DNA from: Escherichia coli O157:H7
GTDB lineage: Bacteria; Pseudomonadota; Gammaproteobacteria; Enterobacterales; Enterobacteriaceae
NCBI RefSeq assembly: GCF_013167455.1
Contig: NZ_CP038328.1
Direction: 5' to 3' (one strand)
DNA: 64,000 bases
The position numbers and the translations under genes are program-made. Below the pieces are notes generated by a model. The model was given only the letters and a program-made list of their open reading frames with translations. It had not been told where the DNA came from and searched no databases. Shown one piece after another: positions 1 to 64,000 of this stretch; position 1 is the stretch's first letter, and every line of letters begins with the position of its first letter.

Positions 1-8867: not shown

Positions 8868-11853
8868 TTATTCAAACAGGGCTTCAATATCGTTAATTAG
8901 CTCGCTGGCGGTGATGGCATCGAGTACGGAGAACTGCGCTTCCTGTGTTGAATTACTCCCCCAGCCATAGCTTTCTGCGTTGCCTTCCCATAGCCACAGC
9001 TTGCTTAAGATTTGCTCGGCACTCAGTTCGGCTGGCGACATGCCTACCGCAAAACCTTCATCGATTTCCATGATTAACGACCAGCGGCCCAGAGGTTTGA
9101 TCATCCAGCCGATCCAGCCTCCATCCTGCGGGGTGCCCTTTATCCAGCCTTTATTCGCCAGCCCCATGACCCGACCGCTCGGGCATTTTCTGCCTGCCCA
9201 GCGGGTCAGTTCGCTGGCGTTGCGCTCGGCTTCTGTCAGGGCGTAACTGTTACGGTCAAGCTGACGGAACGGTGGTAGCAGTTCATAGTCGGCAAAAAGC
9301 TGACCAAAGGCGGTAGCATCCGTCGGTGATATTTCCAGAACGTGAGGAATGCCAACAGAGATATCGCCTTCCGGCAGGGTGAAAAGATCATCGTCAGCGG
9401 TGCTGTAGCTGTTATCTTCCGCCACGCGGAAGCACGTCAGTAGCTGGTTTTCGGTGCTATAAACGCCCCAAATCAGACGGCGGGTTAAGTGGCGTACCAG
9501 TGGATGTTCAACCAGGAAGAGCTGAAAGTTTTCTGGCGACCAGCGGCGACGCAGGCACATGGCGGATTCCAACCTTGCTACCTGCTGGGCGGCGACGGTA
9601 CGCGCATCTTTTTTCAGCAGTTTGTAGCGGTTAACAGCATCGTTCGCCTGTGATTCATCATCGCTTTTGTTTGGTTTGGGCAGGTCTTTCAGACGGCTGC
9701 CAGAAACATCACGCACAAACGGTTTTAAGGTTTCATCAAAGCTGACGGTGAACTGGCGTGAGCCGAAATCCAGCAGCAACGAACCGTTATCATCCAGACC
9801 GAGATCCGGTGCTAACCGATCTTCAAGCTCTGCCACCGTGAGTTCGCGGCTTTCGGCAATGCCGGCAATTTTTTCTTTTGCCCGCTCCTGTAATGCTTTG
9901 AATTTCAGTTTCTGGGCAATACCGTTAAGCTGCATCAGGGCGATATCACTACCGATAGCGGCGAGAATATCCAACCCAACGGTGGCGCGTTTATGCTGGG
10001 ATTCACCAGGCCAGGCGCGTATTAATGGCGTCAGTTTGCGGGCGGTGTCATCGTTACCAAGAACGCCTAACGCAGTGAACGCCCAACTCTCTTTCGACGG
10101 TGCGCCCGCAGTCAGCCAGGCGGTAAACAGATCCCAGGCAAATTCAGCCAGTGAGTCGGCGGTACAGGCATCTTTCACCTGCAATAATCCCGGATACAGG
10201 GCCTCTTCCTGAGGGAAGCGGAGCATTTCACCGAGGTGCTGGAGTGCGCTATCTGGCAGTACCTTGCTGCTATTTTTGAGTTTCGGGCGAGTCCATAATG
10301 GAGGTTGATAAAACAACGGTAAAGGGGGGATTTTCGCCGGGTATTTACCCACAGGACTGTTGTCGTTATTTTTATTTTGAGTTTCCCAGGGCGGCGAGAC
10401 TAGTACCATTGGTAGAATTTCTGAGTTTGCAAAATCTTCATTGCGACTATTCAGCAATTGCTGACATTGTTGCAATAAATTTGCCGCTTGCGACGATAAT
10501 CCGATGACTAATTTTTCGACAAATAAAGGATTTGCATTAAGTAATGAAACCAGCAATGTATGTTTGCGTTTATCATCTTTTTTTACCAATGCTTCGGCTA
10601 ATGCCACTATCGTTGCAGAAGGAAAATTTTCGGCACTTTTTATTCGTAATGGCCAACGGATGATTAATACATTTCAGTACGTCACCGCAATTATCTTCTT
10701 CAGCATAGGGAGTCAGGCGAGCCAGTGCCGCTATACCTTGCTCCCGTAATACCGTAGCTGACCAACTGGCACCATAGGTGTTAAATACATCAATGTATTG
10801 ATAGTTCTCCAGTATTTCGAGCGTGAATGGATCTGTCGCTACCAGTTTCAACATTTCAAGTTGTGGAACATCTGCGACCTGGTGTAAACGATGTACGATC
10901 TCATGGGCCACTTCGGGTATTTCTGGCATTAAAATGGCAATTAACGGTTGGCGATAGAGTGATATATCTGGTAACGCAACGAGTAATTTTGCAATGCAAT
11001 TTTGCCATACTTCTTCTTCTGCTAGTGATAAATGTTTACGCAGACGTAAACTAAATTTGTCGTTATTCCTTCTATAACTGTCCTTGCTGCTATCTGCATA
11101 ATTAATAAAGAAAGTCAAATGTTCATCTTTATAGTCAAAATCGAAATCAATTTGCCACCAGAAGATGACAGTTTCAGTTGCGTATTCGATACCGAAGGTG
11201 CTTACAATTTCATCCAGCAACTCGGATGAGGTTTCATCATTCCAGCCCTGACAAAAACATATTTCCAGAAAAGTAAGTACCGCCATAGTACGCGCGGGTA
11301 TCTCAGTCTTTTGGGCCTTAATTAAGCTGATTGCCTGGCTAATCGCATCAGCCCATTCATCAGAGCATGAGCTGTAATCGAAAGTCAGATTTTTATAATA
11401 ATGATAAGTACGATTTGCCAATCGGGAAATTAAATTTTGTTTCTCGGGTTTGGTTGGTTTTTTTACTGGCTCTCCCGGCCAAAGGCGGTGGCTGAGGGCA
11501 TGGCGGGCAATATTCGGGGGAAGAATAATGGGATCGTTGTCTGCCAGCCAGGGTAAACCATTAGTTGCTGCCTGGCGATTTATTGAGGCTTTTTCCTCTG
11601 TGACCAGGACTTTCTTTGCTGAGGCATCATGTGAGTGAGCGTTAGCGTCTACTTGCTCCACATACCCCTTCTTCACCTTCTCCGCAATCAGCTTCAGTGC
11701 TGCTTTTTCCGCCGCCGCAGTATCTGCAAAGCTTTTTACCTGACTTTGCCCGTTGGTACCGACTTTACCCCAGTTAATATGCAGCTCGTTTCCCTGCTGC
11801 TCCACCGCCCAGAATTTATGTGATTTTTCGTCCTGATAAATATAGGTTTTCAT
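8868..11853 (-). pseudogene. molR/yehI-family paralog with WGR N-terminal domain, disrupted by a frameshift near 10575-10675
   Basis: Track ORFs 10573..11853 (MKTYIYQDEKSHKFWAVEQQGNELHINWGKVG...) and 8868..10607 overlap in different frames. The first frame matches yehI up to INHP, the second resumes at ENFPSAT, consistent with a single indel; the downstream piece begins at GTG, not ATG. Confidence 0.6.
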
Positions 11854-11865
11854 TGTTAAATCCTT

Positions 11866-14800
11866 TTAATCAAACAGTGATTCAATGTCGTTAATCAGCT
11901 CGCTGGCGGTGATGTCGTCGAGCATGGAGAAAGTGAGTGAGGATTGTTTACCGTAGCGATCATCTGGCGAGGTGATTTTTACGCTTTCAACCGGGTGCTG
12001 GTCGCCATACCCCGTTTCACCATAAATTAATGAAAAAGGTTCCGTTTCAAGTTCGAGATCGCCATGAGGGGTTGTTTTGCGCATCGCATAAACGCTGCCG
12101 CTTTCTTCCAGACGTTGCCAGCCTCTGCGTTCCAGCCCGACAATGCGTCCGGCCTGGCAAAGCCGTCCTTGCCAGCGTGTCAGTTCGTGAGTATTACGTT
12201 CATTATCAGCAAGGTGATAGCTACCTCGCTCGAGCTGTTGGAAAGGGGGAAGCAGTTCGTAATCAGCGTAAATTTGCCTGAATGCAGCGGCGGATTCAGG
12301 GGATATTTCCAGCACATGCGGAATACCGATGTTTCCTGCTGGCAGCGTGAATAACTCATCCTGCGCATCGCTGTAAGTGCTGTCTTCTGCCACGCGAAAA
12401 CAGGTGATAAGGGCGTTTTCATCGTTATAAACCCCCCATAACAGCCGTCGGGTTAAGTGACGTACCAGCGGATGCTCCACCAGAAACAGGCGGAACTGCT
12501 CTGCCGTCCAGCGTCTGCGCTGGCACATAGCCTGTTCCAGACGATCAATCTGCTGGCTGGCTATGGCGCGTACATCTTTTTTCAACTGTTTGAAGAGATT
12601 AACCGCGTCAGTTGCCTGAGTTTTTTCATCGCTCTGGTTTGGCTTAGGTAAATCTTTCAGGACTTTGCCGTTTGCATCGCACACTACAGGTTTTAAGGTT
12701 TCGTCAAAACCAACGGTGAATTTGCGGGGGCCGAAATCCAGTATCAGCGAGCCACTGCTATCAAGCCCTAAATCTGGAGCCAGGCGGTCTTCCAGTTCAG
12801 CCATAGTCAGCCCACGGTTTTCAGCAACTATGTTGATTTTCTCGCGGGCATGTTCCTGTAATGCTTTGAATTTAATTTTTCGCGCGATGCCATTAAGCAG
12901 CATTAGCGCAACATCGCTGCCAATATCAGCTAATACATCCAGCCCGGACACCGCCCGTTTATGCTGGGATTCCCCAGGCCAGGCGCGGATAAGCGGGGTT
13001 AATTTACGCGCGGTGTCGTCATTGCCTAAAATCCCAAGCGAAGTAAATGCCCAGTTTTCTTTTGCGGGTGCGCCAGCTTCTGTCCAGGCGGGATACAGAT
13101 CCCAGCCAAATTCAGCCAGTGATTCGCGGGTGAAGATTTCTCTAATGATATCCAGCCCAGCGTAGGCGGTAATGTCGCGAGGAAAGCTCAGCATAGTGCC
13201 GAGGTGGCGCATAGCGTCATCTGACAGAGGCAGGTTGTTACTTTTAAGCCGTGGTCTGCGCCACAAGGTGAACTGATAAAAGCCGGGCAGTGGGGCGATT
13301 TTAGCGGGATATTCTTCCAGTGGGTCGCTATCGAACAATGTTGCCAGCGCAGCTAAAACATCAGGTTGATTATATCCTTGCGCGATTTCCTCAATCGTTT
13401 CTCGCTGGTTTAAATTCACCAGCAGACGAAGCGCCTGGCGGGCACAATCACGATCTTTTCCTTTTTTGCCCAGGGCCACAGGAAGCAGCCCGGCGGCGGC
13501 ATGGCGTGGATAATCAGTTAGCCAGTTTCGCGCATCTTCATAAGACATTTTTTTCTGTAATTGTTGCGCCATCGGTAAGGCCAGTTCACTGACACCGAGG
13601 AAAAAGGGGAAGAAGCACAGACGTCGTGGATCACGTTGCAGGCAGGCCATAAATGCAGGTATGGCGGCGCTACCAAAAATTGCCAGAATATTTCCCTCAC
13701 CAGAGTAGTTATCTTCTTTGACTATCTGGTTAAGAAAAGAAATGGCCTGTTGACCAGGCAGGTAACAGAGGGCAATGAGATTCCAGCTTTTGTATGCATT
13801 GTTATGATAATGCACAAATTCAGCATTGAGTGCTGGAAAATCGAAGCGTAGCAGGGCATCAACGGCGCTTTGTGGCGCCGGAATTTTTTCGTATATTTTT
13901 TCTCCGCTCTCCCGCCATTTTTCAAAACCAAGATGCCACAGTATTTGTTGCTCCGGTGTAAGCGGTATTAAGTGTTTCTCCCAGCTTGCTTTTTTGATCG
14001 GCGGCAGGTCGGTAAACAATGTTTGTTTTGTCGCCTGCTGTTGGGCTATTTGCTGGAAGTGGGTGACAAGGTAAGTACGGGTCAGTTTTTTGGTAATCTC
14101 TGGAGTGACATCAGAAACAGAAGGAACTGGAAGCACTGGAAGATCAAACACAGGCGTATTTTTCTTTTTCTCTTTGGTCATCCAGGGCGGCGAAACAAGC
14201 AGCTCCGGCAACATATCCACAGTGGCATATTCACATTCTTCAGCGACTGACTGCGGACGACATTCAGATAAGATGCCTGCCGCTTTAGCATTAACCCAGG
14301 GAATGACGTCGCATACTAACTCTGGCGTGGCGGTAATCAGTTTGACAAGCGCTTTACGCCACTCTTTATCTTCATGTATTGCCAGCAAAGTAGCATAAGC
14401 CGCAATAGCCGCAGCGGGATGCTTTTGACTGGCCTTGCTTAAGTATTCCAGGTGCTTTTTCTTACCAATTACACCGAGGATCAGAATTTGAATCGCATCC
14501 GGGTGATTCGTTTTCCATAGCCATTTGACAAGATTTTCAGTCTCGCTGATGCGTTCGAAGAGATAAGTGGGATTGTCAGAATGGTCTTCCGTAAACTCAA
14601 GAAGTATCCGGCTTACACCGCGCACCCCATTATTTGCCAACAACATTGCCAGATAAGCGCGAAAATTACGAAAATCACGATACAACGGTGGGAAGTCGTA
14701 TTTTTCCACTGTACTCAGAGCAGTATCATCGGTTATCACCAGTCTTAACCAGGTCATCGCCGGGACGTTTTGGTCTGCATAGCGTAGATCTATAGCATGG

Positions 14801-15675
14801 GCGATATCCGGGCGTTCAGGGAGCAGTAACGCCGCAAAAGGTTGCCGTGCGGGGGATAGCGTCGGAATGGCGGTGAGTACTTTATCTACACAGCGTTGCC
14901 ACTCATCTTCTGAAGCGAGTGAAAGATGATGACATAGACGTTGATGCTAACTAGGTAGCGATTCTGCTTCGTGATTAGGTGGAATGATGGTGGTTACTGC
15001 GCCTTTTACTGGTTTATATTTGAGTTGAAGGGCAAAAAGGACGATTTCAACGGCGCTTTCCAGACCACAGCGAATGACTAAGTCATCGACCAGTTCATCT
15101 GCAGAGTAAGAGTTCCAAAAACTCCAGAGCAATGCTGCATCAGATTGCGCACTCCCTGTCTGTTGATTATCCAGAATTCGCCTTTGTAACTCAGCAAAAG
15201 CCTGCTGCCAGTTTTCAGGATAAGAGCGGTAATTGTTGTCGGGATCATATGCCCTGGTGTTATCTGCAATACGCTTCCATATCTCACCGTCTTTGCGCAG
15301 ATAATTGATCTCTCTGGGGCGAGAGCGATGAGGAAAAGCAAATCGGTTAATATCGTCAGTTACCGGAATAACTGCATCATCAGCCAGCCACGGGCGTTGG
15401 TTTTTACTCTCAGGGGAAGTTTCAACTTCAGGAGTGGCTTTGGTGATGGGGGGGATATGCACGTTTGCTGAAGCATTTTCCACATAGCCTTTTTTCGTTT
15501 TCTCCGCGATAAGCTTCAGTTTCGCTTTTTCCGCTGCTGCAACATCCGCAAAACTTTTTATCTGGCTTTGCCCGTTAGTGCCGACTTTGCCCCAGTTGAT
15601 ATGCAGCTCGTTTCCCTGCTGCTCAACCGCCCAGAATTTATGTGATTTTTCGTCCTGATAGATAAAGTGTCTCAT
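11866..15675 (-). pseudogene. molR: molR-like giant protein (WGR domain N-terminus), interrupted by one in-frame TAG at 14947-14949
   Basis: Track ORFs 14947..15675 and 11866..14757 lie in the same minus frame; the 189 nt between them are open in that frame. 1269 codons end to end, close to the ~1264 aa I recall for intact MolR. N-terminus MRHFIYQDEKSHKFWAVEQQGNELHINWGKVG. Confidence 0.65.
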
Positions 15676-15815
15676 TCTGCATCCCTGTAATTTTATCCAG
15701 TTGAATGCAGATGCTACCAGTATTTATACGGGTTAGAGAGAGACAAAATCGTAAGAAAACAACTTTAGGAATTTATAAAGAAAAGGCGCTGTCGATGCAG
15801 CGCCTTGAAGGGGGA

Positions 15816-17849
15816 TTATTTCACCTGATGACCCGGTTTAGCACCGGCATCCGGGCTTAGCAGGAAAATATCTTTCCCGCCAGGACCGGCAGCCATCACC
15901 ATGCCTTCAGAGATACCGAAGCGCATTTTACGTGGTGCCAGGTTAGCCACCATAATGGTGTGACGACCAATCAGTGCCTGCGGATCTGGGTAAGCAGAAC
16001 GAATGCCGGAGAAGACATTGCGTTTTTCACCGCCGAGATCCAGCGTCAGGCGTAGCAGTTTGTCAGAACCTTCAACAAACTCTGCGTTTTCAATCAGCGC
16101 CACGCGCAGGTCAACTTTGGCGAAGTCGTCAAAGGTGATGGTTTCCTGAATCGGATCATCTGCCAGTGGGCCAGTAACTGGCGCGGCAGCTGCTTTCACT
16201 TCTTCTTTAGACGCTTCCACCAGTGCTTCAACCTGCTTCATATCGATGCGGTTATACAGCGCCTTGAACGGATTCACTTTGTGGCCCAGCAGCGGTTGCT
16301 GGATACCATCCCAGGTCAGTTCTGTATTGAGAAATGCTTCTGCGCGCTCGGTCAGTTTCGGCAGTACCGGCTTCAGGTAAGTCATCAGCACGCGGAACAG
16401 GTTGATGCCCATTGAGCAAATCGCCTGCAGGTCAGCATCGCGGCCTTCCTGTTTTGCCACCACCCACGGAGCCTGTTCATCGACATAGCGGTTAGCCAGA
16501 TCAGCCAGCGCCATGATTTCGCGCACTGCTTTACCAAATTCGCGGCTTTCCCACGCTTCACCAATCACTTCAGCGGCATCAGTGAAGGTTTTGTACAACT
16601 GCGGGTCAGCCAGTTCGCTTGCCAGCACGCCGTCAAAACGCTTGTTGATAAAGCCCGCATTACGAGAGGCCAGGTTAACCACTTTGTTAACGATATCGGC
16701 ATTCACGCGCTGAACGAAATCTTCCAGGTTGAGATCGATATCATCAATGCGCGAAGAGAGTTTCGCAGTGTAGTAGTAACGCAGGCTGTCGGCGTCAAAA
16801 TGATTCAGCCAGGTGCTGGCTTTAATAAAGGTACCGCGAGACTTAGACATCTTCGCGCCGTTCACCGTCACATAGCCATGAACAAACAGGTTGGTCGGCT
16901 TGCGGAAGTTGCTGCCTTCCAGCATTGCTGGCCAGAACAGACTGTGGAAGTAAACAATATCTTTACCGATGAAGTGGTACAGCTCGGCGGTGGAGTCTTT
17001 CTTCCAGTATTCATCGAAGCTTACGCTGTCGCCGCGCTTGTCGCACAGATTCTTGAAAGAACCCATATAGCCAATCGGCGCATCCAGCCAGACGTAGAAA
17101 TATTTACCCGGCGCGTTCGGAATTTCAAAACCGAAGTACGGCGCGTCGCGGGAGATATCCCACTGTTGCAGACCGGATTCAAACCACTCCTGCATTTTAT
17201 TTGCCACCTGCTCCTGCAACGCACCGCTGCGGGTCCATGCCTGCAACATTTCGCTGAAAGAGGGCAGATCAAAGAAGAAGTGTTCAGAATCACGCATTAC
17301 CGGGGTAGCGCCAGAAACCACCGATTTCGGCTCGATCAGTTCAGTCGGGCTGTAGGTCGCGCCGCAGACTTCGCAGTTATCGCCGTATTGATCCGGGGAT
17401 TTACATTTCGGGCAGGTGCCTTTCACAAAACGGTCCGGCAGGAACATGCCTTTTTCCGGATCGTACAGCTGAGAGATGGTGCGGTTTTTAATAAAACCGT
17501 TTTCTTTCAAGCGAGTATAGATAAGCTCAGACAACTGGCGGTTCTCTTCGCTGTGCGTCGAGTGATAGTTGTCATAGCTGATGTTAAAGCCTGCGAAATC
17601 AGTCTGATGCTCCTGACTCATTTCGCCAATCATCTGCTCCGGGGTGATACCAAGCTGCTGAGCTTTCAGCATGATCGGTGTACCGTGGGCATCGTCGGCG
17701 CAGATGAAGTTGACCTCGTGGCCGCGCATTCGCTGGTAACGGACCCAGACATCAGCCTGGATGTGCTCCAGCATATGGCCGAGGTGGATTGAGCCGTTAG
17801 CGTACGGCAGTGCGCACGTCACCAGAATTTTCTTCGCGACTTGAGTCAT
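15816..17849 (-). CDS. metG: Methionine--tRNA ligase
   Basis: Track ORF with HIGH motif ([14 protein letters not shown]) and KMSKS; start at [19 protein letters not shown] gives 677 aa. Confidence 0.95.
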
Positions 17850-17980
17850 AGTAGGCATTACTTCTTAATAGTGAAAAGGGGTTAGATAGTACCAAATGGG
17901 AAAATGTTAAGTAAGTACTTCTCTATATTCTTCAGGTAAACTATCAGCTGATGGTTTATCTATACAAAAAAGGAGTCGGG

Positions 17981-19090
17981 ATGAACGAACAATCCCAGGC
18001 CAAATCACCAGAAGCCTTGCGCGCAATGGTCGCCGGGACACTGGCCAATTTTCAGCACCCAACCCTGAAGCATAACCTCACCACGCTGAAAGCGTTGCAC
18101 CATGTCGCCTGGATGGACGACACGTTGCATGTGGAACTGGTTATGCCATTCGTCTGGCATAGCGCGTTTGAAGAGTTAAAAGAGCAATGTAGCGCCGAAC
18201 TGCTGCGTATCACCGGGGCGAAAGCTATCGACTGGAAACTGTCGCACAATATCGCCACCTTAAAACGCGTGAAGAATCAGCCGGGTATTAATGGCGTGAA
18301 GAACATCATTGCGGTCAGTTCCGGTAAAGGCGGCGTGGGTAAATCCTCCACGGCGGTAAACCTGGCGCTGGCACTGGCGGCGGAAGGGGCGAAAGTCGGC
18401 ATTCTGGACGCCGATATCTACGGCCCATCAATTCCCACCATGCTGGGCGCAGAAAATCAGCGTCCAACTTCGCCGGACGGTACCCATATGGCACCGATTA
18501 TGTCTCATGGCCTGGCAACCAATTCAATTGGTTATCTGGTCACTGACGACAATGCGATGGTGTGGCGTGGACCGATGGCGAGCAAGGCGTTAATGCAGAT
18601 GTTGCAGGAAACCTTGTGGCCGGATCTCGACTATCTGGTGCTTGATATGCCGCCAGGCACCGGTGACATTCAATTGACGCTGGCGCAAAACATTCCAGTA
18701 ACTGGTGCAGTCGTGGTCACCACCCCGCAGGACATCGCGTTGATCGATGCGAAAAAAGGCATTGTGATGTTCGAGAAAGTCGAGGTTCCGGTGCTCGGTA
18801 TTGTCGAGAACATGAGTGTGCATATTTGCAGTAACTGTGGTCACCATGAACCGATTTTCGGTACCGGTGGTGCAGAGAAACTGGCTGAAAAATACCATAC
18901 ACAGCTGCTGGGGCAGATGCCGTTACACATCTCCTTACGTGAGGATCTCGATAAAGGCACGCCAACGGTTATCAGCCGTCCGGAGAGCGAATTTACCGCT
19001 ATCTACCGCCAGCTGGCTGACCGCGTTGCAGCTCAGCTCTACTGGCAGGGTGAAGTCATTCCAGGCGAGATTTCCTTCCGCGCGGTCTAA
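17981..19090 (+). CDS. mrp: Fe-S cluster carrier ATPase Mrp/ApbC
   Basis: Start MNEQSQAKSPE after SD aaggag; P-loop SGKGGVGKSS; CxxC motif (CSNCGH); 369 aa; divergent from metG. Confidence 0.9.
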   Translation: MNEQSQAKSPEALRAMVAGTLANFQHPTLKHNLTTLKALHHVAWMDDTLHVELVMPFVWHSAFEELKEQCSAELLRITGAKAIDWKLSHNIATLKRVKNQPGINGVKNIIAVSSGKGGVGKSSTAVNLALALAAEGAKVGILDADIYGPSIPTMLGAENQRPTSPDGTHMAPIMSHGLATNSIGYLVTDDNAMVWRGPMASKALMQMLQETLWPDLDYLVLDMPPGTGDIQLTLAQNIPVTGAVVVTTPQDIALIDAKKGIVMFEKVEVPVLGIVENMSVHICSNCGHHEPIFGTGGAEKLAEKYHTQLLGQMPLHISLREDLDKGTPTVISRPESEFTAIYRQLADRVAAQLYWQGEVIPGEISFRAV

Positions 19091-19120
19091 CGCCTATTAA
19101 CCATTCTGGTTATTCTTCAT

Positions 19121-19161
19121 ACACCGCAGAGATGTTATATTGATGCGGTGTATTTGTTTTT
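19121..19161 (+). terminator. Intrinsic terminator downstream of mrp
   Basis: Stem acaccgca(19121-19128)/tgcggtgt(19144-19151) followed by T-run 19153-19161. Confidence 0.6.
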
Positions 19162-19351
19162 GCCGCATTAATGAACACTTATTTAATACTGCGAATATTC
19201 AGTGGATCTTAGTCCGAAACTGTACAAAGGCGATTGATTGTGCAACCACTGTCTCTTTATCATCCCTCGTGGCTGTGTAGCGGATGTACAGCTATAGTGT
19301 GTTATGCACTCAATCTACCCGGCATAACCTTTACTACAGGGATAACGTTCA

Positions 19352-19633
19352 ATGAATAAGTATTGGTTGTCAGGAGCTGTTTTTCTTGCTTATGGACTAG
19401 CATCACCCGCGTTCTCTTCTGATACTACAACATTAACCATCAATGGCAGAATTAGTTCCCCTACATGCAGTATGGATGTTGTTAATAATCATCTTCAGCA
19501 ACGTTGTGGGCAGTTGTTACAACGAGTTGAAACCAACTATCGTGCTTCTTCTACTGCAAAAGGCGTTACGACAGAAGTGGTAGCTGTGGGTAATAACGAC
19601 AAACGCAAAATCGTGTTAAATCGCTACGATTAA
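19352..19633 (+). CDS. yehE: YehE, small secreted protein upstream of the yeh fimbrial operon
   Basis: 93-aa ORF with signal peptide MNKYWLSGAVFLAYGLASPAFS; position between mrp and yehD. Confidence 0.7.
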   Translation: MNKYWLSGAVFLAYGLASPAFSSDTTTLTINGRISSPTCSMDVVNNHLQQRCGQLLQRVETNYRASSTAKGVTTEVVAVGNNDKRKIVLNRYD

Positions 19634-19924
19634 TTTGCCAACACCGTTTTAAGCATATTTAAAAAGCCAAAATCATTCCTATGAATGATTTCGGCTTTTT
19701 TATTCATCCCATAAATGTTATTTACGGTAATTTACGGTAATTAATCAGTTTCAAAAATGTTTGTTATAGCGAATTATTTGTTGTATTTATATTGCATTAG
19801 TTAATTTGTTTTAAATCAACAAAACAATATGTTTACATTGCGGCAACCTTTTTGATGTGAGAAATTTGTTTCCAAGAGATACAGACTCTTAACAAAACAA
19901 AATAAACTTATTAAGGAATGCATC

Positions 19925-20467
19925 ATGAAACATTCAATTATTGCTGTCGCTGTCTTATCTTCTGTATTTATGAGTGCTGGTATTTTCGCTGCTGAAGTAG
20001 ATACCGGAACTTTAACCATTAAAGGTAATATTGCAGAATCACCATGTACATTTGTCGCTGGCGGTGATTCAGTCAGTATTAATATGCCGACTGTACCCAC
20101 CACTGTATTTGATGGTAAAGCGAAATATTCAACTTATGATGGCGCGGTTGGTGTAACCAGCAGTATGCTGAAAATTACTTGTCCGAAGACTATTGATGGC
20201 GTAAAACTTTCGTTGATCACCAACGAGAAAATTCTTGGTAATGATAAGGCAATATCCAGTAGTAATGACACAGTTGGATACTATCTCTATTTGGGAGATA
20301 GCAGTGACGTACTGGATATTTCCGCACCATTTAATATTGAAAGTTATAAAACTGCTGATGGACAATATGCAATACCGTTTAAGGCAAAATATCTGAAGTT
20401 GACTGACAGTGGTGTTGCATCTGGTACAGTTAACTCTTCATTGGTTATGCGTGTTGCCCAGGATTAA
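19925..20467 (+). CDS. yehD: Fimbrial major subunit YehD
   Basis: 180-aa ORF, signal peptide ending FA|AEV, type-1-fimbrial-subunit-like; first gene of a chaperone-usher cluster; SD aaggaa. Confidence 0.85.
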   Translation: MKHSIIAVAVLSSVFMSAGIFAAEVDTGTLTIKGNIAESPCTFVAGGDSVSINMPTVPTTVFDGKAKYSTYDGAVGVTSSMLKITCPKTIDGVKLSLITNEKILGNDKAISSSNDTVGYYLYLGDSSDVLDISAPFNIESYKTADGQYAIPFKAKYLKLTDSGVASGTVNSSLVMRVAQD

Positions 20468-20507
20468 ATATTTAAAATAATCATCTTGTTTTTTCAGTAA
20501 GTTAAAA

Positions 20508-20531
20508 TGGCCGCCATATTCATGGCGGCCA
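20508..20531 (+). promoter_or_regulatory. Perfect 10-bp-stem hairpin between yehD and yehC (no U-run)
   Basis: tggccgccat / attc / atggcggcca; position typical of the stem-loops that set subunit-to-assembly-gene stoichiometry in fimbrial operons. Confidence 0.4.
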
Positions 20532-20554
20532 GCATAAATATAAGAGGCATTAAG

Positions 20555-21229
20555 ATGAAAGGGTTATTATCTTTACTCATCTCTTCTATGATATTCCCCG
20601 TGCATGCCGGAATGGTTATTTTCGGGACCCGTATCATTTACCCGGCAGAGCAGAAAGAGGTCATGGTACAACTGATGAATCAGGGAAACCGCTCTTCGCT
20701 GATGCAGGCGTGGATTGATGATGGCGACACGTCTCTGCCGCCAGAAAAGATTCAGGTTCCTTTCATGTTAACGCCACCAGTAGTGAAAGTAGCGGCCAAT
20801 TCTGGGCAACAAATAAAAATTAAAATCATGCCTAATAAATTACCCAGTAATAAGGAAAGTATTTTTTATCTTAATGTTCTGGATATTCCACCGAATAGCC
20901 CAGAAGATGAAGGAAAGAATGCGTTAAAATTTGCCATGCAAAACAGAATCAAGTTGTTTTACCGACCTGCTGGTATTGCTCCGGTAAATAAAACGACTTT
21001 TAAAAAATTACGAGTGAGTCGTAGCGGTAATAACGTAGTCATAAAAAATGACTCGCCAAATTGGGTAACGATTTCTGATGTTAAGGCTAATAACGTCAAA
21101 GTGAATTATGAAACAATCATGATTGCACCACAAGAAAGTCAGAATGTTAGTGAAAAAAATAATAATGCGAATGGCTGGCAACTGACCATTATCGATGATC
21201 ACGGCAACTATATTAGTGACAAAATTTAA
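20555..21229 (+). CDS. yehC: Periplasmic fimbrial chaperone YehC
   Basis: Start MKGLLSLLISSMIFPVHA after SD aagagg; an upstream in-frame ATG at 20507 would sit inside the hairpin. PapD-like chaperone. Confidence 0.8.
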   Translation: MKGLLSLLISSMIFPVHAGMVIFGTRIIYPAEQKEVMVQLMNQGNRSSLMQAWIDDGDTSLPPEKIQVPFMLTPPVVKVAANSGQQIKIKIMPNKLPSNKESIFYLNVLDIPPNSPEDEGKNALKFAMQNRIKLFYRPAGIAPVNKTTFKKLRVSRSGNNVVIKNDSPNWVTISDVKANNVKVNYETIMIAPQESQNVSEKNNNANGWQLTIIDDHGNYISDKI

Positions 21230-21244
21230 TTGCAGGAGCTGCCT

Positions 21245-23725
21245 ATGTTGAGAATGACCCCGCTTGCATCAGCAATAGTCGCGTTATTGCTCGGCATTGA
21301 AGCACATGCAGCAGAAGAAACCTTTGACACCCATTTTATGATGGGAGGAATGAAAGGTGAGCAAGTAACAAATTTGCGTCTTGATGATAATCAGCCTTTA
21401 CCTGGGCAGTACGACATTGATATTTATGTCAATAAACAATGGCGTGGAAAATATGAGATTATCGTCAAAGATAACCCACATGAAACTTGCCTGACGCGTG
21501 AAATTGTAAAGCGGTTAGGTATAAATAGCGATAATTTTGCACGCGAAAATCAGTGTTTAACATTTGAGCAACTTGTTCAGGGCGGAAGCTACTCCTGGGA
21601 TATTGGGATTTTTCGTTTGGATCTCGCTGTTCCGCAAGCCTGGGTTGAAGAGCTGGAAAATGGTTACGTTCCGCCAGAAAACTGGGAGCGGGGAATCAAT
21701 GCGTTTTATACGTCTTATTACGTAAGTCAGTATTACAGTGACTATAAAGCCTCGGGCAATAGTAAGAGCACTTATGTGCGTTTTAACAGTGGGCTAAATT
21801 TGCTGGGATGGCAGCTGCATTCAGATGCCAGTTTTAGCAAAACGGATAATAATCCTGGTGAGTGGAAAAGCAACACGCTGTATCTGGAGCATGGATTTTC
21901 TCAAATTCTCGGTACGCTGCGTATTGGTGATATGTACACCTCAGCCGATATATTTGATTCCGTTCGCTTCACCGGGGTTCGGTTATTTCGTGATATGCAG
22001 ATGTTGCCAAACTCGAAGCAAAATTTTACCCCACGGGTACAGGGGATTGCCCAGAGTAACGCGTTGGTAACTATTGAACAGAACGGTTTTGTCGTTTATC
22101 AGAAAGAGGTTCCACCAGGTCCGTTTTCGATTAGTGATTTGCAGTTAGCGGGCGGAGGGGCGGATCTTGATGTTAGTGTTAAGGAAGCCGATGGTTCTGT
22201 GACTACGTATCTGGTGCCTTATGCGGCAGTACCTAATATGCTGCAACCTGGTGTATCAAAATATGATTTTGCGGCAGGCCGTAGTCATATTGAAGGTGCG
22301 AGCAAGCAAAGTGATTTTGTCCAGGCGGGTTATCAGTATGGTTTTAATAATTTATTGACGCTGTATGGCGGCACGATGGTTGCTAATAATTACTATGCCT
22401 TTACCCTCGGAACAGGTTGGAACACGCGTATTGGCGCAATTTCAGTCGATGCAACTAAATCGCACAGTAAGCAAGACAATGGTGATGTGTTTGACGGACA
22501 AAGTTATCAAATTGCCTATAACAAATTTTTGAGCCAAACATCAACACGTTTTGGTCTGGCGGCCTGGCGTTATTCGTCGCGTGATTACCGCACATTTAAC
22601 GATTATGTGTGGGCAAATAATAAAGATAATTATCGTCGTGATAAAAACGATGTCTATGATATTGCCGATTATTACCAGAATGATTTTGGTCGCAAAAATA
22701 GCTTTTCCGCCAATATGAGTCAGTCATTGCCAGAAGGCTGGGGATCTGTGTCATTAAGTACTTTATGGCGTGATTACTGGGGGCGAAGCGGCAGTAGTAA
22801 AGATTATCAACTGAGTTATTCCAATAACTGGCGGCGGATAAGCTATACCCTCGCGGCAAGCCAGGCGTATGACGAGAACCACGCCGAAGAGAAACGCTTT
22901 AATATTTTTATATCGATTCCCTTTGACTGGGGCGATGACGTTACGACGCCGCGACGGCAAATATATATGTCTAACTCAACGACCTTTGATGATCAGGGTT
23001 TTGCTTCAAACAATACCGGATTATCGGGAACCGTTGGGAACCGCGATCAGTTTAACTATGGTATCAACTTGAGCCATCAACATCAGGGAAATGAAACGAC
23101 AGCTGGGGCCAATTTGACCTGGACCGCACCGGCCGCAACAGTGAATGGCAGCTATAGTCAGTCGAGTACTTATCGACAGGTCGGAGCCAGTGTTTCAGGG
23201 GGACTGGTTGCCTGGTCTGGTGGCGTTAATCTGGCGAACCGTCTTTCCGAAACGTTTGCTGTGATGCATGCGCCGGGAATCAAAGATGCTTATGTCAATG
23301 GGCAAAAATATCGTACAACAAACTGTAATGGTGTGGTGGTGTACGACGGACTGACACCTTATCGGGAAAATCACCTGATGATGGATGTGTCGCAAAGCGA
23401 TAGCGAAACAGAATTACGCGGGAACCGTAAAATGACCGCCCCTTATCGCGGCGCGGTCGTTCTGGTTGATTTTGATACCGATCAGCGTAAGCCCTGGTTT
23501 ATAAAAGCATTAAGATCCGATGGACAGCCATTAACGTTTGGTTATGAAGTCAATGATATGCATGGTCATAACATTGGTGTTGTCGGCCAGGGCAGTCAGA
23601 TATTTATTCGCACCAATGAAATACCGCCAGCGGTTAATGTGGCAATTGATAAGCAACAAGGGCTTTCATGCACAATCACCTTCGGTAAAGAGATTGATGA
23701 AAGTAAAAATTATATCTGTCGGTGA
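21245..23725 (+). CDS. yehB: Outer-membrane fimbrial usher YehB
   Basis: Start MLRMTPLASAIVALLLGIEAHA (SD caggag); 826 aa. Confidence 0.85.
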   Translation: MLRMTPLASAIVALLLGIEAHAAEETFDTHFMMGGMKGEQVTNLRLDDNQPLPGQYDIDIYVNKQWRGKYEIIVKDNPHETCLTREIVKRLGINSDNFARENQCLTFEQLVQGGSYSWDIGIFRLDLAVPQAWVEELENGYVPPENWERGINAFYTSYYVSQYYSDYKASGNSKSTYVRFNSGLNLLGWQLHSDASFSKTDNNPGEWKSNTLYLEHGFSQILGTLRIGDMYTSADIFDSVRFTGVRLFRDMQMLPNSKQNFTPRVQGIAQSNALVTIEQNGFVVYQKEVPPGPFSISDLQLAGGGADLDVSVKEADGSVTTYLVPYAAVPNMLQPGVSKYDFAAGRSHIEGASKQSDFVQAGYQYGFNNLLTLYGGTMVANNYYAFTLGTGWNTRIGAISVDATKSHSKQDNGDVFDGQSYQIAYNKFLSQTSTRFGLAAWRYSSRDYRTFNDYVWANNKDNYRRDKNDVYDIADYYQNDFGRKNSFSANMSQSLPEGWGSVSLSTLWRDYWGRSGSSKDYQLSYSNNWRRISYTLAASQAYDENHAEEKRFNIFISIPFDWGDDVTTPRRQIYMSNSTTFDDQGFASNNTGLSGTVGNRDQFNYGINLSHQHQGNETTAGANLTWTAPAATVNGSYSQSSTYRQVGASVSGGLVAWSGGVNLANRLSETFAVMHAPGIKDAYVNGQKYRTTNCNGVVVYDGLTPYRENHLMMDVSQSDSETELRGNRKMTAPYRGAVVLVDFDTDQRKPWFIKALRSDGQPLTFGYEVNDMHGHNIGVVGQGSQIFIRTNEIPPAVNVAIDKQQGLSCTITFGKEIDESKNYICR

Positions 23726-23735
23726 GAGGTGAAAT

Positions 23736-24770
23736 ATGATGTTCAGAAATAGAATATTACTAATATTTATATTGTGGGCTAATTTTACCTGGGCTGGGTG
23801 TCGTACTACTGCATCATTAAATATTACAGATGGTATTAATGTTGGGGAGATTTTAGCGAATGAAACTTCCTTTAGTAAAAGTGTCGTGTTTACTGGGATA
23901 TCTTGTGATACGAGCACGGATAAAATAGTTTATAAAAATATCCAAAGTGATTGGGTTGAAGTTGGGCCTTTTGGTAATGGCGAAAAATTAAAGGTTAAAA
24001 TAGAGTCTTTAGGTAAAACCAGCGACACAATTGGGAAATCCAGCAATGCGCAGGCAGTATTACCTTATGTGGTTAAAATAGCCAGAGGCACACCTGATTT
24101 TACTGGAGAAAGAAAATCTACCTGGTTTATTTCAGATACCGTGATTGCAAATATTGGCGGTGAGTCATCGTCATCCATCGATTTTTGGTTGGGTATTTGT
24201 AAGGCATTGAAGTTTAACTGGTGTGTGAATTATCTCACCAGCAAACTGGCGGGGGATACATTTACGCTTGGGTTAAATATTTCCTATTATCCTAAAAATA
24301 CGACCTGTAAGCCTGAAAACACCGTTATAAAAGTAGATGATATCGCCTTGTTCCAGCTCAGAAATCAGGGAAAGATTGCGGCGAACAGTAAGGAAGGAAC
24401 AATTACGTTGAAATGTGATAATCTTTTCGGCGACAAAAAACAAGCATCGCGGAATATGGTTGTATATCTTTCTAGCAGTGACTTAGTTAAAGGAAGTAAT
24501 ACTATTTTGCGTGGTAAAACAGATAATGGTGTAGGGTTTGTGTTGGATCTAACAGAACCACCAAAAGGGACTGAGGCTGCCATTAAAATTTCGGCCAACG
24601 GCGATCAGGGCGCGGCGACATCATTATGGAAAACAGATAAACCAGGAGTTTCATTAAATAGCAACATTATTAATATACCAGTCATGGCCAGTTACTATGT
24701 ATATGATGAAAAAAAAGTTAAATCTGGCGCACTGGAAGCAACCGCATTAATCAACGTGAAATACGATTAA
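23736..24770 (+). CDS. yehA: Fimbrial adhesin-like protein YehA
   Basis: 344-aa ORF with signal peptide, last gene of the cluster. Confidence 0.8.
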   Translation: MMFRNRILLIFILWANFTWAGCRTTASLNITDGINVGEILANETSFSKSVVFTGISCDTSTDKIVYKNIQSDWVEVGPFGNGEKLKVKIESLGKTSDTIGKSSNAQAVLPYVVKIARGTPDFTGERKSTWFISDTVIANIGGESSSSIDFWLGICKALKFNWCVNYLTSKLAGDTFTLGLNISYYPKNTTCKPENTVIKVDDIALFQLRNQGKIAANSKEGTITLKCDNLFGDKKQASRNMVVYLSSSDLVKGSNTILRGKTDNGVGFVLDLTEPPKGTEAAIKISANGDQGAATSLWKTDKPGVSLNSNIINIPVMASYYVYDEKKVKSGALEATALINVKYD

Positions 24771-24826
24771 TAACAAGCAAGATGAGCAAGTGGCTAATAA
24801 TAAGAAATAATAAGGTGTCTGCATTT

Positions 24827-24853
24827 CCCCCTCTCTCCGAGGGGGCTTTTTTT
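24827..24853. terminator. Intrinsic terminator between convergent yehA and rcnB
   Basis: Stem ccccctc(24827-24833)/gaggggg(24839-24845), T-run 24847-24853, A-rich on the other side. Confidence 0.6.
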
Positions 24854-25190
24854 AGCGATGATAAAAAATCTCACCGTCGTAGGCTTTAATGATTTTACCG
24901 TCGGTGTCGCTGATCAACACGTACGCGCCACCCATATAGGTCCAGTGCGTCCCGGCATCCGGCGCGGGCAGGTTACGCAACTGCCACTGCTTAATGTTGT
25001 ACTCATCGGTACGGTACATCTCTGGTACGGTGTCCCCTGGTTTGTAATGCTTAAAGTCAGCAATGAAACTGCTTAACTCATACTTAGAAATTCCCGAGGT
25101 ATTGGTCGAACCCGCGGTGGCTGGTGCGGCCCAGGCGGCACTGGTAACCAGCAAAAGCGCACCCAGCAACATCTTATTTTTAATGGTCAT
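24852..25190 (-). CDS. rcnB: Periplasmic Ni/Co homeostasis protein RcnB
   Basis: Start MTIKNKMLLGALLLVTSAAWA (ATG 25190); 112 aa; downstream of rcnA. Confidence 0.8.
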   Translation of the reverse strand: MTIKNKMLLGALLLVTSAAWAAPATAGSTNTSGISKYELSSFIADFKHYKPGDTVPEMYRTDEYNIKQWQLRNLPAPDAGTHWTYMGGAYVLISDTDGKIIKAYDGEIFYHR

Positions 25191-25407
25191 AAACTCTCCA
25201 CTTTGGGGATCTGTAATATCAGTCGCATATCTTTCCTGCCATACAATATAACTGACAAGCGATATTTTGTTAGTGATCCCATGATTTCGTAAAAAGTGTA
25301 AATGAAAGGATGTAGCAAAAGCATCCTCATTGAGCGAGAAGTGAGCGGAATAAGCTGATTTAAGAATCATCCTGGGCTAAAAGGATAGCGAAGCCCAGGT
25401 GATTGTT

Positions 25408-26259
<852 letters not shown>

Positions 26260-26296
26260 GATAATAATTCTTAGTATTAATTCGGCAATCTGATTC

Positions 26297-26351
26297 TACT
26301 CCCCCCCAGTACCTGATACTACCCCCCAGTACCTGATACTACCCCCCAGTA
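26297..26351. promoter_or_regulatory. Three tandem RcnR operator-like boxes (TACT-N7-AGTA) at 20-bp spacing
   Basis: Boxes at 26297-26311, 26317-26331 and 26337-26351, each TACT + C-run + AGTA, separated by cctga; matches the published RcnR site TACT-G6-N-AGTA on the other strand. Confidence 0.65.
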
Positions 26352-26399
26352 GATTAATAGTGCTATGATTTTTCATGTTCTTGTTAACCAGGTGTTGCC

Positions 26400-26672
26400 A
26401 TGTCTCATACAATCCGTGATAAACAGAAACTGAAAGCGCGTGCCAGTAAGATTCAGGGCCAGGTCGTGGCGCTCAAGAAAATGCTCGACGAGCCGCACGA
26501 ATGCGCTGCAGTTTTACAACAGATTGCTGCTATCCGTGGCGCGGTAAACGGTCTGATGCGGGAAGTGATTAAAGGTCATCTAACGGAACATATCGTTCAC
26601 CAGGGGGATGAGCTAAAACGTGAAGAAGATCTGGATGTTGTTCTGAAGGTGCTGGATTCTTATATCAAATGA
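26400..26672 (+). CDS. rcnR: Ni/Co-responsive repressor RcnR (CsoR/RcnR family)
   Basis: 90-aa [24 protein letters not shown]..., divergent from rcnA. Confidence 0.9.
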
Positions 26673-26781
26673 AAGTGCCTAATATGGCCGTAGTTGAGGC
26701 AATAAATAGAGGGACAAGTGACGTTAAGCTGAATTAGAGTAAATGGCGTGAGGACACACGCCATTCGAGGTTATAGTTTGA

Positions 26782-27096
26782 TTAATTTTCGAAAAATTGC
26801 TTCACAGCCCAGCCACCATGACCACCTGGAGTTATGAATGAAACAAAACCTTTGTCATCTACGCTCTGGATTTCTACCGTCATTGATTCATCTAACACGC
26901 GACATTTATTGGATGTAATGAGACTCAGCATAGCCTGTTGGTCATTGTCCTGGATGTAACTGATCATCTCGTAAAAGTCAGTTAACTTTTTACAGTTAAA
27001 TGTACCTTCTTTAAGTGTTGCGCTGTCTCCGTGACTTAGTGCGAATGCATTTGGCATCATTGCCACAAAGATGACGGTAACGAGTAGTTTTTTCAT
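26782..27096 (-). CDS. Hypothetical small secreted protein (104 aa, signal peptide, 2 Cys)
   Basis: ATG 27096 with SD aagagg; signal peptide MKKLLVTVIFVAMMPNAFA; 9 nt downstream of the preceding ORF; in AT-rich DNA. Confidence 0.5.
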   Translation of the reverse strand: MKKLLVTVIFVAMMPNAFALSHGDSATLKEGTFNCKKLTDFYEMISYIQDNDQQAMLSLITSNKCRVLDESMTVEIQSVDDKGFVSFITPGGHGGWAVKQFFEN

Positions 27097-27105
27097 TTTA
27101 GCCTC

Positions 27106-27453
27106 TTATAATTCAGAACATTCACTGATGTTGTAAGTGCCTTTTCTACCATCATCGTTTACGAGATGTAGCACGAAGATGATGGGATTGGCATCAATGA
27201 AAGATACAGAGACGTTCCCGCTTTCGGTGCTATACATCTTTGCAATCTGTTTTTCACCAATATATGAGAGATCCCAACTCACTCCGTTCAAGCTAAAATG
27301 CATCTGTTTGCCGTCAATATCGATGGAGGATTGTGCCGTAACGGTTTTCCCATTGCTGCCAATTTGACCCTGCTGAAGAGCATCACATTTATAGGAGCTT
27401 GCATAAGTAGATAGAGGTAGTAGCAGAAGTGCAGCAAAAATTTTACTCTTCAT
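27106..27453 (-). CDS. Hypothetical small secreted protein (115 aa, signal peptide, 2 Cys)
   Basis: ATG 27453; signal peptide MKSKIFAALLLLPLSTYA; first gene of an apparent two-gene operon in AT-rich DNA. Confidence 0.5.
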   Translation of the reverse strand: MKSKIFAALLLLPLSTYASSYKCDALQQGQIGSNGKTVTAQSSIDIDGKQMHFSLNGVSWDLSYIGEKQIAKMYSTESGNVSVSFIDANPIIFVLHLVNDDGRKGTYNISECSEL

Positions 27454-28503
27454 ATTTTCCCTTTGCTTGGATTTGGGTTACCTATTTTGGGGTAGTCATT
27501 ATAAAACTATTAATTAGTAAAACGAACAAGTTTTCATTTGTTTAGCAATGGTATTGTTTAGGTTTGAAATTATTACGTATTTTCATAGCAATAGGTTGGA
27601 TAAACAGCAGTTCAGGGAACAAGTTGCACTATCTACATACTTTTCCGCTTTCCATTGCATGTTAGGTAATAGATAGCCTTTGCCCGTAAGACTAAAAATA
27701 TTAGAAATGACTCATTCGAATACCTTCTATTCACCTTAATATAGGTTTGATTATTGTAATCGTTTAATGTGTCTTATGATTTTTTCCTACTTTTCATTTG
27801 CATAATATAGGGGGCACAGCATGCTCTTGAAATTAATTATTAAAATATTTAAATTTTACAGCACACAACTACTTTTCGTTGTCTTATGTGTTGAACGTAC
27901 TTCGAGTATAGGTAGGGTTGTATATATATTGCGTGGGTAGAGTTAGAATAGAGGAAGCATCATTTATAGAATATTCAAGAACGTTAGCCTGTGATCAATA
28001 AATAAAAATATCAAATGGTGTTCAAACATATTTTTCTATGAAAAATCCAGCCATCTATGATGAATTTTTAGATCCATTTTAATTAAAGTATGATTATGAA
28101 CCAAGATTTAGCCAAGAATGGGGGTATAGCGCGTATCCAATGACACCGGAAAACGCATCTATGAAGTCCTTATTTATCTCTATAAGAGGAAATCAACACT
28201 AATAAAATGTAGTGATGTAACATATCGAGCAGGTTGCTCTGATGCTGGTCTTCAACTGTGGCTTAAACAGCTATCAAACTTCGGTGTTATTGAGATGAAA
28301 GAATTATCATTCTCAACTATCAATCTCAAAAAGCTAGAGAAAATAGACCTTAATTATTCCACTCTCTAAATTTATCTATTTATTTAAAGTAAAAATGAAA
28401 ATATTATGGTATCAGCTACGTGGTGGTAACTGGTTTTTATGATCATAGGTACATATACAGGGAACCCTGGAAAACGAAAGTAATATATTGATGATTTCGT
28501 TTG

Positions 28504-28743
28504 TTATAACTTCGTGGTATCAAGTCCGGCGGCTTTGAGTCGCTCGGTAAGATTTCTCATTTTGCTGAACTCTGTAGCAAAGCTGGCTTTAAGTCCTACA
28601 CCTTCGCAAAACTCTTTTGCCGTGACGTTTTTCAGATGGTCAGCGTATTTGATCATCTGGAGGTGCATTTCCATCGTTTGGCTATTTCGTGGTGCGCTGC
28701 TAATGGCTTGCTTAATGTTCTCGTAGATCTGGGTTTCTGTCAT
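28504..28743 (-). CDS. Hypothetical small cytoplasmic protein (79 aa)
   Basis: ATG 28743 preceded by SD aggtga (the track's 28761 start is TTG); no signal peptide; family not recognised. Confidence 0.45.
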   Translation of the reverse strand: MTETQIYENIKQAISSAPRNSQTMEMHLQMIKYADHLKNVTAKEFCEGVGLKASFATEFSKMRNLTERLKAAGLDTTKL

Positions 28744-28944
28744 TTTTATCTCACCTATCAAATTTAGATAAATAATATAAATTAGCTAATTAAGATAGTC
28801 TACAGTTTTTACCACCTGAATGATGGGTGTGAATTGTTTCTTTTTCATTACTGATATGGGGTACACAGTGAAGACGTAATGAATGGAGGCGAGCTTGCAT
28901 CTGCAAGCCTCTTCCCCTAAGCTGGCACAAAATATAGAGATTCA

Positions 28945-29076
28945 ACCAAACGACTCGGGGTGCCCTTCTGCGTGAAGGCTGAGAAATACCCGTATCACCT
29001 GATCTGGATAATGCCAGCGTAGGGAAGTCACGGACCACCAGGTCATTGCTTCTTCACGTTATGGCAGGAGCAAACT
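28945..29076 (+). promoter_or_regulatory. TPP riboswitch (THI element) in the thiM leader
   Basis: Sequence ggggtgcccttctgcgtgaaggctgagaaatacccgtatcacctgatctggataatgccagcgtagggaagtc matches the thiM TPP aptamer; expression platform runs to the thiM SD/ATG. Confidence 0.85.
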
Positions 29077-29865
29077 ATGCAAGTCGACCTGCTGAGTTCC
29101 GCGCAATCTGCGCACACGTTACACCTTTTTCACCAACATTCCCCTCTTGTGCACTGCATGACCAACGATGTGGTGCAAACCTTTACTGCCAATACCTTGC
29201 TGGCGCTCGGTGCATCGCCAGCGATGGTTATCGAAACCGAAGAGGCCAGTCAGTTTGCGGCTATCGCCAGTGCCTTGTTGATTAACGTTGGCACACTGAC
29301 GCAGCCACGCGCACAGGCGATGCGTGCTGCCGTTGAGCAAGCAAAAAGCTCTCAAACACCCTGGACGCTTGATCCAGTAGCGGTTGGTGCGCTCGATTAT
29401 CGCCGCCATTTTTGTCATGAACTTTTATCTTTTAAACCGGCAGCGATACGTGGTAATGCTTCGGAAATCATGGCATTAGCTGGCGTTGCTAATGGTGGAC
29501 GGGGAGTGGATACCACTGACGCCGCAGTTAACGCGATACCCGCTGCACAAACACTGGCACGGGAAACTGGCGCAATCGTCGTGGTCACTGGCGAGGTGGA
29601 TTATGTTACCGATGGCCATCGCGCCGTTGGCATTCACGGTGGCGATCCGTTAATGACCAAAGTGGTAGGAACTGGCTGTGCATTATCGGCGGTTGTCGCT
29701 GCCTGTTGTGCGTTACCAGGCGATATGCTGGAAAATGTCGCATCTGCCTGTCACTGGATGAAACAAGCCGGAGAACGCGCAGTCGCCAGAAGCGAGGGGC
29801 CAGGCAGTTTTGTTCCACATTTCCTTGATGCGCTCTGGCAATTGACGCAGGAGGTGCAGGCATGA
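29077..29865 (+). CDS. thiM: Hydroxyethylthiazole kinase
   Basis: 262-aa ORF directly after the TPP riboswitch; followed by overlapping thiD. Confidence 0.9.
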
Positions 29866-30662
29866 AACGAATTAACGCTCTGACGATTGCCGGTACTGAT
29901 CCGAGTGGTGGTGCGGGGATTCAGGCCGATCTTAAAACCTTCTCGGCACTTGGCGCTTATGGTTGCTCAGTTATTACTGCACTGGTGGCGCAAAATACCC
30001 GTGGCGTACAGTCGGTGTATCGCATTGAGCCTGATTTTGTCGCCGCCCAGCTCGATTCGGTGTTCAGCGATGTGCGAATCGATACCACTAAAATCGGTAT
30101 GTTGGCGGAAACCGATATTGTTGAAGCGGTGGCAGAACGGTTGCAACGTTATCAGATCCAAAACGTGGTACTCGACACCGTTATGCTGGCAAAAAGTGGC
30201 GACCCACTGCTTTCACCTTCGGCAGTTGCCACGCTACGCAGTCGATTATTGCCACAGGTTTCATTAATAACGCCAAACTTGCCCGAAGCTGCTGCCTTGC
30301 TCGACGCGCCACACGCGCGCACCGAACAGGAAATGCTGGAACAAGGGCGAGCGCTGTTGGCGATGGGCTGTGGCGCAGTGCTAATGAAAGGTGGCCATCT
30401 GGATGATGAGCAAAGCCCGGACTGGCTGTTTACCCGCGAGGGTGAACAACGGTTTACCGCACCGCGCATTATGACCAAAAACACCCACGGCACTGGTTGT
30501 ACACTCTCTGCGGCGTTGGCTGCACTACGCCCGCGCCATACAAACTGGGCTGACACCGTACAGGAGGCAAAAAGCTGGCTTTCATCGGCGTTAGCCCAGG
30601 CCGACACGCTGGAAGTTGGTCACGGTATTGGTCCGGTTCACCACTTCCACGCCTGGTGGTGA
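29862..30662 (+). CDS. thiD: Hydroxymethylpyrimidine/phosphomethylpyrimidine kinase
   Basis: 266-aa ORF, start overlaps the thiM stop (ATGA); PfkB-like motifs. Confidence 0.9.
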
Positions 30663-30726
30663 GCACCGTACTATAGCTGCTTTGGTTATTGTCAGCCTTT
30701 GGCACTGACATTCAGGGATGAAACCA

Positions 30727-31545
30727 ATGCAGCTAAGAATTACCAGTCGAAAAAAACTCACCGCTCTATTATGCGCTCTTGGGCTAATTTCCATCGTTGC
30801 AATTTATCCGCGTCAGACGGTGAATTTTTTCTATTCGACAGCAGTTCAGATTACAGACTACATCCACTTCTACGGTTATCGCCCGGTTAAATCTTTCGCT
30901 ATTCATATTCCTGCCAGTTACACCATTCACGGAATAGATGTTTCGCGCTGGCAGGAGCGGATCGACTGGCAGCGGGTGGCAAAAATGCGCGATAACGGTA
31001 TCCGCTTACAATTTGCCTTTATCAAGGCGACGGAAGGCGAAAAGCTGGTGGACCCCTATTTTTCGCGTAACTGGCAACTAAGCCGCGAAAATGGCCTGCT
31101 GCGCGGGGCGTATCATTATTTCTCCCCGTCGGTAGCAGCGCCTGTTCAGGCGCGATTATTTCTGCAAACGGTGGATTTCTCACAAGGCGATTTCCCTGCC
31201 GTGCTGGACGTAGAAGAACGGGGAAAATTATCGGCAAAAGAATTACGCAAGCGGGTAAGTCAGTGGCTAAAAATGGTCGAAAAAAGTACGGGAAAAAAGC
31301 CGGTTATTTACTCAGGAGCCGTTTTTTATCACACCAATCTGGCGGGCTATTTCAATGAATATCCGTGGTGGGTGGCTCACTACTATCAACGTCGCCCGGA
31401 CAATGACGGCATGGCCTGGCGTTTCTGGCAGCATTCCGACCGTGGGCAGGTAGATGGCATTAATGGTTCGGTGGATTTTAATGTGTTTAATGGCACAGAG
31501 GAGGAGTTGCAGGCATTCGTTGATGGGATTAAAGAAACGCCTTAA
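30727..31545 (+). CDS. yegX: Putative GH25-type lysozyme-like glycosidase YegX
   Basis: Track ORF 30718..31545; the second ATG gives 272 aa; start choice uncertain. Confidence 0.7.
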   Translation: MQLRITSRKKLTALLCALGLISIVAIYPRQTVNFFYSTAVQITDYIHFYGYRPVKSFAIHIPASYTIHGIDVSRWQERIDWQRVAKMRDNGIRLQFAFIKATEGEKLVDPYFSRNWQLSRENGLLRGAYHYFSPSVAAPVQARLFLQTVDFSQGDFPAVLDVEERGKLSAKELRKRVSQWLKMVEKSTGKKPVIYSGAVFYHTNLAGYFNEYPWWVAHYYQRRPDNDGMAWRFWQHSDRGQVDGINGSVDFNVFNGTEEELQAFVDGIKETP

Positions 31546-31596
31546 ATAAGAAGCAGTGATATACTCCCACCAGACTCCCTGGCAGGAAAAAGACAA

Positions 31597-32343
31597 ATGG
31601 AACAAGCGCATACCCAGCTGATTGCCCAACTGAACGAGCGTATTTTAGCGGCGGATAACACGCCGCTTTATATTAAGTTTGCCGAAACGGTAAAAAATGC
31701 CGTGCGCAGCGGGGTGCTGGAGCATGGCAATATTTTGCCCGGTGAGCGTGATTTAAGTCAGTTAACCGGCGTTTCACGCATTACGGTGCGCAAGGCGATG
31801 CAGGCGCTGGAAGAAGAGGGTGTGGTGACGCGTTCGCGCGGTTACGGCACGCAGATCAACAACATCTTCGAATACTCGTTGAAAGAAGCGCGAGGTTTTT
31901 CTCAGCAGGTGGTATTGCGCGGGAAAAAGCCCGATACGCTATGGGTTAACAAGCGTGTCGTGAAATGTCCCGAAGAAGTCGCGCAGCAGCTGGCGGTCGA
32001 AGCGGGAAGTGATGTCTTTTTGCTTAAGCGTATTCGCTATGTCGATGAAGAAGCGGTATCGATTGAGGAATCGTGGGTTCCGGCGCATTTAATTCATGAT
32101 GTTGATGCCATCGGAATTTCTCTTTATGACTATTTCCGCAGCCAGCACATTTACCCACAACGTACACGTTCCCGCGTTAGCGCCCGGATGCCAGATGCCG
32201 AGTTTCAGTCACATATTCAGTTAGATAGCAAAATACCGGTGCTGGTGATCAAGCAAGTGGCGCTTGACCAACAGCAACGGCCTATTGAGTACAGCATTAG
32301 CCACTGTCGCAGCGATCTATACGTTTTTGTGTGCGAGGAGTAG
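31597..32343 (+). CDS. yegW: GntR-family transcriptional regulator YegW
   Basis: 248-aa ORF with N-terminal wHTH (LPGERDLSQLTGVSRITVRKA) and UTRA-like C-terminus. Confidence 0.8.
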   Translation: MEQAHTQLIAQLNERILAADNTPLYIKFAETVKNAVRSGVLEHGNILPGERDLSQLTGVSRITVRKAMQALEEEGVVTRSRGYGTQINNIFEYSLKEARGFSQQVVLRGKKPDTLWVNKRVVKCPEEVAQQLAVEAGSDVFLLKRIRYVDEEAVSIEESWVPAHLIHDVDAIGISLYDYFRSQHIYPQRTRSRVSARMPDAEFQSHIQLDSKIPVLVIKQVALDQQQRPIEYSISHCRSDLYVFVCEE

Positions 32344-33282
32344 TTCCTCGCGCGTTGGCGCACAATCACCGCCCCGATGCCCGACAACCCACGACGCCAC
32401 TGCATTGCCCAGTAATACGGCATCCGCCAGTGGCAGACCAGAGGCCAACCCGGCAAGTACGCCACCTGCATGACTGTCGCCCGCCCCAATGGTGTCTACA
32501 ACTTGCGTGGGAAATGCCGGAATGCAGCCAGAAGCGTCGTTGCTGAAATACCATGCGCCCTCTTTATCGAGACGAATGATCAACGGCGTGGCAAATTTCT
32601 CCTGCCATTGCTTGCCAAGTGTTGTTATCTCTGCGGATAAAGCAAAACGTTCGGCGGCAATCTCAGCCTCCTGACGATTGAGCGACACTAAAGGTCGACA
32701 GGCCATGATCCGCGCCAGTAATGCCTCCGGGATATCGCCAATACGTGGGCCAAAATCGATAAACGGCGTCACGTCTTGCAGCTTTTCCAGCCATTCCACT
32801 AATAATTCGCCGCAGGGCGAGGCCAGTTGATAACCGGAAAAATAGAGCAGGCTGCCAGGCGCAACGGTTAATCGCGCCAGCCACTGGCGATTCCACTGAT
32901 TTTCCACACCGCTGAATGACATAAAAGTGCGTTCGCCATCCGGCTCAACCAGCGCCAGACACCAGCCGTTATCACCTTCGGCGTTATCGATCAGGCTGAT
33001 TAAGCCCTCTTTTGCCATCCGGTTGCGAATAATCTCCGCCCACACGCCCTGACCGAGCGGCAAGGCGTTACCCGCTTCGATGCCGAGGCGCTTTAACGCC
33101 ACGGCAATATTCAGTGCGCAGCCGCCAACGTTAACGCTCTGCTGTTTCAGTTCGATATCGCACCCACGCCAGGGGAGGGCATAAGCGTCGGCGATCACAT
33201 CAATGACTGCCGCGCCAATCACCATAACCGGCTGACGCGTGGTTAATTCAGGCAGCAGCGTGTGTAATCGAGCGCCGCTCAT
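32317..33282 (-). CDS. yegV: PfkB-family sugar/nucleoside kinase YegV
   Basis: 321-aa ORF with ribokinase-like motifs (GAGD, DTIGAGD). Confidence 0.8.
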   Translation of the reverse strand: MSGARLHTLLPELTTRQPVMVIGAAVIDVIADAYALPWRGCDIELKQQSVNVGGCALNIAVALKRLGIEAGNALPLGQGVWAEIIRNRMAKEGLISLIDNAEGDNGWCLALVEPDGERTFMSFSGVENQWNRQWLARLTVAPGSLLYFSGYQLASPCGELLVEWLEKLQDVTPFIDFGPRIGDIPEALLARIMACRPLVSLNRQEAEIAAERFALSAEITTLGKQWQEKFATPLIIRLDKEGAWYFSNDASGCIPAFPTQVVDTIGAGDSHAGGVLAGLASGLPLADAVLLGNAVASWVVGHRGGDCAPTREELLLAHKNV

Positions 33283-34283
33283 GCCGCCTCCCGTTGTTGA
33301 CGATATTTCGCCAGCGCTGTGGCATAGCGGTTGAAATCAAGCTGATTTACCGCATCCAACTCCGCCTTTAACGCAGGATCGATAGCGTTAATGCCATGCA
33401 ACGCGCCGCAGATTGCCGTCGCCATAGCACCGATGGTGTCTGTATCGCCGCCAAGGTTAGCGCACAGGACGGCGCAGCGATTCGGGTCGGTTTGTGCCAG
33501 TTCAACCAGCGCAATGGCGCACGGAACGGACTCAATAGTGCTGGTACCTGCGCCAACGACCTGGTAAAGCTGTTCGCTGGCGGATTCAGTGCCGTCGGCA
33601 TTGCGCACAATTTTCAGCGCAATCTCCAGCCGCGCTGCCAGTGAGGCGCTGAACGTGGTGGTGCGTTTTTGCTGTGCATGTCGCGCAATTGAAGGCAATG
33701 AATCAACAATCGCTGACCAGCTTTCTCCGTCAATAGCACGAGAAATCGCCCATGCGATGACTACCGCGCCCGCAACCGCCAGATCGGATTTATGGGTCGG
33801 GCTCGACGCCAGCGCCACATCATTAATAAAGGAATCAACATCACGCGCCGGAAGCAAACAACCTAATGGCGAGACGCGCATCGCTGCGCCGTTGGTCACG
33901 CCGTTGTTTTCCAGTTCAGCAACGGGTTTACCGTCGCGAATGGCGTTAAGCGCAATCTTCGAGGTCGGACCTAGTACGTTTTTGTTAAAGGCGTCGAAAC
34001 GCAGCGCCCAGTCGAGAATATTACGCCCAATCAGATTCGGGTCGATCTTGCCTTCACGTTCCAGTAACGCATCCGCCAGACACAGCGCCATCGAGGTATC
34101 GTCGGTGAATTCGGCGCGGTTAAAATAACAGGCCGCGTTGTTCTCCTTTGGTCCAGGCAGAAAACGGTCAATCCAGCCAAAGTGTGCTTTAACGCGGCTG
34201 CGTGGCCAAAGCTCGGAGGGCATCCCCATCGCATCCCCTAACGCCTGCCCATAAAGAGCACCGAGAATACGTTCTGTTTTCAT
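33279..34283 (-). CDS. yegU: ADP-ribosylglycohydrolase-family protein YegU
   Basis: 334-aa ORF; overlaps yegV start and yegT stop (operon yegTUV). Confidence 0.8.
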   Translation of the reverse strand: MKTERILGALYGQALGDAMGMPSELWPRSRVKAHFGWIDRFLPGPKENNAACYFNRAEFTDDTSMALCLADALLEREGKIDPNLIGRNILDWALRFDAFNKNVLGPTSKIALNAIRDGKPVAELENNGVTNGAAMRVSPLGCLLPARDVDSFINDVALASSPTHKSDLAVAGAVVIAWAISRAIDGESWSAIVDSLPSIARHAQQKRTTTFSASLAARLEIALKIVRNADGTESASEQLYQVVGAGTSTIESVPCAIALVELAQTDPNRCAVLCANLGGDTDTIGAMATAICGALHGINAIDPALKAELDAVNQLDFNRYATALAKYRQQREAA

Positions 34284-35557
34284 TTAACTTCCCCTTGTGT
34301 CAACGCAATATCGCGATCATCGACCTTGATAGCCGTAATTTCGTTGTCGGATTCGCGGAAAAAGATCATGAACAGCACGGCGATAATGGCAATCATCACC
34401 GCGCCAAAAGTCCACATCCCGGACCAGTTGAAAGTCAGTCCGTTTACCGGTTCCTGATAAGCGAACATCTTTTCCATCATCACACCGCCAAGACGATAGC
34501 CGAGCAAACTGCCGAAGCCCTGGCAGCAGAGCGTGATCAGTCCCTGCGCAGCGGTACGCATATGCACGGGGGCTTTTTTATCGACATAGATGTAAGCGGT
34601 AACGTAGTAAAAATCGTAACTTACGCCGTGCAGCAAAATGCCGAGGAACAGTAACGCGTAGGTGAAATATTCATCCGCACTACCGTAAATAAAGAAGCCA
34701 TAGCGGATCGCAGCGGTGACCAGACCAAGCAATAATACCTTTTTGATACCAAAGCGTTTGGTGAAAAACGGCAATGCCAGCATAAAGAATATTTCAGAGA
34801 ACTGGCCGAGCGTCATCCAGCCGGTGGCGTTTTTCATGCCAACTTCGGTCAGATAACCGTTGGCAAAGATGTAATAGAACGCCAGTGGCATCGCAAACAG
34901 GAATGAACAGAAGAAAAAGACGAGGAAGTTTTTATCGCGCAGCAGGATCAGCGCATCCAGGCCGAGCATGACTTTAATGTCCATTTTGCCGGTGCTTTTT
35001 GGCGGCGTGTCGGGCAGGAAAAACGCAAACACACCGAGCAGAGCAGAACTTCCGGCGGTAATCAGCAGCGGGATGTTAGTCGGTGAGATATCGGCATACC
35101 CCAGCATTTGCGGCAAGAAACCACATGCCAGACCAGAGGCAATCCAGCCGATAGTGCCCATCACACGAATGCGCGGGAAATCACGCTCCACATCCGGCAC
35201 GTTGGCAAAAGCGATGCTGTTAGTCAGCGCAATGGTCGGCATATAGGTTAGCGAGTAGGCCAGCAGTAACGGGAAGAACCCGGCAAAAGTGGTCTGTTGC
35301 GCAGCGAAATACATCAGCGCCGCACCAGTGAACATCAATACCGCCAGCACTTTCTGCGCCGAGAAAAAGCGGTCAGTGATGGAGCCAACCAGAATTGGCG
35401 ACAGGATCGCCGCAATGGCTGTGCAGGCATACGACCAGCCAATTTCTCCGGCACTAAAACCGCTTTTACTTAACCACAGCCACAATGGCACAAACCACGC
35501 GCCCCAGATAAACCATTCAACAAACATCATGAACGACAGCTTTGTTGTTGTTTTCAT
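34280..35557 (-). CDS. yegT: MFS nucleoside transporter YegT
   Basis: 425-aa polytopic membrane protein, NupG/XapB-like. Confidence 0.8.
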   Translation of the reverse strand: MKTTTKLSFMMFVEWFIWGAWFVPLWLWLSKSGFSAGEIGWSYACTAIAAILSPILVGSITDRFFSAQKVLAVLMFTGAALMYFAAQQTTFAGFFPLLLAYSLTYMPTIALTNSIAFANVPDVERDFPRIRVMGTIGWIASGLACGFLPQMLGYADISPTNIPLLITAGSSALLGVFAFFLPDTPPKSTGKMDIKVMLGLDALILLRDKNFLVFFFCSFLFAMPLAFYYIFANGYLTEVGMKNATGWMTLGQFSEIFFMLALPFFTKRFGIKKVLLLGLVTAAIRYGFFIYGSADEYFTYALLFLGILLHGVSYDFYYVTAYIYVDKKAPVHMRTAAQGLITLCCQGFGSLLGYRLGGVMMEKMFAYQEPVNGLTFNWSGMWTFGAVMIAIIAVLFMIFFRESDNEITAIKVDDRDIALTQGEVK

Positions 35558-35813
35558 CTTTTAATTCCTTCATGACAGGTAATGTAAGGTACGCGATGAC
35601 AATACCACTTAATAATACCTTTTAAATACCTTTGCGGTGAAAACTTGACCGCGCTAACATTTTTTCTGATGAATCGAGCCAACAGAAAACGCTGAAAAAA
35701 CATCCAAAAGATGGAAAAACTCGCCCGTAACGACCAGGATTATGATTGCCCGCAAAAGGCGGGCCAGGACAATCCATAGCCGATATCCAATCGGAATTTA
35801 CGGGAGCATAGTA

Positions 35814-36866
35814 ATGACAGATATTGCGCAGTTGCTTGGCAAAGACGCCGACAACCTTTTACAGCACCGTTGTATGACTATTCCTTCTGACCAGCTTTAT
35901 CTCCCCGGACATGACTACGTAGACCGCGTGATGATTGACAATAATCGCCCGCCAGCGGTGTTACGTAATATGCAGACGTTGTACAACACCGGGCGTCTGG
36001 CTGGCACAGGATATCTTTCTATTCTGCCGGTTGACCAGGGCGTTGAGCACTCTGCCGGAGCTTCATTTGCTGCTAACCCGCTCTACTTTGACCCGAAAAA
36101 CATTGTTGAACTGGCGATCGAAGCGGGCTGTAACTGTGTGGCATCAACTTACGGCGTGTTGGCGTCGGTATCGCGGCGCTATGCGCATCGCATTCCATTT
36201 CTCGTAAAACTTAATCACAACGAGACGCTAAGTTACCCGAATACCTACGATCAAACGCTGTATGCCAGCGTGGAGCAGGCCTTCAACATGGGCGCGGTGG
36301 CGGTTGGTGCGACTATCTATTTTGGCTCGGAAGAGTCACGTCGCCAGATTGAAGAAATTTCTGCGGCTTTTGAACGTGCGCACGAGCTGGGCATGGTGAC
36401 AGTGCTGTGGGCCTATTTGCGTAACTCCGCCTTTAAGAAAGATGGCGTTGATTACCATGTCTCCGCCGACCTGACTGGTCAGGCGAACCATCTGGCGGCA
36501 ACCATAGGTGCAGATATCGTCAAACAAAAAATGGCGGAAAATAACGGCGGCTATAAAGCAATTAATTACGGTTATACCGACGATCGCGTGTACAGCAAGT
36601 TAACCAGCGAAAACCCGATTGATCTGGTGCGTTATCAGTTAGCTAACTGCTATATGGGCCGGGCCGGGTTGATAAACTCCGGTGGTGCTGCAGGCGGTGA
36701 AACTGACCTCAGTGATGCAGTGCGTACTGCGGTTATCAACAAACGCGCTGGCGGAATGGGGCTGATTCTTGGACGTAAGGCGTTCAAGAAATCGATGGCT
36801 GACGGCGTGAAACTGATTAACGCCGTGCAGGACGTTTATCTCGATAGCAAAATTACTATCGCCTGA
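35814..36866 (+). CDS. fbaB: Fructose-bisphosphate aldolase class I
   Basis: Start [35 protein letters not shown] (ATG 35814, SD gggag); 350 aa. Confidence 0.9.
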
Positions 36867-36884
36867 TACGAACGGCACTACCCC

Positions 36885-37000
36885 GTAGGACGGATAAGGC
36901 GTTTACGCCGCATCCGGCAACCTATGCCTGATGCGACGCTGAAGCGTCTTATCATGCCTACGCAGCGCTGCCACATATGTTTACGCCGCATCCTGCATAA
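36885..37000. repeat. REP/BIME cluster downstream of fbaB
   Basis: Imperfect palindromes of the gccggatgcggcgtaaacgccttatcc type (ggataaggcgtttacgccgcatccggca; gcctgatgcgacgctgaagcgtcttatcatgcctac). Confidence 0.6.
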
Positions 37001-37020
37001 AACCACGCGCACTTTGTTGC

Positions 37021-37048
37021 GGCTTCCCTCCGGGAGGCCGTTTTTTTT
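37021..37048 (+). terminator. Intrinsic terminator after fbaB
   Basis: ggcttccctccgggaggcc hairpin followed by T8. Confidence 0.65.
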
Positions 37049-37110
37049 GCCTTTCATTCCTCTATTAATTTTCATATTGTCGTTTTTGTGATCGTTATCT
37101 CGACATTTAA

Positions 37111-39310
<2,200 letters not shown>

Positions 39311-39319
39311 GGACGGTAT

Positions 39320-39772
39320 ATGACTAACCTGTTTGTTCGTAGCGGAATTTCTTTTGTCGATCGTAGCGAAGTTTTAACCCATATCGGTAATGAGATGCTC
39401 GCCAAAGGTGTGGTTCATGATACCTGGCCACAGGCATTAATTGCCAGAGAAGCAGAATTCCCTACCGGGATAATGCTTGAGCAGCACGCCATTGCAATAC
39501 CGCATTGTGAGGCGATTCATGCTAAGTCGTCAGCCATTTATCTGTTAAGGCCAACAAATAAAGTTCATTTTCAGCAAGCGGATGATGATAATGACGTGGC
39601 GGTATCGTTGGTTATTGCGTTGATTGTGGAAAATCCGCAGCAGCAATTGAAACTTTTACGCTGTTTATTTGGCAAGTTACAACAGCCCGATATCGTTGAG
39701 ACACTAATCACTCTTCCTGAAACTCAGTTAAAGGAATACTTCACAAAGTATGTTTTAGATTCAGACGAATAA
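39320..39772 (+). CDS. gatA: Galactitol PTS enzyme IIA
   Basis: 150-aa ORF in gat operon order. Confidence 0.9.
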   Translation: MTNLFVRSGISFVDRSEVLTHIGNEMLAKGVVHDTWPQALIAREAEFPTGIMLEQHAIAIPHCEAIHAKSSAIYLLRPTNKVHFQQADDDNDVAVSLVIALIVENPQQQLKLLRCLFGKLQQPDIVETLITLPETQLKEYFTKYVLDSDE

Positions 39773-39802
39773 ATCCCTCTGTAACAATAAAAAGGACTAT
39801 TT

Positions 39803-40087
39803 ATGAAACGCAAGATTATTGTCGCTTGCGGAGGCGCGGTTGCGACCTCTACGATGGCGGCGGAAGAAATTAAAGAGTTGTGTCAGAGTCATAATATTCC
39901 TGTTGAATTAATCCAGTGTCGGGTTAATGAAATAGAAACCTATATGGATGGCGTGCATTTGATATGCACCACTGCCAGGGTGGATCGTAGTTTTGGCGAT
40001 ATTCCGTTAGTTCACGGCATGCCTTTTGTTTCTGGTGTCGGTATCGAAGCATTACAAAATAAAATTCTGACTATCTTACAGGGGTGA
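39803..40087 (+). CDS. gatB: Galactitol PTS enzyme IIB
   Basis: 94-aa ORF with N-terminal Cys ([11 protein letters not shown]). Confidence 0.9.
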
Positions 40088-40090
40088 CCT

Positions 40091-41446
40091 ATGTTTTCAG
40101 AAGTCATGCGTTATATTCTCGATCTCGGCCCTACGGTGATGTTGCCGATTGTCATCATTATTTTTTCTAAAATTTTAGGCATGAAGGCAGGCGATTGCTT
40201 TAAAGCGGGTCTGCATATCGGGATTGGCTTTGTTGGCATTGGCCTTGTGATTGGCTTAATGCTGGATTCCATTGGCCCGGCGGCGAAAGCGATGGCGGAA
40301 AATTTCGACCTGAATCTGCATGTGGTCGATGTCGGCTGGCCGGGCTCTTCACCAATGACCTGGGCGTCGCAAATTGCGCTGGTGGCGATTCCGATTGCGA
40401 TTCTGGTTAACGTGGCGATGTTACTGACCCGTATGACGCGGGTGGTAAATGTTGATATCTGGAATATCTGGCATATGACCTTCACCGGCGCGTTGCTGCA
40501 TCTGGCAACCGGTTCATGGATGATAGGGATGGCAGGTGTGGTAATTCACGCGGCGTTTGTTTATAAGCTCGGCGACTGGTTTGCCCGCGATACCCGAAAT
40601 TTCTTTGAGCTGGAAGGCATTGCTATTCCGCACGGTACGTCGGCGTATATGGGGCCGATTGCGGTGCTGGTCGATGCTATCATCGAGAAAATCCCAGGCG
40701 TTAACCGTATTAAATTTAGCGCCGACGATATTCAGCGCAAATTTGGCCCGTTTGGCGAGCCTGTCACCGTGGGTTTTGTGATGGGGCTGATTATCGGCAT
40801 CCTCGCGGGTTACGATGTCAAAGGTGTATTGCAGCTGGCGGTAAAAACGGCGGCGGTGATGCTGCTAATGCCACGGGTGATTAAACCCATCATGGATGGT
40901 TTAACGCCCATCGCTAAGCAGGCCCGTAGTCGTTTACAGGCGAAGTTCGGCGGTCAGGAGTTCCTGATTGGCCTGGATCCCGCATTACTGCTGGGGCATA
41001 CGGCGGTGGTATCGGCAAGCCTGATTTTTATTCCGCTCACCATTTTAATTGCTGTTTGTGTTCCTGGTAATCAGGTACTGCCGTTTGGCGATCTTGCCAC
41101 TATCGGCTTCTTCGTGGCGATGGCGGTCGCGGTGCATCGTGGAAATCTGTTCCGCACCTTAATCTCGGGTGTCATCATTATGAGCATCACCCTGTGGATC
41201 GCGACGCAAACTATTGGTTTGCACACCCAACTGGCGGCTAATGCTGGGGCGTTAAAAGCCGGGGGTATGGTGGCTTCAATGGATCAGGGCGGTTCTCCCA
41301 TTACCTGGTTACTGATTCAGGTTTTCTCCCCGCAAAATATTCCCGGTTTCATTATTATCGGCGCAATTTATCTTACCGGTATTTTCATGACCTGGCGTAG
41401 AGCGCGTGGCTTTATTAAACAAGAGAAAGTCGTTCTCGCAGAATAA
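40091..41446 (+). CDS. gatC: Galactitol PTS enzyme IIC
   Basis: 451-aa polytopic membrane protein. Confidence 0.9.
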   Translation: MFSEVMRYILDLGPTVMLPIVIIIFSKILGMKAGDCFKAGLHIGIGFVGIGLVIGLMLDSIGPAAKAMAENFDLNLHVVDVGWPGSSPMTWASQIALVAIPIAILVNVAMLLTRMTRVVNVDIWNIWHMTFTGALLHLATGSWMIGMAGVVIHAAFVYKLGDWFARDTRNFFELEGIAIPHGTSAYMGPIAVLVDAIIEKIPGVNRIKFSADDIQRKFGPFGEPVTVGFVMGLIIGILAGYDVKGVLQLAVKTAAVMLLMPRVIKPIMDGLTPIAKQARSRLQAKFGGQEFLIGLDPALLLGHTAVVSASLIFIPLTILIAVCVPGNQVLPFGDLATIGFFVAMAVAVHRGNLFRTLISGVIIMSITLWIATQTIGLHTQLAANAGALKAGGMVASMDQGGSPITWLLIQVFSPQNIPGFIIIGAIYLTGIFMTWRRARGFIKQEKVVLAE

Positions 41447-41493
41447 TTTTTACCTGAGGGGGAGGTTATCCCCCTTAACAATTAGGAGTTTTT

Positions 41494-42534
41494 ATGAAAT
41501 CAGTGGTGAATGATACTGATGGTATCGTGCGCGTTGCAGAAAGCGTCATTCCTGAAATTAAACATCAGGATGAGGTGCGGGTAAAAATTGCCAGCTCGGG
41601 CTTATGTGGTTCCGATTTACCCAGGATATTTAAAAATGGTGCACATTATTATCCAATAACGTTAGGCCATGAATTTAGCGGCTATATTGATGCGGTAGGA
41701 TCCGGTGTTGATGATTTACACCCTGGCGATGCGGTTGCCTGTGTGCCGTTATTACCCTGTTTTACTTGTCCAGAGTGTTTGAAAGGGTTTTATTCCCAGT
41801 GCGCAAAATATGATTTTATTGGCTCACGGCGTGATGGTGGATTTGCCGAATATATTGTCGTTAAGCGAAAAAATGTCTTTGCTCTACCCACGGATATGCC
41901 TATTGAGGATGGGGCTTTTATTGAGCCGATTACCGTTGGCCTGCATGCTTTTCATTTAGCGCAAGGTTGTGAGAATAAAAACGTTATTATTATTGGTGCC
42001 GGAACCATTGGCCTGCTGGCTATTCAGTGCGCTGTCGCGCTGGGAGCAAAGAGTGTGACGGCTATCGACATTAGCTCAGAAAAACTGGCACTGGCAAAAT
42101 CTTTCGGTGCGATGCAAACATTTAACAGTAGCGAAATGAGCGCGCCGCAAATGCAGAGCGTTTTACGCGAACTGCGCTTTAATCAGCTTATCCTCGAGAC
42201 GGCTGGCGTACCGCAAACTGTCGAACTGGCGGTAGAGATTGCCGGTCCTCATGCCCAACTGGCACTGGTGGGCACGTTGCATCAGGATCTGCATTTAACA
42301 TCGGCAACGTTTGGCAAAATATTGCGTAAAGAGCTGACGGTTATCGGCAGTTGGATGAACTACTCCAGCCCTTGGCCGGGGCAGGAGTGGGAAACGGCGA
42401 GCCGGTTGCTGACAGAACGTAAGTTAAGCCTGGAGCCATTAATCGCTCACCGTGGAAGCTTTGAAAGCTTCGCCCAGGCGGTGCGTGACATCGCTCGTAA
42501 TGCTATGCCGGGCAAAGTGTTGCTCATTCCCTGA
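41494..42534 (+). CDS. gatD: Galactitol-1-phosphate 5-dehydrogenase
   Basis: 346-aa Zn-dependent MDR-family dehydrogenase (GHEFSG; GAGTIGLL). Confidence 0.9.
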   Translation: MKSVVNDTDGIVRVAESVIPEIKHQDEVRVKIASSGLCGSDLPRIFKNGAHYYPITLGHEFSGYIDAVGSGVDDLHPGDAVACVPLLPCFTCPECLKGFYSQCAKYDFIGSRRDGGFAEYIVVKRKNVFALPTDMPIEDGAFIEPITVGLHAFHLAQGCENKNVIIIGAGTIGLLAIQCAVALGAKSVTAIDISSEKLALAKSFGAMQTFNSSEMSAPQMQSVLRELRFNQLILETAGVPQTVELAVEIAGPHAQLALVGTLHQDLHLTSATFGKILRKELTVIGSWMNYSSPWPGQEWETASRLLTERKLSLEPLIAHRGSFESFAQAVRDIARNAMPGKVLLIP

Positions 42535-42633
42535 AACCGCGGGCCAGCGTGATGCTGGCCCGGTATTGTGCAAAACAGATCATTCACCAATGGTCCCCCT
42601 TCGTTTACACTAGCCACAATTGAATATGGGTAA

Positions 42634-43413
42634 ATGACGATGAATTCATTCGAGCGAAGGAATAAGATCATCCAATTAGTGAATGAACAGGGAACCGTGC
42701 TTGTTCAGGATCTGGCGGGAGTATTTGCTGCCTCGGAAGCGACAATCCGTGCCGATTTGCGCTTTCTCGAACAAAAAGGCGTGGTTACGCGCTTTCATGG
42801 CGGTGCGGCGAAAATAATGTCTGGTAATAGTGAAACCGAGACCCAGGAAGTCGGGTTTAAAGAGCGATTTCAGCTTGCCAGCGCGCCAAAAAACAGAATA
42901 GCGCAGGCGGCAGTCAAAATGATCCACGAAGGGATGACCGTTATTCTCGACAGCGGAAGTACGACAATGCTTATCGCCGAAGGATTAATGACCGCCAAAA
43001 ATATCACGGTGATTACCAACAGTCTCCCGGCAGCGTTTGCCCTTTCCGAAAATAAAGACATTACTCTGGTCGTCTGTGGTGGCACGGTCCGCCATAAAAC
43101 GCGCTCGATGCATGGTTCCATTGCCGAGCGTTCATTGCAGGATATTAATGCCGATTTAATGTTTGTCGGTGCTGATGGTATTGATGCGGTTAATGGTATT
43201 ACGACCTTTAATGAAGGTTATTCGATTAGCGGGGCGATGGTCACCGCCGCAAATAAAGTGATTGCCGTTCTCGATTCATCGAAATTTAATCGTCGCGGTT
43301 TTAATCAGGTACTGCCAATCGAAAAAATTGACATTATTATTACCGATGATGCCGTGTCAGATGTGGATAAACTGGCATTGCAGAAGACACGGGTAAAATT
43401 AATTACGGTGTAG
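42634..43413 (+). CDS. gatR: DeoR-family repressor of the gat operon, apparently intact
   Basis: 259-aa uninterrupted ORF with N-terminal HTH and DeoR C-terminal domain; no IS element inside. Confidence 0.8.
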   Translation: MTMNSFERRNKIIQLVNEQGTVLVQDLAGVFAASEATIRADLRFLEQKGVVTRFHGGAAKIMSGNSETETQEVGFKERFQLASAPKNRIAQAAVKMIHEGMTVILDSGSTTMLIAEGLMTAKNITVITNSLPAAFALSENKDITLVVCGGTVRHKTRSMHGSIAERSLQDINADLMFVGADGIDAVNGITTFNEGYSISGAMVTAANKVIAVLDSSKFNRRGFNQVLPIEKIDIIITDDAVSDVDKLALQKTRVKLITV

Positions 43414-43425
43414 TATTGTTCTGTA

Positions 43426-43457
43426 TGCCGGATAAGGTGTTTACACCGCATCCGGCA
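43426..43457. repeat. REP element after gatR
   Basis: tgccggataaggtgtttacaccgcatccggca palindrome. Confidence 0.55.
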
Positions 43458-43494
43458 TTACGGATTCTCCCTGGTTCAAGAGAGAATAGTTTGA

Positions 43495-44394
43495 TTAACG
43501 CAATAATGGACAATCTGGTGGTAATCGACAACGCAACGCCGCCGGAAGTATTTCAATATGGAAGTTTTGCCCACTCAACGGTTCGCCATCAAGATTAAAA
43601 GTGATTTCGTGTGGGGCTTGTATATCAAACCACGACGAAGCGCCTTCGATAATATTCGGGTTATCTTCGTCAGATTTTAAGGTTGATACGAGAGCCGGAA
43701 GAATTTCATCGCCGGTAAAAATGCGCAGTTGCAGCAAGCCATCGTTAATTAACGCGTTCGGGCACAATTGTTGACCGCCACCGGCCTGACGCCCGTTACC
43801 AATACCAATGACCAGGGCGTCACCTTGCCAGTGAAAGTTTTCACCGCGGATTTCACAACGGTCCGGTTGCAGAGTATCCATGCGCATTAAGCCATGAATG
43901 ATGTAAGAGACGCCACCCAGCGCGGCTTTTAATTTTTCCGGCGTTTCTGTGGTAATACGCGTCCCAAATCCGCCTGTCGCCATATTAATAAAACAGGTTT
44001 GTTTGTTGACCTGCGCCATATCTATCGCAATGGCGTTACCGGCAATTGCCAGTTTCAGCGCCTTATCCAGTGCCTCAGGAATCCCTACACTGGTGGCAAA
44101 ATCATTGGCGGTTCCTAATGGCAAAATTCCCAGCGCGGGTATGTCATCCCCCTCACACTGAATCAACGCCGTAGAAACTTCATTAATGGTGCCATCGCCA
44201 CCACCGGCAATCACCGTTGCGACGCCCAACTTCCGGGCCTCCTCTACATATCGTGCGGCATCGCCTTTCTCCCAGGTGACCCGCACATGGATCGTCATTC
44301 CTTCCTCACGCAACAGCATAATTGCTTCGCGCAAGGGTAGATTGTCAGTACTTTTGCCATTAAGAATCAGTAAGCTGGCGGGAAATTCTGCCAT
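43495..44394 (-). CDS. yegS: Lipid kinase YegS (DAGK-like)
   Basis: 299-aa ORF with GGDGT motif. Confidence 0.85.
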
Positions 44395-44799
44395 GATCGT
44401 ATGTGCCTTTATGATTGGTCTATAGATAGTGTAGAGCAGAAAAGAAAAGGTGGAGTCAGAACAGGATGAAAGTCGGAGGATAAATAGTCAGTTCAAGTAT
44501 GGAGGATTCAGTGGTTACCACCAGGAGCTTGCAATGGGGACAGCGAATACTAACGGCAGCCACCGATAAATTTCAAAAAAGAGCATATACCTAATATTCA
44601 ACTAAACAGTGGCTTCTTCAATATAATATATTAAAGCCTCCATGGAGTTACCCGGAAGGGCCTCCATGTCCGTAATTCCTACTTATGTAGGAAATGTTTT
44701 ACAGAACATTTATTATAATCCTATTCAATTATAATAATCATGCCATTATTATATTTAAACACTAGAGAGTGTCGTTGGTATTTAATGGGGGAAGGTGAG

Positions 44800-45117
44800 A
44801 TGAAAAAGATAGCTGCTATATCATTAATTAGTGTTTTTCTTATGTCTGGTTGTGCTGTGCATAATGATGAGACAAGTATCGGTAAATTTGGTCTTGCATA
44901 TAAAAGTAATATTCAGCGTAAACTCGATAACCAATACTACACCGAAGCCGAAGCTTCTTTAGCCAGGGGCAGAATATCTGGTGCAGAAAATATAGTAAAA
45001 AATGATGCAGCCCATTTCTGTGTTACTCAGGGCAAAAAAATGCAGATAGTTGACCTGAAGACAGAAGGTGCAGGATTACATGGCGTCGCTCGTCTGACAT
45101 TCAAATGTGGAGAGTGA
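44800..45117 (+). CDS. yegR: Small lipoprotein-like protein YegR
   Basis: Start MKKIAAISLISVFLMSGC (lipobox LMSGC) after SD aaggtgag; 105 aa. Confidence 0.7.
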   Translation: MKKIAAISLISVFLMSGCAVHNDETSIGKFGLAYKSNIQRKLDNQYYTEAEASLARGRISGAENIVKNDAAHFCVTQGKKMQIVDLKTEGAGLHGVARLTFKCGE

Positions 45118-45274
45118 GAATATTTTTTGGTAAGCGTCAAACATGCGCGTTCTGGTTGTGCTTAGCCGGAACCTGTGCGAGCACGATGCCGTTACGTGAA
45201 AGGCATCGTGCTATGAAGGGAGATTCTATCGATGTGGTCAATGGAAGACGGTTATCAGGGATAGGGCTTATGCA

Positions 45275-45362
45275 TAAAAAATAAGCCCGTGTAAGGGAGA
45301 TTACACAGGCTAAGGAGGTGGTTCCTGGTACAGCTAGCATTTTATGGGTTATGTTTTTCAGC
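45275..45362 (-). ncRNA. cyaR: CyaR (RyeE) Hfq-dependent sRNA
   Basis: Minus strand reads GCUGAAAAACAUAACCCAUAAAAUGCUAGCUGUACCAGGAACCACCUCCUUAGCCUGUGUAAUCUCCCUUACACGGGCUUAUUUUUU, matching CyaR as I recall it, including the terminator hairpin and U-run. Confidence 0.75.
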
Positions 45363-45446
45363 GAAACGGATGATAACCTTAATAAATGCAGCTGTATGTG
45401 ATCGGTTTCTAAGAATTTTCCATCCGGGAAAAATAATCGAAATTAA

Positions 45447-46808
45447 TCACTTACCGTGGGGGTTACGCGTAGTTTCCCCGGAGAAATTACGCATCAGCAG
45501 CGCGTAATTTAGCTCAAGATCCTGCGGCACCGGGAGCCACACAGTATAACCATCGCCTGGTGCTACCGGCATAGCTTCGCCTTTGGCGTTTTCCATGTGC
45601 TCAAGGGTAAAGTTAATGTTGCCTTGCGGCGTCATCAGCTCAAGGCTGTCGCCAACGGAGAATTTATTTTTCACCGCTACCGCCGCGAGGTCCCCCTTGC
45701 GCTCACCGGTAAACTCACCAACAAACTGCTGGCGGTCAGAAACTGAATAACCGTATTCGTAGTTCTGATAATCGTCGTGAGTATGACGACGCAGGAAACC
45801 TTCGGTATAGCCACGATGCGCCAGACCTTCCAGAGTTTCCAGCAGGCTGGTATCGAACGGTTTGCCCGCAGCGGCATCATCGATAGCTTTACGATAAACC
45901 TGTGCGGTGCGTGCGCAATAGTAGAAAGATTTAGTACGGCCTTCGATTTTCAGCGAATGCACGCCCATTTTGGTCAGGCGTTCTACATGGGCGATGGCGC
46001 GCAGATCTTTCGAGTTCATGATGTAAGTGCCGTGCTCATCTTCAAACGCGGTCATATACTCGCCCGGACGCTGGGCTTCTTCGATCATAAACACTTTGTC
46101 GGTTGGCGCGCCGATACCCAGCGTCGGCTCAACATTTTGCACCGGAATCGGCTCGTACTTGTGTACGATGTTGCCAACGTCATCTTCTTTCCCTTCCTGG
46201 ACGTTGTACTCCCAGCGGCAGGCGTTGGTGCAGGTACCCTGGTTCGGATCGCGCTTGTTGATATAGCCAGAGAGCAGGCAGCGACCGGAGTAGGCCATGC
46301 ACAGTGCGCCGTGAACGAAGATCTCGATCTCCATATCCGGCACCTGATTGCGGATCTCTTCAATCTCTTCCAGCGACAGCTCGCGAGAGAGGATCACGCG
46401 GGTCAGTCCCATTTGCTGCCAGAATTTCACCGTCGCCCAGTTCACGGCGTTAGCCTGTACCGAGAGATGGATCGGCATTTCAGGGAAGTGCTCACGCACC
46501 AGCATAATCAGCCCTGGATCGGACATAATCAGCGCATCCGGCCCCATTTCCACCACCGGTTTCAGGTCACGGATAAAGGTTTTCAGCTTGGCGTTGTGCG
46601 GTGCAATGTTGACCACGACATAAAACTTTTTCCCCAGCGCGTGGGCTTCATTGATGCCGAGCTGAAGGTTTTCGTGGTTGAATTCGTTGTTGCGCACACG
46701 CAGGGAGTAACGCGGCTGGCCCGCATAAACAGCATCTGCGCCATAAGCGAAAGCGTAACGCATATTTTTCAGCGTTCCCGCCGGGGAAAGGAGTTCCGGT
46801 TTAAACAT
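45447..46808 (-). CDS. yegQ: Peptidase U32-family protein YegQ
   Basis: 453-aa ORF with U32 family motifs. Confidence 0.85.
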   Translation of the reverse strand: MFKPELLSPAGTLKNMRYAFAYGADAVYAGQPRYSLRVRNNEFNHENLQLGINEAHALGKKFYVVVNIAPHNAKLKTFIRDLKPVVEMGPDALIMSDPGLIMLVREHFPEMPIHLSVQANAVNWATVKFWQQMGLTRVILSRELSLEEIEEIRNQVPDMEIEIFVHGALCMAYSGRCLLSGYINKRDPNQGTCTNACRWEYNVQEGKEDDVGNIVHKYEPIPVQNVEPTLGIGAPTDKVFMIEEAQRPGEYMTAFEDEHGTYIMNSKDLRAIAHVERLTKMGVHSLKIEGRTKSFYYCARTAQVYRKAIDDAAAGKPFDTSLLETLEGLAHRGYTEGFLRRHTHDDYQNYEYGYSVSDRQQFVGEFTGERKGDLAAVAVKNKFSVGDSLELMTPQGNINFTLEHMENAKGEAMPVAPGDGYTVWLPVPQDLELNYALLMRNFSGETTRNPHGK

Positions 46809-46955
46809 AATTCTCTCGTTCTGATGACAGGTCAGATCCGCTTCACCTGATGAAGCGGTTAGGGGAGTGCCCCCACTTTAAGGGCGGGCATTGTAGCGCT
46901 GTAGGGGGGATCTGGTAAAGCGCCGGACGCCAACAACCCACGCCCGGCATCGTAA

Positions 46956-47288
46956 TTACGTATTGTCTTTCACCGTCTGGCTTGTGCCATTGGCTTTAAC
47001 GGAGGCAATTCCGGTTTCACGAGATTGCGCGGTGGCATACATCTGGCTGGAGCCGATAATTTGATGATTGGCGGCTTTCAGATTGAAATAGAATTTGCCG
47101 TTGCTTGCCGTTTTTTTCTCATAGCGTTCTTCTTGCGGGCTGTTGCTACGCACCGACGCGATGCCCTTTTCCGCAGAGGCTTTTGAGGTATACAGCTCGC
47201 TGGTGAGGATCGTCTCACCATTGCCCGCTTTTAGCACAAACCGGAACTGACTATCACTGCTCTTACTGAGTTCAAACCAACCAGCCAT
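46956..47288 (-). CDS. yegP: UPF0339-family small protein YegP (tandem DUF1508 repeats)
   Basis: Start MAGWFELSKSSDSQFRFVLKAGNGE; internal duplication (…KASAEKGIASV… / …AQSRETGIASV…); 110 aa. Confidence 0.7.
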   Translation of the reverse strand: MAGWFELSKSSDSQFRFVLKAGNGETILTSELYTSKASAEKGIASVRSNSPQEERYEKKTASNGKFYFNLKAANHQIIGSSQMYATAQSRETGIASVKANGTSQTVKDNT

Positions 47289-47478
47289 AATGACTCCTTG
47301 ATTGAAATTGCGTATCGAAAACAGCATCTAAAGGTGCTGTTTACCGATTAAAGTATGAGCGATTTTCTGATGCCTGCCAGGGCGGAGAGATAATGTCAGT
47401 TTGCTGACCATGCGTGGGATAATGTTGCCGGATCTGGTCTGAATGCCATCTCGGGCTAACAAAGTAATGTCGCTAAAA

Positions 47479-48201
47479 CTAAACGATGCGGCAGGCGTCG
47501 GCTTCCCAGCGGTAACCGACGCCGTAAACGGCGCGGATAAATGACTGTTCGGCGTCGAGAGATTCCAGCTTGCGGCGCAGGTTTTTAATGTGGCTGTCGA
47601 TGGTACGGTCGGTTACTACGCGGTAGTCGTCATAAAGATGATTGAGCAATTGCTCGCGGGAGAACACTTTTCCTGGTTCATGAGAGAGCGTTTTCAGCAG
47701 ACGAAATTCCGCAGGCGTCAGGTCAAGCATTTTACCGCGCCATGAAGCCTGAAAACGACCTTCGTCGATAATCAACGGGCTTTCAGCATCCTGTTGCTGC
47801 AACTCACGCTGCGGTTTGCAACGGCGCAAAATGGTTTTGACACGCGCTACCACTTCCCGTGGGCTGTACGGCTTGCAAATGTAGTCATCTGCGCCAATCT
47901 CCAGCCCTAGCAGGCGGTCGATCTCTTCGATTTTTGCTGTCACCATCACGATAGGAATGTCAGAAAAACGACGAATTTCCCGGCACAGCGTCAGGCCATC
48001 GGTGCCAGGGAGCATCAGATCCAACAGGATCAGATCCGGCGGCGTCTGGCGCACGTACGACAGTACCTGATCGCCGTGGCTGATAAGCGTCGGCGCATAG
48101 CTCGCAGCACGCAGATAATCAATGAGCAACTGTCCCAGCTTCGGTTCATCTTCCACGATCAAAATACGCGGTGTGTTTTCGTCGATTGGTAACTCGGTCA
48201 T
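47479..48201 (-). CDS. baeR: OmpR-family response regulator BaeR
   Basis: 240-aa ORF with receiver domain (ILIVEDE, phospho-acceptor D in [10 protein letters not shown]) and wHTH. Confidence 0.9.
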
Positions 48202-49601
48202 ACTTCTCTCTGTAAATCCCGTTCCAGCGGTAACTCTACTGTAATGCTTACCCCGCCAAAAGGCGAATGGGCGGCAATAATGCGGCCATTATGTGCTTCA
48301 ACAATGTTCAGGCAAATCGCCAGCCCCAGCCCGGAACCGCCGCTGGCGCGGTTGCGGGAACCTTCGGTGCGATAAAAACGTTCAAACAATTTTTGTAGCT
48401 GATCGTCACTGACACCTGGCGCACTGTCGGCAAAGGTCAGGCGCACCGTTTTGTCGTGCTGCTCGGCAGAGATTTTCAGGCTGCCGCCGCTGTCAGTGTA
48501 GCGCAGGCTGTTTTCCAGTAAGTTATTGAATAACTGCATTAAACGGTCGCGATCGCCAAATACGGTGATACTGTCTGGCAGGGAAAATTGCAGTTTCAGG
48601 CCACGGCTGGCAAATCGTTCGCGAAATGCGCCGCCTGCCACTTCCAGCAGTGGGATCAAATCTACCGGTGCTTTTTGATAGGCGAGAGCGCCTTCATCAG
48701 ACATCGACAACTGATGAAGATCGTCAACCAGTTTGGTCAGTGTACCGACCTCCGCCTGTAAAGACGCCACCGTCTCCGGCGTGAATTTGCGCACGCCATC
48801 CTGAATGGCTTCCAGTTCACCGCGCAGCACCGCTAATGGCGTACGCAGTTCGTGAGAAATATCGGCCATAAAATCGCGCCGCATTTGCTGGTTTTTCTCC
48901 AGCGTGCTGGCGAGCTGGTTGAAGTCTTGCGCCAGTTTGCCCAGTTCATCTTCACTGGTGGGCGTTACGCGGGTAGTGAAATCGCCCGCCGCCAGTTTGT
49001 GCGTGCCATCGACAAGTCGTTTTACCGGTGCCAGCAAACCGCGCGCCAGCAGAAAAGTAGCGAGTGCCGCGAGTAACGTTGCCAGGGCGACAATCAGCCA
49101 GCTGGTTTGCCGCTGTTGTTTATCGAAATTGATATCAGTATTGCGGGTCAGCCGCTCAACAGGGGAGGCAATCACCGCGCCCACTTCCGCACCGTTGACC
49201 AGAATGGGTCGCCGTGTACCGTCAGGTGGAATCGGCGCTCGCGGACCAACCAGCACCTTGTTGTTTTGATCAACCACCCAGAACTGAGTACGCCAGCCGT
49301 GTGGTGGCATACCCGGGCCGGGTTTATCTTCCGAATTATCGTGTTCAAATGAACGCAGGATCTGAAAGACAAAGCGATCATTGTTGCGCAGGAAGCGCCA
49401 GTTGCCATGCTGCGCATACTGCTCGCCAAGCGCATCACTTAACAGTTGTAATCGCTGTTCATTACCATGCTTGATGTAATCAATAAAGCCACGCTCAAAA
49501 CTGATACGCACCGCCCAGTGCATACTGATCAGCAAGACAATGCAGGTGGCGAAAATCGCCAGAAACAGTTTGCCGGTAATACCAGGTCGCCAGAACTTCA
49601 T
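48198..49601 (-). CDS. baeS: Envelope-stress sensor histidine kinase BaeS
   Basis: 467-aa ORF with two TM segments, HAMP, H-box (SHELRTPL) and ATPase domain; overlaps baeR start. Confidence 0.9.
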
Positions 49602-51013
49602 TGCGCGCTCCTTTTTCGCCGCGAAATAGCTACATTTTGATGCGTATCGTTCGGCACTCTGGCAAAGATGAACGCCGGAAGGGCGATGATAAACGCCATG
49701 CTAAGCCAGGTGTACATAAAGACGGTTTGTGTGGTGCTGCTGTCGACGCTGACATGCTGCGAACCAAAAAGTCCCAGCAACAGCCCGGCGATGGTGACGC
49801 CGATACTCATCGACAATTGCATAATCATCGACAGCAGACTGTTGCCGCTGCTCGCCAGATTGTCCGGGAGATCTTTCAGCGTCAGGGTGTTCATGGAGGA
49901 GAAACGGGTCGAGTTGACCATCCCTTGTAAAAACAGGACGAACGGCAAAACGTAGTACCAGCCCAACAGAGCGGTAGTCATAAACAACAGGGTGACCAGC
50001 GACAGACCCAGCGTGGTCGCTACCAGTACCCGACGATAACCAAAGCGATTCACCACCTGTACAACAATCCGCTTCATCCCCATGCTGCCAAGCACCATCG
50101 GGATCATCATCAGTCCGGCATGAAACGGTGAGAAGCCAAGGCCAATTTGCAGGAAAACCGGCGTCATAAAGGGCAACATGCCGCTACCGATACGTCCGGC
50201 AAAGCTCCCCGCCAGGCCCAGCGAAAAGGTACGAGTGCGGAACAGTTTCAGACTGAAAAGAGCGCGGTTGTTATTTCTGGCGTGCAGCAGATAAAGCACC
50301 AGTGCCACCACACCAACTGCGACCAGGCCAGTAATCGCCAGCGGCGATAAACCTGTACCTTTACTGCCGTCCAGCGCCAGGGTTAATACCGCCATGCCAA
50401 CCGCCAGCAATAAAAAGCCGGAAAGATCAAAGCGCCGCGTCTGCATGGTGTAGTTCGGCATTAACATCAATGTGGCGATCGCACCGATAATCCCCACCGG
50501 AATGTTGATCAAAAAGATCCAGTGCCACGACGCGTACTCCACCAGCAGACCGCCGAGCGCCGGACCGAGCAGCGGACCGACCTGACCGGGTAACGTGACA
50601 AAGGTCATCGCCGCCATATATTGCTCGCGCGGTACGATTTTCATCACCGTCAACCTGCCGACCGGCACCATCATCGCACCGCCAACGCCCTGTAACGCGC
50701 GTGCCAGCAACAGTTCGTTCAGCGTGCCGGAAAGCGCGCAAAACAGTGAACCGAGAGTAAACAGCACGATAGCGGTAAAGAAAATATTGCGCACGCCGAC
50801 TTTGTCCGCCAGCCAGCCGCTGGCGGGCAGCATCACCGCCACGGTCAGCACATAAGAGACAATGACCATGTGCATATGCAACGGACTTTCCCCGAGGCTT
50901 TGCGCCATTGAGGGAAGGGCGGTGTTTACGATGGTGGTGTCCAGCGACTGCATAAAGAAGCCGAAAGCCACAATCCACAATTGCCAGCGGGTGCTGTCGG
51001 GAAGATCTGTCAT
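49598..51013 (-). CDS. mdtD: MFS transporter MdtD
   Basis: 471-aa 14-TM-like MFS protein between mdtC and baeS. Confidence 0.9.
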
Positions 51014-54000
51014 TTACTCGGTTACCGTTTGTTTAGATTTACGCGAAAAACGCAGCCGCAGACGGTCGAAAAAGAGATATACCACCGGCGTGGTATACAG
51101 CGTCAGGAGCTGACTCATCACCAGACCGCCGACAATGGTGATCCCCAAGGGTTGCCGCAGCTCCGAGCCGTCACCGCCCGACAACACCAGCGGCAGCGCG
51201 CCAAACAGCGCCGCCAGGGTAGTCATCATAATCGGGCGAAAACGCAGCAGACAGGCCTGGAAAATAGCTTCCTGCGGCGTCAGGTTACCGTGCCGTTGGG
51301 CTTCAAGCGCAAAATCGACCATCATAATGGCGTTTTTCTTCACAATGCCGATTAATAGCATGATCCCTATCAGGGCGATTAGGCTGAACGGGGCATTGAA
51401 CAGCTCCAGCGCCAGCAGCGCTCCAACGCCCGCCGAGGGCAGGGTGGAGAGAATCGTCAGCGGATGTACGTAACTCTCGTAAAGGATACCCAGCACGATA
51501 TACACCGTGGCGATGGCGGCGATAATCAGGATCACCTGTGAGTTCATCGTCTCCTGGAACACCTGCGCCGTGCCGGCAAAACTGCCGCGCACCGTCGAAG
51601 GCACACCAAGCTGGGTCATTGCGCGATCGATCGCCGCACTGGCGTCCGAGAGCGATTTTCCGGTCGGCAGGTTGAACGAGATGGTCGAGGCTGCCGATAA
51701 TCCCTGATGATTCACCGATAGTGGGGCATTCGCCGGTTGCCATTTAGCGAAATACGACAGCGGGATCGCTTTTCCTTCGTTATTGATTACGAACATTTTT
51801 TCCAGCGCGCTGATGTCCTGGGTATAGCGCGGATCCACTTCCATCACCACTTTATACTGGTTCATCGGCTGGTAAATGGTCGAGATTTGCCGCTGACCGA
51901 AGGCGTTATTTAACAGGCTGTTGGCGGCCTGTACGTCGATTCCCAGCCGTGCCATGGTGTCGCGATCGTAAACCAGATTCATCTCCGCGCCGTTATCCTG
52001 CTGATCGGAGTTCACGTCCGCCAGTTCCGGCAATGTCGCCAGTTTTTTGCGGATTTTCGGCTCCCATTCGCGCAGTGCCGCCAGGTCGTCGGATAACAAC
52101 GTGTACTGGTAGCTGGCGTTCGACTGACGTCCGCCAACGCGAATATCCTGTACCGCCATCAGGAACAGATTCGCCCCCGGTTCTTTCGCCAGCTTCACGC
52201 GTAGACGGTCAATAATTTGCTGCGCTGTTTCGCTGCGTTCGTCGCGTGGCTTGAGGGTGATAAACATCATCCCGCTGTTCACTCGCGAACCGCCGGTAAA
52301 GCCGGTGACATTATCCACTGCCGGATCGTCACGGATAATTTTCATGAAATCCTGCAACTTACCGCGCATCGCCTGAAACGAAATACTCTGATCCGCCTGT
52401 ATCCCGCCCATCAACACGCCAGTGTCCTGCTCCGGGAAGAAGGTTTTCGGAATCGAGATATATAGCCAGATATTCAAAGCAATGGTGCCAAGCAGCACCA
52501 TGCCCACCAGACGGGTATGATTGAGCACCCATTTCAGTGACTTACCATAGCCTTGTTGCAGGGCTACCAACATGCGACCAAAACCACGCAGTCGCTTTTG
52601 CTCGCGCGGCTTGCTGGCTTTCAGCATCCAGCCACACATCATTGGCGTTAATGTCAGAGAAACCAGCAACGAAATACCAATGGCGATAGAAAGCGTCACG
52701 GCAAACTCGCGTAACAGTCGGCCCGGCAATCCGCCCATCAACAGCAGCGGCAGGAACACCGCCACCAGCGACAGACTCATCGACAGCACCGTAAAACCGA
52801 CTTCGCGAGTACCTTGCAGTGCGGCTTGCAACGGTTTCATTCCCGCTTCCAGATGACGTGCAATGTTTTCCAGCACCACGATGGCGTCATCCACCACGAA
52901 ACCAGTAGCGATGGTGAGCGCCATTAACGAAAGGTTATTGAGACTGAATCCGCACAGGTACATCGCCGCAAACGTACCAATCAGCGAAACCGGCACCGCA
53001 ACGGCGGGAATAATAGTGGCGCGACCCGAGCGCAGGAATAAAAAGACCACCAGAATCACCAGCGCCACCGAGATAATCAGCGTTTGCTCGACTTCTTCCA
53101 GCGAGGCGCGAATGGTGGGGGAGCGATCCTGGGCAATTTGCAGATCAATCGCCGCCGGAATGGTTTCCTGCAACTCCGGTAATTTTGCCCGGATGCTGTC
53201 TACCGTCTGGATAATATTGGCTTCCGGCAATTTGCGGATCATCAGTAAAATAGCCGGTTTGGCGTTGGTCATCCCGGCGTTGCGCACATCCTGCACTGAG
53301 TCGGTCACCGTCGCCACATCGCCCAGACGAACCGCGCCGCCGTTGTTGTAGTGAATAATCAGCGGCTGATATTCAGCGGCGGTTTTCAGTTCATCGTTGG
53401 TCTGGATCTGCCAGCGGTGAGTGCCATCTTCCAGCGCCCCCTGCGGTTTACGCACGTTGGCATTGCTGATGGCAGTGCGTACGTCGTCCAGCGACACGCC
53501 CTGATTAAACAGCGCCTGCGGGTTCAGCCCGACGCGCACGGCGGGCAGCGAGCTGCCGCCGACATCGACATCACCGACACCGTCGATTTGCGAAATCGTC
53601 GGAGCCAGCTGCGTCGAGGCGAAATCGTACAGTTCACCCTGCGAATAAGTATCGGAGGTTAGCGTGAGGATCATAATTGGCGCATCCGACGGGTTCGCTT
53701 TGCGATAAGTCGGGCGGCTGGGCATCCCACTGGGCAGCAGACTTTGTGCGGCGTTGATCGCCGCCTGCACATCACGCGCCGCACCGTTGATATCCCGGTC
53801 AAAATCAAACTGCAAAATAATACGCGTGCTGCCGAGCGAACTGCTGGAGGTCATTTCACTGACCCCGGCAATGCGCCCAAGTGAGCGCTCCAGCGGCGTG
53901 GCAACGGAAGACGCCATTGTCTCCGGCGACGCACCGGGCAGCGAGGCGCTGACCATAATCACCGGAAAATCGACCTGCGGCAGCGGGGCGACCGGCAGCA

Positions 54001-54091
54001 TACGGAAACCCAGTATGCCGCACAGGGTAATGGCGACCGACAGTAAAATCGTCGCCACCGGGCGGTAAATGAAGAGGGCAAAAAACTTCAC
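51014..54091 (-). CDS. mdtC: RND multidrug efflux pump subunit MdtC
   Basis: 1025-aa RND permease; paralogous to adjacent MdtB. Confidence 0.95.
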
Positions 54092-57000
54092 TTACGCCTC
54101 CTCTTCATGGCGAGCAAAGCGACTTTTGGTCCACAATGCCAGGCGGTCAAACAGCAGATAAATCACCGGCGTGGTGAACAGCGTCAGCACCTGGCTGACA
54201 ATCAGGCCGCCGACCATGCCGATACCTAACGGACGACGTAGTTCCGCGCCGACCCCGGTACTCAACATCAGCGGCAGCGCGCCAAGCAGAGCCGCCAGGG
54301 TGGTCATCAGGATCGGACGAAAACGCAACAGACAAGCCTGGTAGATTGCATCGCGCGGCGACATGCCTTGCTCGCGCTCAGCAGCCAGCGCGAAGTCGAT
54401 CATCATGATGGCGTTCTTCTTCACGATACCGATCAGCAAAATAATGCCGATAATCGCAATCACATCCAGTTCGCTACCGGCAATCATTAACGCCAGCAGG
54501 GCGCCAACACCTGCCGTGGGTAGCGTCGAGAGAATGGTGATCGGGTGAATAAAGCTCTCGTACAGAATGCCGAGCACGATATACATCGCCACCACCGCCG
54601 CGACAATCAGCCAGACAGTGCTGCCCAGCGCCGACTGGAAGGCGAGGGTGCTGCCCTGGAATTGCGTGGTGATATCCACCGGCAGATTCAGCGTCTTCTC
54701 GGTGTCCATAATTGCCTGCACCGCATCGCCCAGCGAATAGTTATCCGGCACGTTAAAGGAGATGGTCGTTACCGGGAACTGATCCAGATGGTTGATGGAA
54801 AGCGGCGCAAAACGCTGCTCAATTTTGGCAATTGAGCTTAGCGGCACCACGCCGCCGTCGCTGCTGGTCAGGCGAATGGTATCCAGCGCCGCGAGGCCTG
54901 GGGTATTTTCGGTATTGTGCTCCAGCACTACACGATACTGGTTAGCCTGAGTATAAATAGTGGAAATCAGTCGCTGACCAAACGCGTTGTACAGGGCGTT
55001 ATCGACATCCGCCATGCTGATCCCCAGACGGCTGGCGCTGTCGCGATCAACATTGACATACGCCACCAGCCCTTTGTCCTGCCAGTCGCTGGAGACATCA
55101 GAAATCTGTGGCAGCTGCTGGAGTTTTTCCATCAACTGTGGCACCCAGGTACTGAGCGCATCCAGTGACGTGGCCTGCAAGGTAAACTGGTACTGGGTGC
55201 GGCTGACCTGAGTATCGATGGTCAGGTCCTGCGTTGGTTGCAGGAAGAGATCGACGCCCGGCACTTTATCCACCGCCGTTTGCAGACGGGCGATGACTTT
55301 TTGCACCCGATCATCACGTTCATCCAACGGTTTGAGGTTGATCTGCAAACGCGCACTGTTCAGCGACGGGTTAGTGCCATCAACGCCAACAAATGAGGTC
55401 AGACTTTGCACTGCCGGATCCTGCAAAATCACGTCCGCGACCTGGCGTTGCCGCTGGGCCATATTGGCAAAGGAGCTGGATTGCGGTGCCTGCAAAGTGC
55501 CCTGAATAATGCCGTTATCCTGTACCGGGAAGAAACCTTTCGGAATGAACACCCACAATAGAACGCTAAGCAGCAGCGTGCTGAGCGCCACGCTTAAGGT
55601 CAGCCACGGATGATTCAGCACTTTCGCCAGTCCACGACCATAGGCGGCGATTATCCTGTCGAACATTTTTTCCGAGGCACGGGAGAAGCGGTTCTGTTTA
55701 CGCAACGACTCCTGGCTGAGCATCCGTGCGCACATCATCGGTGTCAGGGTTAGCGACACCACGGCTGAGATTAAAATCGCTACCGCCAGGGTAATAGCAA
55801 ATTCGCGGAACAGTCGCCCGACGATATCGCCCATAAACAGCAGTGGGATCAACACCGCAATCAGCGAGAAGGTCAGCGAGATAATGGTAAAGCCGATTTC
55901 ACCTGCGCCTTTGAGCGCCGCCGCCAACGGTTTTTCGCCTTTTTCGATATAGCGGGAAATATTTTCGATCACCACGATGGCGTCATCGACCACGAACCCG
56001 GTGGCGATAGTTAACGCCATCAGCGTCAGGTTATTGATTGAAAAATCGAGAAACACCATGACCGCGAAGGTGCCGATTAACGACAGCGGCACTGCAACGC
56101 CGGGAATGATGGTCGCCGGAATATTGCGCAAAAACAGGTAGATAATCATGACTACCAGCGCGATAGCCATCATCAATTCAAACTGAGTATCATCGACGGA
56201 TGCGCGGATATTGGTGGTACGGTCAGAAAGTACCGTCACCTTCACCGATTTCGGCAGACTCTCGGTGAGCTGTGGCAGCATCTGCCGGATGCTGTCGGCG
56301 GTGGAGATAATGTTAGCACCGGGCTGGCGCTGAACATTCATCACAATGGCCTGTTCTTTATTCGCCCATGCGCCGAGCCAGCTGTTTTCTGCACCTTGCT
56401 CTACAGTTGCGACATCGCCCAGACGAATCGGCGCGCCGTTCTGGTAGGCGATGATTAGCTGGCGATACTCTTCGGCGGATTGCATCTGGTCGTTAGCGGA
56501 AAGCGTAACCGCACGGGAAGGGCCGTCAAGGCTACCTTTAGCCGAGTTAACGTTAGCGCCGGTAATGGCGGTGCGCACGGTTTCGCTGGTCAGGCCGAGG
56601 GCGGCAATCGCCTGAGCGTTAAGTTTGACGCGAACAGCCGGACGCTGGCCGCCGGAAAGCGTCACCAGGCCGACGCCGGAAATCTGCGAGATTTTCTGCG
56701 CGACGCGGGTTTCCACCATATCTTCCACTTGCGTCATCGGCATGGCTGTTGAGGTGACGGCGAGCGTCATGATCGGCGGATCTGCCGGGTTCACTTTGCT
56801 GTAAACCGGCGGGTTAGGCAGATCGCTCGGCAACAAGTTGGTCGCAGCGTTAATCGCGGCCTGCACTTCCTGCTCGGCGACATCCAGCGGTAATGTTAGC
56901 TGGAACTGTAAAGTGATAACTGACGCACCGCCGGAACTTTGCGACGACATCTGTTTCAGGCCAGACATCTGCCCGAACTGGCGTTCGAGCGGCGCGGTAA

Positions 57001-57214
57001 CGGCAGAGGTCATGACATCCGGGCTCGCACCTGGGTAGAGCGTGACCACCTGAATGGTCGGATAGTCCACTTCCGGCAGCGCCGAAACGGGCAGGGCGCG
57101 ATAACCGATAATCCCGGCGAGTAAGATCGCCACCATCAGCAGCGTGGTGGCCACAGGACGCATAATAAACAGGCGCGACGGGCCGCCTGTGCTGCTCGGG
57201 GGTAACACTTGCAT
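54092..57214 (-). CDS. mdtB: RND multidrug efflux pump subunit MdtB
   Basis: 1040-aa RND permease; start overlaps mdtA stop. Confidence 0.95.
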
Positions 57215-58461
57215 CAGGAGCGAGCTCCTTTTTTCGCGTATTCGCGGCTGGTGGCTTTCTCTTCCGGAGTGGTGGCGCTCTGGGCTTCCACCACTTCCAC
57301 TTTCGCCCCTTCGGTCAGGCGATCAATGCCGTCTGTCACCACGCGATCGCCCGCAGAAATACCTGCGCGGATCACCACTTTCTGACTGTCCTGAATGCCC
57401 GGCGTCACCAGATGTTTGCTGACCTTGTTTTCGCTATTCAGCACCCAGACAAAATGGCCTTCATTGCCCATTTGCAGGGCGGCTGTTGGGATCACTACGG
57501 CGTTTTGTTCGGTGTCGACTAACATGCGCGCGTTAACAAACTGATTGGGAAACAGCGCATCATCCTGATTATTAAAGCGTGCTTTCACTTTAATCGTACC
57601 GGTAGTGGCATCGATTTGGTTATCGAGACTTAACAGCGTGCCTTCACTTAATTTCTTCGAGTTGGTGCGATCCCAGGCTTCTACCACCAGCGGTTTTCCG
57701 GCTTTTTGCGCCTGCACGACGGTAGCGATATCGCTTTCCGGCAGGGTAAAGAGCAAATCGATAGGATGCGTCTGGGTGATCACCACGATCCCGGTGGTAT
57801 CACCACTGGAGATTTGGTTACCAACATCAACCTGCTTGAGACCAACGCGACCATCGACTGGTGCGGTAATACGGCTCCAGTCGAGTTGCAGCTGCGCGCT
57901 GGCGACGCTTGCTTCATCAGCCTTAATGGTGCCTTCGGTTTCACTGACCAGCGCCTGTTGGGCATCCAGCTCCTGGCGGGAGACGAGATTGGTTTTTGCC
58001 AGTTGCTGATAACGCGCCAGATCACGGCGGGCGTTGGTAAGCGTGGCTTTATCTTTTGCCAGTTGGCCCTGGGCTTGTGCTAATGCAACTTTGAACTGGC
58101 TGGGGTCAATTTCTGCCAGTAAATCGCCAGCTTTGACCTGCTGGCCTTCCTGGAAATGTAACGCCATCAGTTGACCGTCCACGCGGCTACGCACCGTAAC
58201 AGTATTAGCAGCGGTAATGGTGCCAAGCCCGGTGAGGTAACGCGGAACTGCCTGTTCTACGGCGGTCGCCGCCTGAACCGGGGCTAATGGGCCGGAACGC
58301 ATACCACGGCGACCACCCGCTGGCGATTGCTGCGCTTGTTTCGTCGCCCCTGGGGCTGCACTCTGGGAGTCATTGCGGCCTTGCCAGAACCAGAATGCGG
58401 CGATGGCGGCGATAACTACCACGATTACGATTACCCAACGGGATTTATAACTGCCTTTCAT
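57214..58461 (-). CDS. mdtA: RND efflux membrane-fusion protein MdtA
   Basis: Start [26 protein letters not shown] (ATG 58461, SD aggaagag); 415 aa. Confidence 0.9.
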
Positions 58462-58506
58462 CGTTAAGAGTTTCTCTTCCTGAAACGTTTCGCGGAATGA
58501 TACTAG

Positions 58507-58524
58507 TGTAGCCAGCCAATAAGG
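58507..58524 (-). promoter_or_regulatory. BaeR-box-like sequence upstream of mdtA
   Basis: Plus strand gccaataagggagaaaaa is the complement of TTTTTCTCCCTTATTGGC, one mismatch from the BaeR consensus TTTTTCTCCATDATTGGC as I recall it. Confidence 0.45.
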
Positions 58525-58689
58525 GAGAAAAATGGAGGAATTATGAAACACTATCGGGAATCGTCTGAATGGCGGGCACATTTGCGAGCACGCATCCAGT
58601 AATAACACAGGAAACTATTTTATCTACGCGTTAGCGATAGACTGCTTGCATGGCGAAAGGAGGTAAGCCGACGATTTCAGCGGGACGCT

Positions 58690-58833
58690 GAAACGGGAAA
58701 GCCCCCTCCCGAGGAAGGGGCCATAAATAAGGAAAGGGTCATGATGAAGATACTCATCATCGTGGTGCTCTTAGTGATTAGCTACCCAGCATACTAAGAC
58801 TACCAGGGCGGGGGAAACCCCGCTCTACCCTCA
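58690..58833 (-). ncRNA. Sib-family antisense sRNA (antitoxin), copy 1
   Basis: Minus-strand promoter (-35 TTGACA = plus 58863-58868, 17-bp spacer, -10 TACTTT = plus 58840-58845); transcript spans the ibs ORF antisense and ends at a hairpin near 58700-58722. Coordinates approximate. Confidence 0.5.
58740..58796 (+). CDS. Ibs-family type I toxin peptide, 18 aa (MMKILIIVVLLVISYPAY)
   Basis: ATGATGAAG start after aaagggtc SD-like stretch, TAA stop; IbsB-like sequence. Confidence 0.75.
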
Positions 58834-59018
58834 CTCCTGAAAGTATGCCTTCACGTTCAGAATGTCAATCCGCAGGCTTTGCAGTCTGCGATCCTGCCAG
58901 CAAATATTCTTTGCGAGACGTTACGCAATAATCACAGAGGAAACTATTTTATCCGCAAGTCAGCGATAGACTGAATTCAGGGCGAAAGGAGGTAAGCCGA
59001 CGATTTCAGCGGGACGCT

Positions 59019-59161
59019 GAAACGGGAAAGCCCCTCCCGAGGAAGGGGCCTTAAATAAGGAAAGGGTCATGATGAAGTGGATCATCATCGTGGTGCTCTT
59101 AGTCATAAGCTTCCCGGCTTACTAAGACTACCAGGGCGGGGGAAACCCCGCTCTACCCTCA
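59019..59161 (-). ncRNA. Sib-family antisense sRNA, copy 2
   Basis: Same promoter architecture (TTGACA = plus 59191-59196; -10 TACTTT = plus 59168-59173); antisense to the second ibs ORF. Coordinates approximate. Confidence 0.5.
59069..59125 (+). CDS. Ibs-family type I toxin peptide, 18 aa (MMKWIIIVVLLVISFPAY)
   Basis: Second repeat unit; ATGATGAAG...TAA. Confidence 0.75.
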   Translation: MMKWIIIVVLLVISFPAY

Positions 59162-59346
59162 CTCCTGAAAGTATGCCTTCACGATAAGATTGTCAATCTG
59201 CAGGCTTTGCAGTCTGCGATCCTGCCAGCAAATATTCTTTGCGAGACGTTACGCAATAATCACACTGGAAACTATTTTATCCGCAAGTCAGCGATAGACT
59301 GCATGCATGGCGAAAGGAGGTAAGCCGACGATTTCAGCGGGATGCT

Positions 59347-59495
59347 GAAACGGGAAAGCCCCTCCCGAGGAAGGGGCCTTAAATAAGAAAAGGGTTATGA
59401 TGAAGCACGTCATCATACTGGTGATACTCTTAGTGATTAGCTTCCAGGCTTACTAAGAACACCAGGGGGAGGGGGAAACCTTTCCCTAACCCTCA
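59347..59495 (-). ncRNA. Sib-family antisense sRNA, copy 3 (SibA-like)
   Basis: Promoter TTGACA (plus 59525-59530), 17-bp spacer, -10 TAATTT (plus 59502-59507); antisense to the third ibs ORF. Coordinates approximate. Confidence 0.5.
59397..59456 (+). CDS. ibsA: Ibs-family type I toxin peptide, 19 aa (MMKHVIILVILLVISFQAY), IbsA-like
   Basis: Third repeat unit, nearest yegL as ibsA is in K-12; ATGATGAAG...TAA. Confidence 0.7.
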   Translation: MMKHVIILVILLVISFQAY

Positions 59496-59676
59496 CTCCT
59501 GAAATTATGTCACTCCGCCCTTAGTGTCAATCGACGGCTCTCCGTTCTTGCGAGGCGAATAGCAAAATTTTCTGCGCCGCCGGGCCTAATTCTGAAAGTT
59601 TCTTCGTTTGCTCTTATTTCATTATTGCAATCGGTATGATACCGGACCTCAATAATTCTCTAAGAAAGGATTTCTT

Positions 59677-60336
59677 ATGAGCGAACAAATCACGTTTGCC
59701 ACCAGCGATTTTGCCAGTAACCCGGAACCACGTTGCCCCTGCATTTTGCTGCTGGATGTTTCTGGTTCGATGAACGGTAGACCCATTAATGAACTTAACG
59801 CCGGATTGGTTACCTTTCGCGATGAGCTGCTTGCCGACCCGCTGGCCTTAAAAAGAGTGGAACTTGGTATTGTGACGTTCGGCCCGGTGCATGTGGAACA
59901 ACCCTTTACCAGCGCCGCTAATTTTTTCCCGCCCATCCTGTTTGCCCAGGGGGATACACCAATGGGTGCCGCCATTACCAAAGCCCTGGATATGGTAGAG
60001 GAGCGGAAACGTGAGTATCGTGCAAATGGTATTTCGTATTATCGCCCGTGGATTTTCCTGATCACCGATGGTGCACCAACCGATGAGTGGCAGGCTGCCG
60101 CCAACAAAGTGTTTCAGGGGGAAGAAGATAAGAAGTTTGCCTTCTTTTCCATCGGTGTTCAGGGGGCGGATATTAAGACTCTGGCACAAATCAGCGTTCG
60201 TCAGCCTTTGCCACTGCAGGGATTACAATTCCGTGAACTGTTTAGCTGGTTATCCAGTTCGCTGCGTTCGGTTTCCCGCTCCACGCCGGGAACGGAAGTT
60301 GTGCTGGAAGCGCCAAAAGGCTGGACGTCAGTGTGA
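59677..60336 (+). CDS. yegL: von Willebrand factor A domain protein YegL
   Basis: 219-aa ORF with VWA MIDAS-like start (LLLDVSGSM) and SD aaagga. Confidence 0.8.
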
Positions 60337-61094
60337 GCTGGCGTCTGGTTTATGCATCCGCTGTTGGAACGTCGCACATTAGCGCTGATTTACCTTGTCA
60401 GGATGCCTGCCAGATGCAGGTTGCCTGGCTAAATGACCAGCAGCCATTACTGGTGATGTTCCTTGCTGATGGCGCAGGCAGTGTCTCGCAGGGTGGCGAA
60501 GGCGCGATGCTTGCCATCAATGAAGCGATGGCTTATGTGTCGCAAAAAGTGCAGCACGGTGAATTTGGACTCAATGATATTCTCGCCACGGATATTGTGC
60601 TGACCGTTCGTCAGCGACTTTTTGCCGAGGCGGAAGCTAAAGAATTAGCAGTTCGCGATTTTGCCTGCACGTTTCTGGGATTGATTTCATCGGCTAACGG
60701 CACCTTGATTATGCAGATTGGCGATGGCGGCGTGGTGGTGGATTTTGGTCACGGTCTGCAATTACCGCTTACGCCGATGGTGGGTGAATATGCCAATATG
60801 ACGCATTTCATTACCGATGAAGATGTCGTTTCCAGACTGGAAACTTTCACCAGCACTGAGCGTGCGCATAAAGTTGCAGCATTTACGGATGGTATTCAGC
60901 GACTGGCGTTAAATATGCTGGATAATTCTCCGCATGTGCCTTTCTTTACCCCGTTTTTCAATGGACTGGCGGCAGCAACGCAGGAACAACTCGATTTATT
61001 ACCTGAATTGTTAAAGCAGTTTTTGTCGAGCCCAGCGGTAAACGAGCGTACCGATGATGATAAAACGTTGACACTGGCGCTGTGGTTACCATGA
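60333..61094 (+). CDS. yegK: PP2C-like Ser/Thr protein phosphatase YegK (PphC)
   Basis: 253-aa ORF overlapping the yegL stop; conserved acidic motifs ([12 protein letters not shown]). Confidence 0.8.
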
Positions 61095-63031
61095 AACCCA
61101 CTTTATATACTGCTACTGGTGAGTGCGTTACGCCAGGCCGTGAACTGGGCAAAGGTGGCGAAGGCGCGGTTTATGATATCAATGAGTTTGTCGATAGCGT
61201 CGCCAAGATTTATCACACGCCGCCACCCGCCTTAAAACAGGACAAACTTGCCTTTATGGCTGCGACAGCTGACGCGCAGTTGTTGAATTATGTCGCCTGG
61301 CCGCAGGCAACGCTTCACGGTGGACGAGGCGGAAAAGTTATCGGTTTTATGATGCCAAAAGTTTCTGGTAAAGAACCGATTCATATGATCTATAGCCCGG
61401 CACATCGTCGCCAGAGTTATCCTCATTGTGCGTGGGATTTTCTACTCTATGTTGCGCGCAATATTGCTTCATCTTTTGCTACGGTTCACGAGCACGGGCA
61501 CGTCGTGGGGGACGTAAACCAGAACAGCTTTATGGTAGGTCGCGACAGCAAAGTGGTGTTGATCGATAGTGACTCCTTTCAGATTAACGCCAATGGCACA
61601 CTGCATTTATGCGAAGTCGGCGTGTCGCATTTTACGCCGCCAGAGCTACAAACCTTGCCATCATTTGTCGGTTTTGAACGTACCGCGAATCACGATAATT
61701 TTGGCCTTGCGTTGCTGATTTTTCACGTCTTGTTTGGTGGGCGGCATCCTTATTCTGGTGTGCCGCTTATCTCTGATGCGGGTAATGCGCTGGAGACGGA
61801 TATTGCCCATTTCCGTTATGCCTACGCGTCAGACAACCAGCGACGTGGTTTAAAACCGCCGCCACGATCGATTCCGCTGTCGATGTTACCGGGCGATGTT
61901 GAAGCCATGTTTCAGCAGGCATTCACGGAAAGTGGCGTGGCAACCGCGCGTCCGACGGCAAAAGCGTGGGTAGCGGCACTGGATTTACTACGCCAACAGT
62001 TAAAGAAATGTACCGTTTCGGCAATGCATGTTTACCCCGGTCATTTGACTGACTGCCCGTGGTGTGCGCTGGATAATCAAGGCGTTATCTATTTTATTGA
62101 TCTCGGCGAAGAGGTCATTACCACCAGTGGTGATTTTGTGCTGGCGAAAGTCTGGGCGATGGTGATGGCGTCAGTAGCACCGCCAGCATTGCAATTGCCA
62201 TTACCCGATCATTTCCAACCGACTGGCAGGCCGCTTCCTTTAGGCCTGTTACGGCGCGAATACATCATTCTGATTGAGATCGCACTGTCAGCGTTATCGC
62301 TGTTGCTTTGCGGCCTTCAGGCAGAACCGCGTTATATTATTTTGGTTCCTGTGCTGGCGGCTATCTGGATTATTGGCAGTCTGACAAGCAAAGTTTATAA
62401 AGCAGAAATCCAGCAACGCCGTGAGGCATTTAATCGCGCGAAAATGGACTATGACCATTTAGTCAGCCAGATCCAACAGTTGGGCGGGCTGGAAGGTTTT
62501 ATCGCCAAACGGGCGATGCTCGAAAAAATGAAGGACGAAATTCTCGGGTTACCGGAAGAGGAGAAACGCGCTCTGGCAGCACTTCATGACACTGCAAGGG
62601 AACGGCAGAAGCAGAAGTTTCTGGAGGGATTTTTTATTGATGCTGCCTCTATTCCCGGCGTTGGCCCTGCGCGTAAAGCGGCGTTACGGTCTTTTGGTAT
62701 TGAAACAGCCGCGGATGTTACCCGTCGTGGGGTTAAGCAAGTTAAAGGGTTTGGTGATCATCTGACCCAGGCGGTTATCGACTGGAAAGCGAGCTGTGAA
62801 CGCCGTTTTGTGTTCAGGCCGAACGAAGCGGTAACGCCTGCAGAAAGACAAGCGGTAATGGCGAAAATGGCCGCCAAACGACATCGGCTGGAATCGGCGT
62901 TGACTGTCGGCGCGACAGAGTTGCAGCGATTCCGCCTTCATGCTCCAGCACGGACCATGCCGTTGATGGAACCGTTACGTCAGGCGGCAGAAAAACTGGC
63001 TCAGGCGCAGGCAGATTTAAGCCGCTGCTGA
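61082..63031 (+). CDS. yegI: Hanks-type protein kinase-like protein YegI
   Basis: 649-aa ORF overlapping the yegK stop; N-terminal kinase-like domain (GKGGEGAVY; HGHVVGDVNQNS), C-terminal TM/coiled-coil region. Confidence 0.8.
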   Translation: MVTMKPTLYTATGECVTPGRELGKGGEGAVYDINEFVDSVAKIYHTPPPALKQDKLAFMAATADAQLLNYVAWPQATLHGGRGGKVIGFMMPKVSGKEPIHMIYSPAHRRQSYPHCAWDFLLYVARNIASSFATVHEHGHVVGDVNQNSFMVGRDSKVVLIDSDSFQINANGTLHLCEVGVSHFTPPELQTLPSFVGFERTANHDNFGLALLIFHVLFGGRHPYSGVPLISDAGNALETDIAHFRYAYASDNQRRGLKPPPRSIPLSMLPGDVEAMFQQAFTESGVATARPTAKAWVAALDLLRQQLKKCTVSAMHVYPGHLTDCPWCALDNQGVIYFIDLGEEVITTSGDFVLAKVWAMVMASVAPPALQLPLPDHFQPTGRPLPLGLLRREYIILIEIALSALSLLLCGLQAEPRYIILVPVLAAIWIIGSLTSKVYKAEIQQRREAFNRAKMDYDHLVSQIQQLGGLEGFIAKRAMLEKMKDEILGLPEEEKRALAALHDTARERQKQKFLEGFFIDAASIPGVGPARKAALRSFGIETAADVTRRGVKQVKGFGDHLTQAVIDWKASCERRFVFRPNEAVTPAERQAVMAKMAAKRHRLESALTVGATELQRFRLHAPARTMPLMEPLRQAAEKLAQAQADLSRC

Positions 63032-63043
63032 GCCATTTTTCAA

Positions 63044-64000
63044 TTAACGAAACACCACTTCCGCCCAGCGTGCCAGCCCGGCGGTGACGGAGCCAAAGTC
63101 ATCGCCGCCTGCAATCGGAATGCCCGGCAACTGTTCTGCCAGCGCTTTTTTAATCAGCGGAGAACGGGCGCTTCCGCCGGTCAGGTAGATAACGTCCGGT
63201 TTTTCCTGGGCGTTATCCAGCGCCAGTTGCACCTGTTCCTGAATCCGCGCCAGTGGCTGGCTGAGGGCGCTTTCCAGCCCTTGCTGGCTAATCAGCGTAG
63301 CCAGTTCATCGCTGATAAACGGCAGTGAGGCGCGGGTTTCCGCTACGCTTGAAAGCGCAATTTTGCACTCTTCTGCGCTACGCACCAGGCGATAGCTTAA
63401 ACGCTGACGCCAGACTTTCTGTAGCAGGGCCACTTTTTCCGGTTCGCGGGCATCGCGTACCAGATCGTTAAGCAGACGACCGTTGGCACTACTGTAGAAA
63501 TCACTCTGCGCAGGTACGTCGTTGATGGCAACCGCATTCCACCACGGCAGAATCGGCAGGGCGATGCCTTTTTCGGTTTCGCCACCCATACCCAGCAGTG
63601 GCATCAGGTTTTTAAACGCCAGTGCGATATCCAGATCGTTACCGCCAATACGGCAACCACTGTGACCCAGCAGGCTGGCTTCACGATCGAGACGCGAACG
63701 CCACTGCGGCCCCATCAGCAGCAATGAACAGTCAGTCGTACCACCGCCGATATCCACCACCAGTACCCGTTTTTCTTCCTGTAAGGTGGCTTCGTAATCC
63801 AGCCCAGCCGCTACCGGCTCGTACTGGAATACCACGTCCCTGAATCCGGCACGCTTCGCCGCGCGTTCCAGAATCCCTTGCGCCTGGGCGTTTGCTTCAT
63901 CGCCGCCCAGCCCCTGGAAGTTGATCGGGCGACCAATCACCGCCTGAGTAATCGCTTCTGGCAGCTGCGCTTGCGCCTGCTGGCGAATGTGCAACATCAT
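63044..64000 (-). CDS. yegD: Hsp70/actin-fold ATPase YegD, C-terminal part (5' end beyond window)
   Basis: Minus frame open to the window edge; Hsp70-like motifs (DIGGGTTD, LTGGSARSPLI); convergent with yegI. Confidence 0.8.
   Translation of the reverse strand: MMLHIRQQAQAQLPEAITQAVIGRPINFQGLGGDEANAQAQGILERAAKRAGFRDVVFQYEPVAAGLDYEATLQEEKRVLVVDIGGGTTDCSLLLMGPQWRSRLDREASLLGHSGCRIGGNDLDIALAFKNLMPLLGMGGETEKGIALPILPWWNAVAINDVPAQSDFYSSANGRLLNDLVRDAREPEKVALLQKVWRQRLSYRLVRSAEECKIALSSVAETRASLPFISDELATLISQQGLESALSQPLARIQEQVQLALDNAQEKPDVIYLTGGSARSPLIKKALAEQLPGIPIAGGDDFGSVTAGLARWAEVVFR

Follow-up and report, generated by a model that had tools for sequence, protein, structure and literature searches.

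Genome comparison of the yegL-pphC-yegI operon of Escherichia coli suggests a mobile, defence-like DNA-sensing switch separate from yegD

YegI and PphC are the only reported pair of a Hanks-type kinase and a PP2C phosphatase in the best-studied bacterium, and the question arises what this pair, encoded together with the VWA protein YegL, does for the cell. The earlier note on this DNA called the physiological role poorly defined, in agreement with a published literature that reports no phenotype, substrate or inducing condition for the triad. As the genes and the enzyme activities were known before, the new elements of this study are the conservation of the cassette, the domain anatomy of YegI, the defence context and the exclusion of yegD. 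The best leads to function, all beyond the earlier note, are the link to TerY-P triads, the putative zinc motif of YegI and its predicted (HhH)2 domain.

The operon and its three proteins

The window analysed here is a stretch of 64,000 nucleotides of E. coli O157:H7. Within it, the co-directional genes yegL (VWA), pphC or yegK (PP2C) and yegI (kinase) occupy positions 59677-63031 of the plus strand (Table 1). Over the surrounding 5 kb the sequence agrees with E. coli O157 genomes at 100% identity, and the region is the previously annotated yegL-pphC-yegI operon of E. coli. The RefSeq models encode proteins of 219 (YegL), 253 (PphC) and 646 (YegI) amino acids. The gene names and the stop/start overlaps given in the earlier note were confirmed, the overlaps being GTGA for yegL and pphC (60333-60336) and ATGA for pphC and yegI (61091-61094). 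For yegI, the mechanical ORF list starts at GTG 61082, whereas RefSeq and the literature start at ATG 61091. Both proposed flanks were also recovered, an ibs/sib array by SIB_RNA matches and ibs ORFs and the Hsp70-like yegD by its NF008673 match; yegD is convergent with yegI, with the stop codons 12 nt apart. The ibs/Sib modules are upstream neighbours outside the triad module. The earlier note counted the operon as the second VWA module in the window; the other one is yehL-yehM-yehP, located at the window start. In E. coli, alkA lies two genes away from the operon.

Table 1. Features of the yegL-pphC-yegI region (window coordinates)
Feature	Position	Strand	Description or basis
Three Sib antitoxin RNAs, upstream of triad	58726..59530 (SIB_RNA matches 58726-58868, 59054-59196, 59382-59530)	-	Rfam RF00113, 140-145 bits each
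Three ibs toxin ORFs	58741-58797, 59069-59125, 59397-59456	+	CDS annotation
yegL	59677..60336	+	TerY-type VWA protein, PF00092 E 1.5e-9
YegL MIDAS DxSxS motif D27-S31, DVSGS	59755..59769	+	Read from sequence; family-conserved
YegL Ser-rich C-terminal tail W191 L192 S193 S195 S200 S202 P204 G205	60247..60291	+	Conservation
pphC (yegK)	60333..61094	+	PP2C-family Ser/Thr phosphatase; start codon GTG
yegI	61091..63031	+	Membrane Ser/Thr kinase; RefSeq model, ATG start
YegI kinase domain, aa 1-300	61091..61990	+	Gly loop G22-G25, K39, catalytic D141, D159-S-D161-S162
YegI putative zinc motif C307-x5-H313...C322-P-W-C325	62000..62080	+	Conservation and model
YegI transmembrane hairpin, aa about 389-436	62255..62398	+	Hydropathy, model, published topology
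YegI predicted coiled-coil arm, ascending helices, aa 440-512	62408..62626	+	
YegI predicted (HhH)2 domain, aa about 515-572, hairpins IPGVGPARKAAL and VKGFGDHLTQAV	62633..62806	+	HHH_5
YegI predicted coiled-coil arm, descending helices, aa 583-645	62837..63025	+	
yegD, 3' 318 codons, cut by window end	63044..64000	-	Hsp70/actin-fold ATPase, NF008673 E 1.8e-170

The assignment of the three products to VWA, PP2C and Hanks-type kinase-like proteins, made in the earlier note, is upheld by Pfam matches, a Foldseek search and the published kinase activity. YegL is a TerY-like VWA protein whose MIDAS is complete, the residues D27-x-S29-x-S31...T94...D131 being at least 90% conserved among 77 family members. 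TerY paralogues of plasmid ter operons were detected by tblastn at 29-37% identity to YegL (E 1e-11 to 5e-18). The tail positions listed in Table 1 are likewise at least 90% conserved in the 77 members, all except W191 being invariant in nine diverse members, and this serine tail is a candidate phospho-acceptor. PphC matches PP2C_2 (PF13672, E 8.5e-49) and has the conserved residues D24, D46-G47, D131-G132, D186-G187 and D241-D243, indicating by both the profile and the metal-binding aspartates that it is a PPM/PP2C phosphatase. It is an active Mn-dependent PP2C and dephosphorylates YegI (Rajagopalan & Dworkin).

YegI is an active two-pass inner-membrane kinase (Rajagopalan & Dworkin); both termini are cytoplasmic in the published description of its topology by PhoA-LacZ. 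No Pfam kinase (Pkinase) model matched YegI at E≤0.01, and its low-confidence structure model resembled protein-kinase domains in Foldseek (E about 3e-6). In an alignment of 110 sequences, consisting of E. coli YegI and 109 full-length representatives, the kinase residues of Table 1 are at least 95% conserved. The canonical HRD and DFG are absent, VGD and DSD (D159-S-D161) standing in their place. YegI is thus a Hanks-type kinase by its fold, Gly-rich loop and catalytic Lys and Asp, without canonical HRD/DFG. Kinase activity is abolished in the K39D and D141N mutants, autophosphorylation takes place on serines beside the D-S-D motif, PphC is itself phosphorylated by YegI, and both enzymes prefer Mn.

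For the C-terminal half of YegI, the alternatives 'membrane or coiled-coil' had been offered, and both apply, a hairpin being followed by a helical stalk. Between the kinase domain and the hairpin, C307, H313, C322 and C325 are at least 95% conserved in the 110 sequences and invariant in A1. The model of this C-H-C-C region, at moderate confidence (pLDDT about 70-83), has two short strands followed by a helix from CPWC, pointing to a zinc ribbon or treble-clef-like element. The hairpin reaches a KD-19 hydropathy peak of 2.31 in E. coli (family mean 1.92), and its helices are modelled at 389-409 and from 418 onward. Further downstream, HHH_5 was matched with E 0.0035 by full-length YegI, with E 0.0006 by its C-terminal fragment and by 14 of 32 family C-termini (best 8e-6); at profile level, the HhH extension of L32e and REV1 were also matched weakly. 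The two hairpins, PGVG and GFG, belong to the high-confidence part of the model. These two HhH motifs with G-h-G hairpins suggest a DNA-binding (HhH)2 domain, which the model places just inside the membrane on a stalk formed by an antiparallel coiled coil.

Conservation and neighbourhoods of the cassette

Homologues of YegI kinase form a family of 3207 clusters at E≤1e-30. Of the 73 loci with enough upstream DNA to be informative, which span Proteobacteria, Planctomycetes, cyanobacteria and Methanoregula, 70 have VWA and PP2C genes upstream of the kinase and colinear with it, and the same arrangement was found in all six gene-called loci. The distribution is patchy over phyla and archaea, and copies that are 60% identical occur in lineages unrelated to each other. 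Plasmid records with full-length homologues number 52, including 22 conjugative ones, and none were found in phages; large plasmids are a frequent location of the cassette outside E. coli. The yegL-pphC-yegI set is therefore a strictly conserved cassette, moving as one unit across distant phyla and plasmids.

The convergent gene yegD does not share this conservation. A functional unit, in which the kinase and phosphatase regulate the Hsp70-like YegD or are folded by it, is brought to mind by the narrow gap between the convergent genes, by the overlap of their transcripts, for which they are listed as an excludon pair, and by the induction of yegD upon overexpression of the K-12 insert yegJ. 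By jackhmmer with YegD, however, only 4 of 80 loci, each from Escherichia, had a YegD-like gene no more than 10 kb from the kinase, and the genes that recur in convergent orientation elsewhere (T2SSE ATPase, RNase II, ABC transporter) are unrelated to YegD. As a conserved association the unit is largely refuted, so that the linkage of the operon with yegD in the earlier note is not supported and such a joint function is hardly to be expected; yegD is a neighbour only, outside the conserved module.

Outside E. coli, the cassette often adjoins restriction, Wadjet, PARIS, Abi and transposon genes, by a qualitative tally without matched control. The triad neighbours include GmrSD, type I RM and SymE in Klebsiella, BrxR, JetB and an SLFN-type helicase in Piscinibacter, AbiH, a KAP NTPase and Tn7 TniQ/TniB in Chromobacterium, and HsdRMS and Mrr on a metagenome contig. 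Among 103 neighbours of 21 loci, JetC was found in three and type I MTase, AriA, Old/GajA and WYL in two each. Some other triad loci lie in housekeeping or plasmid-backbone surroundings. Altogether, genome comparison points to a DNA-sensing switch that is mobile and defence-like and of which yegD is no part.

A possible DNA-sensing switch and its alternatives

We propose, as a tentative reading that we consider possible but somewhat short of probable, that yegLKI is a self-contained phospho-switch of the TerY-P class, in which the HhH2 kinase senses DNA and which plays a conflict or defence role, with yegD excluded. At the inner membrane, the HhH2 stalk would detect DNA or a DNA-bound state, foreign DNA on its entry being one example, and this detection would lead to dimerisation and trans-autophosphorylation of YegI. 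Active YegI would then phosphorylate YegL, other targets or both, the MIDAS protein YegL serving as the output adaptor, while PphC would keep the switch off and reset it. By analogy with the phage-tested TerY-P, the switch would most likely serve to answer invading DNA or phage with a response of the conflict or defence type, and in E. coli the switch would now be a fixed, normally silent core locus. A more far-reaching version appears doubtful to us. It holds that yegLKI founds a very large unannotated TerY-P-like immune branch missed by PADLOC-type models, in which an SMC-like stalk tipped with (HhH)2 detects DNA at the inner membrane and the serine tail of YegL is phosphorylated, the E. coli operon being a silent species-wide sensor.

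The state of the operon within E. coli bears on this proposal. The triad belongs to the core genome, being present in 5402 of 5426 genomes, and its site is fixed, a combination unusual for a defence system. In favour of the proposal are the purifying selection on its genes (dN/dS 0.04-0.19) and the increase of DNA damage when YegL or YegI is overproduced. No transcription of the triad was detected under laboratory conditions, and weak expression in stationary phase has been reported. The three proteins have no obvious effector domain, and no phage challenge of yegLKI was found in our literature search. The earlier note had set lack of kinase or phosphatase activity, together with lack of any phenotype, as its refuting condition; both activities were published in 2018-2020, and thus the activity part of this test was already settled.

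Ordinary signalling in stress or growth phase, with YegI and PphC tuning everyday proteins (for example in stationary phase or envelope stress), YegL as an accessory adaptor and no part in conflict with phages or plasmids, would fit the core position, vertical inheritance and ordinary purifying selection of the operon as well as its stationary-phase expression. It would also fit the recurrent yegI mutations in long-term evolution lines, the location of one relative among housekeeping genes, and the place of YegI among the few known Ser/Thr kinases of E. coli, in which many phosphosites lack a kinase. The patchy distribution, the copies shared at 60% identity by unrelated lineages, the plasmid-borne copies and the repeated proximity to defence genes and transposons argue against it, and so strict a linkage of three genes typifies mobile cassettes, not host regulators; we judge such a role somewhat unlikely. 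Signalling in DNA damage or DNA transactions, in which the HhH2 kinase reports damaged or processed DNA of chromosome or plasmid and modulates repair or mutagenesis, seems clearly less likely still. In its favour are the S24 peptidase and Y-family polymerase pair beside Pseudomonas megaplasmid triads, LexA near the triad of locus L006, alkA in E. coli, the listing of overproduced YegL and YegI as 'DNA-damage-up' proteins, and the links to DNA processing and repair proposed in the TerY-P literature. Against it, these repair-gene neighbours are lineage-specific and not conserved over the 80 loci, the overproduction phenotypes are indirect, and the membrane anchoring is left unexplained by this reading.

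Very improbable, in our estimate, is a sensor of metal or tellurite-type stress, in which the MIDAS of YegL senses metal and the kinase and phosphatase relay the signal. The relation of YegL to the TerY paralogues, the Mn preference of both enzymes, the presence of DUF4236 proteins next to several triads as well as in the ter cluster, and the metal-sensing phospho-switching proposed in the TerY-P literature all agree with it; in the loci examined, however, TerB, TerC, TerD or TerZ genes did not accompany the triad, and the ter-cluster TerY genes examined had no adjacent kinase or phosphatase. If the defence or DNA-sensing proposal is true, thousands of homologous triads missed by defence finders gain an annotation and E. 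coli gains a core-genome immune sensor. If the defence reading fails, the pair stays a housekeeping signalling module of modest interest.

Comparison with known systems

TerY-P triads were described as a VWA/PP2C/kinase class (Anantharaman, Iyer & Aravind 2012, as presented in the CoCoNuT paper, PMC11090510). By its VWA/MIDAS protein and conserved PP2C/kinase operon, yegLKI belongs to this class at the level of architecture. Common to both are a TerY-like MIDAS VWA protein, a PP2C, a Ser/Thr kinase, and a conserved operon, often within restriction or DNA-processing neighbourhoods; the putative zinc motif of YegI would correspond to the zinc-binding element behind the TerY-P kinase. In contrast, YegI adds the TM hairpin and a predicted coiled-coil-mounted (HhH)2, and the core-genome triad of E. 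coli stands by itself, with neither McrBC/CoCoNuT nor secretion partners.

TerY-P systems protect against T7-like phages and Autographiviridae; an anti-phage TerY-P system was described by Gao et al. 2020, and Costa et al. 2024 tested a variant that had been cloned from P. aeruginosa. Against the PADLOC TerY-P models (TerY, PP2C and STK_OB), YegL scored E 0.017 (12.6 bits) and PphC and YegI gave no match, as compared with 1e-159, 2e-87 and 7e-230 (528, 290 and 763 bits) for a true TerY-P member. By hhalign against true TerY-P, the probabilities were 90% for YegL (VWA core only), 0.1% for PphC and 4% for YegI. These results indicate that yegLKI is not a member of the PADLOC-modelled TerY-P anti-phage system, the similarity being at the VWA level only. 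The phage-tested TerY-P and yegLKI nevertheless share the order VWA, PP2C, kinase. Both the TerY-P kinase L095 and YegI lack HRD/DFG, with GD... and D-x-D instead, and both carry a membrane anchor and a nucleic-acid-binding domain (predicted in YegI) C-terminal to the kinase. This domain is an OB fold in the phage-tested system, whereas YegI has no OB fold in that position and carries the TM hairpin, coiled coil and predicted HhH2 there; the former is anchored by a helix in its C-terminal tail and YegI by an internal hairpin. Anti-phage activity has been demonstrated for the STK_OB type only.

The pairs PknB-PstP, PrkC-PrpC and Stk1-Stp1 resemble YegI/PphC in the adjacent genes, the membrane-anchored kinase and the dephosphorylation of the autophosphorylated kinase by the PP2C. 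Unlike these kinases, YegI has no extracellular PASTA or sensor domain, both of its termini being cytoplasmic, and it has atypical catalytic motifs, an obligatory VWA partner and a predicted intracellular HhH2. By architecture, yegLKI can also be likened to the operon DRA0331-DRA0334 of Deinococcus radiodurans (vWA, STPK, FHA and KI-FHA-PP2C; bioRxiv 2026.01.23.701218), which differs in gene order, an extra FHA protein and an FHA-PP2C fusion. Like yegLKI, this operon unites genes for a PP2C and a transmembrane Ser/Thr kinase with one for a VWA protein, and its phosphatase, which dephosphorylates the operon kinase, has been linked to DNA-damage-response kinases such as RqkA (bioRxiv 2026.01.23.701218).

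Organization of the yegL-pphC-yegI operon

The genes yegL (VWA), pphC (yegK; PP2C) and yegI (membrane Ser/Thr kinase) were 100% identical to the E. coli O157 RefSeq models of the same names. The GTG start of pphC at 60333 overlaps the yegL stop (TGA, 60334-60336), and the ATG start of yegI at 61091 overlaps the pphC stop (TGA, 61092-61094). The yegI start at 61091 is that of RefSeq and of the published 646-aa protein; the mechanical ORF list began the gene at a GTG at 61082. ORFs, RefSeq models and profile matches thus bear out the operon described in the earlier note, with its stop/start overlaps and its ibs/Sib and yegD flanks. The ibs/Sib repeats at this site number three in O157 and two in K-12 and UTI89. 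Downstream, the Hsp70-like yegD (NF008673, E 1.8e-170) is convergent on yegI; the two stop codons are 12 nt apart, and no terminator-like hairpin was found between them. Promoter and terminator scans of the region gave site numbers no higher than in shuffles. The GC content, 0.49-0.53 versus 0.53-0.60 in the flanks, gave no clear signal of recent transfer of the triad.

The other VWA module of the window, implied in the earlier note, is yehL-yehM-yehP at the window start. There yehM is annotated with an internal stop, and two of the three adjoining DUF4132 genes (yehI family) carry pseudogene annotations in this O157 strain. Just past the window end, dgcE is annotated as frameshifted in the same genome.

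Coordinates of the triad and of features discussed with it (L-numbers are loci gathered for comparison)
Feature	Position	Strand	Source or remark
yegL-pphC-yegI, three tightly packed ORFs	window 59677-63031	+	ORF list; RefSeq gene models
Three Sib antitoxin RNAs and three ibs toxin ORFs	window 58726-59530		upstream of triad; 140-145 bits each
yehL (AAA ATPase), yehM, end of yehP (VWA) and adjoining DUF4132 genes	window 1-264 and about 2547-3635; L091:34252-49952	-	
dgcE (yegE, diguanylate cyclase)	L001:12480-15798		
yegJ of K-12-type insert	L089:3983-4444		window counterpart of insert 61082-61135
Triad context on Pseudomonas megaplasmids, with S24 peptidase/Y-family polymerase pair	L092:4617-6315; L093:5119-6820		
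SNase (PF00565) gene	L013:7929-8471; L014:8098-8478; L025:942-1373; L008:5917-6501; L004:5932-6474; also L046, L062	same as VWA gene	directly upstream of VWA gene
DUF4236 protein	L028:7297-8439; L032:3316-4470; L064:11936-13045; L008:1962-3182		beside YegL-type triads
DUF4236 protein	L094:6838-8046		in classical IncHI2 ter cluster
STK_OB kinase of bona fide TerY-P system	L095:2128-3798		

Conservation and genomic contexts of the triad

The operon is a core locus of E. coli: of 5426 complete genomes, 5402 matched it over at least 80% of the query, and each had it once only, on the chromosome. A 5-kb query reached this coverage in 4348 genomes, fewer than the operon alone, because the ibs/Sib copy number varies. 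In pairwise comparisons of O157, K-12 and UTI89 the three triad genes had dN/dS values of 0.04-0.19, much as for alkA and with slightly weaker constraint than for mdtA and yegD, indicating purifying selection on the triad. Between O157 and K-12, dS was 2-4 times higher for the triad (0.13-0.25) than for the flanking mdtA, yegD and alkA (0.05-0.07), a pattern suggestive of allelic divergence, or of recombination, limited to the operon. In K-12 strains pphC and yegI are parted by an insert of about 0.73 kb that carries one further gene, yegJ, in the opposite orientation. The insert also takes the place of the first ~15 codons of yegI (MKTNIKVFTSTGELTT... versus a different 15-letter start), and it was present in about 9 of 30 evenly spaced E. 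coli matches. Overproduced YegJ has been reported as toxic and as an inducer of yegD.

At E<=1e-30 the YegI family comprised 3207 clusters (50% identity); of the 150 best-scoring representatives listed, most were colinear over about 645 residues. A locus scan with one genome per species gave 80 loci, spanning Escherichia, Klebsiella, many Burkholderiales, Pseudomonas, Xanthomonadales, Desulfobacteria, Planctomycetes, one cyanobacterium and Methanoregula. A YegL-like VWA and a PphC-like PP2C gene were colinear directly upstream of the kinase in 70 of the 73 loci with enough upstream sequence; in two of the other three, the kinase C-terminus was different. A YegD-like gene lay near the kinase in only four of the 80 loci, all Escherichia. 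The module is therefore the triad, with yegD a lineage-specific neighbour; the earlier note's grouping of the two was not sustained, and YegD was rejected as a system component on co-occurrence. Recurrent convergent neighbours of ~500 aa in Planctomycetes and Methanoregula, considered as hidden Hsp70 relatives, were T2SSE-GYF ATPases, RNase II and an ABC transporter, and thus reflect lineage synteny only.

Gene-called neighbourhoods were taken from distant relatives, with kinases about 60% identical. The triad adjoins GmrSD, type I RM, SymE and BrnA in Klebsiella spallanzanii; BrxR, JetB, an SLFN-type helicase, MazG and SNase in Piscinibacter; AbiH, a KAP NTPase and Tn7-type TniQ/TniB/transposase in Chromobacterium; and HsdR/S/M and Mrr on a metagenome contig. 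The remaining loci gave one housekeeping and one unannotated context. Among 103 neighbours within 4 kb at 21 proteobacterial loci, PADLOC models matched JetC three times and type I MTase, AriA, Old/GajA, mad3 and WYL twice each, and Pfam models further matched ResIII, HNH, resolvase, DNA methylases and IS21 IstB. Full-length homologues were present in 52 plasmid records (22 conjugative; Pseudomonas megaplasmids included) and in essentially none of the phage genomes searched. Such contexts are the hallmark of a host-side cassette that moves horizontally and often inserts into defence islands, the defence-neighbour evidence being qualitative because the tally is without a matched control.

The triad belongs to the conserved backbone of the Pseudomonas megaplasmids of L092 and L093. 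It lies immediately downstream of a umuDC-like pair (S24 peptidase and Y-family DNA polymerase), with HU and TraR/DksA genes near and a second HhH-domain protein about 4 kb (L092) or 7 kb (L093) further on. Adjacency of SNase and VWA genes was observed in Burkholderiales loci, one Pirellula locus and one metagenome contig; E. coli is without the SNase gene. A ~70-aa ORF stands ahead of it in L008 and L004, which are the same Piscinibacter locus as L013. The SNase may serve the triad as an optional effector.

Protein anatomy, enzymology and possible role

YegL is the most conserved triad protein, with a median identity of 66% versus 42% for PphC. Its MIDAS is complete (D27-x-S29-x-S31, T94, D131) and at least 90% conserved among 77 relatives, and its Ser-rich C-terminal tail is conserved (W191, L192, S193, S195, S200, S202, P204, G205). 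YegL shares 29-37% identity with TerY paralogues from the tellurite (ter) clusters of plasmids, which makes it a TerY-type VWA; a protein search with YegL, with only E. coli copies among the matches listed, has no bearing on TerY. PphC matched PP2C_2 (E 8.5e-49), and its metal-binding aspartates are kept. Pfam kinase models gave no match to YegI at E<=0.01; its predicted model matched protein kinases by Foldseek, and the kinase motifs were at least 95% conserved in a 110-sequence alignment of E. coli YegI and 109 diverse full-length relatives. Directly after the kinase stands a C307-x5-H313...C322-P-W-C325 motif, also at least 95% conserved, and a hydrophobic hairpin lies at about aa 389-436. 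The last 207 residues gave a model of pLDDT 95.8, in which three long helices lead up to a compact HhH domain with two hairpins (aa about 515-572) and a further two lead back. The kinase core of the full-length AF2 model was poor (pLDDT 23-40 over aa 131-197), and the model was therefore used only for fold class and C-terminal layout. A PDB sequence search with YegL, PphC and the YegI C-terminus gave no significant relatives.

The finding is real, and the genes and enzymology of the triad are already known. PphC is an active Mn-dependent PP2C even though two of the eight canonical residues are missing; it removes phosphate from YegI, and YegI in turn phosphorylates PphC (Rajagopalan and Dworkin). 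YegI is an active Ser/Thr kinase with K39 and D141 essential, an indispensable D-S-D where DFG normally is, and autophosphorylation at S153, S160 and S162 (Rajagopalan and Dworkin). It crosses the inner membrane twice, both termini being cytoplasmic (Rajagopalan and Dworkin). The earlier note had named absence of kinase or phosphatase activity as the outcome that would count against its reading; this has therefore been tested already, and published assays show both enzymes active. Published work gives YegI and PphC no substrate, inducer or phenotype, and transcription was barely detectable.

YegI autophosphorylates and PphC reverses it. We propose that the HhH2 stalk of YegI would sense DNA at the membrane and promote kinase dimerisation, with which the published second-order kinetics fit. 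YegI may then phosphorylate YegL at the Ser tail and/or other targets; the MIDAS protein YegL would be the output, and PphC would hold the switch off.

We tentatively favour, as the most likely reading of the triad, a response triggered by incoming foreign DNA or phage; the defence-island contexts point to it. No test of yegL-pphC-yegI against phage was found in the literature searched. Housekeeping signalling is somewhat less likely; the core status in E. coli and the single housekeeping neighbourhood speak for it, the mobile contexts against it. Endogenous DNA damage rises when YegL or YegI is overproduced, in keeping with a DNA-damage module, a role we consider improbable. Metal sensing is very unlikely, and a unit linked with YegD, favoured by the convergent genes in Escherichia and opposed by their restriction to that genus, is the least probable of all. 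What is left of value is a sharper hypothesis, open to test, on the function of this orphan kinase/phosphatase/VWA module of E. coli.

Comparison with TerY-P systems

The triad has the architecture of the TerY-P plan, in which a TerY-like VWA and a PP2C accompany a zinc-ribbon kinase, the zinc element in YegI being predicted. The TerY-P class was proposed as a metal-sensing phospho-switch tied to restriction and DNA-processing systems. Its variant with an OB-fold kinase is a validated anti-phage system active against T7-like phages; a variant TerY-P cloned from P. aeruginosa protects against Autographiviridae, and most infected cells survive. Of three primer scans for this P. aeruginosa locus two were empty, and one published primer found the contig of L095, a bona fide TerY-P member, which matches that primer only and is therefore a relative of the cloned system rather than that system.

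On the PADLOC models, the L095 proteins scored 528 (TerY), 290 (PP2C) and 763 bits (STK_OB), and the E. coli triad proteins 12.6 bits on TerY and none on PP2C or STK_OB. When L095 was compared with the E. coli triad, pairwise and by profile, similarity was confined to the VWA core and to a short match in the catalytic segment of the kinase. Membership of the triad in the PADLOC/Gao TerY-P family was rejected on these scores and comparisons.

DUF4236 proteins recur beside YegL-type triads, and one lies beside the terW and TerY VWA genes of an IncHI2 ter cluster. This recurrence is a second thread between the triad and Ter systems.

The L095 kinase and YegI have in common GD... for HRD, D-x-D for DFG, a membrane anchor and a predicted nucleic-acid-binding domain after the kinase. 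The L095 kinase carries GDLQPGN and IDYDG at these motifs, which parallel VGD and DSD of YegI, and its hydrophobic tail helix at the end (IPWWVWIVGLWVLIAIF) parallels the membrane anchoring of YegI. The common kinase features together with the PADLOC mismatch indicate that the triad follows the same plan outside the tested TerY-P family, and a very large family of such triads falls outside current defence-system models.
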